Notes under the pieces: model-generated
Database searches by the model: none
What the model was told of the DNA's origin: nothing
Seen by the model: the letters and a program-made list of their open reading frames with translations, nothing else
IMG/VR virus record: IMGVR_UViG_3300028914_000064
Location: 62,092 to 126,091 of that record
From: a virus
Lineage: Duplodnaviria; Caudoviricetes
Strand: one strand, 5' to 3'
Length of the DNA stretch: 64,000 nucleotides
Made by a program: the position numbers and the translations under genes
Part shown: positions 1-64,000 of the stretch, in pieces
Numbering within the stretch: the first letter of the stretch is position 1
How the letters are laid out: the number at the start of each line of letters is the position of its first letter

Positions 1-136
1 TTGATATTTCCATAAGCATCGTTGCAATTGCTCCTTGTTGTATTGATGAAATTTCTTCATAAGACCCAGAAGCCATCTCTTTTGCCTGCATTTTTATATT
101 CTCAATTATCTTTTCGTTTTCTTCATATCTACTCAT
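1..136 (-). CDS. Phage hypothetical protein (MSRYEENEKIIENIKMQAKEMASGSYEE...), runs off window; separated from its RBS by the IS
   Basis: Open frame from ATG at 136-134 to window edge. The original AGGAGG RBS and ATG lie at 1506-1518 on the other side of the IS. Confidence 0.7.
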   Translation of the reverse strand, partial: MSRYEENEKIIENIKMQAKEMASGSYEEISSIQQGAIATMLMEIS

Positions 137-205
137 ATAATGGTAGCGTAATTTAAGACACTTTTTGAGACATTTAATAATGAATCTGATACACTCATTT
201 TATCA

Positions 206-571
206 ATGAAAGGAATCATTACTATGTCTCGTAAAAGAAGAAATTTCACATCAGAATTCAAAGCTAAACTTGTTCTTGAGGTTCTCAAAGGAGAAAAGGA
301 GCTCAACGTCATCGCTACCGAAAATGATATCCAGCCAAATCTCCTTAGAAACTGGAAAAGAGAGTTCCTCAATAAAGCATCATTGGTTTTTGATGATTCC
401 CGCGAGGATAACCTGCGAGAGAAGCTTGCTTCCGAGCGTAAAGAAAAAGAACAATACGCCAAGAAAGTCGGTCAGCTCACCATGCAGGTGGACTGGCTCA
501 AAAAAAAATCTGAAGAAGTTATCGGACCTGACTACGAGAGTAAATATAGTCCGAAACCATTCGAAGACTAA
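206..571 (+). CDS. IS3 transposase OrfA (HTH)
   Basis: RRNFTSEFKAKLVLEVL...WKREF HTH_Tnp_1-like N-terminus and coiled-coil C-terminus. Confidence 0.9.
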   Translation: MKGIITMSRKRRNFTSEFKAKLVLEVLKGEKELNVIATENDIQPNLLRNWKREFLNKASLVFDDSREDNLREKLASERKEKEQYAKKVGQLTMQVDWLKKKSEEVIGPDYESKYSPKPFED

Positions 572-1409
572 CAATAAAGGCATCTCCGTCAGCGATGCAG
601 CCAAGTTGTGCGGTGTTAATCGTACCAGCATTTACTATAAAGGGCATCCCGTTTCTGAAACTGAGATCATCTGCAAGAAGATAATCGACATGCTCCATAC
701 TGAAAATCCCACCTGGGGAGCAAGGCAAATGTCTGCTCAGCTTAAAGAACGCGGCTACAAGATTGGGCGCAGAAAAGCTCGCAGATTCATGACTGAGATG
801 GCAATCGATCCAATATATCCAAAGATGAATCTTTCTAAGCGTCAGAAGTATGCTGAGGTTGTACCATATCTACTTCGTAATGCTGATATAGAGCGTCCCA
901 ATCAGGCTTGGTCTATTGATATAACATATATTCCAATGAAGCACGGTTTCTTGTATCTGACTGCAATCATTGATTGGGCAAGCCGTTGCATTGTCGGCTG
1001 GGAGCTTGACGATACACTTGATACCAGGGCTGTAATTGAGGCTTGTAAAAAGGCATTTAAAGTTGCTAAGCCTGAAATCTTCAACAGCGATCAAGGCTGT
1101 CAGTTTACCAGTCATGAATACAAACAGCTTTTAAAGGATAACGGCATCAAGCAGAGCATGGATGGAAAAAGCCGCTGGGCTGACAATATCATGATTGAGC
1201 GCTGGTTCCGCTCCCTCAAATGGGAAGAGGTATACCTCACTGAATATGCCAACCTGAAAGAAGCAAGGGCGGCTATTGGCAAATACATCTATAAATATAA
1301 CTTTGAACGTTGTCACTCTGCTATCGGCAATGTTCCTCCTGCATCCATGTACTATCCGGCATTTCTTTACGATTATGCGCTGGAAGCTGTCGGATGTTAT
1401 GCTGCATGA
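500..1409 (+). CDS. IS3 transposase OrfB (rve/DDE integrase core), probably fused to OrfA via the A9 tract at 500-508
   Basis: WSIDITYI, FNSDQGCQF and IERWFRSLKWE DDE motifs; A9 run at the OrfA/OrfB overlap. Confidence 0.9.
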
Positions 1410-1711
1410 TATTGGTTACTGTGGGGGAGGGGCTCCCTCTCTCCCTTTAACATAGATTCATTATAAAATGACAAAAAATTTGTCTTGAAAACTAAGCCAC
1501 TATATCATGCTTCCTCCTTTTTATTTTTTAAAATGATTTGATTTTTCTAAATTTTCTTTTTCTTTTAATGCTTTCTCTGTTTCATTTTGAAATTCAGTTG
1601 TAAGTTCTTGAAATTGATCTTTAAGAACTTCTATACCAGATCTAAACCCAATAAAAAAACCAATAAAATAAATGATAATGATAATCATAATTTCAAGAAA
1701 TAATCTCATTA

Positions 1712-2161
1712 TTAGTTTTCCTCTTTATCAAGCATATATGCTCCGCAGTGTGGACAATATTTAGGATAATTATGTTTAACATCCTGGCCTATAGGATAAC
1801 CATGTTTATCTAGTTTATTTGTATCTCGATGACAGTTAGAACATTCAAAATAGCCATGTCGTTTTTCTATCCATCTTGCAGTAACTATAGTCTTGACATC
1901 ATCCATTTTTTCACCAAAACTCTTCCCAATTTCATTAAGTTGTGCTAGTGTCATATTCTTTTCCCAAAGTATTTGGTCTACATATTCTTTTGAAAAGAGT
2001 TCTCCTTTTTGTGCAGCCTCTAAAATAATATAAATTGCCAATGTTTGTTTCCGGTCTTTTACAGATCGATTACGAATAACATTATTTACCATAGGATCTA
2101 TAAATGATATGTTTTCGATTTCTTTGCAAGCATCTTTAAATGTCATTAAATTCTCCTTCAT
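1712..2161 (-). CDS. Zinc-ribbon domain phage protein
   Basis: ARWI...FECSNC...YCPHCGAYM. Confidence 0.7.
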   Translation of the reverse strand: MKENLMTFKDACKEIENISFIDPMVNNVIRNRSVKDRKQTLAIYIILEAAQKGELFSKEYVDQILWEKNMTLAQLNEIGKSFGEKMDDVKTIVTARWIEKRHGYFECSNCHRDTNKLDKHGYPIGQDVKHNYPKYCPHCGAYMLDKEEN

Positions 2162-2321
2162 TATTTTCTATACATGATAGTTTTTTGAATTTATGATGAT
2201 TCCTAAAATCTGTTACAAGATCATGCTTTTGGCAGATAGCTCTTCCCCAATCCATGCATTGTCCACATATTATCTGTGGCTCATATAAAATTTTAAAATA
2301 TTTGCAATCCTTACAAAGCAT

Positions 2322-2645
2322 CTAACTTCTCCTTTCACTCATTTGTGATCCACAATTAGGGCAAAACTTTGTTGTTCCTTTGGCATATGGCATTTCTTCT
2401 TTTGAACCATATAAGCAATTACTACATACATAGTAATCCTTATCATCATTGGTCACATGTATCCAATATGCATATGTGGATGGAACTGCATTTTTAATTT
2501 TGGTCTTTATGCTTTTACAAATAGGGACAAGCTTTATTCCTTTATTTTGATAACTATCTGTGTCATCTAAAATTTTGCAAACCTTTTCCTCTCTACTCAT
2601 AGCTGATAAAAAAATACGATATTCTCTCTCATTAAGAACAGCCAT
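2322..2645 (-). CDS. Zinc-ribbon domain phage protein
   Basis: AYWI...YVCSNC...FCPNCGSQM. Confidence 0.7.
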   Translation of the reverse strand: MAVLNEREYRIFLSAMSREEKVCKILDDTDSYQNKGIKLVPICKSIKTKIKNAVPSTYAYWIHVTNDDKDYYVCSNCLYGSKEEMPYAKGTTKFCPNCGSQMSERRS

Positions 2646-2689
2646 CTTTTTTCTCCTTTATTATTTAAAATAAGAATTATTCTTTTTGG

Positions 2690-3226
2690 CTACTTGCTTA
2701 TTTGATTTCCTAATTTATATTCTTCCCATTCACCATATTTAAGATAATAGTTTGGGAAAGTTTCTTTTATGATCTTGCATTTATCCGAATTACTATAACT
2801 AGGGTTATAGGAACATATTGCTACTGTTTGTTCTAAATCTAAACATTGTTCCTTTAGTTGTGTTTTTATCCATTTATTTACATCCATCTTATAAAAACTT
2901 GCATTCGGAAGAAATGAACAAATAAGCTCACCACAATCATCGATGTCTACTCCTATATATTTTTTAAAATCTTTGAATATATAAGCTTGAAACCCATAAG
3001 CTATTCCAAAATCTATGATTGTGTAGTTTTTGTTGATGGCATCTCTTACTTTGAAATAACCATCTTCAAAACATAAAAAAGTTTTATCACATTCTGCACC
3101 TGCTTCTGTTTTTCGAAATATTATGTTCAGCGTATGGATAGGAATTAGTTTTTCTTCAATGATTCTACAACTATTGGATGAATTAAGATGTTCTTTTGAT
3201 AATTTTATCATTGTCATTCCTTCCAA
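2690..3226 (-). CDS. Putative class I SAM-dependent methyltransferase-like protein
   Basis: IIDFGIAYG motif-I-like segment followed by YIGVDID. Confidence 0.45.
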   Translation of the reverse strand: MEGMTMIKLSKEHLNSSNSCRIIEEKLIPIHTLNIIFRKTEAGAECDKTFLCFEDGYFKVRDAINKNYTIIDFGIAYGFQAYIFKDFKKYIGVDIDDCGELICSFLPNASFYKMDVNKWIKTQLKEQCLDLEQTVAICSYNPSYSNSDKCKIIKETFPNYYLKYGEWEEYKLGNQISK

Positions 3227-3646
3227 AATACTTTATATTTTTCCAGGTATAGTAATTCATTTTACTCATCTTCCATTTCCACTATGAAATCATTTATTAT
3301 AGTAGCGACATCTAAAAATTTAACAAGCAAATCATTTGAACAATCATATGAATCATAATCGCATTTATCCATTATTTTATGATTCAGCTGTTCTAAATAT
3401 GGTTTTAAGAGTTGCTTTTTAGTAGAAATAGGGATGTTTGTCATTGTTGGAGATTGTTCGATCATTTCTTTAATAATAAAGATTGTATCAAGTTTATCGT
3501 CATCAAAGTAATTATCTTTTACCAAAATTTTATTCTCAAAGTCTCTTATTCTATCTAAAAGAATATCTGCATCTATTGCTCTCATTTCTTCCCCTTATAA
3601 ATTTATATTATTTTTTAGTGGTTGTTTTATCATATAAATTATCATG

Positions 3647-3883
3647 TTATAATCCCAAAATGCAATAACCTTTTTTCAATCCATATTTAGGGCAATTCCT
3701 TAAAATATAATGGATTGGAAATAGATCTGATTTCCGTCCAGTATATTCTCCATTTGCATATTCATAAAAGCATAATAGATCCCCAACTTTATATTCTCTA
3801 TCATCTTTTCGTAATTCAAAACGTTTCTTTCCGAGAAGTACATCATCATAATATTTTGGATGTAATTTTAATTCATGAAGCAT
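3647..3883 (-). CDS. ASCH/PUA-like (DUF3850-type) protein
   Basis: HELKLHPKYY...GKKRFELRKDDREYKVGD...GYCILG. Confidence 0.8.
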   Translation of the reverse strand: MLHELKLHPKYYDDVLLGKKRFELRKDDREYKVGDLLCFYEYANGEYTGRKSDLFPIHYILRNCPKYGLKKGYCILGL

Positions 3884-6800
3884 TTATTTAGTCCTTCCTA
3901 TTGTTTTTTCAAACTTTTCCCATAATTCACCGCAGTTTTTATGATATGTCGATACTTCTTCTTCGGTATAACATTTAATTACTACACCTTGGACATTATG
4001 CCAAATATCTCCGCGCCAATGTTTTTTGACAAGCTTATAATAATCTCTTTTTTCCATTATTCATCTCCATGCATATGTTTTATTATTTCGTTTATTTGTG
4101 GAAAGTAGCGCCCTGTCTTTTTGACTTTATGTTTCTCGGTTCTAAGTAATCCGTCCATATATTCTGACAATACCAAGATTGTTTCTTTATTTGCTTCAGC
4201 AATCACGATTCCTTTGCAATTTAATTGTGGAACATCTACTTCATCTCCAATCTTGATTTCATCTTCATACTGACTTTTCTCTAGCGATTTATAATAATCA
4301 TTAATTTTGGTTATTGCTTCTAAAGCTGTAAAAATCATAAATATCTCATAGGCAGAAAGATTGCCAAAGATTGCAATTACCCCATCTATTCCGATACCAC
4401 CATCTGTTTTGCTAAGCACAATCTTCCTTGCACATTCCCAAGCATCATTAAGACCTCGTTCATACGCATATACTGCATTTTTACGCTGATTACTATCGGC
4501 TTCTTCATATCCTTCTCTTCTTGCTCTCTTACATACATTAGCAAGGGCATTCATGATTTCTTCTTTATAATTCATTTTTTGGCTCCAGTTCTGATAATAG
4601 GTTGTCTATTTCATACTCAATATCATCTAAATCAACAATCCAAGTAGGCTCTTTGTCACAAAAACACACTGTGCTTTCAGGTTCCTCATAGGAATGATTT
4701 TTTAACTTGGTTTTTAATTCTTCGAGATAGGGCTTAACTATCTTCTGTTCTGTGATTTCATTCGCTTCTTCAATAATATCTCTAACAGTATTTTCATACT
4801 TGGGGTGGTTAATGTCATAATCAAGAATATCTCCGTACTCTCTTAACATCATTGCTTTATCTATGAATTCACGCTTTGCCATCTTCTTCAACCTCCTGCA
4901 ATACATCGTCTATATTTTCTCTCACTTCGCGCAACCACGCTCTTGCATCTGTTCTAGCTTTGTCCACGCTATTTTCATACGTTTCAAGCTCTGCCACCCT
5001 TACGATGTCTAAAATTAATTCAAGTGTTAGGCTTTCTAATTCTTTCATGCGTTCAAAGGCTCTATTGTCGCAATTTGTTTCGCCAACAGGCAGTATGCTA
5101 CCACCATTTAGCTTTTTAACTATTTCATAGAGATTGAAATTTTTCTCCATTTCTACATCCTCCTTTTTCTTCTTGATTATCTTCGCTTTTAACCCAATTA
5201 GGGCAATCTTTACAGTTCCAATCTGCTTCACAAATATATGGTTTTAAAGGTTCGTCATATATACAAGCCATCACTCCCACCCCTTTATCTTCTTGATTAT
5301 CTCTTTAACCCAATCGGGCAACGCGCATTTCCACATAGGCACGTCAAACTCATAATTGAAACAACAGCCGCAGTCCTCACACTCTCCCTCGTATGAGTAG
5401 CTATCCCAACTCATAGGGCAATTTTCGCAACATCTGTCTATTCCGTAGTGCTTCTTTTGCTTGCCGTTTTTTACTTCGTTCCAACTGAATAGTTCTAAAA
5501 CACCAATTCTCATTTTCCCCGTCCTCCTTACCATATGCATACATTGCCGTAATATTCGTCACACGCGTAATCCTCTTCAAAATCAATAGCACTAATTTTG
5601 TTTATAATATATTTTCTATCTATCAATTCACAATTTGTCATCTATATGCTCCTTAAGTTTACATTCATCTGTACCTTTAAAAGACATAAATGATATGTTC
5701 TTTATCGTTGGATGGCTATTTAGGTCTCTAACAAGTTGACCTCTAAAACAATTTCGGGGACAATCTTTGTTGTAATCTATACAATGAGAATAATCATGAT
5801 TCATTTTTTATTCCTCTTTTATTAATTCCAATCTTTATTCCATCCGCTTCCAAAAACTTTTTTACCATGTTCATATATAATTTCTTTGTCAAATTCTTCT
5901 CCTGAAACAGATCTATTATACTCAAAAGCTTTTGTGCTTTGATCGAGTATATAATCTTCACAAGAAAACATACATTTAAGTTTATTTTTCATTTTTCCTT
6001 CTTCATGATTAAATCTATTGCAGTTTTTACATTTTTCTATAGGATATTTATATTCTTCCATTCTTTTTTCTCTTATTCTTTTAATATATAAAAATCTATT
6101 TCTTCAAAAAGATGTTTGCAAGCTAGATGATATCCTTTGTCGATTGCATTGAGAGGTTCCCCTCCATTATCATCGTCACGAACCTGCATCCTTCTTCTTA
6201 GTTTATCGGGTATATCAACTTTTTCGTGTTTAGAGGAAAATCCTAATAACACTTTAGTATAGTAGAGTGCTGTGTTTAGGACTTCCTCTTAAACGTTATT
6301 TAGTTGATATTTTTGTTATCCCTCACCTTCACTTATATAAACTATCCTTTAATTTTTATAGGTTGTAATCCTTTATCGTTTAACGGTTTTTTGTATGGCT
6401 CAAAGTTTTCTGATAACGATTCTTTTGTTATCTCTAACCATTCACCCTTTTCGTTCTCCAAACGAATAGTGTCATAAGCTCCTACCATTCTAAATTCTGA
6501 TGTGTCTTGCTCCCATACAGAATCCTTATCAATATTTGTGTAACTATTGTCAATTGAAAAACCATTATCATCATAATTCTGTACTGAGAATGGTTTTACG
6601 CATTTGTACTTATTATTCATATCTTTACTTCTCCTTATCTGTCAAAATGTTTTTACAAAATTTCGTAAACACACTAAAGTTTACATATCCCTATTTTATT
6701 TCCATTTCTTTCCCTTTCATCAATCCATAGCACAGCTTCATCAGCATTATGAAAAAGTTTCATTTTTGTGCCTTTATCATAGCTAACTGAAATCATAGAT

Positions 6801-9722
6801 TTGTCGAATTTATATTCGTCAACTATATACTTCCCTTTAATTTCAAAAGGATATCTCTGACTAGGAACAAGTTCTTTTATCTTTACTCCTTTATTTGAAA
6901 TCCATTTATCTGCCATCTTTATTTCTCCTATTTCTGCCTACTAATTTGTCATACTCTCTTGCTAACGGCTCTTGATAGTATTGATTTTGTTTTCAATAAT
7001 AGTTATAATTGCTTCTTTGCTTGAATGAAGTGCTTCTTCAGCTATTTTCTCCTTTGTCATTCTCGTTGTATATTTCATCCATACTGAACCATATTCTTCT
7101 ATTTCTTTTAAGAGATCGTTTAGTAAGTCTATTACTTCTTCTTTTGTATAAGTTTGTGTGGCCATATTAATTATTCCCTTCTTTGTATATCTTTTCTTCA
7201 TCCCAACAACCAAGTTCGGATAAAAGATTGAATAAAACTTCTTCAGCATTGTTTAATTCAATCATTTCGTCACCACAAACATCTTCATGTCTTTCCCAAA
7301 TCTTTTTTTTGAACATTTCATACATCTCTTCTAATTCTTTTATTCTTATAAGATTGTTTATAAAAGAATTTTGTTCTTTCCGGTTTTCTTCAGTAATGCG
7401 CAAAATATTAAGAGCATGACTACATGTCTCAACGCAATTTGTCAATGAACGAAAATTATACATGCAATTTTCACATTCATCACATAAATTTCTTTTTTCC
7501 TCTTTCCAATTGTTATCTTTCTTACAAGTTCTACCATCAATTATTTTTTTCATTATTGATTTTTCTCCCTGTAAATTTTTCTATTATATCAAGAAGTTTT
7601 TCTATATCAATATATCCCTTTTCTTTCCATTCATTATTAGTGATAGGCTCTAAATAACTATCTGAGTCTTCAACTATCTGTTTTATCATTTTGTCAATCT
7701 GTTCTATTGAGATAAATTGTTCAAGCTGTGTCATCTGCTTTACCTTTCTTTGAAAATACATTTATACGATAATTAATCAAATATTTTTTATTTCTTTGAT
7801 TTTTTCTTTGATAAAAGCTATCGATAACATTTTTCCAACACGTATACCGTCCTGAATATTAGAATCGCAGTATTTCGTATTTTTAACTTTAGCTTCCGTT
7901 ATTTTTACGTCTAGGTTTTTTAACATAGTTATTACTTCTTTTTTAGTAAATACTTTATGCATGATACCATCATCGTCAATTATCAAATCCATTTTACAAT
8001 CTTTGTATTCCCCTATTTTTAGGGGTGATCCTTTAGTAATAGGAGTCTGTTCCGAGCATTCTTGCTTTTGATTTTGAACAAAGTTCTCACCTTCTGCCCA
8101 AATCTCTTCCGGCTCGCCCTTAACGACTTTTTCCAAGAGATTGAGGCTTTTTGTCTTGCCCTGTGCTGTGTTCCGCAAGAAGTCGATATATCCGATGAAT
8201 TTTCCGATTCTCTCTTTTAAGTTCTTGTTCTCAGAAGCAAGATTGAGATTGATTTCATTAAGAGTATCGAAATCCTCTAGAGTTTTGATTGCTATATTAA
8301 ATGCTTCGAAATCTAATAATCTATCCACTTCCCAAGCCCAATTCCTCTGTTTTTTAACTCTTTCTATTGCTTCCTCTTTTGTCATTTCCTTTTTTGTCAT
8401 CGTTCAATCTCCCGTTTACTTTAATCGTTTCGATTTGTCGTTTTGCAATTATCATAATCCGATAGCTTTCTTTAATTCGGACAGTTTAATTGTACGATTA
8501 TGAAGTTCATTATCCATATTGATTAGCATTTCTACTTTACTCATTCTTTCAACGTCTTTGATTGCTTCTTCGATAACATAAAATTCCGGCAAAGGATGAC
8601 GATCTTCACCATAACCTTCTATATAATCATTCGTGATTTTAAGAAGATAATCTATAATTTGTTTTCTTTCTTCATTATTCATAATTTCTCCTTATTTAGA
8701 ACCAACGTGTTTTAAGAATATACAATGCTTCTTTAGGACTTTTGGCATGAATAAACCATATTGCATCTGATATTTTATCGTGAATAAGATAGAGCTCTTC
8801 TTGTGCATAATAATAGTCGTAGAATTTATTTTCTAATCCAACAACTTTAAAATCTAACCAAGGTATGTTTTTAATATTTTCATAAAACAAATGAATGTTT
8901 TTATCCATTTCAACAATTTCTCCTATTTTTGATTGCGACATCCATCTAAAGTTCACTATAAGATATCTCCTCTCCATAAGGTTACTCTGTTCCTTTCGGT
9001 CGCAGCTTCATATCCTATGGTTATGAAAATTCATGTCGCTGTTATTTTTCAATGTTTATAATTTTATTCTTGATCGTCCGAATATTGTTCTAATAATTCC
9101 TCGATCATGCTCTGACAGCACTGTATTATTTCTTGTTCTTTTTTTGTATCAGATGGAATTGTTCCTATTTGTTGTTTCAAATTTTTTATTTTAGAAATAA
9201 GTTCAAGACTTTTTACATATTTATTTATAGGGAAATAGTCTTCAATTGGTAGATCAATTATAGATTCGGGTAATATATAATTCCCAGATTCGATAGATTT
9301 AATAGCAAAACAAAGAGCTTTTGATTGCTCGCTATTTTGAGGGAACATGTTTTTTATCCAATTTAGCCATTTAATAGTCATTAAACGTGTCATTTTTTTA
9401 ACCCCCATGAAATTCTTGATGATATCATGATTACAATATAGTTTTGCTTTACATTTTTTACACCAATAATAATTCCTTTCAAGACAGTTCCAGCCAAAAT
9501 CTCTTATAAGCTCAAGTTTATCCTCTTCCCAATCTCCTATTTCTTTGCCTTTATAATGATTGTCCCATGCTTTGAATCTTTTAACTTTTATATCTGTCCA
9601 ATCACAATCTTCAAAAAAATCTGTTTTTTCGAAGGCAAGTTCATGTGCTTTTATCCTTGTTTTAGCAAATACAATTATAGAGCCGCAATTACCAATAACA
9701 TCAGATACGACCCAGGCTTTCA

Positions 9723-9929
9723 TTAAAAATCCTCTCCAATTCCTAAAAGCCAATCTGCTGAAATTTCCAAAGCCTGACAAATGATTTTAATATTTATTGC
9801 GTTTGGGATTCGAGAATCTGTTATATATCGATTAATAGTTGACTTTGATAAATGTGATTTTTTAACAAGATCTCTTTGAGTCATTTTTCTTAATTTTAAT
9901 ACGTATATTATTTTTTCACCTATAGTCAT
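9723..9929 (-). CDS. XRE-family HTH transcriptional regulator
   Basis: MTQRDL...LSKSTINRY...P...ICQALEISADWLLG. Confidence 0.88.
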   Translation of the reverse strand: MTIGEKIIYVLKLRKMTQRDLVKKSHLSKSTINRYITDSRIPNAINIKIICQALEISADWLLGIGEDF

Positions 9930-11224
9930 TATATTCTTTACTCGCTTTCATCCTATTTTGAAGATTTTTGTTTTTTCCAAAATAAAACAAGGTTTCTCAA
10001 ACTTATTATTCCACAAGTAAAAACCCAAGCTGCTAATAAAACAGAAGCTATAAAAGGAAATAAAGCTCTTTTTTTTAAAAATATTATTCCCCATGCAAGA
10101 TCCCTACCACTGCACACAAAACAGAACAATGTAATGAAAATAGAGGTAATAAATAATATAATGTCCTTTTTTTTATTCATGGAGACTCCTTTTTATCATT
10201 TGTTATTATTTCAAAATAATCACATTTTTAATGATATCATATTTATCTCCAATAAAAATATAATTGAGTCAGTCAATCATATCATTTTTGTTCTTTTTTC
10301 AATTGTTCCTGTGCTAATTCAAAAGCTAACATATATAATTCTAAGATACCGGTTTCTTCTTTGCCTATTTCGTCAATCCATTCGAAACAATCTTCATCTA
10401 TTTTTTTCAGTATTTCATAGGCTGCTTCTCCCAATCCCCTTTCTTCATCTAAATCATAAAGAATATCTTGAATTATATTTTCTTTAAGTTCTTCCTCGGA
10501 TATTTCTTGGTCATCCCATAAAAAATTTAGATATAAATCATAATCCATAAAACGTTCTATCAAGTCTTTTTTCCCTTTGTCATAATTATATTCATAAAAG
10601 GGTCTATTATGACAATTTACTTTACTTTCAAAATATCCAGTATTATGCACGAAATCAGAAAAACCTTCATAACACATATTATAATAATTAGTAGCAATCA
10701 GTTCTCCCAAATCGCCAGATATATGCAATCTATAAAAGTCTTCCTCAAAAAGAAATCTGATTCTAAAATGAGATGATTTGGGATTTGCAAAATCAAGTAT
10801 TTTAATATTGCCCAAATCTTTTAAACTAGCAACATGGTCTTTAAAGAATTCTTTTTGTTGTTCAATATTAAATCTCATTGATCTTTTTCCTCTCCTTCCA
10901 AATTTTGATCGAGGTTATTTTGATCTTCTTCAATACGGATTCCGTCATTTATGTAAATATATTCAGACATTTCTAAGATACGAGCTCCACAATATGGACA
11001 AAAAACATAGTCTTTATTTTTTTCGGGATCCCAAAAGCCTTGACAATTATGACAATAATAATCTGTATCAATGCCATTTTCTGTTTCAAGTTCTTTTTTT
11101 TCAATATATGTTGTATGTTCAGGAGCTATTATTTTAAGCTCTTCCAAACAATAATTATAGCCTTTATCAAAATCATCTAATACTGCACGTTTATATTCTG
11201 TTAAGTTTTCGATATAAGTAAGTC

Positions 11225-12694
11225 TCATACAGAGCCTCCTCTATGATCGTTTTTAATTGTACAATACCCTAGTTCATTCCATTTGTTCCATTGTGCATCC
11301 CATTGATATATAATCTGATTTGAATCTTCATCGTTCCTTGTCTTATTGATAAAGATAACTACATATTTCTTTTCTGGATCTAAAGAAATGTAATCTTTTC
11401 TATTATGTTCTTTATCCCATCTCCAAGCACGACAATCATTTTTTTCTCCTGTATATTCATCGTTCCATAATCTTCTCATCATGATTAGTTCTGATACGAC
11501 TTCTTTTACTTGCTTTGAACCGGCTAAGCAACTTGCATCAAGAAATCGTTGATTAGTCGTATATAAAGCTTGTTGAAAAGTCATAACCATACTTACATCA
11601 AGTTTAGAAACTAAATTGAATACTCTTCTGGAGTTTTTTAGAAGTTGAAGCCATTCTTCCTTTCCGTTTGAGATATCATCATTTTTAAAAGTATCCCAAA
11701 TGAAACATTTATATCCTTTAAGAGCTAATTTTTTCATATACTGCATAAGTATAGTTGTATTATTATCAAAGAGCTTAACAAACTTAATATTATTATATTT
11801 CTTTTGAGATATTTCAGCTGCTTTTTTTATCATTTCCTCTTCTTCTTCGCTGAATTTCCCTATCTTGAGTTTTTTTCTGGTCAGCTTATAATAATTCAGA
11901 TCATGTGTTAGGATATGTATTAAGAGTAAATGTTTATAAGCTTTTGACTTCATTTCATTTGAGAATACAACAACCGGAGTTCCGTTATTTGCAAGTGCAA
12001 TTGCCATATTTTCAAAAGCGAAACTTGTTTTACCTCCACCGGAAGCACCAGAGATTAAATAGCAATCTCCTAAGGGAAGACCTAGAGTAATATAATTTAA
12101 TATTGGACAAGCATTACCATAATATATTCCATTTGAGTCTCCTTTTTTACAGCTTTCTATAAAATCTTCATCAATAACAAGATTTTCTACTTCTACTCCA
12201 TGAGAAGAAGACATTGCAATAGAATTATTCAATGCTTCAAAGATTTCATAAACATCATCATTTGATGCAGCAGAGAGTTGTTCTATTTTATTATTAAAAA
12301 GATCCTCATATTTTTCTGCGATACATACTAGAGAATTCATTTTTGTAATTGAATCATAGTAACTTGCAACGTTATCGCAATCTATAAGTTCTTCCAGGTC
12401 TTTAATGGGTTGATATCCACCATAACGATCATACTTTTTTTTAATTTCCGGTTGGTCAGACAAAAAAGTTTCAAGTGTTATCGCATCAAAATGACGTATT
12501 CCTTGTTCATACATAGCCCGACCAAGATTCCAATAAAACTTGGCATCTTCATTTCTTAGTGTTTTATCTCCATTAATGTTGACATCCTTATATTCAGAAT
12601 ACAGATCAGGATTTCCCCAACATGCAAAGACAAAACAAGCTTCTTTTTTTTCGCGATCTTTATTTATCTTTTTAAGTGTTTCTTTTAAATCCAC
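11225..12694 (-). CDS. Replicative DnaB-like helicase (SPbeta YorI-like)
   Basis: Walker A GASGGGKTS, FSNEM, FIWDTFK (Walker B), FINKTRN arginine-finger region. Confidence 0.88.
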   Translation of the reverse strand: MDLKETLKKINKDREKKEACFVFACWGNPDLYSEYKDVNINGDKTLRNEDAKFYWNLGRAMYEQGIRHFDAITLETFLSDQPEIKKKYDRYGGYQPIKDLEELIDCDNVASYYDSITKMNSLVCIAEKYEDLFNNKIEQLSAASNDDVYEIFEALNNSIAMSSSHGVEVENLVIDEDFIESCKKGDSNGIYYGNACPILNYITLGLPLGDCYLISGASGGGKTSFAFENMAIALANNGTPVVVFSNEMKSKAYKHLLLIHILTHDLNYYKLTRKKLKIGKFSEEEEEMIKKAAEISQKKYNNIKFVKLFDNNTTILMQYMKKLALKGYKCFIWDTFKNDDISNGKEEWLQLLKNSRRVFNLVSKLDVSMVMTFQQALYTTNQRFLDASCLAGSKQVKEVVSELIMMRRLWNDEYTGEKNDCRAWRWDKEHNRKDYISLDPEKKYVVIFINKTRNDEDSNQIIYQWDAQWNKWNELGYCTIKNDHRGGSV

Positions 12695-13189
12695 TTATAT
12701 ATCCCCCAAGATATTGGTAATATGATCTTCTCCTTTGCATATAACTATGCCCACATCTAAATTCTCTGGTGGTATGATCGGATTTTCTTTTTCTGTCTGA
12801 TTGTTATGATTTTGAAATTCTTTAAAAATATCGATGACAGAGTTCTTAAGTATACCTTGGTAATATAGAAGGCGATGAACTTCCGAATCAAATTTTTTAT
12901 TTGCATTGGCCCAAATAAAATTTTTTTTATTTCTTAATATAGTTTCGTAAAGAACGTCATAGCCCATTGCTTTACCTAAGCTATTGATTATCTTATTTAA
13001 AATAGGTGGAACTATAGCATATTCTGCTATTGAACAGATAGTATCAATGCAGAGGTTCCTATATTCTGCATCTTTTTTTACTTTTAGATAGGTTTTTTCA
13101 TCAATATAATACTTTCCATTGGGAGCTTTATAGAAAGTATCTGAAGTACCCCATTCTTTTGTAACCTGACATCTAACTTTTCTTGCCAT
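12695..13189 (-). CDS. YorH-like replication protein (helicase-loader position)
   Basis: Position between AAA ATPase and helicase as in SPbeta; N-terminal MARKVRC motif. Confidence 0.5.
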   Translation of the reverse strand: MARKVRCQVTKEWGTSDTFYKAPNGKYYIDEKTYLKVKKDAEYRNLCIDTICSIAEYAIVPPILNKIINSLGKAMGYDVLYETILRNKKNFIWANANKKFDSEVHRLLYYQGILKNSVIDIFKEFQNHNNQTEKENPIIPPENLDVGIVICKGEDHITNILGDI

Positions 13190-13210
13190 AGAATTCTCCC
13201 ATTATGCATA

Positions 13211-13234
13211 AAGGCGAGAATTTTTTCTCGCCTT
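13211..13234 (-). terminator. Stem-loop AAGGCGAGAA-TTTT-TTCTCGCCTT between AAA ATPase and next gene
   Basis: Perfect 10-bp inverted repeat directly after the stop of 13239-14369. Confidence 0.6.
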
Positions 13235-13238
13235 CGTT

Positions 13239-14369
13239 TCACGCATCAACAAGAAGACTAAGAATATTTTCTAAGCATTTTGTTGGTAATTCTTCCGGAT
13301 TCTTGAAAGAAGATAATCCATTTTCTTTCATATATTTTTTAACTATTTCTTGAACTTCTGTAGTAGCTGATATCATTTCAGATTTGATTTCATAAATAAG
13401 TTCAATGTTTTTTTCGACATTATAATTTTCTCTTTTTTCTTTTATTGCTTTAGAATTCTCAATAGCTTTCTTTTCAGATGCTTTTTCATTTTTTGCATCC
13501 TCTTTTTTCCTTTCAGTTAAAGAAATTCCTGAGCTTTCAACTTCCTTTTTAAGAGCATCTTCAATTGCTTTTATAAAATCATCTGAACTAAAAGGAATCT
13601 CTTCAACAATGTGGGGAAGTCTTCCACCCGCATCAACTACATAACTGGAATCTCTAAATTTAATTTTGCGGACTTCTTCTCTGACAATGTTTTTTGTTAT
13701 ATCTTTACCTTTTATATCTTTTTTGCCGGTCTTTTCAGTTACAATAGTTCTGTCAATATAAGCAACGGCAATAAGATCTATGTTTCTTTTAAGTCTTCCA
13801 AAATATTTTTGTGCGATATCAGAAGTCAGAAGCTGATATGTTCTATCAGAATATGGATCTTGTACTTCTTTATTCTTAATATGCATGATATAGTTTACTT
13901 TAATACCTACATTTTCCAAACGGATAGTCATTTCGTCAAGAAGATCACCTGCCTTATCAAGGCCGCGCTGCCATCCTCCATATATTGCAGAAATACTATC
14001 TTTTTGCTCATCGGGATTATTTTTGTTCCATATCCTTATGGCTTCGATTTCTGCTAAAGCTATCGCACTGTCCCATGTATCTATAATAATTGTCTTAAGA
14101 TCTGGATATGTTTCGATATTTTCCTCTATATCGGTAACAATCTCATCAAATTTGCTCCAAGTTTCCACATTTTCATAATTGATTCCTTCAATATGAGAAG
14201 CACCTTTTTCTCTATACATTTCAAGAAACATATATCCATTTTTGCCGGCAACTTTTTCATATACTTCTTTTAAAAGAGTTGTTTTTCCAACCTTAGGAAC
14301 ACCCATAAGTATGATACTTGTATCAAGCATGTTTAAAGAGACATGATTATGATGACCAAATTTTCCCAT
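13239..14369 (-). CDS. AAA_24/Sak4-like ATPase (SPbeta YorG-like)
   Basis: Walker A GVPKVGKTT, IIIDTWD Walker B, GGWQRG and IMHIK motifs. Confidence 0.82.
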   Translation of the reverse strand: MGKFGHHNHVSLNMLDTSIILMGVPKVGKTTLLKEVYEKVAGKNGYMFLEMYREKGASHIEGINYENVETWSKFDEIVTDIEENIETYPDLKTIIIDTWDSAIALAEIEAIRIWNKNNPDEQKDSISAIYGGWQRGLDKAGDLLDEMTIRLENVGIKVNYIMHIKNKEVQDPYSDRTYQLLTSDIAQKYFGRLKRNIDLIAVAYIDRTIVTEKTGKKDIKGKDITKNIVREEVRKIKFRDSSYVVDAGGRLPHIVEEIPFSSDDFIKAIEDALKKEVESSGISLTERKKEDAKNEKASEKKAIENSKAIKEKRENYNVEKNIELIYEIKSEMISATTEVQEIVKKYMKENGLSSFKNPEELPTKCLENILSLLVDA

Positions 14370-14387
14370 AAATTAATCCACCTTCCC

Positions 14388-15488
14388 TTAATCTCCAAAA
14401 AGATCGTCAATATCATCATCTAGGTCTGTCTTTTTGTTTGCCTCAGTTTCTGGAGGATTCATTACATCCTGGAAACTTTCTATAGCACTTGGACTATATA
14501 TATGACTTTCAAAATCCGGGTCCTCAATAGTCACCATGCCATCAGCATAATTTCCAATAAGATTAAAACCTTTATAATAGAACAATGTCTTTCGCTCTCC
14601 ATAGATGTTACCTTTGGGTTTAAAATCATTGAGTTCAGCAAGTCCTAATTTGATCATCTGCTTTTGATTATCTGTAAGCTGACTTTCATCAAATTCAACT
14701 TCTTCGTTTCCATTTGTATATGAAAGTGTGATACCAATCTGATAGTGTTTATTCTTTTTTAGTTTGCTTGCAATGTCTTTGCTTTCATCTATTGCAAGAC
14801 CAATCTGCTTAAGTTGGAAATTAATCTTTTCAAAATGAATCTCATTATCTAAGTCTGCTTTATGACAATCGAATATAACCTGTTTGGATACATAAACATT
14901 TTTATGATCTTTGTCGATATATTCTTTTGTCCAACCATTAAGATAAATTTTCTTTTCTTTTTTCCAATCAGCAGAATCAACACTCTCTTTACTAAAGAAG
15001 AAATCACCAAAGACTCTTAACTGATTTTTTCTGGTATCATCATCTGCAAGTTCATACATATTTTGAATCTCAAAACGATCAGAGATTTTCCCTCTGTATT
15101 CATTCTTGCGAACTCTTCCGGTGATGGTGAATCTTTTACCTTTAATTTTATCAATGTTGTCTCTTACAAATAAAATAAAATCATATGATGATAAGAATTC
15201 ATGACGTTCTTTATCAGTAAAAGATATAACATATTTATTTGTTGCAATTTTTAGGTGTTCTTCTTTGAAACGATCTTCCCAATCAATTTCATGTTCATTT
15301 TGATCGAAGTCATAAAATTTAATCTGATCGTATTTAAATCCGGGTAATTCTAAGAAAGCACGATTATTTGATGCTGCGATACATATTAGATTAAGAGTAT
15401 GACCATCATAGCCATCAATCTTTTTAAAGAATGGAACTTTTTTGTCTAGACTATTTGCTTCAATTTCTCCGATAAAATTGAATCTCAT
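14388..15488 (-). CDS. Single-stranded DNA-binding-like protein (YorF-like); likely start MRFNFIG at 15488
   Basis: Acidic C-terminal tail DLDDDIDDLFGD; AGGAG RBS upstream of 15488; position before AAA ATPase. Confidence 0.6.
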   Translation of the reverse strand: MRFNFIGEIEANSLDKKVPFFKKIDGYDGHTLNLICIAASNNRAFLELPGFKYDQIKFYDFDQNEHEIDWEDRFKEEHLKIATNKYVISFTDKERHEFLSSYDFILFVRDNIDKIKGKRFTITGRVRKNEYRGKISDRFEIQNMYELADDDTRKNQLRVFGDFFFSKESVDSADWKKEKKIYLNGWTKEYIDKDHKNVYVSKQVIFDCHKADLDNEIHFEKINFQLKQIGLAIDESKDIASKLKKNKHYQIGITLSYTNGNEEVEFDESQLTDNQKQMIKLGLAELNDFKPKGNIYGERKTLFYYKGFNLIGNYADGMVTIEDPDFESHIYSPSAIESFQDVMNPPETEANKKTDLDDDIDDLFGD

Positions 15489-15507
15489 ATACCTGATCTC
15501 CTTTAAA

Positions 15508-15717
15508 TCATTCTTTTCCATTGTGTGTATGTTTACTTGCCATACATGCAAGATAATGGATATCTTTTGTTGGCGAAATTCCTTTGCTTCCACAAAAAGG
15601 GCATTGATGCTCTTCTACTTCGGAATTATAAAGTTTTCGCTTAACTATGATCGTTTCGTTCCAATAGAATTGAGATTTACATCTTGAGCAGATGCATTTA
15701 ATCTTGCTATCGTCCAT
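15508..15717 (-). CDS. Small zinc-ribbon protein, first gene of replication operon
   Basis: CSRC...CPFCG; AGGAG RBS. Confidence 0.7.
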   Translation of the reverse strand: MDDSKIKCICSRCKSQFYWNETIIVKRKLYNSEVEEHQCPFCGSKGISPTKDIHYLACMASKHTHNGKE

Positions 15718-15747
15718 ACATCAACTCCTTTTTCTTGTGTTGTTCTA

Positions 15748-15777
15748 ATTATAACTTTGCATAAATCCCAATGTCAA
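15748..15777 (-). promoter_or_regulatory. Consensus sigma-A promoter for replication operon
   Basis: TTGACA (15777-15772), 18-nt spacer, TATAAT (15753-15748) on minus strand. Confidence 0.8.
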
Positions 15778-15828
15778 TGTTTAATTTTAACAATCAGAAT
15801 GACTAAATGACTTTCGGTATGAAGAAAG

Positions 15829-16104
15829 TCAAATTTGTTCAAATAGATAATAAGAACCATCCACCAAATCTAGGCGAATGCTATTATCGTTTGCTTTGAT
15901 CGATTGTATATTTGATTTTTTTATCAACAAGAAACTATCGTCTTCATATAAGATTTCTAGATTTTTATCGTAATTCGAGCAAATACCAACTGTTTTGGAT
16001 TCCCCCATCCTAACAGTTCCCATAGATTCATCAACTTCTATAACAGTTACATTTTCCATTTCGTATAAGCGTTTTAGAAACTCTGTTATATCAAGAGATT
16101 TCAT
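15829..16104 (-). CDS. Hypothetical protein downstream of repressor module
   Basis: 91-aa ORF with GAGGGGG RBS. Confidence 0.7.
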   Translation of the reverse strand: MKSLDITEFLKRLYEMENVTVIEVDESMGTVRMGESKTVGICSNYDKNLEILYEDDSFLLIKKSNIQSIKANDNSIRLDLVDGSYYLFEQI

Positions 16105-16140
16105 TTTTGTATTAACCCCCTCTATTGTAAAGGCGACCGC

Positions 16141-17064
16141 TTATTTACAATATTCCCCATATTTCATAAGCCATTTAGGAATAGAAGGAATCGGACCATA
16201 CTTAATTTCCATTTCAGCTTTGTAGTCTCTCAAAACCTGCTCAGCACTTATCTCATATTTCTTCATATGTGTAATTATCCAATCAATTCTTCCTGATTCG
16301 AATAGTGAAGTAATAGAGATAGTTTTTGGCACAAAATCATATCGTTTTGATTTGCGCATAATTCTGTATATAATATTTACTCTTTCTGAAGTATCGGTCT
16401 CGAATCCAACCTCTTTAGAACATTTAATAATACGGTCGTCTGCATCTAAGAGTTTGCCTCGTGATACAGGCTCTCCATAGATGTTGTACATCTGATATTC
16501 ATTAGATGACTGTTCGGCATAATGAATAAGTTTGGAACTTACAGAAATTACCCTGCCAGATAATTGTAGCATTTTTTTGTCCAAAATAAAATCAGAAACT
16601 TTTAAATCAAAGAAATCAGACATTTGTTCTCCCTTGATTCCTTCAAATATACCTAAGTATAAAAATTGTTCATAAGGATTTGCGAAATCAACAATCATAG
16701 AAAGTAACTGGTTTCTTGAAAGAATATTGCTATTAAATCCGGCATATGAGACACAATTTAATAAAATATCAGATCTCATTTCCCTATAGTGATTTTGATT
16801 ATCTATATTGTCTATGTTTTTCATGTACCAATTTGTGTAATTTAAGAACTGATTGTTTATCACTATCAACATATCTAGTGATGCAGTGCAAAAACTCTTA
16901 TACATTGCTATTATTTCCGGAGTAGTAAATTGGCTAAGATCCTTTTTAAACCTGGATTCCGTTTCCTCCGCCCTGTTGAAATAATTTGTCATTACTTTAT
17001 CAAAATTTAAATTATTATTAGGATTCAATTCTATGTAATCCTTCTTCGTTAAGGCGTTAAACAT
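16141..17064 (-). CDS. mrpR: MrpR/YopR-like master repressor (degenerate tyrosine-recombinase fold)
   Basis: AEETESRFKKDLSQFT N-terminus, NPYEQFLYLGIFEGIKG, SITSLFESGRI. No intact HxxR/Y catalytic set. Third gene of the yopP-yopQ-yopR-like trio. Confidence 0.7.
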   Translation of the reverse strand: MFNALTKKDYIELNPNNNLNFDKVMTNYFNRAEETESRFKKDLSQFTTPEIIAMYKSFCTASLDMLIVINNQFLNYTNWYMKNIDNIDNQNHYREMRSDILLNCVSYAGFNSNILSRNQLLSMIVDFANPYEQFLYLGIFEGIKGEQMSDFFDLKVSDFILDKKMLQLSGRVISVSSKLIHYAEQSSNEYQMYNIYGEPVSRGKLLDADDRIIKCSKEVGFETDTSERVNIIYRIMRKSKRYDFVPKTISITSLFESGRIDWIITHMKKYEISAEQVLRDYKAEMEIKYGPIPSIPKWLMKYGEYCK

Positions 17065-17065
17065 C

Positions 17066-18289
17066 TTAGTTTTCTCCTCTTTTTATTGTAGCAAGACGTT
17101 TCATATCTATTTGTTTGATTTCTCTTGTTGCAAACATCTTTTTATTAATTGCTAATTTTTCCATACGAATAGTTTCATCATATAAATTTTTATATGATTC
17201 ACCAACATATATGTTATAGATTAATGTATATAAAAAGAATCTATTCCATGTTTTATTCATAAGTTCAGTATGATTTTCAACAAGATAATTTATTCCATCT
17301 CTAATGTCTTGTTCTGCCTTGATAATATCTTGGATTTCTTTTTGCTTTGATGTAATATTTGTTCTCTGAAAATAAGTTGCTCGAATAATTTCAGCAAGTT
17401 CGGATTTATTAATGCATCCTCCATTTGAATTAATCGAGCCGACAAGATAAAACGTCGAATCTGTATTTAATCTTTGAACCACCTTATTTGCCGAAGATTG
17501 CAAGTTAAGACTATTTGAATCAACTTTTGCCATCTTAGTCTTTTGGTCTTCTTGCCAAATCATTTGGCGGCATTTGTCTTCAGAATAATTTGTAACACAT
17601 AAAATCATTGGATAATCAAAATCTGGATTTAAATTATAACAATTAGACATGGCAATATATCTATGATATCCATCTGTGATATCAAAATGATTCATTTTCT
17701 TTATTGTTAGTATCCCGGAATTTTGATCGTATTTAAAGACAGTATCTTCTGGCATGTTAAGAGTGATTGTATTTGGAATGTATGTTCCATTTAAATATAA
17801 CTGTTCGATACTTTTGATCGCTTTTATATTTAAATGGATACTATAAAATTCTTCATTTCCTTTTTCTAACCGTTTCATTACTCTTTGAGTATTTTCATTA
17901 TAATTGATTATTTGAGAATCTCTTAATTTCATCAATTCTGAAACACTGGTTGCACCTATCCATTGATCTTCAGCAATTTGTTTCATGTTTAGTTCTAAAG
18001 GAAATTTAAATTTGATTGTTTCTTGTTTCCATTTTGAAAGAGTTTTTATTTCACTCTTGGAATAATATTTTTCTAAATCAATATCAAATACTTCACCTAT
18101 TGCAAATGCAATTTTATCATCAACTGCTGCAATTTTTATTCTTTGATTCAACAAATCAATAATATGTTCATTTGGAATATCATGTTTTTTACTAATTCTT
18201 TTAGAATATGATATAACTTTCTTTTTATCACAAGCAATTAATGAAATCTTTGCAGATAATTCTTTATTATATTTTTCACGGTTGTTCAC
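17066..18289 (-). CDS. DGQHR/DndB-like (ParB-fold) protein, SPbeta YopQ-like; likely GTG start at 18289
   Basis: INYNENTQR, YIPNTITLN, FDITDGYHR motifs; AGGAGG RBS upstream of the GTG. Confidence 0.78.
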   Translation of the reverse strand: MNNREKYNKELSAKISLIACDKKKVISYSKRISKKHDIPNEHIIDLLNQRIKIAAVDDKIAFAIGEVFDIDLEKYYSKSEIKTLSKWKQETIKFKFPLELNMKQIAEDQWIGATSVSELMKLRDSQIINYNENTQRVMKRLEKGNEEFYSIHLNIKAIKSIEQLYLNGTYIPNTITLNMPEDTVFKYDQNSGILTIKKMNHFDITDGYHRYIAMSNCYNLNPDFDYPMILCVTNYSEDKCRQMIWQEDQKTKMAKVDSNSLNLQSSANKVVQRLNTDSTFYLVGSINSNGGCINKSELAEIIRATYFQRTNITSKQKEIQDIIKAEQDIRDGINYLVENHTELMNKTWNRFFLYTLIYNIYVGESYKNLYDETIRMEKLAINKKMFATREIKQIDMKRLATIKRGEN

Positions 18290-18310
18290 TTCTATTAACC
18301 TCCTACACAT

Positions 18311-18338
18311 ATTTTATCTAAAAAATTTTTTTTTGCAA
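18311..18338 (-). promoter_or_regulatory. Candidate internal sigma-A promoter for DndB-like and MrpR-like genes
   Basis: TTGCAA, 16-nt spacer, TAAAAT just upstream of the RBS. Confidence 0.5.
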
Positions 18339-18347
18339 TAATTTTAA

Positions 18348-19334
18348 TCATAGCTCTAAAAGTTGTGCTGCTTTGTCTCTTTCATTATTTTCCGTTGTGA
18401 TATAACGCTGTGTTGTTTCTGCTTTTTCATGATCTAACGCACGTCTTACAAATTCAATATCACCTGTCTGTTCATATAATATACTTGCAACTCCTCCTCT
18501 TATCTTGTGAGGGCTCACATGCTTTCCAAGTGCTTCTAAGAAATATTTGTCAACAACTCTTGAGATTCCTTTACAACTAAGACGTTCTCCTTGATAGTTT
18601 AAGAATAGAGCATCACAAGGATATTTTTCAAAATACTTTCTATATTTTATCCATTTCTCTAATGTTTCTACTGTGCTATCGGTCAATGGATAAATCTGAA
18701 ATTTTCCACCTTTACCTTTATCAATTGTTACTAAGGTTTTATTTTCAAAATCGATATCACTAATATTAATAATTCTCAAAGCAGTCTCTCTCATTCCGGT
18801 TTCCATAAGTATCTTTAATATAAGAGAATTCCTATATCTATAAACTGGATCTGGTTCCATATATGCTTTATTGAGGACTAACTTAAAATCTTTCTTCTCA
18901 AGTTTTATCCTTTCCTTTTTAATTCTTTCCAGGTCATGACTCTTAGGTCTATCTATATCTATCATATAGTTCCTTTCTATATAATTTCTGATAGTAAGGA
19001 ACCCAAGGAAATTTTTTAAAGCTGCATATATATTTTGTTGATAGGAACCGGATGTCTCTTTTACTGTTCCATCCATCAAAGTTTTTGTTCCAATTGAGAT
19101 ATAATATTTTGTTACTGATTGGGCATTGATTTCAGAACAATCAACTTCTTTTACATTGCTATTTATTGAAGAAAGAAATTTCCCTATCTTTCTAACAAAA
19201 TCTCGTCTTGTTGAAGCAGTCTTCTTTGATGCATATAAATTATCATGCCATTCTATAACATAGGATGGCATGTTGTTTAATAAGTTATCTATACTTTTGG
19301 TTATCTGTAATTCATTTTCTAATCTTGCTGGCAT
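18348..19334 (-). CDS. Tyrosine recombinase (SPbeta YopP-like position)
   Basis: ETGMRETAL, SPHKIR, LDHEKAETTQRY: complete R-H-R-H-Y catalytic set. Confidence 0.9.
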   Translation of the reverse strand: MPARLENELQITKSIDNLLNNMPSYVIEWHDNLYASKKTASTRRDFVRKIGKFLSSINSNVKEVDCSEINAQSVTKYYISIGTKTLMDGTVKETSGSYQQNIYAALKNFLGFLTIRNYIERNYMIDIDRPKSHDLERIKKERIKLEKKDFKLVLNKAYMEPDPVYRYRNSLILKILMETGMRETALRIINISDIDFENKTLVTIDKGKGGKFQIYPLTDSTVETLEKWIKYRKYFEKYPCDALFLNYQGERLSCKGISRVVDKYFLEALGKHVSPHKIRGGVASILYEQTGDIEFVRRALDHEKAETTQRYITTENNERDKAAQLLEL

Positions 19335-19338
19335 AAAA

Positions 19339-19821
19339 TCATTCCTCCATTTGATCAAAATACATTGGAGAATCCATTGTATATGTAATATATCCTTCAG
19401 CTGTAAATATATAACTATTAATGAATTCTGTTTCCAATAAGATGCTAATTCCTTTCATAATACTTACTATAGAAATATCTGACTCACTGAATAATAAAGC
19501 TCCATCTGGATGATTATGCATGATTAAAAATTTTCGAGCTCCAGATAGAAGAACAGCAGTGGCTATATTTCTAGGATATACTTCGCAACCTTTGAAATCT
19601 CCTACCGAAATTAAAAAGACTCCTATTATGTTGTCATAATAATCTGTTGTTATAAGATATACATGTTCATTATCATATTTGTTTAGCTTAATATCTTCAT
19701 TAACAAAGTTTATAAATTCAATAGTTTCTTTAATATCAATTTCTTTTCTAAAAGTTTTCTTTATTAGTAATTTTGGACATTTATATTTTTCGTTTCTTCC
19801 AATATCGTATAAGCGTATCAT
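19339..19821 (-). CDS. RadC-like JAB domain protein
   Basis: EHVYLI...VYPRNI...MHNHPDG...SESD JAB motif. Confidence 0.85.
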   Translation of the reverse strand: MIRLYDIGRNEKYKCPKLLIKKTFRKEIDIKETIEFINFVNEDIKLNKYDNEHVYLITTDYYDNIIGVFLISVGDFKGCEVYPRNIATAVLLSGARKFLIMHNHPDGALLFSESDISIVSIMKGISILLETEFINSYIFTAEGYITYTMDSPMYFDQMEE

Positions 19822-19827
19822 ATCATT

Positions 19828-20457
19828 TTATCCTTCATAATCTATTTTTGAATCTCCTATCAAAGTTGGATCATGGCGTTTCCAAAAAGATTCTGTTTTT
19901 GCTTTGTCAATTTTATCTTGGAATTCTTTTACTGCTTTAATTTCTTCTTCCTTTTTATACAAGTTCCATTCCAATAAATTTGAGATATGTTTATCTGTAA
20001 ATCGAACAACCTTATCATCATCTACTCTTACATAAAACGCATGGCCATTTTCATCCAATCGTACAATATATAAATCTCCAGTATGTAAGTCTTTATATCT
20101 ACGGCCTCTTTTTGTTCCATCACCATAAATTATGTTTGGTGGTTCCGGTTCATAATATATCGCAGTTCTTTGTTTTGGATTGTCTTTTAATTTTTCATAT
20201 TCCATTTCTCGTTGTCTTTGAGAAAGGTTTACATCTTGAATATCTTTTCCACATAACCATTTATCATAATTCGAATCACAATATACAAATCTAGCTTTAC
20301 CAGTATCCATATCAACAAGATTTCCATTATAACATACATATGTATTAGATACCTCATCGTATGTTCTTTCCCTATTTCTAATATTTTGCTTTAAATTATG
20401 AACAAAGGTATATGTGCTATAACATAAGATGTAAACAAGGAAAAAAGCTCCAAACAT
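19828..20457 (-). CDS. Membrane-anchored hypothetical protein; likely start MFGAFF at 20457
   Basis: GGAGG RBS and N-terminal hydrophobic segment. Confidence 0.6.
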   Translation of the reverse strand: MFGAFFLVYILCYSTYTFVHNLKQNIRNRERTYDEVSNTYVCYNGNLVDMDTGKARFVYCDSNYDKWLCGKDIQDVNLSQRQREMEYEKLKDNPKQRTAIYYEPEPPNIIYGDGTKRGRRYKDLHTGDLYIVRLDENGHAFYVRVDDDKVVRFTDKHISNLLEWNLYKKEEEIKAVKEFQDKIDKAKTESFWKRHDPTLIGDSKIDYEG

Positions 20458-20459
20458 TT

Positions 20460-20633
20460 TTACACCTCCAATCCGTACTCCTTTATCAATCTCTTTGCAA
20501 ACATTGGATTGAATTTTTTGATTGGAAAACTTATATGTCTTCCGTTTTTGTACCAAATACGATGGTCTCCAGATTGATGATCATATGTCCAACCATTCTT
20601 CTTTAATATTTTTTCAAAATCTCTTTTTAGCAT
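20460..20633 (-). CDS. hicA: HicA-family mRNA interferase-like protein (57 aa, not in ORF track)
   Basis: MLKRDFEKILKKNGWTYDHQSGDHRIWYKNGRHISFPIKKFNPMFAKRLIKEYGLEV; GGAGG RBS. Confidence 0.72.
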   Translation of the reverse strand: MLKRDFEKILKKNGWTYDHQSGDHRIWYKNGRHISFPIKKFNPMFAKRLIKEYGLEV

Positions 20634-21079
20634 AATTCCTCCATTTCTCTAATTTTATTCTTAGTATCTGCAATTTCTTTTTTGATTTCAGTTAAAGAGG
20701 TATTGCGATTATCTAATTCATTTATGAGTTGCTGCATGACATCTTCTCGATCAAAACTTGTAAATCCTTCTAATCTATAAATATCATTATCATCCGGGCA
20801 AATATCATTGTCTGAATTTCCTTTGACAATCGCTCTGATACTTATGAAATCAAGGGTTGTGATATCGACTTCTAAATAAAATTCATACCATCCATTATCA
20901 TTTATACTATTTGCCGTTTCATCAAAAAAAGGAATATACCCTTTTCTTTTCCTTATCCCATCTACAATAGAATCTAATTCAGTTGTGGATTGTAATTCAA
21001 AAGATATAATGCCTTTTTCTTCATAATATAATTCATATGCATCAGTACTCAATATAATCTTCATATTCTTTCTCCCTTC

Positions 21080-21448
21080 TTAAATAAGTTTTTCCTTCAA
21101 TAATTTGAGTATTTCTTTTCTTTCTTCCCAATCAAAATACATAGTATCTTTTTCATCAAGCATCCTATCAATTTTACGCAAAGCTTCTTTTCTTAAATAT
21201 TCATTTTTTTCAGCAGTTTTAATAATATGATTTGTATATTCATCCTCTGCTCCACAAAATAATCTTTCATTTTTTCCATTGTTAATCAGACCAATAATTG
21301 CAATGGCAAGAGTAACAACTTCTTCATGCTTTGAATCAAGAGCCATCCATAAAAAAGCATTGATTCCTTTAGCGTTACAACCATCTAACATTGAATAATA
21401 ATCAATTGCAGTATCATTTTCAAAAGGTCCAACATTCCATGCTCCCAT
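21080..21448 (-). CDS. DUF4259-like protein
   Basis: MGAWNVGPFENDTAIDY N-terminus. Confidence 0.75.
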   Translation of the reverse strand: MGAWNVGPFENDTAIDYYSMLDGCNAKGINAFLWMALDSKHEEVVTLAIAIIGLINNGKNERLFCGAEDEYTNHIIKTAEKNEYLRKEALRKIDRMLDEKDTMYFDWEERKEILKLLKEKLI

Positions 21449-22892
21449 AATTTATATTCCTTTCTTTTAATTACAAATTTTATTTTCCTTATTCAATTCA
21501 GATTCTATCCATATCATATTGTATAAGATATAATCTTTCATATTATTTTGTTTATAAAAATAAAGTAAATCTTCAAAAAATAATGTCCGTTCTTTAGCAT
21601 CCAATATATCTTCTGTACATTCCTTTTGCCAATCAGACATCCAAATCTCATCATAATCATAATTATTTGGATTTCTATTTATTATGATTACATCAAAATA
21701 TGTATTATCTGCAAGAAAAAATTTCCCATTGGTCAACTCTCCCATGAAAAGATAACATCCACCACCAGAAGCACATACATTTGCATTTTTTATTTTATAT
21801 TTCATCTTGTTCTCCTTTCTTTATTCCTGAGGGTAATCAATAGTATTAATCCAATTATCATCTTTATAATATTTTTTACACCACTGGAGATTAGTTCTAT
21901 TTTCTTTTTTATAGAATTCAGAACTAATGTCATCAATAATCTCACCTCCTGAATTTAAAAATGCTCCCCAATATTCATCTTGTTCTTTTGCTTTTTGTGA
22001 TAATGATTTTGCAGAATCTTTGTCAATATTGTAGTAAGCAATAGATCCAGCATCATTATATAAAAACACATAGACTTCAAGTTTGGGATTGTATAAATCA
22101 TTTCCGTCCTGAATATGCTCTAACATTTCTTTTGCTGAATTAAATTTCATAATTAACCTCCTTTACCATAAATCATTTTTAGAAAATACTTCTGTTAATA
22201 ACACCTCATCATAATGACCTAGATATTTATTTATGTGATTATCTATTTCTTTTTCATTACGACCTGTTATGATATATGCTTCACCTGATACAATAAAATA
22301 ATCATTTTCTTTCATATATTTGATTTCGGTTTTGTCATTACTATTTCTAATAGGTTGAATAAGCATTTTGAAAAATCCTTTTTTATTTGAATCACAAATA
22401 AAGGCTTTGTCAAAATCAAGTTCTGAGATATAGTTTCCTTCTTTATTCAATTCTTTAACTTCAATATATCCTTTCATTTTTCCTCCTTACTGAACTTGTG
22501 TAAGTTCCATTGAAATTTCATTTTTATTTATTTTTGTCTCTAATTTTACAATACGTCTGTAGTAATGGATTCCACTATCTATTTTATTTTTTTCAAGAAT
22601 GTTTATAGGATTTCCTTCTTCATAACTGTCAACACCTTGTCTTTTGAAACCAATATAAAGAGTACTTCCTCCCCATTCTTTTTCAAGAAGATGCTTTTCA
22701 ATATTATAATTCCAAACTATGAATAGATCTGAGGCCCAATCATCAACATAAGTACCTGCTATTTGGATGAGTTTTGTTAGAATACTTGAGTAGTTTATGC
22801 TCCATTTCTTTTCATTCATTCCATCATACCAATGACCATTTGCATAAATTGGTTCATAAATCATATTTGCCATTTTTTTATCCTTTCTTTAT

Positions 22893-22931
22893 AAAAATAA
22901 CTGAGGATGAATTGAATCATTCTCAGTTATT
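22893..22931 (-). terminator. Intrinsic terminator
   Basis: AATAACTGAG...CTCAGTTATT stem with minus-strand U tract. Confidence 0.65.
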
Positions 22932-24405
22932 ATGATTATTGTTTTCATTATTAATTCTTTTATACACTATCCAATCATATTCTCAATCTCAACAAAGTTT
23001 GCATTTTCATTATCATCCACATAAAAATGATAATAATGATTTTCCTTATCATATATTGGATCTTCAATATCTTTAGGAATATCAGATATTACAATATTGC
23101 CTAAATTTGCAATGATGTAAAAATCATTGGCATCATTTAATTCTAATTGATCATATAGATTATCACAAAATGTCTTTAAAGCAGATGGATTATTATTAAC
23201 AGAACATATTTCCCTAATAATTTTGACATAAATACCTGCATGAGTATGAGACCAATTTTCTATAATAACTTTTTTAACATTATCTAAAATTGGTTTAACA
23301 ACACTACACAGCATTTCCCCTGAATCTCTGTCATAATACATTTTAATCCATTTATAATTCAAATCAGAAAGCTGTTCTTTAGGATACCCAAAGGCGTATT
23401 CATTTTCGTTATAGGCGAGTATCAATTGACGCAGATGAGTATAAGACATTTCCTTTTTTAATTCATTACAAAAATTCCAAAGAGTTTCAGCATTCAACAT
23501 TACCCCACTAACTTCACGAACAAGATCAATATATATTGAAGCTAAGCAGCCAACATATTTATTTTCTTCAAGTGTTTTCCATTTCATATTTTTTTCTCCT
23601 TATAAATCATACAATTTCTTTTAATGGACAATCTATATGTCTTCCGTCATCTTCTCCATACGTATTTATTTTCTTGCCCATTAGACTTCCTAACATGCAA
23701 TAAGGCATATCCCCTAATATTACACTAGATCCACTTGTAAAACGACATTTTTTACAACTTTTTGGTTCGTCTATAATTATTGTTGCTTGCATTTTATTCA
23801 TTTAAATACCTCATTTCCATTAAAAATTAACATAATACTCTTTCTTTTTTATCAATTCATTATAAAGACTCGTTAATTCCTTATAATTTACTTTAGTTGC
23901 CATACTAATCCATAGGTTTAATTTCGAATCACTAAAAAAGATGTCTGCGTTGAACTCTTCATGGGATTTGTATGCTTCTTCTGTCAATGTAGAAAACATA
24001 TTCCATAAATTTGCAATTTCATCTTTCCAATAAACGATTTTCGAACCACCTCCTAAATCAATATAACTTAAGTGGGTCATATTGCTACTCCTCCTTTCTT
24101 TGTTATCTTTTCACAAATTTTAAATTCTGTATCATATAGCTTATTTAAAGCCTTGATGCATTGTTCCACATCTTCTTCATTCTTATGAATTATTTTTTGC
24201 TTATACATATAGCCAAGGTCAATTTCACAATAAGGCTCGAATATAGGTTCTTCACAAGTATTAAAGAAAAAAGCTATACCACCCACTTTCCCTGGATTGA
24301 CTTCATCATCAGGGAATATTGCTAAATATCCCCACCGTTTTACAAATTTATTGTATTCTCTTCTAAGAATTACTCGTTCCATATATGCTCCTCTTATATT
24401 TATTC

Positions 24406-24693
24406 TTATGTGTTATATTGGGAACTTTGCATCCAAAACTTTACTGTGAAATCTACTTTTTGATAAGGCACACCAAATATCCACCATTGCTTATCTTCAT
24501 AATAAGCACAATAAACATTTTTTCTTTCTGGGCACCACACTAAGACCCCTGTACTTTCATCCGGGAGTCTTTCATCAACAGAGATCCATTTTTCTTTTAC
24601 TACCAATTCTTGTCCATCCAATATTATCTTTTCTGTTTCATTTGTTTTACAGACTTCATATGATTTAAAATCTTCATTATAATGAATTTCCAT
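24406..24693 (-). CDS. DUF551-like protein
   Basis: WISVDERLPD...VLVW...VKFWM. Confidence 0.75.
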   Translation of the reverse strand: MEIHYNEDFKSYEVCKTNETEKIILDGQELVVKEKWISVDERLPDESTGVLVWCPERKNVYCAYYEDKQWWIFGVPYQKVDFTVKFWMQSSQYNT

Positions 24694-25265
24694 TATTGGT
24701 TCTCCTTTCTTGTTTTTATATAGATATCTTTTACTCGACCTCCATCCATATCTGTAACCAATGTTAGAGTATATTCTCCATCTCTATAAGAATGAAGAGA
24801 AGACACATAAGGCGTATGTATATATTTCCTTTTATCTATCTTTTGTAATCTTTCAATCAATTCGCCAACAGTTAAATATCTGCGCATATGTTATTATCTC
24901 CTTTCTTATCCAATATCAAATGGATGTATCATATCTGTTATCCAATCTTTTTCGCCTAAGAATCCATGACAATTATCATTTATTTTCCGTTGAATTCCTT
25001 CTTCAATGTACTCCCATTTATAAGGACTATTATATTTGTCATGTAACGCTTTTAAGATTTTTTTGTTGGAGTTTGCAAACTCGAGTAATTTTAAAGCATC
25101 TTCTTTGATATAACAATTGATTGCTACACAAGATGGATACAAAGAATTAGCTTCAAACCATTTGGTTAAGGCTTTTAATATATCATTCCCTTTATACAAT
25201 TGCTCCGTCCAAGTATCTTCTTTAGCTGATCTAATTACATCAACAATATATTTACTCAATATGTT

Positions 25266-25499
25266 TTACCTCCCTTCCTCGAGAAATTTGCAATTTTTCA
25301 ACTGATATTCTGTTGCAGTTCCATCAGCATTAGAGTATTTAGATTCTTTAAAATCAATTCTTGTAATTTCTTTTAAATCAAAGCCGACAGTACTATTAAA
25401 TTCTTTTGCTTTTTCAATTGCTTTTTCTACATTTTCTGCATGAATGAGAAAAGTTTCAGAATGAATTTCTGAAACTTCGATTGCATATATATTGTTCAT
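25266..25499 (-). CDS. DpnD/PcfM-like small protein
   Basis: YAIEVSEIHSETFLIHAENVEKAIEKA pattern. Confidence 0.55.
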   Translation of the reverse strand: MNNIYAIEVSEIHSETFLIHAENVEKAIEKAKEFNSTVGFDLKEITRIDFKESKYSNADGTATEYQLKNCKFLEEGR

Positions 25500-26485
25500 C
25501 TTTGTTTTTAATTCTCCTTTTCTACAAAAACGATTTCACCATTAATATCTTCGGAAACTCCAAAATCTGCACCAGAAAATTCATACTCTCCTTTTTCTTT
25601 TGCTTCTTCTATTGACTTAGCTTTAACAGCAACAATGTATGTTGATTCAACTTTAAAGTGCACAAAATATGTATCTGAAATAACATTTTTTAGTTTGTCA
25701 GCAATTTCTATCAAAGTATCCTTCGCTTCTTGACAATCATCAATTAAATCACGAACTGAATCCGGAACACCATTTTCCCCTCTCATATTGATATAACATT
25801 CCACCTCATCATCAACATCATAATTCTCTGCATATGCCGCAAACTCATCAACAAGGTTTTCAACAGTTCCATCATAATTAATTTCAACCGGGATATCTTG
25901 GCCTGCTGTATCGGTCCAAAATTCAATAAGTGCATTATCTTTATTGATTTCATACTTAATGTTCATTTCATCTAAAACTTTTTCAATTCTCTTCATTGTT
26001 ATTTTTCCTTTCCTTTTTATGTCATCAATTTTTTTCGAAAATAATAAGTTCTCCTTCAGCATCTCCTGAATGCTTGCTGTTCCACCAAAATGCAACTTCT
26101 TCAAGAGTTTTACAGTCTTCTTTTACATCCCAATAATTTTTTGCCTCCTTTACTTGTGAATCATCAAATGCTACGTCTTTGTCATAATTTTTTGCTATGT
26201 ACTTCATATTCCTTTTCCTTCTTTCATTTTTCGTTATATTTTTCATTCCATTCAAATTGCTTGCATTTAATCCAATAATTTGTAGGTTGTTCAAATTTAG
26301 AACTTTTAGGATTGCTACAATAGTTTTTATTTTCCCACCATTTACAATGTTCGCATTTAATGTTTGCCTTTTTGGACATATCCAATTCGCGTCTTGTCAT
26401 CTTCCTACCCCATTAGTAATGTATTATTTTCTGTTCGACATCAAACAACTCGCACTTTGCGCAACATTTTGGCATTTCAAAATCT

Positions 26486-26755
26486 TTAATCGCAATAATG
26501 TTTAGTCCCCTTTTCAAAATGTTCGTCAAAGTCATACCCTTCTTCGTCATACCATGTTATCCAATCATCTTCATCTTCGTCATACTCCTCAAGTCCTGCG
26601 GTACTACAATGATCGGGGAATACGCCCTCCTCAACCTTTGTGTTTACGAAACTTGATATGGCATCAATCATAACTTTTGCTTCTTCGGCAGAAGATACTT
26701 CTTTGTGGTAAGGCTTTGTACCAAGTATTAAATAATACATTCTTAATTTTGTCAT
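26486..26755 (-). CDS. P22 gp17-like (superinfection-exclusion-countering family) protein
   Basis: EVSSAEEAKVM...PDHCSTAGLEEYD...WITWYD resembles the gp17 V.SVEE...PDYCNANGL...W.DW pattern. Confidence 0.6.
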   Translation of the reverse strand: MTKLRMYYLILGTKPYHKEVSSAEEAKVMIDAISSFVNTKVEEGVFPDHCSTAGLEEYDEDEDDWITWYDEEGYDFDEHFEKGTKHYCD

Positions 26756-28491
26756 TTGTTATTCCTCCTATTCTGATAATAGCTTATCTATCATATTGCT
26801 TCCCAAACTATATCTCCATCAAAATGGTCCTCAGCTTCTTCATTGGGATTAACAGATTCAATCACATAGAAGCTTTCCCTTCTTTCCTTATCTGAATCAC
26901 TAAGAGTTTCCCATTCTGATTTAGCTTTCAAAACAGCTTCTTCTTCAGTTGCAAATTCCTTATTGAACATGTCTCCATTTAAAATTTGATCAATTAAAAT
27001 AAATCTCATTTTAAATCCTCCTTTAATCAAAATCTATAAAGTTTCCATAACCATTATTTTCAAACCATTCAGCACGTTTTTTTGTGGTTTCAAAGTTTTC
27101 TGCTATCTGTTTATAATGGTCTATATATTTTTTTGCAAGCCATGTTTCACACCATCTTTTGATATCTTGGACAGTATGAGTACAATTTCCTTGATACCCT
27201 CCTACTCTAATAATGGAACCATCATGTTCTTCATAATGTTCATCATATTGTTCGTCATAATCAAATCCTTTACTCATAGACCATCCATGACACCAAGATA
27301 CCTCATATGCATAAGGGCGAGTGAAACCATGTTTTTTATCGAATGCTTGATTACTATAATTGCTATAATCTTTAAAATAAATATCGTTAATCTTTTCGTC
27401 CCCATCATATAAAAAACATTCATAATGACCATTTTTTACATCATCTTTCCAATAAAATTTCATCATATATCTGTTTCCTTTTCTTTTTCTAAAATTGGTT
27501 TTGCTTTTTTAAGTATTGCTTGGCAAAAATCCCAGGCATATTGTTCATTTGGTGTTCTTGGTTGAGCATCCGATTTATTCATTTTCTCTATAACTGCATC
27601 AGCATCTATTAATTTGCCATGTCCTTTTGGGAGTTTTATTCCATTTGTTACAATTCGTTGTAGTTCATATCCTTCCTGTGCTAATTCTTCAATCTTATGA
27701 TAATAATATTCTGGTATATCAATTACAATTTGCATTTTTCTTTCCTCCTTTGGATATAATACCTTTGTTTAATAAATTCTACCAGTTCTTTTGTCAAACT
27801 CTATAGTTTCGTGAAGTATGTTTTCAATAAGATTTCCATTTTTGTCTTGTTTACGAGAAAAAATCTTTGTTTCTTTTGTCTCTAAATCCATTACAGCTAT
27901 TTTTGTATTAGAATTGTACCAATTACTTTCACTTGCATATGCCATTTCATGCGTCATGGCAGCAACTATAATCCATTGCCCTTTATTTGGCATTAAAAGA
28001 TATTGATTCATTATCCCTCCTCTTCGAAATCATCATAAGTATTTCGGCAAACATTTCGTGCATCTCTTGCCCATCGTTCAATGTTTTCTAATGTGGTCTC
28101 AATAATTGGAAGGTCTTCACTTTCTTCGACTCTATCAACTATTTCCTTTACATAATCTGCATCTGATTCAATCTTCTCTACAAGATGGATAATTCTTTCA
28201 AGTTTCTTCATTACTTTTTCATTCATGTTCTTAGTTCCTTTCATTTACAATAATTGTTTTTTTACTTAAGCAGGATAACTTTTTATATTATCCAAGAGCC
28301 AATCAATTGTTTGAGTTTCGTTACGTTTCCGTTCCAATTCTTCTTTTACAAATGCTATTACTTTTTCTAAAGCTTCAAAATAGTTGCAAAGAGAATATTC
28401 TTTTCTTATCACCTCCCTTTCTTCTGTTCTTTGATTAACAAATGTAATGTCAAATGTATGAAGCATAACCTCATCTCCTTTCTTATAAATT

Positions 28492-28538
28492 AAAAACTCT
28501 CAAACAATTATTATTGCTGAGAGCTTTTGCTATTCATT
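28492..28538 (-). terminator. Probable terminator after RelE/ParE module
   Basis: AAAACTCTCA...TGAGAGCTTTT imperfect stem. Confidence 0.5.
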
Positions 28539-28886
28539 AGATATGTTTTTCCCTTGAATATGATATGAATTCTTTATTTTCAAAATTCGTTTCCAATTTT
28601 GTTTTTGATAAAGAATACGAAGTATATAAATTTCTCCTTTCTTTTCATTTACAACATAGAATAAATTATAATTTCCAAATGGAAGTATATGAATTAAATA
28701 ATTACGATATTCTATGTCTAATGTATTAAATCCTTTTGGGAATATTACCATGTTTGAAATGGTTAAATTCTATAGTTTGAGAAATAGTAAACCTGAATTT
28801 TTATCTTTTGTATAATCATAAGCCATATAAGAAATGTGACATATATCTTTAATGGCTTCATCAGTTTCAAGTATTTTGTGATACAT
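28530..28886 (-). pseudogene. RelE/ParE-family toxin with in-frame amber stop at codon 39
   Basis: MYHKILETDEAIKDICHI...KL*NLTISNMVIFPKG...GNYNLFYVVNEKKGEIYILRILYQKQNW; TAG at 28772-28770. Confidence 0.75.
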
Positions 28887-29040
28887 AATCATTATACTGC
28901 TGCATTAAGATTTCCATTGTCTTTTCATGAGAAGTAATACGATTATTTTCTATATCATTAATACCTTTATCTAATTCTTCTAGTAAATTAGATGTTCCAT
29001 CAATAGGAGTTGCAGCATCTATAGTCAATTCTCCTAACAT
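28867..29040 (-). CDS. Putative antitoxin (57 aa, not in ORF track) overlapping the RelE/ParE start
   Basis: MLGELTIDAATPIDGTSNLLEELDKGINDIENNRITSHEKTMEIL...; acidic; GAAAGGA RBS; 20-nt overlap with toxin. Confidence 0.65.
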   Translation of the reverse strand: MLGELTIDAATPIDGTSNLLEELDKGINDIENNRITSHEKTMEILMQQYNDYVSQNT

Positions 29041-29428
29041 ACAGCTTTTTCCTTTCTTTTTTATTTTTTAAGAAGTCTATTCGTTAAGGACATTGTAGCA
29101 TATCCCCTATGAGTTTTCTATTTTATATTTAAACAAATATTTCGCTTACCGAAACTTCAATAATATAAAATATCCTTAGCTTACCCTTTTCCCATGCAAG
29201 CTGTGCATATTCTTCTTCATGATAAGTAGAGTTGTCTTGCTTGAAATCATCATCTTCAAGCGCCAGATTATAAAAATACTCCCATATTCTTTGAAGTGCT
29301 TCTATTGCTTCCTCTTTGCTATCATAAATCCAAATTTTATCTACTTTCATATCTTTAACATTTGTTATCATAGATTTCTTTAAATTACTTAATACTGCAT
29401 ACATAATAATTCTCCTTTTTACATAATC

Positions 29429-29455
29429 AAAAAGAAAGAGTTAAAACTCTTTCTT
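29429..29455 (-). terminator. Intrinsic terminator after PIN toxin
   Basis: AAGAAAGAGT-TAAA-ACTCTTTCTT. Confidence 0.65.
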
Positions 29456-29459
29456 AAAA

Positions 29460-29870
29460 TCAGCTTTTCTCTATTATTTTTATTTGCATTGTATTATTTG
29501 TAAATTGCTCTAATTTTATATCGTTGGTAATAAACATAACTGGACTAAGACTTTGAGCAACTGCCAATTGCAAGCTATCCATTGCACGAATGCTTGAATT
29601 AGATCTTAATTCTCCTGATATGTATCCCATGTCTTTAATAATTGGAATTATCTGAATATCATTATCAGCAATAAATGCTTCTAATCTTTCTTTGTTTTGT
29701 TGGAAATCCTGAGTAGTATATTCCATAATTGTTACAGGTGAGATATAAATATGATAAGCTTTAGATGCATATTCTTGTATTAATCTTCGTGCCTTATTTC
29801 CAAGTTCACTGGGATTTTCTAATGCATAAATAATACAGCATGTATCTAAAAAGATATTATATTCTGTCAT
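29460..29870 (-). CDS. vapC: PIN-domain (VapC-like) toxin
   Basis: IFLDTCCIIY, SPVTIMEY, MDSLQLAVA, FITNDIKL acidic PIN tetrad. Confidence 0.88.
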   Translation of the reverse strand: MTEYNIFLDTCCIIYALENPSELGNKARRLIQEYASKAYHIYISPVTIMEYTTQDFQQNKERLEAFIADNDIQIIPIIKDMGYISGELRSNSSIRAMDSLQLAVAQSLSPVMFITNDIKLEQFTNNTMQIKIIEKS

Positions 29871-30105
29871 TTTCTCTTAACTCCCTTACATATGATACAG
29901 GATTAGTTGCTCTTTTAGAATTATTAAAATTCGTATATTTATCCCAATCAATAGTAGTAGATTGTTTTTTCTTTTCGCATAGGATTCCCTCTCCTATATC
30001 TTTCATAGTTAAACTATCTCCTACATGTATATTCAATCGTTGAACAATTTCCAATGGGATTGTAACAACAAAGCTATTTCCAACTTTTCTTAATTTTACA
30101 TCCAT
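29857..30105 (-). CDS. AbrB/MazE-family antitoxin (VapB-like)
   Basis: KLRKVGNSFVVTIPLEIVQRLNIHVGD; overlaps toxin start. Confidence 0.88.
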   Translation of the reverse strand: MDVKLRKVGNSFVVTIPLEIVQRLNIHVGDSLTMKDIGEGILCEKKKQSTTIDWDKYTNFNNSKRATNPVSYVRELRENDRI

Positions 30106-30122
30106 TGTATTACCTCCTTCTT

Positions 30123-30149
30123 ATGCTGTATATACAGTATATACTGCAT
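30123..30149. promoter_or_regulatory. Palindromic operator upstream of AbrB-PIN pair
   Basis: ATGCTGTATATAC-A-GTATATACTGCAT near-perfect inverted repeat overlapping a TATACT -10-like box. Confidence 0.65.
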
Positions 30150-30506
30150 TGATCCATTTATCAATCATTTTCATCCTGAATGTATTCTCTCTGCATTCTT
30201 TCCCAATTTTCTAAGAGCCAATCTATACATAATTCTATGTTAGTTTCTGTTATTGGAGTTTCTGCAACATCACATTCTCCCTCATCAGTAATTGGATATA
30301 ACCAATCAACATCATAATCACATTGTAAGAGAAAATTTGTTGGCTGATATGCAACCTTTCCATATAAATTCCATTCATCATTATTTTCATAATCCATCCA
30401 AGCAAAACAAATAGCCCATAATTTATTGTCTTTCCGTTGTAATTTATAATACCAAGTTCCATTCCGTTCATTTGATTTAAGAGCACTCTTAGCTATACTT
30501 ATAATT

Positions 30507-30758
30507 TTATCTCTCATAATTGCATAATCTCCTTTCTTTTCCATGTAAGTTTGAAAACTCTTCGTCTGTAATGTATTCTTTATCACCCAAGATATTTGTA
30601 TCAGTTACAAGAAAACCGATTCTATTAATCAAAGCTTTCCGCTCAATTGTAAATCCATTTTCTTGATCTCTGAGATGAAATACAAATAAACCTTGTTTTC
30701 TTAAAGCTGTAATTTTATTCTGTTCTAAAGGACTAAAATCAACATATTCATAATTCAT
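30507..30758 (-). CDS. LPD28-like (large polyvalent protein-associated) domain protein
   Basis: GLFVFHLRD...TIERKALINRIGFLVTD pattern. Confidence 0.55.
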   Translation of the reverse strand: MNYEYVDFSPLEQNKITALRKQGLFVFHLRDQENGFTIERKALINRIGFLVTDTNILGDKEYITDEEFSNLHGKERRLCNYER

Positions 30759-32051
30759 AACAGCTCCTTTCCTTAATCTTTTTCATTTACATTATTGAGT
30801 TTTTCATTGGCCATTGTAATATATTCATCACAAACAGCAATCAATCGATAATAATTTCCTTTCGTAGCACTTTCATACATTTCTTCAATCTTATCAGAGA
30901 GACCAACCTGTCTTAATGCTTTTGCAGTATATCCCATAATTGAAAAAGCATTTCCATCAACACCAATGAGACTAAAATTTTCCATAATTTATCTATTATC
31001 CCCCTTTCTCAATCTTCATAGTGTACTGCTTAACCCATTTATTACATCTTTGATCATAGCCCAAGCGCTATCTCCAGTTACGTTTATATCATAATATCCA
31101 TCATTCCGTTCCGGGTTATCACTCCATATCGGACGAACAACTCTCTCATATGCAATTGGTTCTTTTGAATCGGCTGCTTCAATAAGTCTAAGTTCTTGGA
31201 TGTGATTATTTTCTTCACTTCCATTTGCTCTTGTTTCCATGATTGCTTTGCATAAATAATCCAAACATTTTTGCATATCTTCTTTCTTTCCATTATACAT
31301 ATTAGTCTTCCTCCTTTACATTTTCTTGAACTAAATCTGCGGTTATATTTTCAACCATTCCATCTGCATTGAGCTGAATTTCTTCATCGCCTATTGGGTC
31401 AACCATTATACAATTGTTACATGTCTCAGAAAAATTCAAATCTTCTGCCTTAGAAATAGCATTTAGTTCGTCTTCTGCAATAATGTCTACATCAAAACTT
31501 ATTGTATATTCTCCGTGTACTTTGTATTTGTTCATAATCTTTTCCTCCTTTCTTTTCCTTTTTAATCTTCCCAATACTCATCATCAATTTCATCGTCATC
31601 TAATGCGAATTCATAAGGTCCTTCACAATCATAGATTGATTCGCATTTCTTTTGCTTTTCATATTCTTTGAGATATTCTTCTGTGTTAGTAAAATCTGTA
31701 AGAGTTTTAAGAATTTGCTCATATTCTGCATGAGACTTACAATCTCTAATCTGATTTAAAATCTCTGAAGTTCCTTTAGCATATTGATGAAGCCAATTTG
31801 CATAACTTGAAAGATCGTTACACCAACCGATCATTCCGTAATGATTATCATAGACATCTCCATCGTTGTACCACTTGTAAACAAGTTTGTTTGTCGCGGT
31901 AACAATCTGCGTTGCCATATTTTCTCCTTCTCCTTTAAAGGGGAGATATTTCTCTGTAATGTCTTTAAATTTGTCAAAATACTCCCAATCTATACCTCCG
32001 TTGATTGTTCCTCCATTGTAGTTACTCATATTTTATTTCTCCTTTCTTTCA

Positions 32052-32726
32052 TCAGGCTTTAGTTGTGCCTGTTATACACATTTCTATAATAAATTTTTTG
32101 ATAAGGCTGTTATCATTTGAAGCATAATAATCAACTAACATCTGCTTAAATTTTCCATCATATTCTATGGGGACATTAAAGATTCCCTTTCCATTTTGAA
32201 TTAGTATCTTGTTTATGACATAGCTTCCAACTCTCTTATTTCCATCTTTAAAAGGTTGCATTCTCATAATATAAAGACCTATATCAATTGCTGAATCTGT
32301 AATATAATCTGCATCAATTGATTTAAGAACTTCACATAATTCATCAATATCTTTTTCTGTTGGAACAGATGGTCTCCATGTCGTTCCAGAAATCATTACC
32401 TCATCTTTTCTAAATTTTCCTAGATAAGTGTATTCGACATCAAATCTTGCAATTAGGTTATGTAAATCTTCTAGAAAGATAAGATTTAGATCTGATTCAA
32501 TATTGTCAAGGAGATATTTCCAACCATCTCTTAAACAACATACCTTACTTATATCTTTTGGAGTAATGGAATCTACATTTACGTTGTTAATAATATCTTG
32601 TGTTTCAGCAAAAGTAACTCCTATACCTTCGAGGTTCGCTTGCTGATATATTGAATCAATCAAAATCCGTTTTGCACAAAATACATTTTCTTCTAAAGTC
32701 ATGTTATAAATATCTTGCACTTTCAA
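32052..32726 (-). CDS. Fic-domain protein with non-canonical motif
   Basis: QQANLEG, LHNLIA, GKFR, QPFKDGNKRVG (Gln in place of the catalytic His). Confidence 0.85.
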   Translation of the reverse strand: MKVQDIYNMTLEENVFCAKRILIDSIYQQANLEGIGVTFAETQDIINNVNVDSITPKDISKVCCLRDGWKYLLDNIESDLNLIFLEDLHNLIARFDVEYTYLGKFRKDEVMISGTTWRPSVPTEKDIDELCEVLKSIDADYITDSAIDIGLYIMRMQPFKDGNKRVGSYVINKILIQNGKGIFNVPIEYDGKFKQMLVDYYASNDNSLIKKFIIEMCITGTTKA

Positions 32727-34945
32727 AATTTGGATCTCCTTTCACTTATAAACATATATCCTTACTGGATAATCCCCATTCCCATAAGTTGTGTCGCAAC
32801 AAATAATATATTTATCGCTATATAATGGCTTGATAAAATATCTTTTTCCATCTTCACTTATTGGTTTAAAATTCTCTTCTAAATATTTTTCCATTTTCCA
32901 ATCGCATCCACGAGGAAATTCTTTTATAAACCAATCAAAAATTTGACCTGCTCCATAACAATCTAGTTTTGTTAATTTCTTTTCGTCGTAACCTCCATAA
33001 GCTGTTCCCATCCATCTTCCATCCCAACAACCACGAAAATACATTCTCCAATAGTCAAGAGGCTCTTTATCTTTATAGTCACTTTCTTTTGCGTTTTCAA
33101 AACCTAAAAGACATCTGTTTTCATTTACGTATCTTCTTAAATCCGTGTCCTCTAAACCTCTTGAGCATCTAAAAAGTTCTTGATTTGGGGTTCCTTTAAA
33201 ATTTCCGTAGATTATTGAACATTTGCTTGTTTGAATTAATTTATCCATGATATCTCTCCTATCTTAATTCCCAAGTACCTACCTTATTTCCATTTAAATC
33301 CATACAAGAGCCTTCAGAATATCCGCTTTCAAGACGTTTTGTAATTTCCTTCAGAATTCTTATACATTCATTCCTTTCGTATATTGCATTGGGCTCTCCA
33401 GTGCAAGGATCATTAAATGCCGCATTTCCTGTTTTAAATTCGATTTTTAACATCTTTCTTTCCTCCTTTTGTTAAAATGAATATGATTTATTAGTTGGAT
33501 GAACTCCATAAATTCCATCTACAGATGTTTTGAAACCATGGAATCCAAATTTCCCATTTTCTTTAAATCTATCAATTGCAATCTCTAATTCTTCATAGCA
33601 CATCGAATTGTAAGACTGAGAAATAAATCCGATAGTTCCGTTGTACACAAGCCATTCTTGTGATATTAGATGTCCACTCGGACTTTTCTGTCTATATATT
33701 CCAAAATCCTTATACTCTCCTGTCAAAACATATTTGTTGTTATTTAATTCGTCTGGAACATATACTAATTTCTTTAATTCTTTTTTTGGCTTTTCATAAT
33801 AATCGATAAGCAACTTTATTGCATTTTCATCTAGATCAAGATATCTATCATCTGCAACTCTAATTTTAGGTATAAAATATTCATCTTCCTTCATTTTCTT
33901 CAGTGCATTTTTTAAATGCTCCACTTTGTAACTGTCCATATTTTTACTCCTTTTCTTAGCCTACATATGGGATTACTGTTCCGCTTTCTTCTTTTTTACC
34001 TGCCAAGCAATTCCCTTTCCATTCCCATATATTATCATTTACTCTTACAAATGTCGCATAAGTATTTCCTTCTTTCTTTGTACTATGTGGTTCTCCACAT
34101 TGTATATATCCATTACTAAAATTTCTTGGAGGAACACAATTTGCAGCTTCCATCACGATATCTTCTTCAACAAAAGAACCAATAGGTCTGTCGTAAGACC
34201 AATAATCTATATTAAGAACACGCTTTCCGTTATATTCTCTGCATTTTTTAGGCATCTTACCTTCATAAACTGCATCTATTACATAACCTTTTCTACCTTC
34301 CATCCATGGTCTTTTATCGAATTCTTTTACGGCAAGTTCTGCCATTTCTTTATCATGATAAATCTGATGATTACCAACATCAAAAGTATAAGTCTTGCCA
34401 TCCTTATGAATATCATAAACAGCTCTATAGCCCGGAAGCGTAACCCATGTTGGGTCATTCTCTTCAATCACATATCCTTCTTCGACATCTCTATGAGATA
34501 CACAATATTCACCACTATATCCATAATCAAGCGGTTCTCCTACTTTATAATGTCTATAGCTTGCAACTTCAGTTACTCCCTTTTCTGTGAGTACAAAATG
34601 TTTTCCTTTGGTCGCTTTATAATATTCTCTATATTTTTCCATAATCAAATCTCCTTTACTGTTCTTCTCCATTGATGTAAAAATGCGTATCCATTGAGCC
34701 ATTGATATAATATTCTATATCTGCATTTTCATCTTTCTGTTTAATCATTCCTTCAGCAACTTCAAACATTACGTCTACAATACGGTTGCTTAGATTTTGA
34801 AGATTGTCTTCCGATAAACTTTGTTCGAAATTCTTAAAAAAATCTTGCTCCGTATAGCCATAATCTTTTAATATCGCTTCGCATAATCCATAACTTTCTT
34901 TTAACATCTTAGGATAGATATCCATGATATGTAGACTTATCTCGC

Positions 34946-35431
34946 TCATTTCTCAATCTCCTTTAATTTCCTTTCATACTCATCGATCTGTTCCATTGTA
35001 AGCCACTCAGGTTTTTCATCATCTGCAAATGCATTCCATCTCTTTCGCATTTCTTTTATTTGATCTTCTGCGTTTCCGGCCCAAAAGAAATTGTGTGGCA
35101 TATGAATATTATTGTTAATCACATAATCGCAATCGCTTTTCAATCTGCTTAGCATGTTGTAGGCATAAGTCATTTCCTTTGGAAGAGGTTCATAATATGT
35201 CCGTTCATCTCCAACAAGATAAAATGCATCTCCATAAGGGTCATGTAGCTTGATACTTGAAATAAGTTTACCTTTTTCATATGTATTTTTATAAACTACT
35301 CTTTCAGTATTTGCTGCTTCATATATCACCTCCTTATCTGTATAATTACTTTCACTTACTTTTCTGATGTAGTTATCAGATATACCTCCTGTTATCTCAT
35401 AATAAGTTCCGTTCATTAACTTTGCTTTCAT
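34946..35431 (-). CDS. LPD11-like domain protein
   Basis: YNMLSRLKSDCDY...WAGNAEDQIKEMRKRWNAF...KPEWLTMEQIDEYE. Confidence 0.7.
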   Translation of the reverse strand: MKAKLMNGTYYEITGGISDNYIRKVSESNYTDKEVIYEAANTERVVYKNTYEKGKLISSIKLHDPYGDAFYLVGDERTYYEPLPKEMTYAYNMLSRLKSDCDYVINNNIHMPHNFFWAGNAEDQIKEMRKRWNAFADDEKPEWLTMEQIDEYERKLKEIEK

Positions 35432-36461
35432 CTTCTACGCCTCCTTTGATAATATTCTCAAGCTCATCTAAATCTTCTTTGCTTATGTTGCACCCATAAG
35501 CATATTGGATTTCTTTTGCTGTTTGCTTTGCTAAAACAATTCTTGTTTTGCCATTAAAGTGACTCTCTCCATCACCTAAACCATTGCAACGTGCTATTGT
35601 ATTAGCAATATACATTTCATCGCAAATCCCATTTATAGAAAATCTTTTTACAATTGCCTTTGCTTTGTCTGAGATTTCTTTTGGTGGTTCTTGGACAAGC
35701 TCTTGCTCATCATCGTTTCCATACTCTCTCTTATACCAATTATGAGTTTCTTTATATCCGATATCATAGCTTTCTTTATCTTGATAAAGTGTAAGCGTTG
35801 TATCACCTTCACAATACGTGTAAATTAAAAACTCTTCGTTGTTGTAAGCATAATAACTATAGCCATTTGTATAATCTCCATACTTACAATTAAGTTTTTC
35901 TATTTCACTTGCTCCATGATTGGTAAAGCCACGCAACATATAATTTCCATTTCTATCGGTATCTTCTTCGTCAAACAAAATATTGATAACTTTACAAGTG
36001 TTTGGTTTGAGTTGTTTGAATCTACTCAAATCTAAAGGGTCAATCGTCACGGCATCTAAATCTGCCTTGTACATTTCAATCGTATATTTAGGATCTTTAT
36101 GTACTTTGCTTGCAAGTTCTTGCATATAATGTTTATAATCATTCCTTTTCATTTGGTATCTCCTTTCCATACTTTATTAGATTTACAAGTTTTTCGTCCC
36201 ACCCCCTATCTTGAGCGCAATCAAATATTGATTCTTCATCAACTTCAATATGCAGTTCGTCATTGTCATCAATCCAAGCGCAAAAAGCATAGTCGTTTAT
36301 TTGAAAACACACTCTGATTCCTTCATTTTTGGTTTCATATGCCGTAATCATCTTGAAATCATCATCAAATCCTTCTATGTCTATGTTCGCTACGAATCTG
36401 TTCAAGAACGCATCAATGATTCTTTGAGTCTCTTGTATAAACATTTCTTATCTCCTTTACT

Positions 36462-36489
36462 AAAAAAGACTATCTTGATAGATAGTCTT
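36462..36489 (-). terminator. Intrinsic terminator
   Basis: AAGACTATCT-TGAT-AGATAGTCTT with minus-strand U tract. Confidence 0.7.
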
Positions 36490-36496
36490 AGTCTTT

Positions 36497-36826
36497 TTAA
36501 AGCTCTTTTAATTTGTTAAGGTCAAACTTATATAACGGATATAAACAATATCCACTTGGTAATTCTATTCCTGTAAATTCACCAAGTTTATTTTCCTTTA
36601 TGAATTCCACAGCCCATGGACAATTATTTACATCAACAAATGCTTCATTTTTTTCAAGCCCTTTATAATTTAAGTTGACTGTAAGTGTCGCAAATGGCTC
36701 TTCTATTTTCCATTCTTCATTTAGGCTGAATAATTCGATGGCAAGATTATTATCACTACAATACGTACTGATTTCTATTCTTGTTATCTCATATTCCCCA
36801 TAGTTTGTTTTTATTTTCATTTCCAT
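36497..36826 (-). CDS. DUF4313-like protein
   Basis: NNLAIEL...EPFATLTVNL...AFVDVNN...FIKENKLGEFTG...SGYCLYPLYKFD. Confidence 0.75.
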   Translation of the reverse strand: MEMKIKTNYGEYEITRIEISTYCSDNNLAIELFSLNEEWKIEEPFATLTVNLNYKGLEKNEAFVDVNNCPWAVEFIKENKLGEFTGIELPSGYCLYPLYKFDLNKLKEL

Positions 36827-36910
36827 TCTCCTTTCATTGAAACGTATATGAATATTTGATAAAATGCTTATAAGGATTAATGAGTGATGTAATCCTCCTC
36901 GTGACTGGAG

Positions 36911-36940
36911 AAAAGCGTGAGATTTTTATCTCATGCTTTT
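36911..36940 (-). terminator. Terminator-like stem-loop
   Basis: AAAAGCGTGAGAT-TTTT-ATCTCATGCTTTT. Confidence 0.65.
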
Positions 36941-39900
36941 CGTTTTTACCATAATTCATTTGAAAGTACTTCTCTTAGCTCTTCGATTGCTTTTTTTAAG
37001 TCCTTGACTTTTTGATCTACGAGATAATCATTTGTGTATTCGTTCGCTTTATCTAAGACTTCATTTGCATGTGGAAGCAAATACCATAGAGCAAACGAGG
37101 GACATTTAATTTTATCAAGTTCATTTGCTAATTCACAAAATTCTTTTTTCATATCAATCACTCCCACCATCCATTAAATTGTGGCTTATCTTCCTTTTTC
37201 ATAAGATATCCACGTTCTTCGTCATAAAAATATTCATCGCCATTACTCCATTCAAGACATTTCATACCGTCTTTTTCTTTTACAGATACGAGCAGAATTC
37301 CTTGCGTATCCATTTCCATTTCAAGTTCCATACATGCCATATTAAAACTACATTCGCTATAAATCATTCTCAAATTTGTCTTACTATCAAATACAGCTGT
37401 TACAAATTTTCTCATATTATTCTCCTTCAATTACTGTTAAAACATCAATTTCCTTTTCTGTAATTTCCGTTATATCAAAAGTTCCATAATGTACTAAGAC
37501 ATTTCCGCAATTACCACCTACAACAAATTCGTCTGGATAGTATATCCAAGAATGGTCTTTCCGTTCACGGATATTATCTCCATCCCATTCATAATTATTT
37601 TCCATATCAAGTATGTTTCGCCTATCATTTTCAACAAGCCAATCAATAAGTATATCTGTTAATGCTCCATAATCTGTTGTGGGGCGGTCAACTTTTACCA
37701 CATAGCTTTGAAGCCACATAGTACCATTTCCGTAACTGATTTTATAATATGTTGGCATATCAATTCTCCTTTCAAAATACCTTTTTCATTGTTTACATTC
37801 ATATAACGTAGGGTCAACTTCTTCACACCATTCACACTCAAGAATTGGCTCTCCATCTTCTGATATCCACTCTTCCTTTTCTTCGTCGTAATCTATGAAT
37901 TGTTCAATTTGTTCTCCGACATATATTTTTTCTCCTCTGCTTTGTATCGCTTCAATACAGTATTTGCATAATATCATTTTTCTTCCTCCTCAAATTTTAC
38001 AGACCCGGAAAATGCAGCACTTGAAAATCCGTAAACATCACTTACATCGTATCCTCTTCCGTTCGCTTCACTACAATCAATCCATACATCAAATATATCT
38101 TTCGTTGATATCACAACATCATTTTCAAGTTCAATTTCAAGTGTGCTTCCGCCACCGCCCCATATATCATATAGTCCACACATTGCATTTTTAGTGACGA
38201 TGAATTTATTTTCACCTTTCCGTTTGTCATATTCATAATCATCATTTGCTTTTTCATCTGCCTTTATCAACTCTTTTAGCTTAAAGAAATCAAATAACGG
38301 CATCTGAACACAGAAGATAAGTGTGTTCATGTGACTTGTTGCATTAAGAAGTTCATCTCTTACAGAAAGTGTGAACTTTGAAAATTCGTCATCTTTATAA
38401 CTGTTGACCTCTCCTTCTTGCTCAAGCTCTATTATCCGTTTAACTTCTTCGAGCTTACCTTGCTGTTTTGCAAGCCAATAGATTGGTGAGATTTCTTCGA
38501 ATTCTCCACCGTAGAAGTTGAGCATGTTGCATTTCGTAAAGTCATAGTTCATGTCTCCTACATCGAGTGAGACTACAACTTTTGCATTCTTGTTGAAATG
38601 CTCTTCAGGCATGTACCAACTACAATGCTCATCTATCCATTCTCTTACTTCGTTTTCATCATAATCTTCAAGTTCGCTTGTGATAGTTTTATACAATTCT
38701 GGGTAATAATAATCCTCTGCATTTATGCACCATTCACTCATCATATCTTCAAATTCCGTTCGAGGATCTTGAGCTCGTGATATTTTTGTTAGTTCTTCTT
38801 TGCTTAATTCATCATCATAATTGCAGAACACTTCAAACTCAAAGTGGTCTCCATCTCGCTTATCAAAATAACATTTTTCCTCAACTATCTTTTCAATCGT
38901 TTTCATTTTGCGCTCTCCTTTTCTTCAATTTTTTCTTGGATTTTTTTAAGTGCAAGTAATGTTTCGTGGTCATCTGCAAGTTCCTTTGCATCATAATTTC
39001 TGTTGTTAAGCCAAACATTTGTGATTCCTAATTTCGGTTGCTTTTCAAGTATGTTTACAATTGTATCTGTTAAACGTTCAATCTGATTATCAAAAAGCAA
39101 GCTCATGTCAGGAGCTATATCTCCGCTAATCACATGTAATTTCGCTTGCCATTCTAAAAATATTTCGTCTGTTGCATCTGTAAGCGCTTTTATTATTTCG
39201 TTTTTCATATCCATTTCGTTTTTCCCTTTCTTTGTTTCCTTTTTTACATCGATATCACGTACTCCTTCTGCCATTTCCTTTATAAGTTCAAGACTATTTG
39301 TTTCATACAAAAATATGACTTCTGAATCTTTTTCGATTACAAACATATATCGATTTTCATTCGCGGATTCCCTTTTATAAAAATCTTCATATTCTTGCCA
39401 AATATAAACAATAATACTTTCATCCGCGCTTCTCTTTTCTGCGTGAGGGCAAACATCATTGTGCCATGAATTATCTATCCATCCTTTTGGAAGATAAAAA
39501 TCTCCATCATAATTTGGAAATTCAATTAAATATTGCGGTTTTTTTATTCTCACGCTCCATTCTTTTTTCTCCATTGAATATTTGTCTTCGAGAACATCTT
39601 CACGACTTATATCGCAATTATCTGAGGGGAAAGGAAAGTTTTTATTTCCGTTGGTAGAAAGTTTGTTTGCAAGTTCTTTATCATCACGTTTAAGTGCTTT
39701 TACAAAAACCCTTTCTGCATAGGCTTCAAAATGCGTTCCTTCTAAGTCCTCTTGTTCAATAAATTGATTTCTTCCGTTCAATTCTGAACAAAGACCATTA
39801 TCTCCATATTTTATATATCCGCATTCTTTCCCATCTTCGTACAAGCTAAATTCATGCCAATTTCCAATAATGCTTTCTCCGTTGAAATTCCATCCATTCC

Positions 39901-40192
39901 ATTTGGCTGTTATATTACCAACTTCGATTTGTTCTAATATCTCTTTCATGTTACTCATCTCCTTTTTTAGGTAATTGATATACTTCTACAATTGAGTCAT
40001 CAAATATTTCTTCAGTTCCCTTATTGTCCATTATAACAAGCAATTTATCTCCAATATTATAACTTTCCGTTCCGTAAAATGCCCATGAATTTCCTTCTGT
40101 ATCATTACATGTGACAATTTCCGTTTTCGTTTCGATGTTTGCCACTGTCATTAAATTTGGGTAATAAATACCCAATAAGAATAGAGTAATTA

Positions 40193-40477
40193 TTATTCCT
40201 CGCATTTTTCACACTTCCTTTCTGCACGACATATTCCATGCTCTACATCATCGTACATTTCCCTTGAATAATTTGTCGGTCCAATACTTTCATAGTGCTT
40301 GCAACCAATACAACCATCACAGAAGTACATTACGTTTCCCTTTTCCCTTTCTAGCTTTCGCTTATTTTCTTCTGCTTGAAGTATATATTTCCATTTCCCT
40401 TCTTCCTCCTCTTCCATACATCTTTGATATTCTGCTACACATCCATATACTCTTTCTATTCTTGTTAAATCATCCAT
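40193..40477 (-). CDS. Hypothetical protein with C-terminal Cys cluster; likely start MDDLTRIE at 40477
   Basis: GGAAAAGG RBS-like tract; the upstream part of the called 142-aa ORF overlaps a better ORF in another frame. Confidence 0.6.
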   Translation of the reverse strand: MDDLTRIERVYGCVAEYQRCMEEEEEGKWKYILQAEENKRKLEREKGNVMYFCDGCIGCKHYESIGPTNYSREMYDDVEHGICRAERKCEKCEE

Positions 40478-40508
40478 TTTCCTTTTCCCTTTCCCTTCTG
40501 AATTTCCC

Positions 40509-40655
40509 TTACTGATCCACGCCCAAACCGCAACAATTTCTGCATAATTCGTCTTCGTATCCACAATAATCTTCTGCATATGGACATTTATATTCTTTGA
40601 TTTCATTTCCATTTTCGTCATATTTGATTATTGGAATGTCGCATGGTGTATTCAT
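40509..40655 (-). CDS. 48-aa Cys-rich acidic peptide (not in ORF track)
   Basis: MNTPCDIPIIKYDENGNEIKEYKCPYAEDYCGYEDELCRNCCGLGVDQ; AAAGGAGA RBS. Confidence 0.7.
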   Translation of the reverse strand: MNTPCDIPIIKYDENGNEIKEYKCPYAEDYCGYEDELCRNCCGLGVDQ

Positions 40656-40803
40656 ATAATTATCTCCTTTCAATTTGACCATAAAACGTTGTTTCCGTAA
40701 TTTACTATTACTGATATGTCAGATAATTATAAATTGCCTTTTTGTTATTCTGTTACGTTATATGTAGTTTATATATGATTATCATTTCCCTTTAGGAAAT
40801 GTA

Positions 40804-40869
40804 AATGCTCCATGCGGAATCGAACCGCATCACGTGACGCAACGTAACGTGTTTTGCTTTTGGAGCATT
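40804..40869 (-). ncRNA. tRNA-like element lacking a D-arm (3' flank of the large RNA)
   Basis: AATGCTCCA/TGGAGCATT acceptor-like stem; TGCGG-TTCGATT-CCGCA T-arm; CACGTTACG-TTG-CGTCACGTG hairpin. Confidence 0.75.
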
Positions 40870-41925
40870 GGTGACTAACCCATATACAGTCAAGCCGACA
40901 TTTGCTTTCGCTTAAAGTAGTGCTAACGGCTTACTACTTACACACACCCTTTCCCTTCCTTGATTTCCCTCACTCTATTCGGAGCTTCCGTGTGTGTCAC
41001 TGTTTAACGTCAGACTGAGACGGTCATACTCGTGTGCAACGGATTAACATGACATAAACCGTTTATGAGAGCATAAGCTACTCATCCGAGAACTAGTCTT
41101 ACGACATGGGGATTGTTCCATGTCTGCTAAACTGATTACAATACACACTATAGACTTATTCACCTACTCTACGGACACTTTAAGTATTTGCTTGAGACTT
41201 ATTCCTTCACGCTCAAAGAGCTTGGCTCAATCGTACACTTAAAGCACCATGACAGAGTGATTTACTCGTATGGTTATCTGACCCTCTGTCAACGCTGAAT
41301 ACCCTCGAACAAACAGTATCTATACGTGTTTCATAACCTTTTATGACGTTCGGCTGTGTCAATCGCCTACTTCGTATTTTCCACGGAGTACTTTAACATA
41401 GCATATCTTACGCGCAACCACTTTTCTTCTCGCGTTATCATCCGCCCACATTTGGCAACGTGTGTTGAGACCTACTTAACCGTGGGACGAGCACTCATAC
41501 TCGCCGTGCCACTATCTTTAGCCCTTCTCCTAAGCTATGCTTAGAAGGTGCTACGTGCTACTTACTAATCCACTCGATGAAGCGTTGCCACGCTCACATC
41601 TTGCTGTTAGCTCATCTATAGACGTGTATCACAACTACGCTTACCTCCTTTCATCGTCTTATATTCGGACTCACGTTAATAATCACAGTAGGTGTATCTG
41701 CTACGTTTTCTCGCTTGTTCGTGACGGTTATACTGCGTTTATCGTGTTGTGCTTACTTGAGATATCTTGTATCCCTCTCGCCTTTATCCTCGAGCGAACA
41801 CTGACTAACCTTTATAGTTATAGAGTTTTATTTGTATGTGGAATGCTACATACGGAGCTACGTTGGTATCGGTTACGTATCAAACCTCTTTTATACAAGT
41901 GCCTAACGTTACTTGTGGAACGTAA
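40870..41925 (-). ncRNA. Putative giant structured non-coding RNA (~1.05 kb)
   Basis: No credible ORF; GC ~40-50% in sampled lines vs ~25-30% in flanks; more than 12 helices, several with G-U pairs favouring the minus strand; flanked by two tRNA mimics. Confidence 0.72.
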
Positions 41926-41971
41926 TTTGCGCTACGGAATCGAACCGTATAAATGCCCTTTACAACGCAAA
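41926..41971 (-). ncRNA. 46-nt tRNA minihelix-like element (5' flank of the large RNA)
   Basis: TTTGCGT/GCGCAAA 7-bp acceptor stem stacked on TACGG-TTCGATT-CCGTA T-arm with a 15-nt linker. Confidence 0.75.
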
Positions 41972-41995
41972 AAAAGAAGTGATTAAAAAAAATCC

Positions 41996-42025
41996 AAAAA
42001 TAGAAGGGCTTTTTAGCCCTTCTAT
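41996..42025 (-). terminator. Intrinsic terminator after first early gene
   Basis: ATAGAAGGGCT-TTTT-AGCCCTTCTAT perfect stem with minus-strand U tract. Confidence 0.75.
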
Positions 42026-42034
42026 GCCATTTTT

Positions 42035-42472
42035 TTAATTTTTGTTATAATTCATTGCTTTATCTCGCCCTTTTTGTACCCATTCTTTAGGAACGACAAG
42101 CCCTATACCTTTATGCTCTTTTTCAGTCCCTTCTTTAAAAATCATTGTTCTTGTTTCAAGTTTTTTAAACTGTGCTAACGTCCCACACCAAGCACCTTTG
42201 CGGTTATTATCACGTAAAGCAGTGTTCCAAAAAAAGCCAACGGATTTAATTAACTCTTTAGCGCCATTCCGTCCGTCGCCATAGCCAAGCAAAAAAGCTT
42301 TTTGCCCTTTAACTGTTACCATCTCGAGTTCTATACACTCTTCTTTAAGCTCTTTAACGATAGGTTGTTTGACTTTGGTTTTAGTTCCTAGTTTAATAAG
42401 TGCTTGTAATAATTCGTCCCTCTCATCATCAGTAAGTAACATTATGCTTCCTAACAATTCAAGTTTGTTCAT
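42035..42472 (-). CDS. First early gene, hypothetical (KE.IK..GF.W...K.AW motif)
   Basis: 145-aa ORF with GGAAGGTGG RBS; AKELIKSVGFFWN...KGAWCG. Confidence 0.75.
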   Translation of the reverse strand: MNKLELLGSIMLLTDDERDELLQALIKLGTKTKVKQPIVKELKEECIELEMVTVKGQKAFLLGYGDGRNGAKELIKSVGFFWNTALRDNNRKGAWCGTLAQFKKLETRTMIFKEGTEKEHKGIGLVVPKEWVQKGRDKAMNYNKN

Positions 42473-42558
42473 AATAAAACCACCTTCCTAGCTGTTTAAC
42501 AGCTTTAAAAATATAAAATTATAAAAGTTCAAAGTAGTGACAAAGCACCACAGCCACT

Positions 42559-42586
42559 AGTTTAAATCGACAATAAAAAATGTCAA
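42559..42586 (-). promoter_or_regulatory. Candidate sigma-A promoter of the early (leftward) arm
   Basis: TTGACA (42586-42581), 16-nt spacer, TAAACT (42564-42559). Confidence 0.55.
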
Positions 42587-42925
42587 AAAATGGCTAGTTT
42601 TGGACGCAAAAAAAAATGGCTTATTTTAGGCGTTTTTGAGGGGGGTATTAAAAACAACTAAGATCCAGGCTATTTCTAGTTTTAGAAATGCTGATAAATC
42701 TACACACATTATCGATAATCTGTTCGATAATAATCAGATGATGACAAATAAGTGAGATTAATCTAGATTTAATTGTCTATAAAATAATAGATAAATAATA
42801 CATAATACAGTCAATAACAAAGAATTAATACGAAAGCGATTAATAAAATTAAATTTTTATATTATAATATATTCTATACTCTTATTCTTATTAATAAGAA
42901 TAATTATATTATTTGACTCCAAATA

Positions 42926-43744
42926 ATGGGTTGTTATTCCCCAATTATGAAAGGCGACTCAATGATGCCTATACCAAATGAAATAATTAAAAATCCAAAT
43001 CTTAGTGATGATGCAATTTTAGCGTATGTTTTTATTAAGATACATACTTATAGTACGTTTTATGAAAGCTGCCTATTTACAACTCCTCATATAGTAGATC
43101 AGATACAGGGGTATACGAACTCTCATAGTGTATTTTGTAAAACAACGAGAGCTATTGAAGAACTTGCTGAGAATAAAGTGCTTGAGATAGCCAGAGAAGA
43201 TACAACAAATTGGAGGATATTTATGCAATCCTTTAAACCGATAAAAGGCAAATATGTGTTAGTACAGCCGGAAGCATTAAGGAGCATAATGGATTGCAGG
43301 GCAAGAGGAAAAGCAACGATATTGAGATACTATCTACTTCTTCTTGCAAATATTTCCCCATCAAGGAAAGTATGTATAAAGGAAGAAGGATGGTTTGCGA
43401 AACAGTTGAACATATCATCAAAGAGTATCGCAACATACAACGAATATTTAGAAAATCTTAAATTGATTTATATTTATAGGCCGGCAGAAATGTATTTGAG
43501 TAATGTTTATGGAAGATATGAGCATAAAAAATACGTAGACCAGGAAGGGGCGAAGATTTGTTCTCGTAAAAGAAGATTTGAAAAGGCTAATGAAAAACGG
43601 AAATATGCTGCAATGTATAGATGTGCTATTAGCGGATATCCATATAATAGAGATATACTGATAGACATAGTAGATCATTTAGATGATAGATATGACTCAT
43701 CTTTTTTGATTGATAAAATTAAAGAAATGGAGGATATTGGTTAA
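42926..43744 (+). CDS. Winged-helix DNA-binding / replication-initiator-like protein
   Basis: IPNEIIKNPNLSDDAILAY N-terminus; FAKQLNISSKSIATYNEYLENLKLIYI wHTH; follows an AT-rich intergenic region. Confidence 0.55.
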   Translation: MGCYSPIMKGDSMMPIPNEIIKNPNLSDDAILAYVFIKIHTYSTFYESCLFTTPHIVDQIQGYTNSHSVFCKTTRAIEELAENKVLEIAREDTTNWRIFMQSFKPIKGKYVLVQPEALRSIMDCRARGKATILRYYLLLLANISPSRKVCIKEEGWFAKQLNISSKSIATYNEYLENLKLIYIYRPAEMYLSNVYGRYEHKKYVDQEGAKICSRKRRFEKANEKRKYAAMYRCAISGYPYNRDILIDIVDHLDDRYDSSFLIDKIKEMEDIG

Positions 43745-44032
43745 ATGAGTGGAACAAGTAATCTTAATCCTAAGGAAGCTTTTCAGGAGCTATTGCTCCA
43801 AGAACAATTGGTAAATAATGCTGTAGATATTCAAGCCCTTTTGAGAATGCTAATTGATAAAAAATTGATTACAAGGGAAGATGTTTCCAAGTATCGTAAT
43901 GAAGTTAGATCTAGTCCTAAATATGCAAATGCAATCAATACCATTGAATCTCAGAAAAAAATATATGAAAAAGCAATAGACAATCCCCAAGAATATCTTA
44001 AGGCATTATTTAAAGCAAAACTTGATAGATAA
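43745..44032 (+). CDS. Hypothetical protein
   Basis: 95-aa ORF with GGAGG RBS. Confidence 0.7.
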   Translation: MSGTSNLNPKEAFQELLLQEQLVNNAVDIQALLRMLIDKKLITREDVSKYRNEVRSSPKYANAINTIESQKKIYEKAIDNPQEYLKALFKAKLDR

Positions 44033-44043
44033 AGGAGAGAAAT

Positions 44044-46656
44044 ATGTCACAGTATGGTCTTCGTATCATGAATTTTGAAGCTGCTTCTATTTATGAATAC
44101 ATGAATGGTTTTCGTGATAGACTTGATTCTACGAAAGCAATGTTGGTCAATAGCCTTTTTTTAGATTTTTTATTAGATAATGATTTGCTAATAATCTCCC
44201 AAGGAGATTTTACAAGAAGCATAATTTGTCTTCAATTTGGATATGGTACAAAAGACTATGAGACAATGAAAAAGAGATTGATTGGTAAAGAAGAGGAACA
44301 TTTTAAAACTATCCTTTCAAATATTGAAAAGAATAAAGATAAATGCGTTAAAATTTCAAAAGAAGATCTAAGAGTTAAATATTATACTGAAGGCGTAACA
44401 ATTACTTATAAGACTTTTACTAAAAATGGCAAAGAACTTAAGAACAGAAGAAATACCATCCATTATAAGATGCTATATAGGACTCCCGGTAAAGCAAAAA
44501 AAGGAACCTGTATGTTTATAGATTCTAGGATATATGATAAAGTTCATAATTTTCTTTATATGGGAATTAAATTGCCTATTGAAAGAGCTCCAATTGTTGA
44601 AATGGGAGCTTACTCTTCGCTCATAACAAGTTCTATTATTGGACGAGTAAAAATTCTTCCGGAAGAAATTTTAATTTTAAAAGATATTGACTCTATTTTT
44701 AAAACAAAAGTTTTATCTGTGGAAACTGATGAAAACAAAAAAACATTTATCAAGGAGAAAGAGAATTATGAAGTAATTAATACTCTCTTCGATGGACAAG
44801 CTCTTATTGATGAATCCATCTTTCCGGAGTGGGCAGATGGGTATGTCTTATTGCGTCATCATATGACTAAAGTTGCGGCATTTAAAACAAGACTTCAAAA
44901 ATTTTTTAAGGATTATTATGGTACAGATTATGAAAATGCAAAAGTCAAAGATATGTTTGGTAGGATTGTTAAAATTAAAGATGTGAAATTAGTCACAACT
45001 GATAATGCCATCAAATGGAAAAAATTTGGAGTTGGATTTGATTATTGGGCTTCATGGGTTAGACGTAATGGATGTCAATTTGGGATAGTTAAGACATCAC
45101 ATGAATCTAAGCTTGGAGATGTGCAGCGTATGAGTTATCAGATGATGAATTCGCTCGATATTGAATCTATGCCAAGTGTTTGTAGTAAAACTGTAGAATA
45201 TATAAACAATCTTAAAAACAATGACGAGATTTTTTTAGATTTCTTGGAAAAAAATAAAAATTTTGCAAATGATTTTGAAGTTTTGATTGCGCTTTATAGG
45301 CACAATTCAGATTTTTCAAAAAGCGCATATTTTAGAGAACGTAGGCAAGCCATAATAAATTCATATGTTTTAAATTTCAAAAATGGACATAGTATACAAA
45401 ATGCAGATAACTTAACGATTGTAGGCTCTCCTTATGCTCTTCTGCTCCATTCAGTAAATGAGGATCCATTTAGCGATCCTACTCTTCGTCCAGAAGAAGG
45501 AACAATACAATGTTATACTGAACGTTTTGAGGATGGAGAATATCTTGCTGCATTTAGGTCTCCTCATAATTCTAGAAATAATATTGTTTATCTTCATAAT
45601 AAGAAACATGAATTGTTGAAGAAATATTTTGATTTGGGGAATTATTGTATAGCTGTGAATATGATCGAAACAGATTTCCAATCAAGGGCAAATGGAGCGG
45701 ATCAGGATTCAGATACTATATATACAACAAACCAAAAAGAAATAGTAGAACATGCAAAAAGATGTTATATAGATTATCCGACTATTGTAAATAACATTCC
45801 GAAAGATGCAAATATCTATAATTATGATATGAGAGATTTTGCATTGGTTGATAATAGTCTTGCGGCTTCTCAGCTTGCGATTGGAGAATCTTCTAACTTG
45901 GCTCAGATTGCTTTAACATACACTTATAATTTTGAAGATAGAAAATATTCCGATTATGTTTGCATTTTAGCTGTATTAGCGCAGGTTGCTGTAGATAGTT
46001 CAAAAAGGCGTTTCGATATTTCTTTGTCCGAAGAAATATCCAGGATAAAAAAAGATATGGATATTACGGAAAACGGACTCCCCTTTTTTTGGCTTATAAC
46101 TAAAAGAGATAAACGAAAAGTGCATTCTGATGAACAAAGAAAAGAACGTGATCGAATAAATAAAATAAAAATCAAGAAGAAAATCGAACCATCATTAGAT
46201 TGTCCAATGAATTATCTTTACCGATTAAGACTCGATCGGACAAAGTATGATTCTCCTTCTTTACCGATGGATAATTTTTGGATAAGACATGATATTGAAA
46301 ATGGTCGCCGTAAATCAAGACTTGTAGAGAATCTTATTGAAAAATATTCTCTTAGACTTTATAACTACAACGCCGCAGATGAAAAGGATTCTTCTGATTA
46401 TCTTTTGCTTAGAGAAGATTTTGATGAGCTCATTTCAGATATACAGAGAATCTATATTTCAAAAAATTACCTTGGAATGATGAGTTGGCTTATCAATAGA
46501 GCTTTTATGATTGGGAGTGGGGTTCAACAGAATAAGAATAGTCTTAGCTCAAAATTATATAAGAATAGAGCTTTGTTACTTAAAGTACTATATATTGTAT
46601 CTCCAGAAGTTTTTTTACAATGTTTTGTAGAAAAGTGTACACCTAAACAAGAATAG
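44044..46656 (+). CDS. yonO: YonO-like single-subunit DNA-dependent RNA polymerase
   Basis: 870 aa; YKMLYRTPGKAKKG, LFDGQALID, LLRHHMTK, QRMSYQM, AFRSPHN and catalytic GADQDSD (DxDxD); sits upstream of the structural genes. Confidence 0.9.
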   Translation: MSQYGLRIMNFEAASIYEYMNGFRDRLDSTKAMLVNSLFLDFLLDNDLLIISQGDFTRSIICLQFGYGTKDYETMKKRLIGKEEEHFKTILSNIEKNKDKCVKISKEDLRVKYYTEGVTITYKTFTKNGKELKNRRNTIHYKMLYRTPGKAKKGTCMFIDSRIYDKVHNFLYMGIKLPIERAPIVEMGAYSSLITSSIIGRVKILPEEILILKDIDSIFKTKVLSVETDENKKTFIKEKENYEVINTLFDGQALIDESIFPEWADGYVLLRHHMTKVAAFKTRLQKFFKDYYGTDYENAKVKDMFGRIVKIKDVKLVTTDNAIKWKKFGVGFDYWASWVRRNGCQFGIVKTSHESKLGDVQRMSYQMMNSLDIESMPSVCSKTVEYINNLKNNDEIFLDFLEKNKNFANDFEVLIALYRHNSDFSKSAYFRERRQAIINSYVLNFKNGHSIQNADNLTIVGSPYALLLHSVNEDPFSDPTLRPEEGTIQCYTERFEDGEYLAAFRSPHNSRNNIVYLHNKKHELLKKYFDLGNYCIAVNMIETDFQSRANGADQDSDTIYTTNQKEIVEHAKRCYIDYPTIVNNIPKDANIYNYDMRDFALVDNSLAASQLAIGESSNLAQIALTYTYNFEDRKYSDYVCILAVLAQVAVDSSKRRFDISLSEEISRIKKDMDITENGLPFFWLITKRDKRKVHSDEQRKERDRINKIKIKKKIEPSLDCPMNYLYRLRLDRTKYDSPSLPMDNFWIRHDIENGRRKSRLVENLIEKYSLRLYNYNAADEKDSSDYLLLREDFDELISDIQRIYISKNYLGMMSWLINRAFMIGSGVQQNKNSLSSKLYKNRALLLKVLYIVSPEVFLQCFVEKCTPKQE

Positions 46657-46758
46657 TCTATTGAAAAGTGCATAAATACTGAATTATTTTATTAATAAAA
46701 AAAAAACTAATGAAGAGAAGAAGGGAATTATTACCCTATAGAAGAAAAGGAGACCTAT

Positions 46759-47385
46759 ATGAAAAATTTAATTGATGTTGCAATGCCTATACTTGATTAT
46801 GATAACACTTCTCCATTTGATGCTTTTGTAAAAGAAGACTTGCAAAATAGGATTCTTGTTCTTAATCAGTCTATTACAGAAGAGATTATTGATGAACATG
46901 TTATGTGCATTCTTAGATGGAATGCTCAAGATAAAGATATTCCAATGGAGAAACGTAAACCTATTGTTTTATATATTAATTCAAAAGGTGGGAATTCATT
47001 TGATGGTCAAGCATTGATAGATGTTATCTTGGCTTCAAAAACAAAGGTTAAGACGGTATGTCTTGGAATGGCAGCATCAATGGCATATTTAATATTTTTA
47101 GCTGGACATGAAAGGTATTCTTTTCCTAATGCTTGCCTTCTAATGCATGAGGGAGCTCAGGAGATTTCTAATTCTGCTTCTAAAACGAGAGATATAATGG
47201 AGTTTTTTGATGAAGTAGATGAAAGAATCAAGCAGTTTATTCTTAGCAGAACAAAAATAGATTCTGATTTTTATGATGGAGTATATAAAAAAGAGCTATG
47301 GATGTATGCGGATTCTCAAGGGAAAGAGTTTGGAATTGTTCATAAGATAATTGGACAGGACTGTGATTTGGATGAGTTATTTTAA
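46759..47385 (+). CDS. clpP: ClpP-like serine protease
   Basis: LYINSKGG, GMAASMA (catalytic Ser), LLMHEG (His), FGIVHKII. Confidence 0.85.
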   Translation: MKNLIDVAMPILDYDNTSPFDAFVKEDLQNRILVLNQSITEEIIDEHVMCILRWNAQDKDIPMEKRKPIVLYINSKGGNSFDGQALIDVILASKTKVKTVCLGMAASMAYLIFLAGHERYSFPNACLLMHEGAQEISNSASKTRDIMEFFDEVDERIKQFILSRTKIDSDFYDGVYKKELWMYADSQGKEFGIVHKIIGQDCDLDELF

Positions 47386-47416
47386 CCATTTTTTTGTTCT
47401 GAGAAAAGGAGGAAAA

Positions 47417-48109
47417 ATGGATTGGATTGAGTTATTTAAAGTAATCGCAACTATATTAGTTTCTGTAATAACAACATTTGGTGCAGGATGGATTACGCTT
47501 AAAAAATTTTATCTTGAAAGGCAGGATAAAAAAGATGATGTTCTATTACAGAAGAAAATTGATGATTCAATCGAGAAGGCCAAGAAAGAGATGCGTGAAG
47601 AAATGAAAATGTCTGTTCATCAAGGAATTATTGATTGTGGAGTTATTAGAGATAAAGCAATTTGTCAGATACGTGATGAATTTATGAAAAAACTTGAAGA
47701 AGGTTTGAAAGCGACCGGCGACGAAGGAAAAGAAATGTTTGAAATAAACTCTCGTCAGATACAAGAAAATAGTCGGCAGCTTTCGGAAAATAGTAAACAG
47801 ATTGAAGCTCTTGTTAGTATTGTCAAAGTTCAGGCTGAACGAAATGATGCAAAGTTTGCTGCTCTTACTGATACTTTGGCATCTTTAAATAAGATGGCTC
47901 TTATTTCTGCGGAATCTCAATGTAACTCAAATTATGACAGGTTATTATTTGTTACAAATAAAGTTCTTAAGAGTGGACGATTAACAATATCTGATAAAAC
48001 CAATCTTAAGCAATTGTATACTTCATGGAAGGATCTTGGTGGGAAAGATGCAAAAATGGATACATTATATGAAGAATGCATAAAAATAACACCAATACCA
48101 GATGAATAA
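47417..48109 (+). CDS. Membrane-anchored coiled-coil protein with holin-associated-type C-terminus
   Basis: N-terminal TM helix; YDRL...G.LT..DK.NL..LY..W..LGG pattern; AGGAGG RBS. Confidence 0.55.
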   Translation: MDWIELFKVIATILVSVITTFGAGWITLKKFYLERQDKKDDVLLQKKIDDSIEKAKKEMREEMKMSVHQGIIDCGVIRDKAICQIRDEFMKKLEEGLKATGDEGKEMFEINSRQIQENSRQLSENSKQIEALVSIVKVQAERNDAKFAALTDTLASLNKMALISAESQCNSNYDRLLFVTNKVLKSGRLTISDKTNLKQLYTSWKDLGGKDAKMDTLYEECIKITPIPDE

Positions 48110-48123
48110 AAGGAGTTGATTGA

Positions 48124-49182
48124 ATGGCTACACTTATGCATCCTAAAAATGAACGAGAAATAAAAAAAATGGGTGTAAAAGAAATTCGGCAAGCTTTTGT
48201 AAAGCTTAATGATTATTATGGGAAACTTCTTAATGGATATTATCTCTTATGCCCTACTTGCAATTCTTGGATGATTGCAACGGAAGCTTTTTATCTTGAT
48301 CGAAGGTATGCTACTGATCGTTTTCCTATTTGTAAACGATGTCTTTTAAAAATGGCACAGCAACAAGAGAAAGACACAGATGTACCAAATGAAACAAAAG
48401 AAAGTGTTCAGAAAGTTCTTCGTTATATGGATAGGATTTATGACGATGAATATTATAATGGTTGTGTTAAGGCGGTTAAAGAAAACATTGGTGAAAAGAA
48501 TAAGTATTCTGCTTTTGCTAATTACATGACTGCTATTCAATCATTACCTCAGTATCATAATAAATTTTGGAAAGATAGCAAGTTTGGTGACGAAATTCCT
48601 GGGCAGAATGAAGAAGAAATAAATGAAAACTCACAGCTTGTCAGAAGAGCAAGAAAAAGATTCGGAAGAGATTATTCTACTTCGGATCTTTATTTTTTAG
48701 AAACAGAATATGAAGATTGGACTTCACGGCATGAATGTCAGACAAAAGCACAGGAAGAGATTTTTGAAAGGTTAGCGTGGAAAAAGCTTGAGATCAAAAA
48801 AGCGACAGCTCAAGGACAGGTGACTAAAGATCTTGACAGAACATATCAAGAACTTTTAAATACTGCGAATATCACTCCTAAACAAACTGGTATGGATGCT
48901 TTTGCTGATGCTCAGACTTTAGGAACTCTTATTCAAAAATGGGAAGAAACTCGTCCTCTTCCAGAGATTGATCCAGAACTTGAAGATGTAGATAAGATTG
49001 GATTATATATTGATGCCTTTTTCAAAGGCCATACTTCTAAGATGTTGGGTATTAAAAATACGTTTTCAAATATTTATGAAAAAGTCATGGCAAAATATAC
49101 TGTCAAGCCACCGACGTATGAAGATGACGAAGACTCAGAAGATATATTTAATAAAATATTTGGTAATGCTGAGGACTTTTAA
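48124..49182 (+). CDS. Terminase small subunit-like (YonG-like)
   Basis: CPTC...ICKRC zinc motif, TLGTLIQKWEETRPLPE; directly upstream of the large terminase. Confidence 0.6.
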   Translation: MATLMHPKNEREIKKMGVKEIRQAFVKLNDYYGKLLNGYYLLCPTCNSWMIATEAFYLDRRYATDRFPICKRCLLKMAQQQEKDTDVPNETKESVQKVLRYMDRIYDDEYYNGCVKAVKENIGEKNKYSAFANYMTAIQSLPQYHNKFWKDSKFGDEIPGQNEEEINENSQLVRRARKRFGRDYSTSDLYFLETEYEDWTSRHECQTKAQEEIFERLAWKKLEIKKATAQGQVTKDLDRTYQELLNTANITPKQTGMDAFADAQTLGTLIQKWEETRPLPEIDPELEDVDKIGLYIDAFFKGHTSKMLGIKNTFSNIYEKVMAKYTVKPPTYEDDEDSEDIFNKIFGNAEDF

Positions 49183-50966
49183 TGGCAGAAAAAAAGAAAA
49201 CGGTTCAAGAGGTTTATCAGGAAAAATCTGAGAAGCTGATGAACGGTGTGGCATATTGGGCCGCTTTTTATCGAAAAAATCCGCAGCGATTAGTCAAAGA
49301 TTATCTAAATATTTCTTTGAAATTGTTTCAGAAGCTATTGATCTATATGATGATTGTTAGCACACATTTTTGTTATATAGCTGCAAGAGGTCAGGGAAAG
49401 ACTTGGCTCGTAGCTTTATACTGTGTAGTGCGTTGTATTCTGTTTCCTGGTTCTAAAATCATTATTGCTAGTTTTAGAAAAGAACAATCATTGGAAGTAT
49501 TACAGAAAATAGAAGAAGATTTTTTAAAGCTTCACTCATGGGGATCTTCAAATCTAGCTACTGAGATTTCTTATATCTCAACAAGTGTTAATAAACCTAT
49601 TGTTGAATTTAAAAATGGTAGTTGGATAAAGACTGCTGTTGCATCTGATTCTGCTAGACATAATAGAGCTAATGTTTTAGTAGTGGATGAATTTAGAATT
49701 GTGCCAAAAATTATTATTGATACAATTCTTAAAAAATTTCTTACTGCTCCGAGGCAACCAGGTTTTTTATCTCTTCCGGAATATAAAAATATATCTGAAT
49801 ACGAAGAACGTAACTGTGAAATGTATATGACTTCAGCATATTACAAAGAGCATTGGTGTTTTAGAAAAGCTCAGTCTTTCTTTGTAAATATGCTAGATGA
49901 CACTAAGAAGTATTTTTGTGTGGGTCTTCCATATCAGATTTCAATCAAAGAAGGACTACTCTCTCGTGCTCAGGTACAAGATGAAATGTCGGAAGAAGAT
50001 TTTGATCCTATCACATGGTCGATGGAAATGGAATGTTTGTTTCAAGGAGAAGCTGAAGGGGCATTTTTTAAATATGATGATCTTTCTCCGAGAAGAAAAA
50101 TCAAGAAAGCATTTTATCCATTAAAGATTTACAAAGCTCATAATATGTCTATTCCTGAACTTGAATTAGGAGAAGAAAGAGTTATGAGTGTCGATGTAGC
50201 TCTTATGTCGAGTAAAAAAAAGAACAATGATGCTGCTGCTCTCACGATTGGAAGAGCATTCCCAACAGACGGATATGAGTATACTGATAATATCATTTAT
50301 CAAGAGACTCATGAAGGACTTACAACAGATGATCTTGGACTTATTACAATGCGTATGTTTTATCAATATCATTGTACTCAGTTAGTTTTAGATACTAATG
50401 GTGCGGGACTTGGAGTATATGATTATATAATAAGAGACCAATATGATCCGGATTATGGTGTTACTTATCCAGCACTGACTTGTTGTAATAATGATGAAAT
50501 GGCAGAACGTTGTAAGGTTAAAGGGGCTCATGCAGTTGTATGGTCAATAAAAGCTAATGCGGATTTTAATAGTCAGTCTGCTACTGCTCTTAGAACAGGA
50601 CTACAAACTGGAAGAGTCACTTTATTAGTAAATGAATTTGAAGCAGAAGAAACAATAAAGCAGGTTCGAGGGTATAAAAATATGACTCCTACTGAACAAG
50701 CATTGTTGAAAATTCCTTATGTTCAGACTTCATTTATGGTAAATGAGCTTGTCAATCTTGAATATACGATATTGAATAATACTGTAAAACTTAAAGAGAA
50801 ATCCGGAATGCGAAAAGATAGATATTCAAGTTTACAGATGCAATATTATGTTGTTCAACAGCTTGGGCTAAAATTAAGACCAAATGTTGAATCTACAGAA
50901 ACAATGATCTTTAAATTGTTATCACATGTTAGGCCATCACAAAGGCTTAGGAAAGGAGGCCGCTAG
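49182..50966 (+). CDS. Terminase large subunit
   Basis: AARGQGKT Walker A, LVVDEFR Walker B, SVDVA, VLDTNGAG and RKDRYSS nuclease motifs. Confidence 0.93.
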   Translation: MAEKKKTVQEVYQEKSEKLMNGVAYWAAFYRKNPQRLVKDYLNISLKLFQKLLIYMMIVSTHFCYIAARGQGKTWLVALYCVVRCILFPGSKIIIASFRKEQSLEVLQKIEEDFLKLHSWGSSNLATEISYISTSVNKPIVEFKNGSWIKTAVASDSARHNRANVLVVDEFRIVPKIIIDTILKKFLTAPRQPGFLSLPEYKNISEYEERNCEMYMTSAYYKEHWCFRKAQSFFVNMLDDTKKYFCVGLPYQISIKEGLLSRAQVQDEMSEEDFDPITWSMEMECLFQGEAEGAFFKYDDLSPRRKIKKAFYPLKIYKAHNMSIPELELGEERVMSVDVALMSSKKKNNDAAALTIGRAFPTDGYEYTDNIIYQETHEGLTTDDLGLITMRMFYQYHCTQLVLDTNGAGLGVYDYIIRDQYDPDYGVTYPALTCCNNDEMAERCKVKGAHAVVWSIKANADFNSQSATALRTGLQTGRVTLLVNEFEAEETIKQVRGYKNMTPTEQALLKIPYVQTSFMVNELVNLEYTILNNTVKLKEKSGMRKDRYSSLQMQYYVVQQLGLKLRPNVESTETMIFKLLSHVRPSQRLRKGGR

Positions 50967-52543
50967 TGGCGAGAGCAAAATTACCAGAAATTACTACGGT
51001 TTCCGGATCAGTCGGTAAGCCGAATTTAAGTGTTGCTGAAATAAAAGCTCAATATGAGATAGAAAAAGAACGTCAGCAAAAAAATTATAAAAACGCAAAA
51101 GAAGCTGCCTCTATTATTCTTCGAGATTTACAAAAAAGAACGCAGAATCGAAAAATAGATGTGACAGATCGAGAAAAAGTTCGAAAGTATCTTACTGGTG
51201 ATATTGGTAGTAATGGTAAAGGGTTGGTAAAAGCTAGTAGATATTTATATTATAGGTCTCAGATATATAGTAAGCTTATTCATTTTTATGCTGATATGTA
51301 TTGTTTAGAATGTAGAAAAGTTACTCCTTTATATGATTTTACAAAAGGGATGGATTCGGCAAAAGCACTTGAACAATTTAATAATACTTTAGATTTTTTA
51401 GATATTATGAATCTAAAAAATAATTTTAATGAGGTATTTTTGAATCTTTGGATTGAGGATGCCTCTTTTAATTTGTTCTTTCATGATGATACTGGTTCGA
51501 TATTTTATCGGATTGAACCGGAAGAATGTATTTTCGATTCAAAATACATGATGGGACCTGGACTTGGGTTTGCAATGGATATGAGTAAATGGAAGTCTGC
51601 TGAGAGGAAACGTATTATTGATCAATTTGGTTCGCCACTAAAAGAAATGTGGGAAGAATATGAGCGTACTGGAATAAAATACATTCATGTTCCAGATGAA
51701 TATAGTGCAGCTTTTAAACTTCGTTTAGATTTATGGGACAGTATTATTCCTCCTATTATTGCAATGTTTGGACAACTTGCAAATTTAAATGATCTTGCAG
51801 ATATTCAAGCTGATGCAGATGAACTAAGTATTTTTAAACTCATATACTATCCTCTTAAAATTTTAAGTGGAGGAAAAACTGATGATTTTGAAGTAACTCC
51901 AGATCTTGCTTTGCAATATTTTAATAAAATGGTTGAAGAAGCACTTCCTGCTAATATAAGTGCTGCTGCAATACCGGGAGATGAACTTAAAGTTATTGAT
52001 TTTTCAAACAATACAACACAAGAGATTGATCGAGTTGAACAATCTCAATCTCAAATTCTAGGTAGTACGGGTGGAGCTGGTGCTTTACTTGATGCTCAAA
52101 GAGCTATCAATAATACTGCTTTAATCAATGCTGCTTTAAAGAATGAAACAACTTATGCTCTATCTTGTATTCTTCCTCAGATTGAAAGTTTTACAAATAG
52201 GATGCTTTCATTTAACGTGAGCAATCCATGTCATGTCTCTTATTTTCCCGTAAGTATATATACCAAAGAAGATTATCGGAAAAACATGCTTGAAATGTGC
52301 CAATATTCATATGCTATGCGGTTAGCACTTGGAACATTTATGGGCTTTACTGAACGAGAGACTATTTCAGCTTTGCATTTTGAACAAGATGTTCTTGGTC
52401 TTCAGGACATTATGAAATATCCTCTTCAGTCAAGTTACACAATGACTGGAGAAGAAGGAAATGGCGAAGTAGGCCAAGGAGCTCCAACTAAAGATCCTGA
52501 TCAACTTTCTCCAAGTGGAGATCGAAGTAGAAATTACATTTGA
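50966..52543 (+). CDS. Portal protein
   Basis: 525 aa directly after terminase; C-terminal PLQSSYT...GAP tail typical of SPbeta-like portals. Confidence 0.82.
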   Translation: MARAKLPEITTVSGSVGKPNLSVAEIKAQYEIEKERQQKNYKNAKEAASIILRDLQKRTQNRKIDVTDREKVRKYLTGDIGSNGKGLVKASRYLYYRSQIYSKLIHFYADMYCLECRKVTPLYDFTKGMDSAKALEQFNNTLDFLDIMNLKNNFNEVFLNLWIEDASFNLFFHDDTGSIFYRIEPEECIFDSKYMMGPGLGFAMDMSKWKSAERKRIIDQFGSPLKEMWEEYERTGIKYIHVPDEYSAAFKLRLDLWDSIIPPIIAMFGQLANLNDLADIQADADELSIFKLIYYPLKILSGGKTDDFEVTPDLALQYFNKMVEEALPANISAAAIPGDELKVIDFSNNTTQEIDRVEQSQSQILGSTGGAGALLDAQRAINNTALINAALKNETTYALSCILPQIESFTNRMLSFNVSNPCHVSYFPVSIYTKEDYRKNMLEMCQYSYAMRLALGTFMGFTERETISALHFEQDVLGLQDIMKYPLQSSYTMTGEEGNGEVGQGAPTKDPDQLSPSGDRSRNYI

Positions 52544-52552
52544 GGGAAAAAC

Positions 52553-52726
52553 ATGGAAAAATTTATAAAAACTCAGGATGCAGAACTTGCCAATACTTTG
52601 AGAACTTTAGGATACAAAGAGCTTAGAGCACAAGGCAAGTTTTTTGTATTTATCAATAATGGCAAAGTATATTTTTCTACTGAAGAAAAAAAGAAGCTTA
52701 TATACACAAATAAGATGGAGGTCTAG
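52553..52726 (+). CDS. 57-aa hypothetical protein (not in ORF track)
   Basis: MEKFIKTQDAELANTLRTLGYKEL...FVFINN; GAGGG RBS. Confidence 0.7.
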   Translation: MEKFIKTQDAELANTLRTLGYKELRAQGKFFVFINNGKVYFSTEEKKKLIYTNKMEV

Positions 52727-52729
52727 GAC

Positions 52730-54313
52730 GTGAAGAAAAAAATATTAACTCTTGAAGATCTCGTCAAGTTTTGCAAAGCTCAAAAATTATTTAGTTTTAG
52801 TTCAAAGGAAAGTGGATATCAGATATGTGTGCAGGTTCCTGCTACTTTTGCCAAAAAGGAAATAGAGAATTCTTCTCTTTTATTTGCTGATATCAAAGCT
52901 TTTCATACTGGTAGAAACAGAAATGCTAGTAATGTAACTATAGATGCTGCTAAAAAATCTTTGGGCACATTTGCATATAAACCAATCCTTGCGGCTTTTA
53001 CAACTGATGATGATGGCGTTGAGGATTTTATGTCACATGAGATGGAAATAGATGATGATGGAAATGTGATTTATATAGAACATCAGGTTGGTTGTTTTAC
53101 TACTGATGAACCAACGATTGAAAAAGATCCTGATCATGAAGATAGGCAGTTTGTTTATGCTACTGCTGCTATTCCAAGGGAATATACTCATGCTGCTGAA
53201 ATCATCGAAAGAAAAGGCGGAACAAAAGTATCCGTAGAGTTAATAGTCAACGAATTCCAATATGACGAAGAAGCTGAAGAGCTTTTACTTACTGATATTG
53301 AAGTATCTGGACTTACTCTTTTAGGAAAAGATGAAAACGGAAATGAAGTTCAGGAAGGAATGGAAGGTGCAAGACTTGACATAAAAGATTTTAGTATATC
53401 TCAAAATAGTGTTTTTGAGTTAAATGAATCAATTAAAAAGTTTATTCAGGATTCAATAGTTGAAACCTTGAATAATATAGATTCTCAGAGGAAGGAGGAA
53501 AATCAAATGAATCACTTCGATGAACTGTTAAAGAAGTATGGAAAGACAGTCGAGGAAATCGCTTTTGCATACGAAGGATTATCAGATGAGGAATTAGATT
53601 CTGCATTCGCTGAAGCGTTTGAGAATGCTCCGATTTCTGAGAATACAGAAGATGCAAATCAGAAAACTTTTGAGCTTGAGTTTGCTGTTACTTGGAATGG
53701 TATAACAAACAGATTCTCAAAGTCACTTAATGATCAGATTCGCGAGATTACAGAACTCGTTAATGCAACTTATGGTGTAGAAGATGGTGCATTTTATGAT
53801 TGTGAAGTTTTTGATGACAAGACAGTTCTTTTCCATGATTGGTGGGATAATCGCCACTTTAAGCAGAAATATGGTTACAAAGAAGGAAATCTTGTTCTTA
53901 AAGGCGAGAGATCTGAAGTATTTGTACGTTTTCTGACTGAAGAAGAACTTACAGCTCTTGATGATCTTAAAACTAAGTTTGATGCAAAGGTTAAAGAGTT
54001 TGAAAAAGTTCAGGAAGAGCTTAGTCATTACCATGATGAGCCAAAAAAGCAGGAAATTCTTATGAGTAAAGACTACTCTTCTATTGCTGGAAATGAAGAA
54101 TTTGTAGAGCTTTCAAAACAGGACAATCATTTCAATATGAGTGTTGAAGATGTTCAGGCAAAAGCTGATGAAATTCTTCTTAATGCAGCAAAGAGTGGAA
54201 AAGTTGATTTTGCTATGCATGAAGATAGCAAGTCTACTATTTCTACAAAGCCACTTTTTATGGTTAATAATACACAGAAAAGATATGGCAGTTTACTGTC
54301 AAATATTGATTAA
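52730..54313 (+). CDS. Prohead protease/scaffold protein (YonD-like)
   Basis: FHTGRNRNAS, KVSVEL, GLTLLG...EGMEGA N-domain plus acidic coiled-coil C-domain. Confidence 0.75.
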   Translation: MKKKILTLEDLVKFCKAQKLFSFSSKESGYQICVQVPATFAKKEIENSSLLFADIKAFHTGRNRNASNVTIDAAKKSLGTFAYKPILAAFTTDDDGVEDFMSHEMEIDDDGNVIYIEHQVGCFTTDEPTIEKDPDHEDRQFVYATAAIPREYTHAAEIIERKGGTKVSVELIVNEFQYDEEAEELLLTDIEVSGLTLLGKDENGNEVQEGMEGARLDIKDFSISQNSVFELNESIKKFIQDSIVETLNNIDSQRKEENQMNHFDELLKKYGKTVEEIAFAYEGLSDEELDSAFAEAFENAPISENTEDANQKTFELEFAVTWNGITNRFSKSLNDQIREITELVNATYGVEDGAFYDCEVFDDKTVLFHDWWDNRHFKQKYGYKEGNLVLKGERSEVFVRFLTEEELTALDDLKTKFDAKVKEFEKVQEELSHYHDEPKKQEILMSKDYSSIAGNEEFVELSKQDNHFNMSVEDVQAKADEILLNAAKSGKVDFAMHEDSKSTISTKPLFMVNNTQKRYGSLLSNID

Positions 54314-54327
54314 GGAGGGAAAACATT

Positions 54328-54795
54328 ATGATGACTTCAACTTATCAGTTCTCTGCGACACATGCTAGAGCACTGCCTTCAAATGTAGTATCACAGCGTT
54401 ATGGAAATCATATGCCAAGTATAAGACTTGCAACAGATGCAGATAATGGAAATCTTGTTGCAGTTGGTTCTTGGGTTGATTGGGATTATTTCGATGAAGC
54501 AGCTGTTACAACTTTTACCGGAGAAATTATTGCTCAGGATAAGAATGGCGATTGGGTTGTTCTTGTTACAGATCCTGGAGATGCTTGCTTTGTTTATCAG
54601 ATGCCTCTTACACCTTATGAATCACCTGAAGAGCTTCTTAATGAGAAGACGATGTATAACAAGGCTGGTGATATTGTAAGGACATATGTACTTACAAAGC
54701 TTGATCGTATTACTGTTTCTGATGAAGGTTTTAATGGAACACCTTCCATTGGAGCAGCAGTTACTGGCGTAACAAATAAGAAGATGGATATTTAA
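54328..54795 (+). CDS. Capsid decoration/cement protein (YonC-like)
   Basis: DADNGNLVAVG; position between scaffold and MCP; highly expressed codon usage. Confidence 0.6.
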   Translation: MMTSTYQFSATHARALPSNVVSQRYGNHMPSIRLATDADNGNLVAVGSWVDWDYFDEAAVTTFTGEIIAQDKNGDWVVLVTDPGDACFVYQMPLTPYESPEELLNEKTMYNKAGDIVRTYVLTKLDRITVSDEGFNGTPSIGAAVTGVTNKKMDI

Positions 54796-54819
54796 TTTTG
54801 AGGAAAGGAGGAAATTACT

Positions 54820-55947
54820 ATGGCACTTAATACAGAAAATTTAAGAATGGTATTTGCCGAGGACGGAAAGTATGATGGTTTCAAAAAGCTGACATATGCT
54901 CTTGCTCATGGTGAAGATATTTATGAGTATGACGACAATGGAGTTGAGAAAAAGGTTTCTAAGTCAATTGCAAATAAGGCTATCCAGAAAGTATTTATGG
55001 ATATTTGCGGTCTTAAAGAAACAGACCTTTCTTCAAAAAAGAAGAGACATCGTGCAGAAAAGGCACATGCTACTGAGATCTATGCAATTCTTGAAGAAGA
55101 GATTGATTTCAAGATTAATGAAGGTTTCCAGGAGTCTATGTTCTTTAATGATTTTGTGGAGACACATAATGTTGCTCTTGGCGATGCTATTGAATTTGCA
55201 GTTGATAATTCAAACGCGCTTTTTGAAGTTCTTGATTATTCAGGTCAGAATCATGATCTTACAATGCAGCAGCTTCCTGCAAGAGAGTATGTAACTGTTA
55301 AAACATCTCCAAAGGCAATTAAGATTGGTAAGGATATTGATCTTATAATTCTTGGTAGAATTGATTTCTCGGCTTGGATTCAGAAGGTTGCAGATTCTTT
55401 TGTACAGTATATTCAGGCTATTATTTATAATGGTCTTATTTCTGCTGAGACAAAGCTTCCTGCAGCATATAAGCAGACCGGAACACTTTCGGCAGCCGTT
55501 AAGGGTACATTTGATACTCTCATTGAGGATGTTGCTCTTGCGAACGGATCAGATGTTATCATTCTTGGAACCAAGGTTGCTCTTAAGAAGATAAATAATC
55601 TTGCTGATGTTCAGTGGGCATCTGATGATCAGAAGAAGGAAATGAATCAGCTTGGAAGACTTGGCTCTTATGAAGGAACGACTCTTGTTGAGGTTCCTCA
55701 GAGACTTGCAGTTGGCGGATCAGCTAATCCTAGTGCATCCTCAAAGCTTGTTCCGAATAACAAACTTTGGTTTATGCCTCGTGTTGAGGATAAATTTATT
55801 AAATTCCTTGATTATGGCGAGACAGAAATCTTCGAGATTACAGAGAAGTTTGATCTTCAGGATGATTTCGAGACATATGAACTTCATAGAGAAATGGGTG
55901 TTGATGTCGTTCTTGGTGGATATTTTGGAACATGGACTAACCCTTAA
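54820..55947 (+). CDS. Major capsid protein
   Basis: 375 aa; FVETHNVALGD, IILGTKVAL, GRLGSYEGTTLVEVPQ; strong RBS. Confidence 0.85.
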   Translation: MALNTENLRMVFAEDGKYDGFKKLTYALAHGEDIYEYDDNGVEKKVSKSIANKAIQKVFMDICGLKETDLSSKKKRHRAEKAHATEIYAILEEEIDFKINEGFQESMFFNDFVETHNVALGDAIEFAVDNSNALFEVLDYSGQNHDLTMQQLPAREYVTVKTSPKAIKIGKDIDLIILGRIDFSAWIQKVADSFVQYIQAIIYNGLISAETKLPAAYKQTGTLSAAVKGTFDTLIEDVALANGSDVIILGTKVALKKINNLADVQWASDDQKKEMNQLGRLGSYEGTTLVEVPQRLAVGGSANPSASSKLVPNNKLWFMPRVEDKFIKFLDYGETEIFEITEKFDLQDDFETYELHREMGVDVVLGGYFGTWTNP

Positions 55948-55981
55948 TTTGTTTTTATAAGATTAAAAGGAGAAATATAAT

Positions 55982-56527
55982 ATGGCACGAGCAAAATATG
56001 TTAGTGAAAAAGCATCTGAAGAATTATTTGAAGAAGAACTTCCGAAGAAAGAAGTAAAACAAAAGGCAAAAAAAGAATTTAAGGATACTGATTTAATTCC
56101 TTGTGTATCTATCACTGTTGGAGGTCTTCATCTAATTGGAGCAAAAAGCGGAGAGGTATATCGTTGGTTAAATATTGGCGATGTGACAGAAATAGAATAT
56201 CGTGATCTTTTAGTTGAAGTGAGAAATCATTCTTTCTATGTTTATGATCCCGCTTTTATTATTCAGGATGATGATTTTTTAAAGCAACATGATGATATTC
56301 TTGTAAGGTATGGTCAGCTTTATACTCCTTCTGAAATTGAAAAAATACTTGCTTTGCCGGCTACTCAACTTTTGGCTTCATTAAAAAAGATGCCAGTTGG
56401 TGCACAGAATGCGGTAAGGGATCTTGCAGTTCGTAAGATTGATAACGGTTCTTTGGATAGTGTTCAGAGAATAAAGGTATTGGATGAATTTTTCGGTACG
56501 GAGATGCTTTTGAAACTAACTCGATAA
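55982..56527 (+). CDS. Head-associated protein (YonA-like position)
   Basis: Gene order after MCP. Confidence 0.5.
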   Translation: MARAKYVSEKASEELFEEELPKKEVKQKAKKEFKDTDLIPCVSITVGGLHLIGAKSGEVYRWLNIGDVTEIEYRDLLVEVRNHSFYVYDPAFIIQDDDFLKQHDDILVRYGQLYTPSEIEKILALPATQLLASLKKMPVGAQNAVRDLAVRKIDNGSLDSVQRIKVLDEFFGTEMLLKLTR

Positions 56528-56539
56528 ATCTAAGGAGGT

Positions 56540-57013
56540 GTGTCTATGATCTCTTTGGACTACGAGGATATTTTCAGTAGTTTTTTAGGGAGCGTCACAG
56601 ATTATAATTTAGCTTCCTTAGATGCTACTGAAGCCTATGAAATTTTGAAAGAATATCTACATAAATCACTTGCGACAAGATATGTAAATAGGTTGTTTTC
56701 TTCTATGAAGTTGGATGATGATATCCAGCTTTTTTCTTTTGAGATGAAATATCCTATTGATGATGAAACTGATCGTGAATTTGTAATTAATGCTCTTGCT
56801 AAATGGATGGCTTATGAATGGAGTCAAAATAAAGTTAGTTCTACTAATCTTGTAATGCAGCTTTTAGCTGGGAAAGAACAGAAATTTTACTCGCAGAGTA
56901 ATCATCTTTCTGAAACTAAAGCCCTTAAGCAAAATCTATATGATGAAGCATATGGCTATATAATGCGAAGAGGTTATATAGATAATGAATATTTGGAGGG
57001 CAAGAAATTATGA
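56540..57013 (+). CDS. Head-tail adaptor-like protein
   Basis: INALAKWMAYEW...KFYSQSNHL; position. Confidence 0.6.
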   Translation: MSMISLDYEDIFSSFLGSVTDYNLASLDATEAYEILKEYLHKSLATRYVNRLFSSMKLDDDIQLFSFEMKYPIDDETDREFVINALAKWMAYEWSQNKVSSTNLVMQLLAGKEQKFYSQSNHLSETKALKQNLYDEAYGYIMRRGYIDNEYLEGKKL

Positions 57014-57339
57014 TGCATAAGTATGGAGAATTTAGTGAAAAGCAAATCCATGAAGCTAAGGAATTCATACGGAAACGTATATATTTCTTGCTCCTTATTG
57101 TTGATCCTGAAACAAAAGCTAATTACAAAAATGTAGATGTTATTAAGGCTTTTGACGGAGTATTAACTGATGTTGCAAGTCTTAATGATTTGCTTGGTTG
57201 TCCTGTGGAATTAGTGTCTATACTTTCAAAGCTTAATGCTGCAAAACTTGAATATCAAGATAAAGATTTTCGTTGGAAAAAGTATAGGAAATTAATTTTG
57301 GATTCAGGCAACGAGGTTTCAAAGCTAAAGGAGGTGTGA
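57010..57339 (+). CDS. Hypothetical structural-module protein
   Basis: Overlapping ORF in late operon. Confidence 0.6.
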   Translation: MMHKYGEFSEKQIHEAKEFIRKRIYFLLLIVDPETKANYKNVDVIKAFDGVLTDVASLNDLLGCPVELVSILSKLNAAKLEYQDKDFRWKKYRKLILDSGNEVSKLKEV

Positions 57340-58535
57340 TCATGCCTTCTTTTGACATTTATAAAAAAAGATTAGGTAATCCAAAAACTAATGGAGAAGC
57401 GCACAAGATTGAGAGTGATCAAATAATGGAAGCTACTTGGTATAATGATATAAGTTCTAAGACAGCTTTCTTTTATGACCAAGATCATGACGAAGAGTTT
57501 AATATTAGGGATGATTTGCATCCAGAAAGAACTCATAAAATTCCTATTGAAGTTAAACTTTTCGAGATTGAATATAACTCTCTTTCTAAGGATGAACAAG
57601 GTTTTCATTTACAATTTAAGCCAAGTTTTGAGTATAAAGAAGTAATTCCATATTATGATGAGGAATTTACAGATAAATATGCTGCTCATTTTCCAGTGGG
57701 ATTATATTTGGATTATCCAGATGAAAAAGGTATTTATCATAGGTGGTTATGCGTAGGACAATATAGGCAATTTGCAAATCAGTTTCCTACATGGATTGTA
57801 CTTCCTTGTGATTTCAAAATTCAATGGATTTTTAAGAATCAGAAATATGAATCATGGGGTGTCCTTAGGTCACAATCTAGTTATAACTCTGGAGTTTGGA
57901 CAGATTATAAAATGACTTCAGTTGAAAATCAGAAAATAATCTGGTTGCCTATGAATGAGATAACAAAGAAAATTTTTTATAATCAAAGAGTGGTTATTTC
58001 CCAATATAGAGACGAACCCATTGTATGGAAATGTTCAAAGGTTGAGGATATGAATGTAAAAGGGATTACCCGCTATACATTTGCTCAAGATCTTTGGAAT
58101 GCTCATACCGATTATATTGAGAAAGATGAAGATGGGAATGTAATTGGAATGTGGTGCGATTATTATGATAATGGCGAAGTTTTACCTTTTAATCCAATCA
58201 TTCCTCCTACCACTATTTATTCAGTTCTCTCCTATTCTGGATTAAAACCGGAAATGAGAATAGGTGGAAGTTATAAAAAATTTACGGTTACATTTTATGA
58301 TGATGAAGAAATCATAGATTTTAGAGATGGAATATGGACATTTACAATTGATGGGGTTGAAGTTCCGAGTTTAATTACAACATTGGATAGCACACAATCT
58401 GCTGATGTTGAAGTAAATCAGATTAAAGCCAAAATTAATGCTGATTTTAGTTATATTGGAAAAGTGCTTGTGGTTAGTTTTGAAAGCAATGATGGTATTA
58501 AGTCAGAACTTGAAATCAACCTGCTTGGAACTTAG
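57336..58535 (+). CDS. Head closure/neck protein-like
   Basis: Position in head-tail joining block; beta-rich sequence. Confidence 0.5.
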   Translation: MIMPSFDIYKKRLGNPKTNGEAHKIESDQIMEATWYNDISSKTAFFYDQDHDEEFNIRDDLHPERTHKIPIEVKLFEIEYNSLSKDEQGFHLQFKPSFEYKEVIPYYDEEFTDKYAAHFPVGLYLDYPDEKGIYHRWLCVGQYRQFANQFPTWIVLPCDFKIQWIFKNQKYESWGVLRSQSSYNSGVWTDYKMTSVENQKIIWLPMNEITKKIFYNQRVVISQYRDEPIVWKCSKVEDMNVKGITRYTFAQDLWNAHTDYIEKDEDGNVIGMWCDYYDNGEVLPFNPIIPPTTIYSVLSYSGLKPEMRIGGSYKKFTVTFYDDEEIIDFRDGIWTFTIDGVEVPSLITTLDSTQSADVEVNQIKAKINADFSYIGKVLVVSFESNDGIKSELEINLLGT

Positions 58536-58546
58536 GAGGTGCTATT

Positions 58547-59137
58547 ATGCAATATACTATGGATGATATTAAGTACCTTCAATCGTTTCGAGAAAAGATT
58601 GATTATGATCCTATTAAATGCAAGCAAAAAGTTAAAGAACTTTTGCTTGATAATAAGCATATTTTACATGTACTAAATAATAAAGATTTAGAAAAGCTTC
58701 AAGCTGAACCAAGTGATTATTATTTGGTAAATATCCTTCCATATTATGTAGTTGAACCTACTCAGACTAACGTTCAGAATTTTATTACCTTTCAAGTAAG
58801 TTATACGGAGATCCCGCAATATAATAAGGCTATGAAATTCCTTCAAATTATATTTGTTGTTTTGTGTCATGTGGGAAATATAATTGAAGATGCCACATCT
58901 CTTAATCGTCATGATTTACTTGGAGCTCTTATTCAGGATCAATTTAATTTCACAAACATTTGTGGTAAAAAAATAAAGCTCGTTGAAGACAAGGAGATTG
59001 TTGTAGATAATGATTATATAGGAAGACAGATGGTCTTTGAACAATTAACAGACAATAACTTTGTTCGCACCAAAGGCGATATTGCAAGACTGAGTAATAA
59101 AGAGTTATATGCTGAAATCCCGCAATCCGAAGATTGA
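58547..59137 (+). CDS. Tail completion/terminator-like protein
   Basis: RHDLLGALIQDQFN; position. Confidence 0.5.
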   Translation: MQYTMDDIKYLQSFREKIDYDPIKCKQKVKELLLDNKHILHVLNNKDLEKLQAEPSDYYLVNILPYYVVEPTQTNVQNFITFQVSYTEIPQYNKAMKFLQIIFVVLCHVGNIIEDATSLNRHDLLGALIQDQFNFTNICGKKIKLVEDKEIVVDNDYIGRQMVFEQLTDNNFVRTKGDIARLSNKELYAEIPQSED

Positions 59138-59963
59138 ATTTGATCAACTTAAGCTCTATTTTAGAGAGCCTTATATTGTGGATTTGCCAGATACAAATGG
59201 CAAGATTACTTTGACTCAGCCAAGCATAGGTGATGTCGTTAGAATTGGTGAAGAAAGATTTTATAAAACATTGAGTATATTTATAAGTAATACTACTTCT
59301 TATAGATTGATGTTATGGGGAGATGGTAATGATCCAAAGATAGATTGGAATATATTCAGTGATTTTGAGCTGTTTACCGCACTTATAGAAGGTGCTGAAT
59401 ATGATGTATCTAAGATTTTCTTAGATGTGGATCTTAATAAGTTTGAACGTGTAGGGAAAAATGTGGATGGAAAACAAGTTTTAACTCTTTATAGTTCTGA
59501 GCTTGATATTGAAATTAGTGAAGAAGTTTACTTCCATATCTCACAGTATCTAAGGACTGTGTTTAATATGTTCCCAGAAGAAAAAATAACAAAAGATAAT
59601 ACCTTGAAGCATTGGTATATAGATAAAGATAGACGTGAACAGGCAATAGAGAAAAGTAAGGGAGAAAAGTTCTCTTCTACTCTATTGCCTGTTATTAGTT
59701 CTTATCTTAATCATCCTGGGACAAAATATAAATCGGAAGAATTAAAAAATTTAGGTGTGTATGAATTTTGGGATGGGGTTCAGAGATTGCAGATTTATGA
59801 GCAGGCTACTGCATGTATGAAAGGAATGTATTCTGGAATGGTTGATTCAAGTAAAATACCTTCTGATTCTTATAATTTTATGAAAGAAATAAAACATGAA
59901 TATGTAATCAAAGATGCTGAATCTTATAAAAACAATACACCGAAAAAAAAGAAAAAAAAATAG
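59109..59963 (+). CDS. Hypothetical tail-module protein (YomV-like position)
   Basis: LTQPSIGD...YEFWDGVQRL...GMYSG. Confidence 0.5.
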   Translation: MLKSRNPKIEFDQLKLYFREPYIVDLPDTNGKITLTQPSIGDVVRIGEERFYKTLSIFISNTTSYRLMLWGDGNDPKIDWNIFSDFELFTALIEGAEYDVSKIFLDVDLNKFERVGKNVDGKQVLTLYSSELDIEISEEVYFHISQYLRTVFNMFPEEKITKDNTLKHWYIDKDRREQAIEKSKGEKFSSTLLPVISSYLNHPGTKYKSEELKNLGVYEFWDGVQRLQIYEQATACMKGMYSGMVDSSKIPSDSYNFMKEIKHEYVIKDAESYKNNTPKKKKKK

Positions 59964-59975
59964 GAGGAAAATACT

Positions 59976-60788
59976 ATGGCATTACGTCTGGGTAATCATG
60001 TTATTGACGAAGTGTTATATGGAGTTGCGCAGAATTTTGATGATGAGCTTTTATTTACTGTTGATCAGCTTTCATCTGCTTCTATTGAAATTTCTGCGGA
60101 ATCCACAGACATTACAGATAAAAAGGGTAACGTTCTTAGAACACAGTATAAGTCTAAGAGTGGAACTTTTAGTTCTACAAATGCATTCTTGCATCCCGCT
60201 ATAATGAATGCGGCTTCTGGTAGTAAGATTGAAGTTGCATCTTCAGTTGCTACAATTAAGATGCCTAAGATTATGTCAGTTGCTGCTGGTGCTACCGAGA
60301 TAGATGTATCTGATGCTATTTCTGGAACAATTCATGTTCTTGGTCTTTATGGTAATGGAGCAAATGACGATAAAGAACTTGAAGCTAGTACTACAGCTGC
60401 TGTTGTACATGAATCTTATAAGTTAGTAGATGGAAAGATTGATGTTCCTGATGCTGGAACAGATGCTCCCGTTACATATATCATCAGATATGACAGAAAT
60501 GTTGAAAGTGGATATAAGCTTTCTAACCTTTCAAACAAGTTTCCGGATACGATTCACTTTACTCTTCTTTGCTCATATATGGATCCTTGCGAAGATGAAC
60601 TTAAACCATGCTATGTATATTTCGGTTCATTCATGCCCGATCCTAATATGACTATTAACCTTGATTCTGAAAATCAGGAAATTGATTTTAATGGAATTAT
60701 TCAGGTTGATTATTGCTCAGCAGATAAAGTATTATATATCATATACTATCCTGATGAGGATCTTACTGTAGTAGGTGTAACGGGTTGA
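59976..60788 (+). CDS. Major tail (tube) protein-like
   Basis: Strong RBS, acidic beta-rich 270 aa, followed by a terminator. Confidence 0.6.
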   Translation: MALRLGNHVIDEVLYGVAQNFDDELLFTVDQLSSASIEISAESTDITDKKGNVLRTQYKSKSGTFSSTNAFLHPAIMNAASGSKIEVASSVATIKMPKIMSVAAGATEIDVSDAISGTIHVLGLYGNGANDDKELEASTTAAVVHESYKLVDGKIDVPDAGTDAPVTYIIRYDRNVESGYKLSNLSNKFPDTIHFTLLCSYMDPCEDELKPCYVYFGSFMPDPNMTINLDSENQEIDFNGIIQVDYCSADKVLYIIYYPDEDLTVVGVTG

Positions 60789-60820
60789 TAAAGCCCTCAA
60801 TGTTTCTCTTATCTCATATT

Positions 60821-60856
60821 GGCTCACGGAGTGTCAAAGCTTCGTGGGCTCTTTTT
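60821..60856 (+). terminator. Intrinsic terminator
   Basis: GGCTCACGGAG...CTTCGTGGGCT followed by CTTTTT. Confidence 0.75.
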
Positions 60857-60886
60857 GTTTTGTAAAAAAATTAAGGAGGTGTAAAA

Positions 60887-61327
60887 ATGGCAAAGAATAT
60901 GCGAATATGCAAAATATGTGGCAAAAAATATGAATACTGTGGTCATTGTCCTAGTAAAAATTCGATAGAGCCTTGGCGTAATTTATATTGCTCTGAAGAT
61001 TGTCGTGAAGTATTTGGTATTTTTGATAAATATGCTTCTAAAAAGATTACAGCAGAAAAAGCAAAGGAAAGGCTTAGTATTTTAGGGTTTGATCCATCAA
61101 ATGTACGAGATATTCATAAGCCTATTATAAATGAAATATTTAGAAATGCTCAAAAAAAGGAAATAGAATCTAAGGACAAGTTCGATATTCCGTTAGCGCA
61201 TATTTCTGAAGTTAATATTGGAGAGCCCGTTTTGACAAAAACACCAAAACTTATTGAAGAAAAAAAATCTCAGAAATCTTTTAGACCAAAACCTAAATTT
61301 GTGAATGATAAAAAGAAAACAACATAA
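60887..61327 (+). CDS. Zinc-finger protein
   Basis: CKICG...YCGHC...YCSEDC. Confidence 0.75.
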   Translation: MAKNMRICKICGKKYEYCGHCPSKNSIEPWRNLYCSEDCREVFGIFDKYASKKITAEKAKERLSILGFDPSNVRDIHKPIINEIFRNAQKKEIESKDKFDIPLAHISEVNIGEPVLTKTPKLIEEKKSQKSFRPKPKFVNDKKKTT

Positions 61328-61362
61328 GGGAATATGCATTCACATGTATATTCCCTTTTTTT
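61326..61362 (+). terminator. Intrinsic terminator
   Basis: AAGGGAATATGCA...TGTATATTCCCTT plus T7. Confidence 0.75.
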
Positions 61363-61378
61363 GATGAAAGGGAGAATT

Positions 61379-61621
61379 ATGGAATTCATAAAAAGAAGTG
61401 CATTATCTGGTGAAAAATACGATGTATTTGATAAAGATATCATTCATATAATCAATATTTATCAGGCAGCTTATTATGTCGAATACGGTATTCCTATATT
61501 GGATGTACAGCTAAGTTCCGATAAACGTACAGGAAAGCCAATGCTTGTTTTTCTATTTAGAAGATCTTCTACTAAAGCTGCATTTGATCAATGGTGTAGG
61601 CAAAAGGAAGAAGGTGGCTAA
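61379..61621 (+). CDS. Hypothetical protein; likely start MEFIK at 61379
   Basis: GAAAGGGAG RBS. Confidence 0.65.
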   Translation: MEFIKRSALSGEKYDVFDKDIIHIINIYQAAYYVEYGIPILDVQLSSDKRTGKPMLVFLFRRSSTKAAFDQWCRQKEEGG

Positions 61622-61622
61622 A

Positions 61623-62120
61623 ATGATAAAGATATTGGGGATAGATGCTTCAACAAAATGTAGCGGATATTGTCTAATGGATGAATATGGTACTCTTCTT
61701 TTTTATTCAGCATTTGATTATAAACGTGAAAAAGATATCCAAGAACGGATTGATTTTCAGATAAAGGAATTCATCGAACTTTTTAAAAAAGAAAAACCAG
61801 ATATTTGTTATGTAGAAAATACATGGAATAAAAATAATGTTGAGACAACAAAAGCATTAACAAATATCATAGGAGCAATAAGATGCTTGTGTATTGGGCA
61901 TAAATGTGGGTTTAATTTGATTCTTCCCTCTACGTGGAGATCAGTTATAGGTATTGATGGAGGGAAAAACATAAAAAGAGATGAATTTAAAAAACGTGCT
62001 ATCGAATGGGTAAAAAAAAAGTATTCTATTGATGTTGAAGATGACGAAGCTGAAGCAATCTGTATCGCTTATGCTGGAAATATATTAAATAATAAGATTT
62101 TCGAAGAGGAGTTATTCTGA
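61623..62120 (+). CDS. RuvC-like Holliday junction resolvase
   Basis: ILGIDASTKCSG, CYVEN, PSTWRS, DDEAEAICIA. Confidence 0.85.
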   Translation: MIKILGIDASTKCSGYCLMDEYGTLLFYSAFDYKREKDIQERIDFQIKEFIELFKKEKPDICYVENTWNKNNVETTKALTNIIGAIRCLCIGHKCGFNLILPSTWRSVIGIDGGKNIKRDEFKKRAIEWVKKKYSIDVEDDEAEAICIAYAGNILNNKIFEEELF

Positions 62121-62506
62121 TGAACTTTGATAAGAATTTCGAAAAAGCATATAAACATGCATGTAAAGTGTTAAAAAAACAAAAGATTAAAGAGATTAAG
62201 CATGTTTATGATAAAGAAAAAGTAAAGCTATCTTTTAGTAAGTTGGCTGTTATTTTCATATTTGTGAATTGTTTTATTATAGAGCTATATTCAATGATAG
62301 TCATGATTATTTTTCATGATCTTGCTTCTTTAGGATCTCTTATCATGGGAGTTCTTGGACAGTGTGTGTCTCTTCTTGGATATTTTATAAAAGCTGGGCA
62401 AGAGAATATAGTTGGTGGAATAACATATGAAGCAACAATGTATGAATTAAAGGAAAATTCCGGGTCAAACATCAAAGAAGACAATGATGATGGTGCGGTA
62501 GGATGA
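62120..62506 (+). CDS. Two-TM membrane protein (holin-like)
   Basis: Two hydrophobic helices, KAGQENIVGGI C-terminus. Confidence 0.55.
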   Translation: MNFDKNFEKAYKHACKVLKKQKIKEIKHVYDKEKVKLSFSKLAVIFIFVNCFIIELYSMIVMIIFHDLASLGSLIMGVLGQCVSLLGYFIKAGQENIVGGITYEATMYELKENSGSNIKEDNDDGAVG

Positions 62507-62518
62507 AAGGAGTTTTAT

Positions 62519-62938
62519 ATGAATGGTATTTTGCACTTTTTAAAATGGATTGATTACAATTGGACTTTGATTGTATTAGCTATTTCTTTGATTTTTAGTA
62601 TTGCTATTAAAGCTAAAATTGCATTCAATAAATGGCTTAAAATGACGGATGAAGAGAAACAAAAAGATTTAGAGGAACAGATAGAAAAAACAAGACAGGC
62701 TATAGCGAATTATATTTTATCATTAGTTGCGTCTGCCGAAGAAGATTGGAAAGGAAAAGGTTTAGGTTCTATAAAAAGAGCTCAGGTTATTGAAAAGATA
62801 TATAAAAACTATCCTATTCTTCTAGAAGTTAAAGATCAATGTGAACTTATGAAATTTTTTGATGAACACATAGATCTTGCTCTTGAGACAGTAAGAGAAA
62901 AACTTCAAGGAAAAGAGGTAGAAAGCGATGACATATAA
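62519..62938 (+). CDS. Holin-like protein (LL-H type)
   Basis: N-terminal TM, LVASAE...GLGSIKRAQV pattern. Confidence 0.6.
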   Translation: MNGILHFLKWIDYNWTLIVLAISLIFSIAIKAKIAFNKWLKMTDEEKQKDLEEQIEKTRQAIANYILSLVASAEEDWKGKGLGSIKRAQVIEKIYKNYPILLEVKDQCELMKFFDEHIDLALETVREKLQGKEVESDDI

Positions 62939-63416
62939 AAAATTTATTGAATCATATAAGAATGCAGATAAGGCAAAAAAGAGTGCTCTTATAAAAAAAC
63001 ACATGGTAAATGATTATCTTCCTTATCAAAAGAAAATAGCTGAAGCTAAAAGAATAGTCAATTTTTCATGTTATGAAAAAATAGATGATAAAAAGGTATA
63101 TATGCAGAATTCACCTCTAGCATATATGCTGTTTTCAATTTGTATCATACAGGATTACACGGATATTACATGGGATACTGAGAAAGAAAGTGTTGATGTT
63201 TTTAATGAATTCGATAAGAGTGGTGCTTTAGATGAGATTATTGCATCAATTCCTAAAAAAGAGTATGAAACTTTTTCAGCGGTTCTTAATATGGTCCGTG
63301 ATGATGAATATGAGAATTTTAGAAGTATTGTAGGATTTTTAGATACAAAAGCAGATGCTGTAAATATTCTGTTAAAAGAACTTACGGATCTTCTTGAAAA
63401 GAATCAGATTAAATAA
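62928..63416 (+). CDS. Hypothetical protein (tail-assembly-chaperone-like)
   Basis: YLPYQKK...YTDI...SGALDEII; late-operon position. Confidence 0.45.
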   Translation: MTYKKFIESYKNADKAKKSALIKKHMVNDYLPYQKKIAEAKRIVNFSCYEKIDDKKVYMQNSPLAYMLFSICIIQDYTDITWDTEKESVDVFNEFDKSGALDEIIASIPKKEYETFSAVLNMVRDDEYENFRSIVGFLDTKADAVNILLKELTDLLEKNQIK

Positions 63417-63430
63417 ATTCATATAGAACG

Positions 63431-63460
63431 AAAAGAGAGCAAATAAATTGCTCTTTTTTT
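63431..63460 (+). terminator. Intrinsic terminator
   Basis: AAAGAGAGCAA...TTGCTCTTTTTTT. Confidence 0.7.
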
Positions 63461-63478
63461 CTGGAAAGGAGAATCAAT

Positions 63479-64000
63479 ATGACTGAAAATATTGTAACAG
63501 GTAAAAAATATAGAATACTTACTGATGCTACTCAGGATATATGGGACAGAATATCTTTTTGGACAAAGGCATCTGACGTTTATTATGATGATAATTCTAA
63601 TGCTGAAGCAAATAGACCGATTGGAATTTTAAAGAGAGGTACAGCTTATGTCGTTGGTACAGTTGCTTATGAGATAACAGCTCCTTCTTGGGTAATGCTT
63701 AAATGCACAACAGCAGGAACAACTGCCGCAAGTACTCCAAGTACATATAAGACAATTTCTTCTTCCGGAACTGTTATTACGGATGGAACCGCTAAGTTTA
63801 CAGTTTATGATATAAGACCTACTACTACTCTTTCGACAAATGCATATTCTGTTCCAACAGTATCTTTGCTTAATACGCAAATTAGCAATTTGAGTCCTAA
63901 AGAAGTTTCTTCTACTAGTGGTTATACTATAAATCAAAATGTATGCTATACATTAGGAAAATTGGTAAATCTAAGCGTTGGAGTATTAGCTCCCGCTGGT
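63479..64000 (+). CDS. Tail-fibre/structural protein, truncated by window end (not in ORF track)
   Basis: MTENIVTGKKYRILTD...RISFWTKASDV...KCTTAGTTA; Thr/Ser-rich; AAAGGAG RBS; open to 64000. Confidence 0.7.
   Translation, partial: MTENIVTGKKYRILTDATQDIWDRISFWTKASDVYYDDNSNAEANRPIGILKRGTAYVVGTVAYEITAPSWVMLKCTTAGTTAASTPSTYKTISSSGTVITDGTAKFTVYDIRPTTTLSTNAYSVPTVSLLNTQISNLSPKEVSSTSGYTINQNVCYTLGKLVNLSVGVLAPAG

Follow-up and report, generated by a model that had tools for sequence, protein, structure and literature searches.

A kilobase-scale noncoding region in a phage genome

What does a phage carry in more than a kilobase of DNA that is set among protein genes and yet holds none? The question is raised by positions 40804-41971 on the minus strand of a 64,000-nt stretch of a Caudoviricetes genome (here called the window). 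The region spans about 1.17 kb with the tRNA-like handles at its ends and about 1.05 kb between them; the 5' acceptor stem begins at 41971, and the discriminator that follows the 3' acceptor stem is at 40804. A preliminary description, made from the sequence, had singled it out as the sole kilobase-scale gap in the coding sequence. When open reading frames (ORFs) of at least 40 amino acids on the locally dominant strand were counted, 40683-42034 was indeed the only uncovered stretch of at least 300 nt in the 42-kb minus-strand arm, interrupted solely by a 49-amino-acid chance ORF. The region is also richer in GC than its flanks, as had been claimed (0.42 to 0.46 versus 0.30 to 0.35, with 0.32 for the whole window).

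A protein-coding gene would be recognized by a conserved ORF and by substitutions biased over codon positions, and the region displays neither. On the RNA strand, 25 to 31 stop codons interrupt each frame, and TAA, TAG, and TGA are each present in all six frames of the five divergent family members that were checked. Mismatches between homologues fall evenly over the three codon positions, without three-base periodicity. Antisense to the RNA, the plus strand contains a 149-amino-acid ORF (41537-41986). This ORF has no Pfam or PHROG match and is not conserved in the homologues; in one of them (L019), the longest antisense open stretch is 62 codons. The region 40804-41971 is noncoding and is not a protein gene.

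Homologues of the region form a family

The two small proteins immediately flanking the RNA yielded no relatives in IMG/VR when used as anchors, and relatives were recovered by anchoring the search on the 870-amino-acid polymerase. Members were found via synteny, by scanning for conserved patterns, and with a covariance model. Twelve homologues were identified at the same position in related phage contigs carrying a YonO-like RNA polymerase gene, which together with the window RNA gives only 13 sequences, several of them close relatives. The members are 918 to 1,311 nt long, and their pairwise identity is 43 to 92%, compared with 72 to 91% for the adjacent polymerase. They show islands of conservation, hairpins of variable length, and compensatory base-pair changes. 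The phages that carry them form a gut and rumen group with genomes of about 120 kb or more. Their polymerase was labeled YonO-like on the basis of PHROG 8308 (annotated function unknown), weak tblastn matches to Enterocloster, Clostridium, and Bacillus phage genes, and neighbors with YonG domains.

The conserved-pattern scan of IMG/VR returned five contigs, all already known from the other searches. BLASTN in "distant" mode gave no match to the region among 50,697 GenBank phage records. The pattern scan of 185,579 species-representative genomes gave a single match, in Rubripirellula, which was dismissed as chance, and two pattern matches in metagenomes were rejected because they fail to align with the family.

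The RNA is dispensable, since some closely related phages are without it. These relatives retain an identical operon layout, and the genes downstream of the RNA vary between members. In sister phages, the slot is occupied by protein accessory genes or by a second 1-kb noncoding element, which spans 2446-3622 in L030 and 3214-4259 in L031; the gene-free stretches of these two phages showed no relation to the RNA family by nhmmer or by the covariance model R1 described below. The family is an accessory element, and its slot appears hypervariable.

Base pairing is conserved across the family

Pairing was assessed in two alignments, one of four close homologues (RNAalifold) and one of 11 members from all clades (alignment A3). 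The close clade gave 303 consensus pairs, with 96.2% of cells paired. The cross-clade core gave 38 consensus pairs, with 94.6% of cells paired, compared with 77.4% in shuffles, and 22 of these 38 pairs have changed on both sides. Because pairs were counted in the very alignments that served to predict the consensus structures, the contrast with the controls is inflated. In the close clade, both sides have changed in 45 pairs, compared with 16.9 ± 3.0 in shuffles (0/500) and 2 to 6 when partners were slid, and the cross-clade core has 69 double-changed cells, compared with 22.5 ± 3.8 in shuffles (0/500) and at most 12 when slid. Many long-range helices of the four-sequence model are unsupported because they never vary. 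Indels between homologues are located at hairpin tips. G-U pairs account for 12 to 15% of paired cells, and we therefore infer that the RNA is read from the minus strand.

The preliminary description had staked its reading on homologues keeping base pairs rather than a reading frame. They do so, with compensatory changes and no conserved frame. It had also listed ten helices, of which nine are fully complementary on the minus strand; six of the ten appear in the four-homologue consensus. The expectation of better folding than in dinucleotide-shuffled controls, tested on a single sequence in two half-length folds, was borne out for the 3' half (z = -2.64) but not for the 5' half, which folds no better than shuffles (z = -0.13). 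The covariation outweighs this result for the 5' half.

The body and its parts are as follows:

40869..41925, minus strand: structured RNA body between the tRNA-like elements, 1,057 nt including the discriminator at 41925
41606..41799, minus strand: 5' multi-helix domain, with the densest compensatory changes
41161..41561, minus strand: core common to all clades (alignment A3, 11 members)
41395..41477, minus strand: two-hairpin domain, the basis of covariance model R1
41254..41288, minus strand: most conserved module, a helix CAGAG/CTCTG closing GGTCAGATAACC...GTAAATCA
40876..41046, minus strand: 3' accessory domain, restricted to the window's clade and L033 and missing from shorter members

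Within the 5' multi-helix domain, which includes helix 41756-41746/41635-41626, both sides have changed in seven of nine pairs of helix 10, three of six pairs of helix 9, and two of four pairs of helix 11. The core contains the motifs CACGTAGCAC, GATGATAA...GAGAAGAAAAGTGG...TAAGATA, GATTGACACA, GAGGGTA, and GTAGAGTA, and invariant single-stranded motifs are kept across members that are 43 to 60% identical. The helix that closes the most conserved module (helix 9 of the cross-clade core) has changed on both sides in four of its five pairs. Most members have a single copy of this module, and one clade has three to four; the reiterated module reads GGTYWAGATWACC...GTRAATCAC. Model R1 recovered two members from outside its training set, L039 (E = 1.7e-11) and L040 (E = 1e-4), and found no further match in 350 kb of related phage DNA. 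A loop-loop pairing of 41453-41460 with 41583-41590 is kept in L032 with a double change from G:C to A:U and, as judged by eye, in L033 and L038. It is only a candidate, because L015 and L019 lack the partner hairpin and L002 contains no complement.

The body is flanked by tRNA-like elements

The two tRNA-like ends were said to share one sequence. Both are real, and both contain GGTTCGATTCC:

41926..41971, minus strand: 5' tRNA-like minihelix; discriminator at 41925, followed by no CCA
40805..40868, minus strand: 3' tRNA-like element lacking a D arm; discriminator at 40804, followed by no CCA

The 5' element consists of a 7-bp acceptor (41971-41965/41932-41926), a 15-nt linker, and a 5-bp T stem (41949-41945/41937-41933) with the T loop TTCGATT. 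The 3' element has a 7-bp acceptor (40868-40862/40811-40805), an A-rich single strand, a hairpin (40851-40831), and a T stem (40829-40825/40817-40813) with the loop TTCGATT; it matches the tRNA-Sec model weakly (21.2 bits versus a gathering score of 47; E = 0.41). Neither element is a cloverleaf, as both lack a D arm and an anticodon arm with a 7-nt loop, and ARAGORN reported no tRNA at the elements in the window or in the homologues. In place of these arms, 5' elements have a linker of 13 to 46 nt or a small hairpin, and the 3' element has an A-rich strand for the D arm. What they do possess is a 7-bp acceptor stacked on a 5-bp T stem and a 7-nt T loop (U54...A58). T-loop positions 54 and 55 are variable across the family (TGCAACT and CGCAATT), which is expected, since there is no D loop with which they could pair. 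RNase P and RNase Z recognize the acceptor/T-arm stack, and the anatomy of their signals is present here: acceptor and T arm form a coaxial stack of 12 bp with a T loop, CCA is not encoded, and the trailers, of which none reads NCCA, are for the most part rich in U (TTAC, TTAG, TTGG, GTTC, TCTC, TTTA, TTTC, TTTT, and others).

The ends recur across the family with covarying stems. The 5' acceptor/T-arm element is found in all 13 members, with stem sequences that differ and stay complementary. Acceptor and T stems covary in the close clade, where three of the seven pairs of the 5' acceptor have changed on both sides; in other clades, the sequences of this acceptor are quite different and the pairing is kept. 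The 3' acceptor sequences likewise covary between clades. The 3' element is present in 10 of 13 members and was not found in L039. Two-sided punctuation is not universal, because L003 and L014 keep only the T-arm hairpin of the 3' element, followed by a terminator.

The RNA matches no known family

Across the whole window and 11 homologue loci, no Rfam 15 family reached its gathering score, and ARAGORN found no tRNA at any place in the window. A permissive cmscan (E up to 10) of three divergent members, which are only about 50 to 60% identical, returned nothing but weak tRNA-type matches. All of these were below threshold and lay over the 3' tRNA-like elements; they were to tRNA-Sec in the window and L033 and to the tRNA-like domain of tmRNA in L004. 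Rfam models, with ARAGORN in addition for tmRNA, gave no match to tmRNA, RNase P RNA, group I or II introns, OLE, raiA, HEARO, or Y RNA. [quoted passage not shown] The suggestion that the RNA may represent a new class survived comparison with Rfam 15. Its claimed excess in length over ROOL and GOLLD is also seen, as the family range lies above the ROOL mean of 581 nt and many GOLLD RNAs exceed 800 nt. The RNA probably belongs to a new family of the GOLLD and ROOL kind that is nevertheless unrelated to them.

GOLLD and ROOL are RNAs of phages and prophages that often occur near tRNAs (PMC5737381; 10.1101/2024.12.08.627333). Like the new RNA, GOLLD is very large, ornate, and phage or prophage borne, with a conserved and a variable part, and it is often found beside tRNAs, sometimes with tRNAs inside a linker. 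However, its conserved motifs are unrelated to those of the new RNA, which is longer. GOLLD adjoins genuine tRNAs, whereas the phage-borne new RNA is flanked by no tRNA genes but by minimal look-alikes that lack D and anticodon arms and are part of the conserved unit. ROOL, which was originally discovered in rumen metagenomes and also lies near tRNAs, is likewise large, ornate, phage or prophage borne, and dispensable; the new RNA is about twice its size and occupies a different site in the phage genome, the leftward accessory arm.

Long RNAs delimited by tRNA-shaped elements are known from mitochondrial polycistrons and from MALAT1/mascRNA, in which the 3' end is formed by tRNA-like processing (PMC8457004). 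Many mitochondrial tRNAs lack D arms, as do the elements described here. Those cases are eukaryotic or organellar, whereas the new RNA belongs to a phage in a bacterium, has handles at both ends, and is predicted to be cleaved. YrlA-type Y RNAs of bacteria and phages and tmRNA are also noncoding RNAs with a tRNA-like module of acceptor and T arm. There, a small RNA of about 100 to 400 nt forms or contains the module, which ends in CCA or is aminoacylated, whereas in the new RNA two separate local minihelices without CCA flank a 1-kb body.

The RNA comes second in the leftward arm

In the leftward arm, a single small gene separates the locus from the divergent control region, and these features surround it:

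42559..42586, minus strand: sigma-70-like promoter candidate TTGACA-16-TAAACT (consensus scan only), serving the leftward arm
42472-42035, minus strand: gene of 145 amino acids, upstream of the RNA
42000..42025, minus strand: intrinsic-terminator-like hairpin of 11 bp with a T run, 3' of the 145-amino-acid gene
40805-40778, minus strand: promoter-like TTTACA-16-GATAAT, which overlaps the 8-bp hairpin and precedes the next gene
40783..40801, minus strand: conserved 8-bp hairpin just 3' of the RNA (helix 46 of the consensus)

The RNA had been placed at the head of the operon. This must be corrected, as it is the second unit of the arm, and the 145-amino-acid gene and the intrinsic terminator come first. 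In the consensus scan, the promoter candidate at 42559..42586 was the only one upstream of the RNA. The RNA starts 28 nt beyond the terminator-like hairpin, and in the homologues a terminator hairpin likewise lies 0 to 25 nt upstream of the 5' tRNA-like element. A terminator directly upstream leaves no room for a promoter of the RNA's own. On the other side, the next gene begins with an ATG at 40682.

Proposed maturation and alternative explanations

We consider it probable that the region is the gene for a giant, multidomain, structured noncoding RNA of a family absent from Rfam, which is likely to be excised at its tRNA-like ends and to act in trans. A leftward polycistronic transcript would be made via read-through of the terminator at 42025-42000, and host tRNA-maturation enzymes would excise the RNA from it. 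At each end they would meet the "top half" of a tRNA in minimal form, in which the 7-bp acceptor stacks on the 5-bp T stem, closed by its T loop. Judged from this anatomy, release from the transcript is probably carried out by RNase P and RNase Z. The predicted RNase P cuts lie on the 5' side of the elements, ahead of 41971 and of 40868, and those of RNase Z follow the CCA-less discriminators at 41925 and 40804. This would yield two minihelix RNAs and a body of about 1,056 nt (41924-40869). The mature RNA would act in trans and, if GOLLD and ROOL are a guide, most likely does so as a self-folding particle during infection, which may self-assemble or bind protein. For the fuller proposal, the odds appear evenly balanced: that these are a new class of giant (about 0.9- to 1.3-kb) ornate RNAs unrelated to GOLLD and ROOL, with tRNA-shaped punctuation of their own for host RNase P and RNase Z, which occupy a hypervariable slot and serve as trans-acting particles (self-assembling, catalytic, decoy, or scaffold) in host takeover.

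It is unlikely that the region is instead a cis-acting processing and regulatory hub, that is, a structured intercistronic spacer that cleaves, stabilizes, and balances the leftward-arm mRNAs on either side of it. The RNA does sit inside the operon, between a terminator and the next genes, without its own promoter; a promoter-like site and a conserved hairpin lie directly 3' of it; and tRNA-like elements are known mRNA processing signals. Yet about 1 kb of conserved multidomain structure with invariant motifs far exceeds the needs of a processing site, the downstream genes differ among members, and relatives without the RNA keep their operon layout. We think it very unlikely that the RNA is a GOLLD, ROOL, group II intron, RNase P RNA, or similar RNA that has diverged past recognition by covariance models. 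Its setting recalls that of ROOL and GOLLD (rumen or gut phages and an association with tRNAs, here with tRNA look-alikes), and GOLLD has a variable 5' half and can hold tRNAs in a linker, but the permissive search of three members gave no GOLLD, ROOL, intron, or RNase P match, there is no intron-encoded protein, and both size and conserved motifs differ.

Phage attachment sites often copy the T arm and acceptor 3' end of tRNA genes, and GGTTCGATTCC, common to both elements, would suit an origin at the DNA level, either as attP-type copies of tRNA 3' ends or as relics of a decayed tRNA array, with a nonfunctional spacer between them. This is highly improbable. In each element the acceptor has a complementary 5' strand of its own, and the two strands change together between phages, which indicates that selection acts on pairing in the RNA rather than on sequence identity between the DNA and a host tRNA. 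Covariation and invariant motifs are also seen within the spacer. Both the attP relic and the decayed array were rejected because paired strands co-change and the spacer covaries. Almost no credence can be given to a protein-coding role, whether for small proteins or for a gene in an alternative genetic code. The 149-amino-acid plus-strand ORF speaks for it, and some gut phages reassign stop codons, but the ORF is missing from the homologues and matches nothing in Pfam or PHROG, and mismatches are spread evenly over codon positions. Reassignment was rejected because each of the six frames contains all three stops in the five divergent members checked.

Implications for phage biology

Very few noncoding RNAs of more than 500 nt are known from bacteria and phages: rRNA, RNase P RNA, group II introns, OLE, GOLLD, and ROOL. 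Each of these large RNAs opened new biochemistry, most recently that of RNA-only nanocages. At about 1.1 kb, a further family would exceed all others of the phage set in size. It would give cryo-EM a new target and open a way to ask what giant RNAs do for phages. Its conserved tRNA-like handles provide a concrete and testable mechanism of maturation. These handles may in addition account for the long-noted association of GOLLD and ROOL with tRNAs, through cotranscription and excision by the tRNA-processing machinery. The dispensability of the RNA, together with a slot that is otherwise filled by accessory genes or another 1-kb element, points to an accessory role in interaction with the host, which can be addressed by comparative genetics.

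The RNA locus is non-coding

The window lies within a 126-kb IMG/VR virus record, and its gene orientation flips at approximately 42500, with minus-strand genes to the left and plus-strand genes to the right. The plus arm starts with a 272-aa protein, followed by an HTH protein and an 870-aa YonO-like, polymerase-like protein (PHROG 8308; 44044-46656, plus strand). The last has more than 3,290 relatives at an E value of ≤1e-20, carries no Pfam domain, and has no solved-structure relative by sequence. In relatives, ClpP and YonG-domain proteins come after the 870-aa protein, an arrangement shared with SPbeta-like phages. The leftward arm contains the RNA and, downstream of it, three genes (29460-35431) typical of accessory or host-manipulation functions.

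Features of the leftward arm
42586-42559, minus: promoter-like site
42472-42035, minus: 145-aa gene
42025-42000, minus: 11-bp terminator hairpin
41971-40804, minus: RNA feature
directly after the 3' tRNA-like element, minus: small conserved hairpin
34946-35431, minus: LPD11 protein, downstream of the RNA
32052-32726, minus: Fic/DOC protein, downstream of the RNA
29460-29870, minus: PIN-domain protein, downstream of the RNA

The small hairpin is overlapped by a promoter-like TTTACA-16-GATAAT sequence (40778-40805, minus), from which transcription of the genes further downstream could resume. The first ORF 3' of the RNA (40509-40682, minus; ATG at 40682) is predicted to encode a 57-aa cysteine-rich protein without a family match, and it is overlapped in a different frame by a 142-aa ORF (40193-40621).

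The feature had been described as the only kilobase-scale coding gap and as GC rich. When the dominant strand was scanned for ORFs with a 40-aa minimum, the feature was indeed the sole frame-free stretch of at least 300 nt in the whole minus arm, and its GC content is 0.42 to 0.46 versus 0.32 for the window. Each minus-strand frame of the feature contains 25 to 31 stops. TAA, TAG, and TGA all occur in all six frames of the feature and of four divergent homologues, and so no single codon reassignment opens a frame. When the feature is compared with three of its homologues, substitutions are spread evenly over codon positions (101, 94, and 111 versus L002, one of these related loci). A 149-aa plus-strand ORF was rejected as a gene, being without a family match and unconserved in homologues. 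The feature is non-coding.

A family of 13 related RNAs

A search with the 870-aa protein identified seven related IMG/VR contigs, and a colinear non-coding homologue was found at the same position in five distinct contigs, with L004 and L005 near-identical at the RNA locus. A 34-nt pattern from one conserved island matched only these five contigs in IMG/VR, revealed three additional members in metagenome assemblies, and matched no true member in 185,579 species-representative genomes. Three additional members came from contigs encoding further polymerase relatives, and a covariance model built on a single 83-nt domain recovered two members outside its training set, L039 (E value, 1.7e-11) and L040 (E value, 1e-4). 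The family's 13 members measure 918 to 1311 nt, with pairwise identities of 43 to 92% versus 72 to 91% for the polymerase.

The members share conserved islands (TCAGTGT...GAGGAT, AGATACACC, CACGTAGCAC, GATTGACACA, GAGGGTA, GGTYWAGATWACC...GTRAATCAC, GTAGAGTA, and GGWACAATCCCC) separated by hairpins of variable length. An extra 3' domain of ~170 to 270 nt (window 40876-41046) is present in the window's clade and L033 and absent from other members. The most conserved module, GGTTTAGATWACC...GTGAATCAC (window 41254-41288), lies inside a covarying closing helix. It is present in 3 to 4 copies in one clade (L003:3530-4447, L014:704-1637, and L040:695-1653) and in a single copy in all other members, and the repeated copies may serve as binding or docking sites.

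Base pairing is conserved across the family

The RNAalifold consensus of the four closest members (A2) contains 303 pairs, and 96.2% of its cells are standard pairs; a 401-nt core alignment of 11 members from all clades (A3) keeps 38 consensus pairs, and in 22 of these both partners have changed. Both structures were predicted on the alignments used for counting, which flatters the following contrasts with controls: in A2, 45 pairs changed on both sides versus 16.9 ± 3.0 with shuffled partners (0/500) and 2 to 6 with partners slid 1 to 3 columns, and in A3, 94.6% of cells were paired versus 77.4% in shuffles, with 69 double-changed cells versus 22.5 ± 3.8 (0/500) and at most 12 when slid. Recovery of the unseen L039 and L040 by the covariance model is an independent check. 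In the helix 41756-41746/41635-41626, both sides changed in 7 of 9 pairs. G-U pairs make up 12 to 15% of paired cells, which fixes the RNA strand as minus. The homologues conserve base pairs and not a reading frame.

Six of the 10 helices listed in the preliminary description are present in the A2 consensus. In single-sequence folding against shuffles the 3' half beat 100 of 100 (z = -2.64) and the 5' half was unremarkable (z = -0.13). Comparative support was partial for a candidate kissing loop between CGTTGCCA and TGGCAACG (window 41453-41460/41583-41590): it is kept in L032 as GTTACCA/TGGTAAC, a double change, and looks similar by eye in L033 and L038; L015 and L019 have lost the partner hairpin, and no complement exists in L002.

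tRNA-like elements bound the RNA

The tRNA mimics reported at both ends were borne out, as a 46-nt minihelix at the 5' end and a 64-nt element at the 3' end. In the 5' minihelix of the window, the acceptor is a 7-bp stem (TTTGCGT/GCGCAAA), joined by a 15-nt linker to a 5-bp T stem (TACGG/CCGTA) with the loop TTCGATT. The acceptor of the 3' element is also 7 bp long (ATGCTCC/GGAGCAT); the element further has an A-rich strand in place of the D arm, a hairpin, and a T arm. All 13 members have the 5' element, with acceptors that differ in sequence and keep complementarity (TTCGCGT/GCGCGGA, ATCGCGT/GCGCGAT, CCCACGT/GCGTGGG, TGCTAAG/CTTAGCA, AGGTCTGA/TCAGATCT, and others). The 3' element is present in 10 members (e.g., acceptors GCCCACT/AGTGGGT and ATCTCCC/GGGAGAT); L003 and L014 retain just the T-arm hairpin, with a terminator after it, and L039 yielded no such element. 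None of the family's elements encodes CCA, and most trailers are U rich. At positions 54/55 of the T loop, the 5' elements vary (TGCAACT and CGCAATT), as expected in the absence of a D-loop partner. ARAGORN called no tRNA at any element in the window or homologues, and the sole Infernal match was a weak tRNA-Sec. Homologues also carry a terminator hairpin, which precedes the 5' element by 0 to 25 nt, too short a distance to fit a sigma-70 promoter.

An acceptor/T-arm stack of 7 plus 5 bp is the minimal determinant for RNase P and, on CCA-less precursors, for RNase Z. Mitochondrial polycistrons are punctuated by tRNAs or tRNA-like elements, and the MALAT1 3' end is likewise defined (PMC8457004). 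Given this determinant and these precedents, the best-supported model for release of the RNA is read-through followed by excision. The leftward arm would be transcribed by read-through, RNase P would cut before 41971 and 40868, and RNase Z would cut after 41925 and 40804, freeing a body of ~1056 nt. Its large size, invariant single-stranded motifs, and reiterated module favor a putative RNA particle acting in trans over a leader.

The RNA matches no known family

No match was found in Rfam 15 at gathering score for the window or any homologue locus. At E values of up to 10, three members that are ~50 to 60% identical matched no GOLLD, ROOL, OLE, intron, RNase P, or Y-RNA model, in keeping with the earlier suggestion of a new class. 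GOLLD and ROOL resemble this RNA in being large, ornate, phage or prophage borne, and linked to tRNAs, but neither has sequence or detectable structure in common with it. No description of this RNA was found in the literature; the candidates reported by a large IMG/VR screen average 67 nt (PMC10690425). The initial observation is confirmed and its giant-RNA reading supported: by sequence comparison, the feature represents a new family of giant, structured phage RNA that has tRNA-like punctuation built into it, akin to GOLLD and ROOL in kind and a member of neither. Since the nearest cultured phages by polymerase (≤31% identity) are Enterocloster, Clostridium, and Bacillus phages, a gut or rumen bacterium of the Clostridia type is the probable host.

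The slot is filled differently in sister phages

In the sister loci L025 to L028, the slot holds an ADP-ribosylglycohydrolase and small genes instead of the RNA, and in L024 it is empty. A ~100-nt remnant in L025:2172-4363 (also in L026 to L028) resembles sequence just downstream of the L004 3' tRNA-like element. In L030 and L031, the slot holds a different, terminator-bounded gene-free element of 1.0 to 1.2 kb.

Second gene-free element
L030:2446-3622, minus strand of the locus
L031:3214-4259, minus strand of the locus

These two elements resemble each other in conserved islands and in hairpins that carry compensatory changes. They have nothing in common with the RNA family of the window and have no Rfam match; they may represent a second large phage RNA family. 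The RNA occupies what behaves like a hypervariable accessory slot. That sister phages fill it differently suggests that the RNA is dispensable and may have an accessory or host-interaction role.

Follow-up and report, generated by a model that had tools for sequence, protein, structure and literature searches.

A tRNA-like structure without a D arm or an anticodon loop at the 3' edge of a giant phage RNA, a probable RNA-processing signal

The DNA analyzed here (referred to as the window; 64,000 nucleotides) is the second half of a 126-kb IMG/VR contig, IMGVR_UViG_3300028914_000064, from an uncultured phage and about 67% complete. Two gene arms diverge, one directed leftward from ~42.5 kb and the other rightward from ~42.9 kb; the first products of the latter are an 870-aa protein and a ClpP-type head protease. 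The 870-aa protein (44044-46656, plus strand) carries an invariant N-G-A-D-Q-D-S-D motif and belongs to PHROG 8308 (function unknown); it had no match in Pfam or in the PDB, and hundreds of relatives were found in rumen and gut phage contigs. Using this protein as a neighboring marker, we gathered ~160 related loci from IMG/VR and metagenomes, which are denoted by L numbers below. The leftward arm runs from a 145-aa gene through a terminator-like hairpin, a first tRNA-like structure (TLS1), a 1,056-nt RNA (hereafter the giant RNA), a second tRNA-like structure (TLS2), a small hairpin, and an AT-rich spacer to the next gene. The features of the leftward arm were as follows:

42035-42472, minus strand: 145-aa gene, upstream of the terminator-like hairpin and TLS1
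42000-42025, minus strand: hairpin resembling an intrinsic terminator, with a U run, after the 145-aa gene and 28 nt before TLS1
41926-41971, minus strand: TLS1, a minimal tRNA-like minihelix of 46 nt (7-bp acceptor, 15-nt linker, 5-bp T stem, and UUCGAUU loop)
40870-41925, minus strand: giant RNA, a conserved, structured non-coding RNA of 1,056 nt between TLS1 and TLS2
40804-40869, minus strand: TLS2, a tRNA-like structure of 66 nt without a D arm, recognized from sequence, fold, orthologues, and covariation
40783-40801, minus strand: small conserved hairpin directly 3' of TLS2

The giant RNA occupies the only kb-scale ORF-poor gap of the region, and no credible ORF was found in its 1,056 nt. 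On its upstream side, a terminator-like hairpin is found ~10-30 nt before TLS1 in L002, L097, L004, and L049 as well, and the interval between this hairpin and TLS1 is too short for a sigma-70 promoter. To be transcribed, the giant RNA seems to need either read-through or a polymerase on which the terminator has no effect. On the downstream side, the small hairpin at 40783-40801 is identical in L097, keeps its pairing in L002, and also appears in the fold of the whole transcript, with no U run behind it. It is followed by the AT-rich spacer and by a ribosome-binding site and start codon near 40655. The first gene past TLS2 (40509-40655, minus strand) has a strong ribosome-binding site and encodes a small Cys-rich protein of ~48 aa, for which no family match was found. 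No terminator was present 3' of TLS2, and in most loci the next ribosome-binding site and ATG lie within 20-150 nt. With no terminator after TLS2 and the next gene so close, the giant RNA would have to be cut out of the operon transcript.

The first-pass annotation had read the minus strand of 40804-40869 as an acceptor-like stem, an A-rich single strand, a hairpin, and a T arm, and this reading was reproduced by both the MFE and the centroid folds, which agreed on an acceptor stem of 8 bp (40862-40869/40804-40811). An A-rich, single-stranded linker of 10 nt (40852-40861) takes the position of the D arm. It is followed by a hairpin of 9 bp including one U.C mismatch (40843-40851/40831-40839), capped by a UUG loop (40840-40842), and by the T arm (40812-40830), with a 6-bp stem (40825-40830/40812-40817) and the loop UUCGAUU (40818-40824). 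The folding energy was -25.6 kcal/mol (z = -3.7), none of 200 shuffled sequences was as stable, and the local fold was retained when the whole 1.2-kb transcript was folded. The acceptor and T stems of TLS2 would stack to 13-14 bp (7-8 + 6), compared to 12 bp in canonical tRNAs, while the stack of TLS1 has the canonical 12 bp.

TLS2 was compared feature by feature with canonical tRNAs (RF00005/ARAGORN). Its T arm has the U-U/G-C-R-A loop, the G53-C61 closure, and the stacking on the acceptor that are expected of a tRNA. The D arm is missing, with the linker in its place, and instead of an anticodon arm with a 5-bp stem and a 7-nt loop containing U33 there is a stem of 9 bp with a loop of 3 nt, so that the earlier statement that this is not a standard tRNA-Gln was correct. 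The failure of tRNA finders had also been anticipated; ARAGORN called neither a tRNA nor a tmRNA in the window, its permissive mitochondrial mode likewise missed TLS2, and the whole 126-kb contig yielded 0 tRNA genes and 0 tmRNAs. Many relatives have tRNA arrays downstream of the 870-aa gene, compared to none in this contig, and a gene for a CCA-adding enzyme was absent from the contig searched (126 kb, ~67% complete). No Rfam model matched TLS2 at its gathering score. The sole weak match was to tRNA-Sec (21 bits; cut-off, 47), a match consistent with the long acceptor/T stack of TLS2.

From its overall shape, TLS2 had also been likened to the tRNA-like domain of tmRNA or to bacterial Y RNA, in which case it could be a mimic binding SmpB/AlaRS or Ro60. 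All of these indeed share an acceptor and a T arm and have a loop instead of the D stem. The acceptor of tmRNA consists of the joined 5' and 3' ends of an RNA of ~300-400 nt that encloses a tag ORF and pseudoknots, and its G3.U70 is the alanine identity pair. TLS2, however, is a self-contained fold of 66 nt that encloses no tag reading frame, and its third acceptor pair is not G.U but C-G (in 7-bp numbering) or G-C (in 8-bp numbering). ARAGORN found no tmRNA in the window or the contig, and Rfam gave no match to tmRNA, Y RNA, or YrlA even at E values up to 10. As for Y RNA, the Ro60 family (TROVE, PF05731) was absent from the 126-kb contig, itself ~67% complete. Neither likeness was supported by these results, and we consider a mimic of this kind very improbable.

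With a scanner for an acceptor combined with a T arm, which requires the acceptor and the T stem to be fully paired, TLS1 and TLS2 were the only matches in the 126-kb contig, while 20 shuffles gave 3 matches in total. The two elements bracket the giant RNA, one at either edge of the non-coding gap. Their T stems differ as had been noted (UACGG/CCGUA in TLS1 versus UGCGG/CCGCA in TLS2), but this is a comparison of paralogues within one phage, and real evidence for covariation has to come from orthologues.

The last 24 nt of the giant RNA (40870-40893) form a conserved block adjoining TLS2, so that TLS2 lies at the 3' edge of the giant RNA, downstream of it as first described. The giant RNA is absent from Rfam 15, and the GOLLD (RF02032) and ROOL (RF03087) models gave no match to 40780-42000 at E values up to 10. 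A blastn search of 40600-42100 against 50,697 phage records returned no match, and a 25-nt pattern from the giant RNA recovered only the already known relatives from IMG/VR. When its alignment was used with nhmmer, the RNA was detected in six distinct phages only (the window, L002, L097, L003, L004, and L006), among which the shared blocks keep their order. More distant members were recognized solely by the order of motifs and by short collinear BLAST blocks. The repeated sub-motifs, which follow one another in a fixed order across relatives, are AGAUAAC...GURAAUCAC, GUAGAGUA, GAAUAAGUC, and UUGACACA.

Among the distant loci, L160 has a 27-nt block that is 96% identical to the window (E = 7.6e-7) and abuts the tRNA-like structure in both, together with blocks collinear with L004 (E = 5.8e-5) and the same order of motifs. 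By these sequence matches, its RNA is demonstrably the same RNA as that of the window. L173 is joined to L160 through 5' blocks and L099 is weakly linked; as judged from such blocks, homology of the giant RNA is thus firmly supported in L160, partly in L173, and weakly in L099. In L160, the GOLLD model also recognizes a gene distinct from this RNA (10405-10902, plus strand), a bona fide GOLLD RNA scoring 164 bits and lying 48 nt upstream of a tRNA (10951-11022). Two different giant RNAs thus occur in one phage, GOLLD and the RNA bounded by tRNA-like structures, and since L160 has both, the RNA of the window belongs to a different family. The GOLLD gene of L160 also illustrates that giant RNAs of this phage group do have real tRNAs beside them. 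Another related phage locus, L031, contains a HEARO RNA (IS605-type omega RNA) at 5300-5514 on the plus strand (133 bits).

A tRNA-like structure of the same architecture was found at the 3' edge of the giant RNA in L002, L097, L004, and L006. The first-pass annotation had named an unprocessed and unconserved element as an outcome that would speak against it; these orthologues at the same 3' edge show that the element is conserved. Each of the four folds alike when folded singly (z = -2.0 to -4.0), and in the window, L002, L097, and L160 the structure directly abuts the conserved 3'-terminal block. Orthologues of TLS1 were found in L002, L097, L004, L003, and L049. A covariance model built from three close TLS2 sequences (R1) was overly specific, in that L004 and L006 were matched only at E values of ~0.5-5; it added the TLS1 of L049.

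Since MAFFT failed to align the 5' acceptor strands across clades, covariation was counted on 15 of these structures in a script-made alignment anchored on the T loop. Four to six pair types were seen at each acceptor position and four to five at positions 2-4 of the T stem. Of 188 cells in this alignment, 186 were paired, compared with 33-55% when the partner was slid by 1-3 positions; full pairing was, however, a selection criterion of the scanner, so this high percentage is partly built in. The independent evidence for covariation, which is informative, is the variety of pair types, the folds of single sequences, and the conservation of position. Pairs of orthologues differed by 3-7 double compensatory changes in the acceptor. 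Between L004 and L006, for instance, the acceptor had three such changes and the T stem had one; when the window was compared with L004 and with L160, the numbers of doubles were 5-6 (acceptor) and 2-3 (T stem). For TLS1, two doubles were found among the close relatives (window, L002, and L097). Taken with the fold, these observations support the view that TLS2 is a true tRNA-like structure under selection, with neither a D arm nor an anticodon loop, and not a decoding tRNA.

They also bear on whether TLS2 could be a decaying pseudo-tRNA, the relic of a tRNA island of the GOLLD/ROOL type with no present function. Related phages have real tRNA arrays, the GOLLD gene of L160 adjoins a tRNA, one GOLLD gene has been described as containing a pseudo-tRNA (PMC6582537), and the tRNA-like structures of the relatives grade from cloverleaf-like forms to minihelices, all of which would suit such an origin. 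Yet both stems stay paired through many double substitutions despite the turnover of sequence. The T-loop motif and the pairs closing the T loop, G52-C62 and G53-C61 (the latter as in tRNAs), were invariant in 15 of 15 sequences, and the position at the RNA edge is fixed across divergent phages. Kept pairing, invariant T-loop features, and fixed position together make neutral decay unlikely, and we regard a functionless relic as improbable.

We also considered that TLS2 could be a phage attachment site, or the captured 3' half of a host tRNA used for integration. tRNA genes are frequent integration sites of phages, which then carry the target's T arm and 3' acceptor strand. In TLS2, however, both acceptor strands are present and covary, and two such elements flank the giant RNA. 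The exact 21 nt of the TLS2 3' half matched once in GTDB genomes of ~185,000 species, in an unrelated soil actinobacterial MAG in which the site was not called as a tRNA by ARAGORN, and an exact 21-nt search of IMG/VR found nothing. We regard an integration site as very improbable.

Across relatives, only the acceptor and the T arm were constant, while the linker, the length of the hairpin (5-9 bp), and its loop (3-12 nt) varied. Four-arm forms were seen in L099, L173, and L092 and three-arm forms in the window clade, L004, and L006; the distant relatives L099, L173, L092, L168, and L174 have a second hairpin and the look of an odd cloverleaf, and TLS1 of the window and of L002 is a bare minihelix of 7 + 5 bp. 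The acceptor/T-arm stack is the minimal, sufficient substrate for RNase P, RNase Z, and the CCA-adding enzyme, and RNase P and RNase Z do not need a hairpin of the TLS2 type. Within the window clade, the TLS2 hairpin is nevertheless kept and covaries (9, 8, and 5 bp). In more distant relatives, the hairpin loop is G-G-C-U-U-A-A-C-C with a UUAA core (L092:4213-4312, L099:2349-2425, L032:1247-1322, and L043:196-284, all on the minus strand); AUUAA variants of this loop occur in L168, L160, and L173, and it has been lost in the window clade.

Two T-loop sequences, UUCGAYU and UGCAAYU, are used in alternation, and even close relatives, or the two structures of one phage, can differ in this respect. 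UUCGAUU is present in TLS2 of the window, and UGCAAUU replaces it in L002 (~4092-4098) and in the TLS1 of L097 and L004. Both forms fit the general T-loop motif U-(U/G)-N-R-A. The switch to UGCAAYU would remove U55, the pseudouridine site. None of the 15 structures had an encoded CCA or a C74, and the discriminator was U in 13 of them; in the real tRNAs of related phages, the discriminator was A or G in two thirds and U in 25%, and C74 was present in 58%. CCA is an anti-determinant of RNase Z.

At the 5' edge of the ~1-kb non-coding region, two kinds of element were found. In four relatives, this edge is occupied by a pistol ribozyme (RF02679):

L160, 2279-2348, minus strand: pistol ribozyme at the 5' edge of the ~1-kb non-coding region
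L099, 3453-3517, minus strand: pistol ribozyme at the 5' edge of the ~1-kb non-coding region
L173 (phage of L021), 1501-1571, minus strand: pistol ribozyme at the 5' edge of the ~1-kb non-coding region
L174 (phage of L031), 1501-1576, plus strand: pistol ribozyme at the 5' edge of the ~1-kb non-coding region

All four were full length, scored 65-74 bits against a cut-off of 34.5, and lay on the same strand as the non-coding region. Each was followed ~1.03-1.19 kb downstream by a tRNA-like structure with a 7-bp acceptor; the spacing between TLS1 and TLS2 in the window is 1,056 nt. Some other relatives have a second tRNA-like structure at the 5' edge, as the window has with TLS1, and no pistol ribozyme was found in the window itself. 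Self-cleavage by the pistol ribozyme takes place a few nucleotides short of its 3' end, which makes the ribozyme a device that gives the RNA downstream of it a clean 5' end. Since it is found where the window has TLS1, the simplest reading of the boundary elements is that they are processing sites.

TLS2 also has what would be looked for in such a site, being a non-decoding mimic of the acceptor and T arm that lies at an RNA boundary, on the same strand, with no terminator behind it and the next gene following. Its fixed position at the 3' edge, the interchangeability of its 5' counterpart with a pistol ribozyme, and the constancy of the acceptor and T arm fit an RNA-processing signal. We therefore favor, with a probability of roughly 0.6, the reading that TLS2 is a tRNA-like "punctuation" signal for the tRNA-processing enzymes of the host. 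In such a model, the leftward early operon would be transcribed through the 145-aa gene, TLS1, the giant RNA, TLS2, and the downstream genes. Of a tRNA, each structure retains only the coaxial acceptor/T-arm stack with a T loop, the part that is read by host RNase P, RNase Z, and CCA-adding enzyme. RNase P would cut at the 5' side of each structure and RNase Z after the discriminator. A cut near 40869/40870, on the 5' side of TLS2, would separate the giant RNA from the downstream mRNA and give it its mature 3' end; its 5' end would come from a cut at TLS1, and TLS2 would be set free as a ~65-nt small RNA. That RNase P and RNase Z cut at TLS2, and where exactly they do so, we infer.

Some features sit less easily with this processing model. 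The strong terminator just upstream of TLS1 counts against it, as the entry of transcription is left unexplained. The model does not account for the 13-14-bp stack of TLS2, for which the cut site or its efficiency could differ, nor for the near-invariant U73 and the maintained TLS2 hairpin. We also considered circularization of the giant RNA through the 5'-phosphate and 3'-OH ends that RNase P and RNase Z would leave, and rejected it because the relatives led by a pistol ribozyme would have a 5'-OH.

Conservation of the TLS2 hairpin and U73 beyond the needs of a minimal substrate would be better understood if TLS2 were retained on the giant RNA as a functional handle, possibly gaining CCA, that protects the 3' end or docks on tRNA-binding machinery (the ribosome, EF-Tu, the CCA-adding enzyme, or RNase P). 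The T-loop motif is kept even where it departs from the tRNA consensus, as in the UGCAAUU loops of L002 and of the TLS1 of L097 and L004, and the literature reports tRNAs covalently embedded in GOLLD as well as a ribosome pull-down of GOLLD. Against a handle, the ribozyme that can stand in for the structure at the 5' edge is known for no activity other than cutting, the hairpin varies freely in loop and length, and acceptor sequences are wholly different between relatives, which indicates that no aminoacylation identity has been conserved. We consider a retained handle possible but unlikely. We are slightly more doubtful of a broader version, in which TLS2 serves as a tRNA-shaped handle or decoy, either still attached to the giant RNA or set free as a small RNA tagged with CCA. 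It would then dock a possibly multimeric giant RNA on the ribosome, EF-Tu, or tRNA-processing enzymes, or would soak up a tRNA-targeting defence nuclease of the host. If the handle or decoy reading were true, the link between giant phage RNAs (GOLLD, ROOL, and the RNA of the window) and tRNAs would reflect function and not maturation alone.

Under the favored processing model, on the other hand, the link between giant RNAs and tRNAs would have a testable answer, namely that the tRNA-shaped neighbors are cut marks that free the giant RNA from the operon transcript. Pistol ribozymes would gain a concrete biological role, and the series of tRNA-like structures, from odd cloverleaf to bare minihelix, would show how far a natural substrate of RNase P and RNase Z can be reduced. 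The model also predicts the exact mature ends of the giant RNA, which would be useful for expressing and imaging it.

Several elements of this picture are already known, i.e., tRNA-like processing signals, GOLLD and ROOL genes beside tRNAs, and a pseudo-tRNA within GOLLD. In the literature, we found no paper on degenerate tRNA-like structures without a D arm that bracket a giant phage RNA and are interchangeable with a pistol ribozyme. In form, TLS2 can be compared with metazoan mitochondrial tRNA-Ser(AGY), in which a short linker likewise stands in for the D arm and the other stems are kept. That tRNA, however, keeps a 7-nt anticodon loop and decodes, whereas TLS2 has a loop of 3 nt and is missed by the mitochondrial mode of ARAGORN. 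With the tmRNA tRNA-like domain and YrlA, it shares the acceptor and T arm and the loop instead of a D stem, but not the tag ORF, the G3.U70 pair, detection by ARAGORN or Rfam, or an accompanying Ro60 gene.

As to the giant RNA, GOLLD and ROOL form RNA-only cages, and to our knowledge there is no established reason for their association with tRNAs. These large, ornate phage RNAs habitually lie beside, or contain, tRNAs or pseudo-tRNAs (RF02032, RF03087; 10.1101/2024.12.08.627333; PMC12990946; PMC6582537). The RNA of the window resembles them as a giant phage RNA beside elements of tRNA type, but it matches neither model and its flanking elements are not real tRNAs. It is thus a third giant phage RNA, with stripped-down tRNA look-alikes as neighbors instead of working tRNAs.

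For the proposed function of TLS2, the closest parallels lie in RNA maturation. The t-elements of plant mitochondria and mitochondrial tRNA punctuation (PMC1920247) are degenerate tRNA-like signals for RNase P and RNase Z that delimit neighboring RNAs in polycistronic transcripts; those are organellar and bound mRNAs, whereas the RNA bounded by TLS2 is a structured, non-coding one of 1 kb within a phage operon. In MALAT1 (PMC8457004), cleavage by RNase P at the mascRNA fold makes the mature 3' end of the lncRNA and frees a small tRNA-like RNA. Like mascRNA and its MEN-beta counterpart (MALAT1 and NEAT1; PMC8457004), TLS2 is a non-decoding tRNA-like fold directly 3' of a long non-coding RNA in one transcript. 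The former are eukaryotic, nuclear, and cloverleaf-shaped, while TLS2 belongs to a phage and its bacterium, has no D arm, and is predicted to be cleaved, and the RNA that it bounds has its 5' end marked as well, by a tRNA-like structure or a ribozyme. The pistol ribozyme (RF02679; PMC4604425) stands in for TLS1 in four relatives, where it lies at the 5' edge of the syntenic ~1-kb region, and differs from it in being self-cutting, with no need of a host enzyme.

Follow-up and report, generated by a model that had tools for sequence, protein, structure and literature searches.

The minus strand of a phage genome fragment carries a 46-nt tRNA-like minihelix, built from an acceptor stem and a T-arm, at the 5′ boundary of a structured non-coding RNA of about 1.06 kb, and a second, larger tRNA-like element lies at the other end of the same RNA. 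Judging from sequence and its conservation, we give about an even chance to the reading that host RNase P and RNase Z use the 5′ minihelix at this boundary as a tRNA-like processing signal. The window, by which we mean the whole 64,000-nt stretch of DNA that was analysed, comes from an IMG/VR phage record of 126 kb with an estimated completeness of 67%. In the direction of the minus strand the features of the locus are as follows, and we refer to the two tRNA-like elements as the 5′ and 3′ mimics.

42035–42472, minus strand: upstream protein gene of 145 aa, the first gene of the minus-strand arm (taken from the ORF list)
42000–42025, minus strand: intrinsic terminator-like hairpin of 11 bp with a U-tract, directly upstream of the minihelix
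41972–41999, minus strand: U-rich spacer of 28 nt, a putative 5′ leader, with U at position −1
41965–41971, minus strand: acceptor-stem 5′ strand UUUGCGU, partner of 41926–41932, with compensatory changes in relatives
41950–41964, minus strand: linker of 15 nt that replaces the D and anticodon arms, with a weak hairpin
41945–41949, minus strand: T-stem 5′ strand UACGG, with covariation
41938–41944, minus strand: T-loop UUCGAUU of 7 nt; the loops of relatives are all within the T-loop consensus UUCRA or YGNRA
41933–41937, minus strand: T-stem 3′ strand CCGUA, with covariation
41926–41932, minus strand: acceptor-stem 3′ strand GCGCAAA, contiguous with the T-stem, with covariation
41925, minus strand: discriminator-like unpaired U, followed by UAC and not CCA
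40868–41924, minus strand: body of the structured non-coding RNA of about 1.06 kb, 1,057 nt between the two mimics
40805–40867, minus strand: larger 3′ tRNA-like element with acceptor UGCUCCA/UGGAGCA and T-arm UGCGG-UUCGAUU-CCGCA
40783–40801, minus strand: 7-bp hairpin CAUUUCC/GGAAAUG directly after the 3′ mimic, without a U-tract
40509–40655, minus strand: first downstream gene, 48 aa, with a ribosome-binding site and a homologous start in L037 and L044

Read from 41971 to 41926 on the minus strand, the 5′ minihelix consists of TTTGCGT, TGTAAAGGGCATTTA, TACGG, TTCGATT, CCGTA and GCGCAAA, followed by T-TAC. The first-pass annotation had described a minus-strand sequence with a 5-bp T-stem and a TTCGA T-loop, lacking the D and anticodon arms as well as an encoded CCA, and our reading of the sequence confirms each of these points: after the acceptor 3′ strand there is one unpaired U and then TAC. 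The acceptor stem is contiguous with the T-stem, giving a 12-bp coaxial branch that is closed by the 7-nt UUCGAUU loop. The same annotation had called the 7-bp acceptor stem exact. Its length holds, but the stem is made of 6 Watson-Crick pairs and one U-G wobble at 7:66, at the inner end. A TAAA/TTTA hairpin, which had been proposed for the linker, can pair, but it would consist of only four A-U pairs and RNAfold favours another pairing of 3 bp. When the isolated 47-mer is folded with RNAfold it does form the minihelix, at −10.8 kcal/mol and z = −1.0. Since 27 of 200 shuffles fold equally well, the stability of the isolated element is unremarkable.

The architecture is a different matter from the stability, and chance does not account for it. 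Our strict descriptor requires a 7-bp stem with at most one G-U pair, a linker of 6–45 nt, a 5-bp stem with at least three G-C pairs, a 7-nt NNCRANN loop and contiguous 3′ strands, and its null consists of 40 dinucleotide shuffles. On the two strands of the window, 128 kb in all, it matches 2 sites, whereas the shuffles average 0.025; with the loop narrowed to TTCRANN it finds 2 against 0. These two sites are the 5′ minihelix and a second element at 40806–40867 on the same strand. Three extra matches of a 7+5 descriptor that accepts any loop (at 15518, 59352 and 63397, plus strand) were rejected as chance, being in coding or AT-rich sequence and having loops that are not T-loops. By the definition of RF00005 and ARAGORN, the 5′ minihelix is not a transfer RNA. 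ARAGORN predicts 0 tRNA genes in the window, and RF00005, which finds matches in 14 of 14 control genomes, finds none at E ≤ 1 in the 126-kb record. Rfam gives no match in the window at gathering score, the Rfam tRNA model leaves the 5′ minihelix unmatched at E ≤ 10, and the mascRNA-menRNA model has no match at gathering score, nor at E ≤ 10 over 36000–44000.

The 3′ mimic is the larger of the two elements, with a linker of 31 nt that contains an anticodon-arm-like hairpin. It has a discriminator U and no encoded CCA. A weak Rfam match to tRNA-Sec (21.2 bits, E 1.6) is the only one it has, even at permissive E-values. What it shares with the 5′ mimic is a 13-nt identity that covers the T-arm core only. 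We observed that its acceptor helix (40805–40869) can be extended to 8–9 bp through paired −1:73 and −2:74 positions, and that the extension is kept by covariation, with A-U/A-U in the window and C-G/A-U in L004 and L006. The 3′ mimic of L056 has an 8+4 arrangement. Such helices resemble the 8/5 and 8/4 branches of tRNA-Sec-like molecules (PMC5389517). The hairpin that follows the 3′ mimic is kept in L002, L037, L044 and L055, and shows one-sided changes in the subfamily.

Homologous loci were reached by three routes. The polymerase gene described below led to L002–L006, a conserved internal DNA pattern searched in metagenomes led to L037 and L044, and homologues of the upstream gene led to L055 and L056. 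With nhmmer we count nine distinct loci, namely the window, L002, L003, L004, L006, L037, L044, L055 and L056, and the RNA polymerase identities across the IMG/VR loci range from 72 to 91%. Other searches added nothing to this set: the whole locus matched none of 50,697 phage records in a blastn comparison, and a search of IMG/VR with the 145-aa upstream protein gave no related loci. Scanning viral contigs with the pattern AGATAACC...GTAAATCAC returned 24 loci, among which nhmmer found only already-known contigs to be truly homologous. The same approach in bacterial genome contigs returned 8 pattern matches and 0 true homologues, and so pointed to no host. More distant polymerase relatives (L007, L008 and MT837385) are without the giant RNA.

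At each end of the RNA, all nine loci show a T-loop hairpin set into an acceptor-like helix. In the homologous loci that were read, a hairpin and T-run terminator stands 10–30 nt before the 5′ mimic, with the exception of L003. In that locus the two are separated by a 57-codon ORF that has a ribosome-binding site (6430–6610, minus strand) and whose stop codon falls within the acceptor 5′ strand. Between the 5′ mimic and the conserved core lies a segment of variable length and content, with an inserted 24-nt hairpin in L037, L044 and L055. A covariance model (R1), which was built from close-subfamily elements and recovers distant elements only at their T-arms, finds exactly 2 copies in the 126-kb record and 2 in a related 124-kb record, flanking the giant RNA in this close subfamily. 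As there are only two copies and both are at the ends of the RNA, the mimics are not a general punctuation of operons.

The pairing of the stems is supported by covariation. Among the 8 elements of the close subfamily (alignment A3), 96 of 96 cells pair and 8 of the 12 pairs change on both sides. None of 500 shuffles reaches the covariation score or the paired fraction, and as a control, pairing falls to 27–62% when the partner strand is slid by 1–3 columns. Covariation of the 7+5 stems among homologues, which had been put forward at the outset as a check, is thus present, with pairing kept through two-sided changes. The G-U pairs are valid on the minus strand only, which fixes the strand. The distant 5′ elements were tabulated with a script anchored on the T-arm; MAFFT (alignment A2) misaligned their acceptor strands. 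In the family as a whole, the 5′ acceptor strands read TTTGCGT, ATCGCGT, TTCGCGT, TCCGCGT, GGTCTGA, AGTCTAT and AGGTAAC, and those of the distant loci are unrelated in sequence, yet pair with their own partners. The 7/5 layout is exact in the window, L037, L044, L055 and L002, and that of L004 can be extended to 8 bp. L006 and L003 have one acceptor mismatch each in their 5′ elements, and the 5′ element of L056 deviates from the layout through an acceptor of 6 bp and an AA bulge.

Some positions are more constant than others. The two loop-proximal pairs of the T-stem are G-C in 15 of the 15 tabulated elements, and the G53:C61 pair of tRNAs has its counterpart in these invariant pairs. U73 followed by U is found in six of the eight tabulated 5′ elements, and CCA at 74–76 in none. 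The linker forms a 5-bp hairpin in L037, L044 and L055, with one compensatory change between L037 and L044. As a separate observation, the linker GGGCGGA of the L056 5′ element (3650–3725, plus strand) is perfectly complementary to TCCGCCC about 50 nt downstream, a pairing that could form a pseudoknot or enclose the T-arm hairpin in an alternative fold.

The sequence of the loop varies among the 5′ elements. It is UUCGAUU in the window, UGCAACU in L037, L044 and L055, CGCAAUU in L002, UGCAAAU in L004, UUCGAGA in L006, UUCAAAU in L003 and UUCGAGU in L056, so that five of the nine 5′ elements carry UGCAA or CGCAA instead of UUCRA. The loop of the 3′ element is UUCGAnn at eight of the nine loci and UGCAAUU in L002. 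All loops fit either UUCRA or YGNRA (15 tabulated elements and three read by eye). These two consensus sequences are those of T-loops in tRNAs and in riboswitches respectively, UGHAA being favoured in the latter, and CGNRA is a natural minority T-loop in which a C-A pair replaces the U-A pair (10.1101/2022.12.26.521914). What homologous loci conserve is the consensus of the T-loop fold. The TTCGA sequence emphasised in the first-pass annotation is not conserved. With its stems covarying and its loop fold kept, the structural reading withstands the refuting condition that the same annotation had set, a T-loop lost from homologous loci. Selection appears to act on the T-loop fold, and not on the loop sequence specific to tRNAs.

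The RNA between the mimics stands out from its surroundings in composition, with a GC content of 42% for 41001–42000 against about 30–36% in the neighbouring kilobases. A de novo RNAalifold structure of five full-length RNAs has 328 pairs, 49 of them with a compensatory change, and both mimics are self-contained terminal domains in it. No ORF in the giant RNA is conserved among relatives. We rejected as a gene the 149-aa antisense ORF at 41537–41986 on the plus strand, which overlaps the minihelix and is absent from relatives. An automatic annotation pipeline would probably predict it wrongly as a gene. Rfam, including its GOLLD and ROOL families, does not match the giant RNA in the window, nor in four homologous loci at E ≤ 1. 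The giant RNA is apparently an unlisted family with nine loci, restricted to related phage contigs, at least some of which are from the gut (the rumen included). A pairing of the U-rich leader with AAAAGAGG downstream was predicted, but it is not kept in L002 and we rejected it.

The 145-aa upstream protein has no Pfam or PHROG match, and its homologues precede the same RNA in L055 and L056. On the minus strand no sigma-70-like promoter was found between 42025 and 41972. On the other side, a run of small genes on the same strand begins about 125 nt past the hairpin that follows the 3′ mimic. Pfam and PHROGs assigned none of ten neighbouring proteins to RNA processing, and searches of the record for a phage-encoded CCA-adding enzyme, an Rnl-type RNA ligase and RtcB came back empty. 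Circularisation of the giant RNA, which we also considered, is unsupported, as no ligase or RtcB was found. Two kilobases away, a polymerase-like gene of 870 aa (44044–46656, plus strand) starts the opposite arm. Its only family matches are PHROGs of unknown function. At about 25% identity, tblastn finds relatives in Enterocloster phages, one of them annotated as 'RNA-dependent RNA polymerase', and in Clostridium phage c-st. The nearest deposited sequence, with 52% identity, is a contig from human faeces that carries no annotation. We found no evidence for a Bacillus phage, and the polymerase is distantly Enterocloster/Clostridium-phage-like, so that the Bacillus subtilis enzymes suggested by the first-pass annotation for cleavage assays would be stand-ins only.

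A processing signal is the best-fitting reading of this context, in which there is a terminator upstream without space for a promoter, a partner mimic at the other end, and no mimic elsewhere in the two records of about 125 kb. Within a minus-strand operon the giant RNA immediately follows the first gene's terminator, which leaves no place for a promoter of its own, and it would therefore have to be cut from a longer transcript, possibly a read-through product. We propose that this happens in the following way. RNase P, measuring the coaxial 7+5 helix with its T-loop, would cut between U−1 (41972) and U+1 (41971). RNase Z, reading the same shape, would cut after the unpaired U at 41925, because no CCA follows, and the 3′ mimic at 40805–40867 would set the 3′ end of the giant RNA in the same way. 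These would have to be host enzymes, since the record showed no true tRNA gene and no phage-encoded CCA-adding enzyme, RNA ligase or RtcB. An acceptor/T-arm minihelix is a substrate for RNase P, tRNase Z and the CCA-adding enzyme alike (PMC3714273), with which the earlier description of the 7+5 coaxial half as a substrate shape for these enzymes agrees. The exact 7+5 geometry in the subfamily of the window, the unpaired U−1 and U73 and the lack of CCA also favour a processing signal, as do the covariation of the stems, the invariant loop-proximal G-C pairs and the precedent of GOLLD and ROOL beside tRNA islands. We give somewhat less than an even chance to a wider proposal, in which both mimics would serve to mature a new class of ornate phage RNA of kilobase size that has no sequence relationship with GOLLD or ROOL, and would be real tRNAs pared down to the least that host RNase P and RNase Z still recognise.

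Several observations count against a processing signal. The UGCAA and CGCAA loops of five of the nine 5′ elements are of the docking type known from riboswitches; the elbow that RNase P contacts is incomplete without a D-loop; the 3′ mimics, with helices of 8–9 bp and −1 paired to 73, depart from the usual form of RNase P and RNase Z sites; the 5′ element of L056 is irregular, with a linker that can pair downstream, and some distant elements have single acceptor mismatches; and the isolated 5′ minihelix is not unusually stable (z = −1.0). The main rival reading is that the 5′ minihelix is retained as an end module, with at most the leader trimmed, and serves either for T-loop docking, within the RNA or onto another protomer, or as a 5′ cap against exonucleases. 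The UGCAA and CGCAA loops match the YGNRA T-loops of riboswitches, which make long-range tertiary contacts and whose favoured full loop is (UGHAA)UU (10.1101/2022.12.26.521914). Furthermore, both mimics have a T-loop of this kind, the 3′ mimic directly adjoins the conserved core with its extended helix of 8–9 bp, and giant phage RNAs form multimeric cages, GOLLD keeping covalently linked tRNAs (10.1101/2024.12.08.627333). Docking would, however, need neither contiguous 7-bp and 5-bp stems nor an unpaired U, yet this geometry is conserved. The stretch from the 5′ mimic to the core is variable, with the 24-nt hairpin inserted in L037, L044 and L055, RNAalifold pairs neither mimic with the interior, and no receptor was identified. 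We regard a retained module as unlikely.

The processing signal was also weighed against two further explanations. The 5′ minihelix might be released as a decoy or regulator and, after CCA addition, titrate a host enzyme or a defence nuclease that reads the acceptor/T-arm half or the CCA end. The minihelix is in principle a substrate for CCA addition (PMC3714273), and it is conserved in phages that have no tRNA genes. Against this, the acceptor sequences differ among the loci, so no identity element is kept, the mimic is found solely at the boundary of the giant RNA and never alone (R1, close subfamily), and Pfam and PHROGs revealed no defence or counter-defence gene beside it. The earlier suggestion of a decoy for anticodon nucleases is unsupported, as the element has no anticodon arm and does not mimic their target. 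We consider a released decoy very improbable. The other explanation is a functionless relic, such as a decayed tRNA gene or one half of an integration site, or a chance resemblance to tRNA. Temperate phages often integrate into tRNA genes, which is the point in favour of a relic. This explanation seems scarcely tenable to us, because pairing is kept by compensatory changes across nine loci that are not near-identical copies (the polymerase identities across the IMG/VR loci being 72 to 91%), and because 2 sites were observed where chance predicts 0.025. In addition the element has both acceptor strands, unlike an att core, and the 13-nt identity between the mimics covers nothing besides the T-arm core.

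Acceptor/T-arm mimics or RNase P sites that are shaped by host tRNA enzymes are known from the tRNA-like domain of tmRNA and from the C4 RNA of phages P1 and P7. The tmRNA domain is built from the two ends of one RNA and is aminoacylated, while C4 is a small antisense RNA matured by RNase P; to our knowledge neither of them brackets a kilobase-sized RNA. Structured RNAs of kilobase size are rare in bacteria and phages, and for the adjacency to tRNA genes of GOLLD and ROOL, the two phage classes of such RNAs whose structures are solved, we know of no explanation so far. Stripped-down tRNA halves around a giant RNA, in a record free of tRNA genes, separate the shape of a tRNA from decoding. If the processing reading is true, the linkage between giant RNAs and tRNAs would reflect a need for end processing by host RNase P and RNase Z, and this could be tested where the flanks have no decoding role. 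The exact predicted ends are available for making the giant RNA for structural work. The locus also offers a natural case in which T-loops of the tRNA type (UUCGA) and of the riboswitch type (UGCAA, CGCAA) interchange at one site.

Comparison with other described systems shows where the phage elements differ. GOLLD and ROOL lie beside tRNA islands, and the GOLLD linker can carry tRNAs (Kretsch et al., 10.1101/2024.12.08.627333). They are, like the giant RNA described here, very large ornate RNAs of phages or prophages linked to tRNAs, but here the neighbours are degenerate minihelices and not decodable tRNAs, and the record has no tRNA genes. In plant mitochondria, t-elements are tRNA-like structures in non-tRNA transcripts that are taken to be cut by RNase P and RNase Z (Forner et al. 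2007, PMC1920247). They are likewise acceptor and T-arm mimics that make the 5′ and 3′ ends of neighbouring RNAs, but they are organellar, flank mRNAs and have had their cleavage shown, whereas the phage cuts are inferred. The phage mimics further differ from t-elements in that a pair of them brackets one giant non-coding RNA and in that some of their T-loops are of the YGNRA type. In MALAT1, with its mascRNA, and in MEN-beta a tRNA mimic also adjoins a long non-coding RNA, RNase P sets the end of the long RNA, and the small tRNA-like RNA is set free and receives CCA; these mimics, in contrast, are eukaryotic and nuclear, are found at the 3′ end only and are cloverleaf-like with a reduced anticodon arm (PMC8457004). 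Acceptor/T-arm model substrates used in the laboratory have the same geometry of 7 bp, 5 bp and a 7-nt loop and were cut from real tRNAs (PMC3714273), whereas the phage minihelix is natural, evolves independently and has a short hairpin inserted at the junction. A survey of structured RNAs in IMG/VR mentions tRNA-like candidates only generally (PMC10690425), and our literature search found no publication describing a pair of minihelices around a giant phage RNA.

We finally note a recurrent module inside the giant RNA, a stem that encloses GGUYWAGAUWACC...GUGAAUCAC (GUAAAUCAC in the window), for which we recognised no match to a known motif. There is one copy in the window (41251–41290, minus strand), four in L003 (5560–6130, minus strand) and three in L056 (4040–4560, plus strand). 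One of the L003 copies lies within the 3′ tRNA-like element of that locus.
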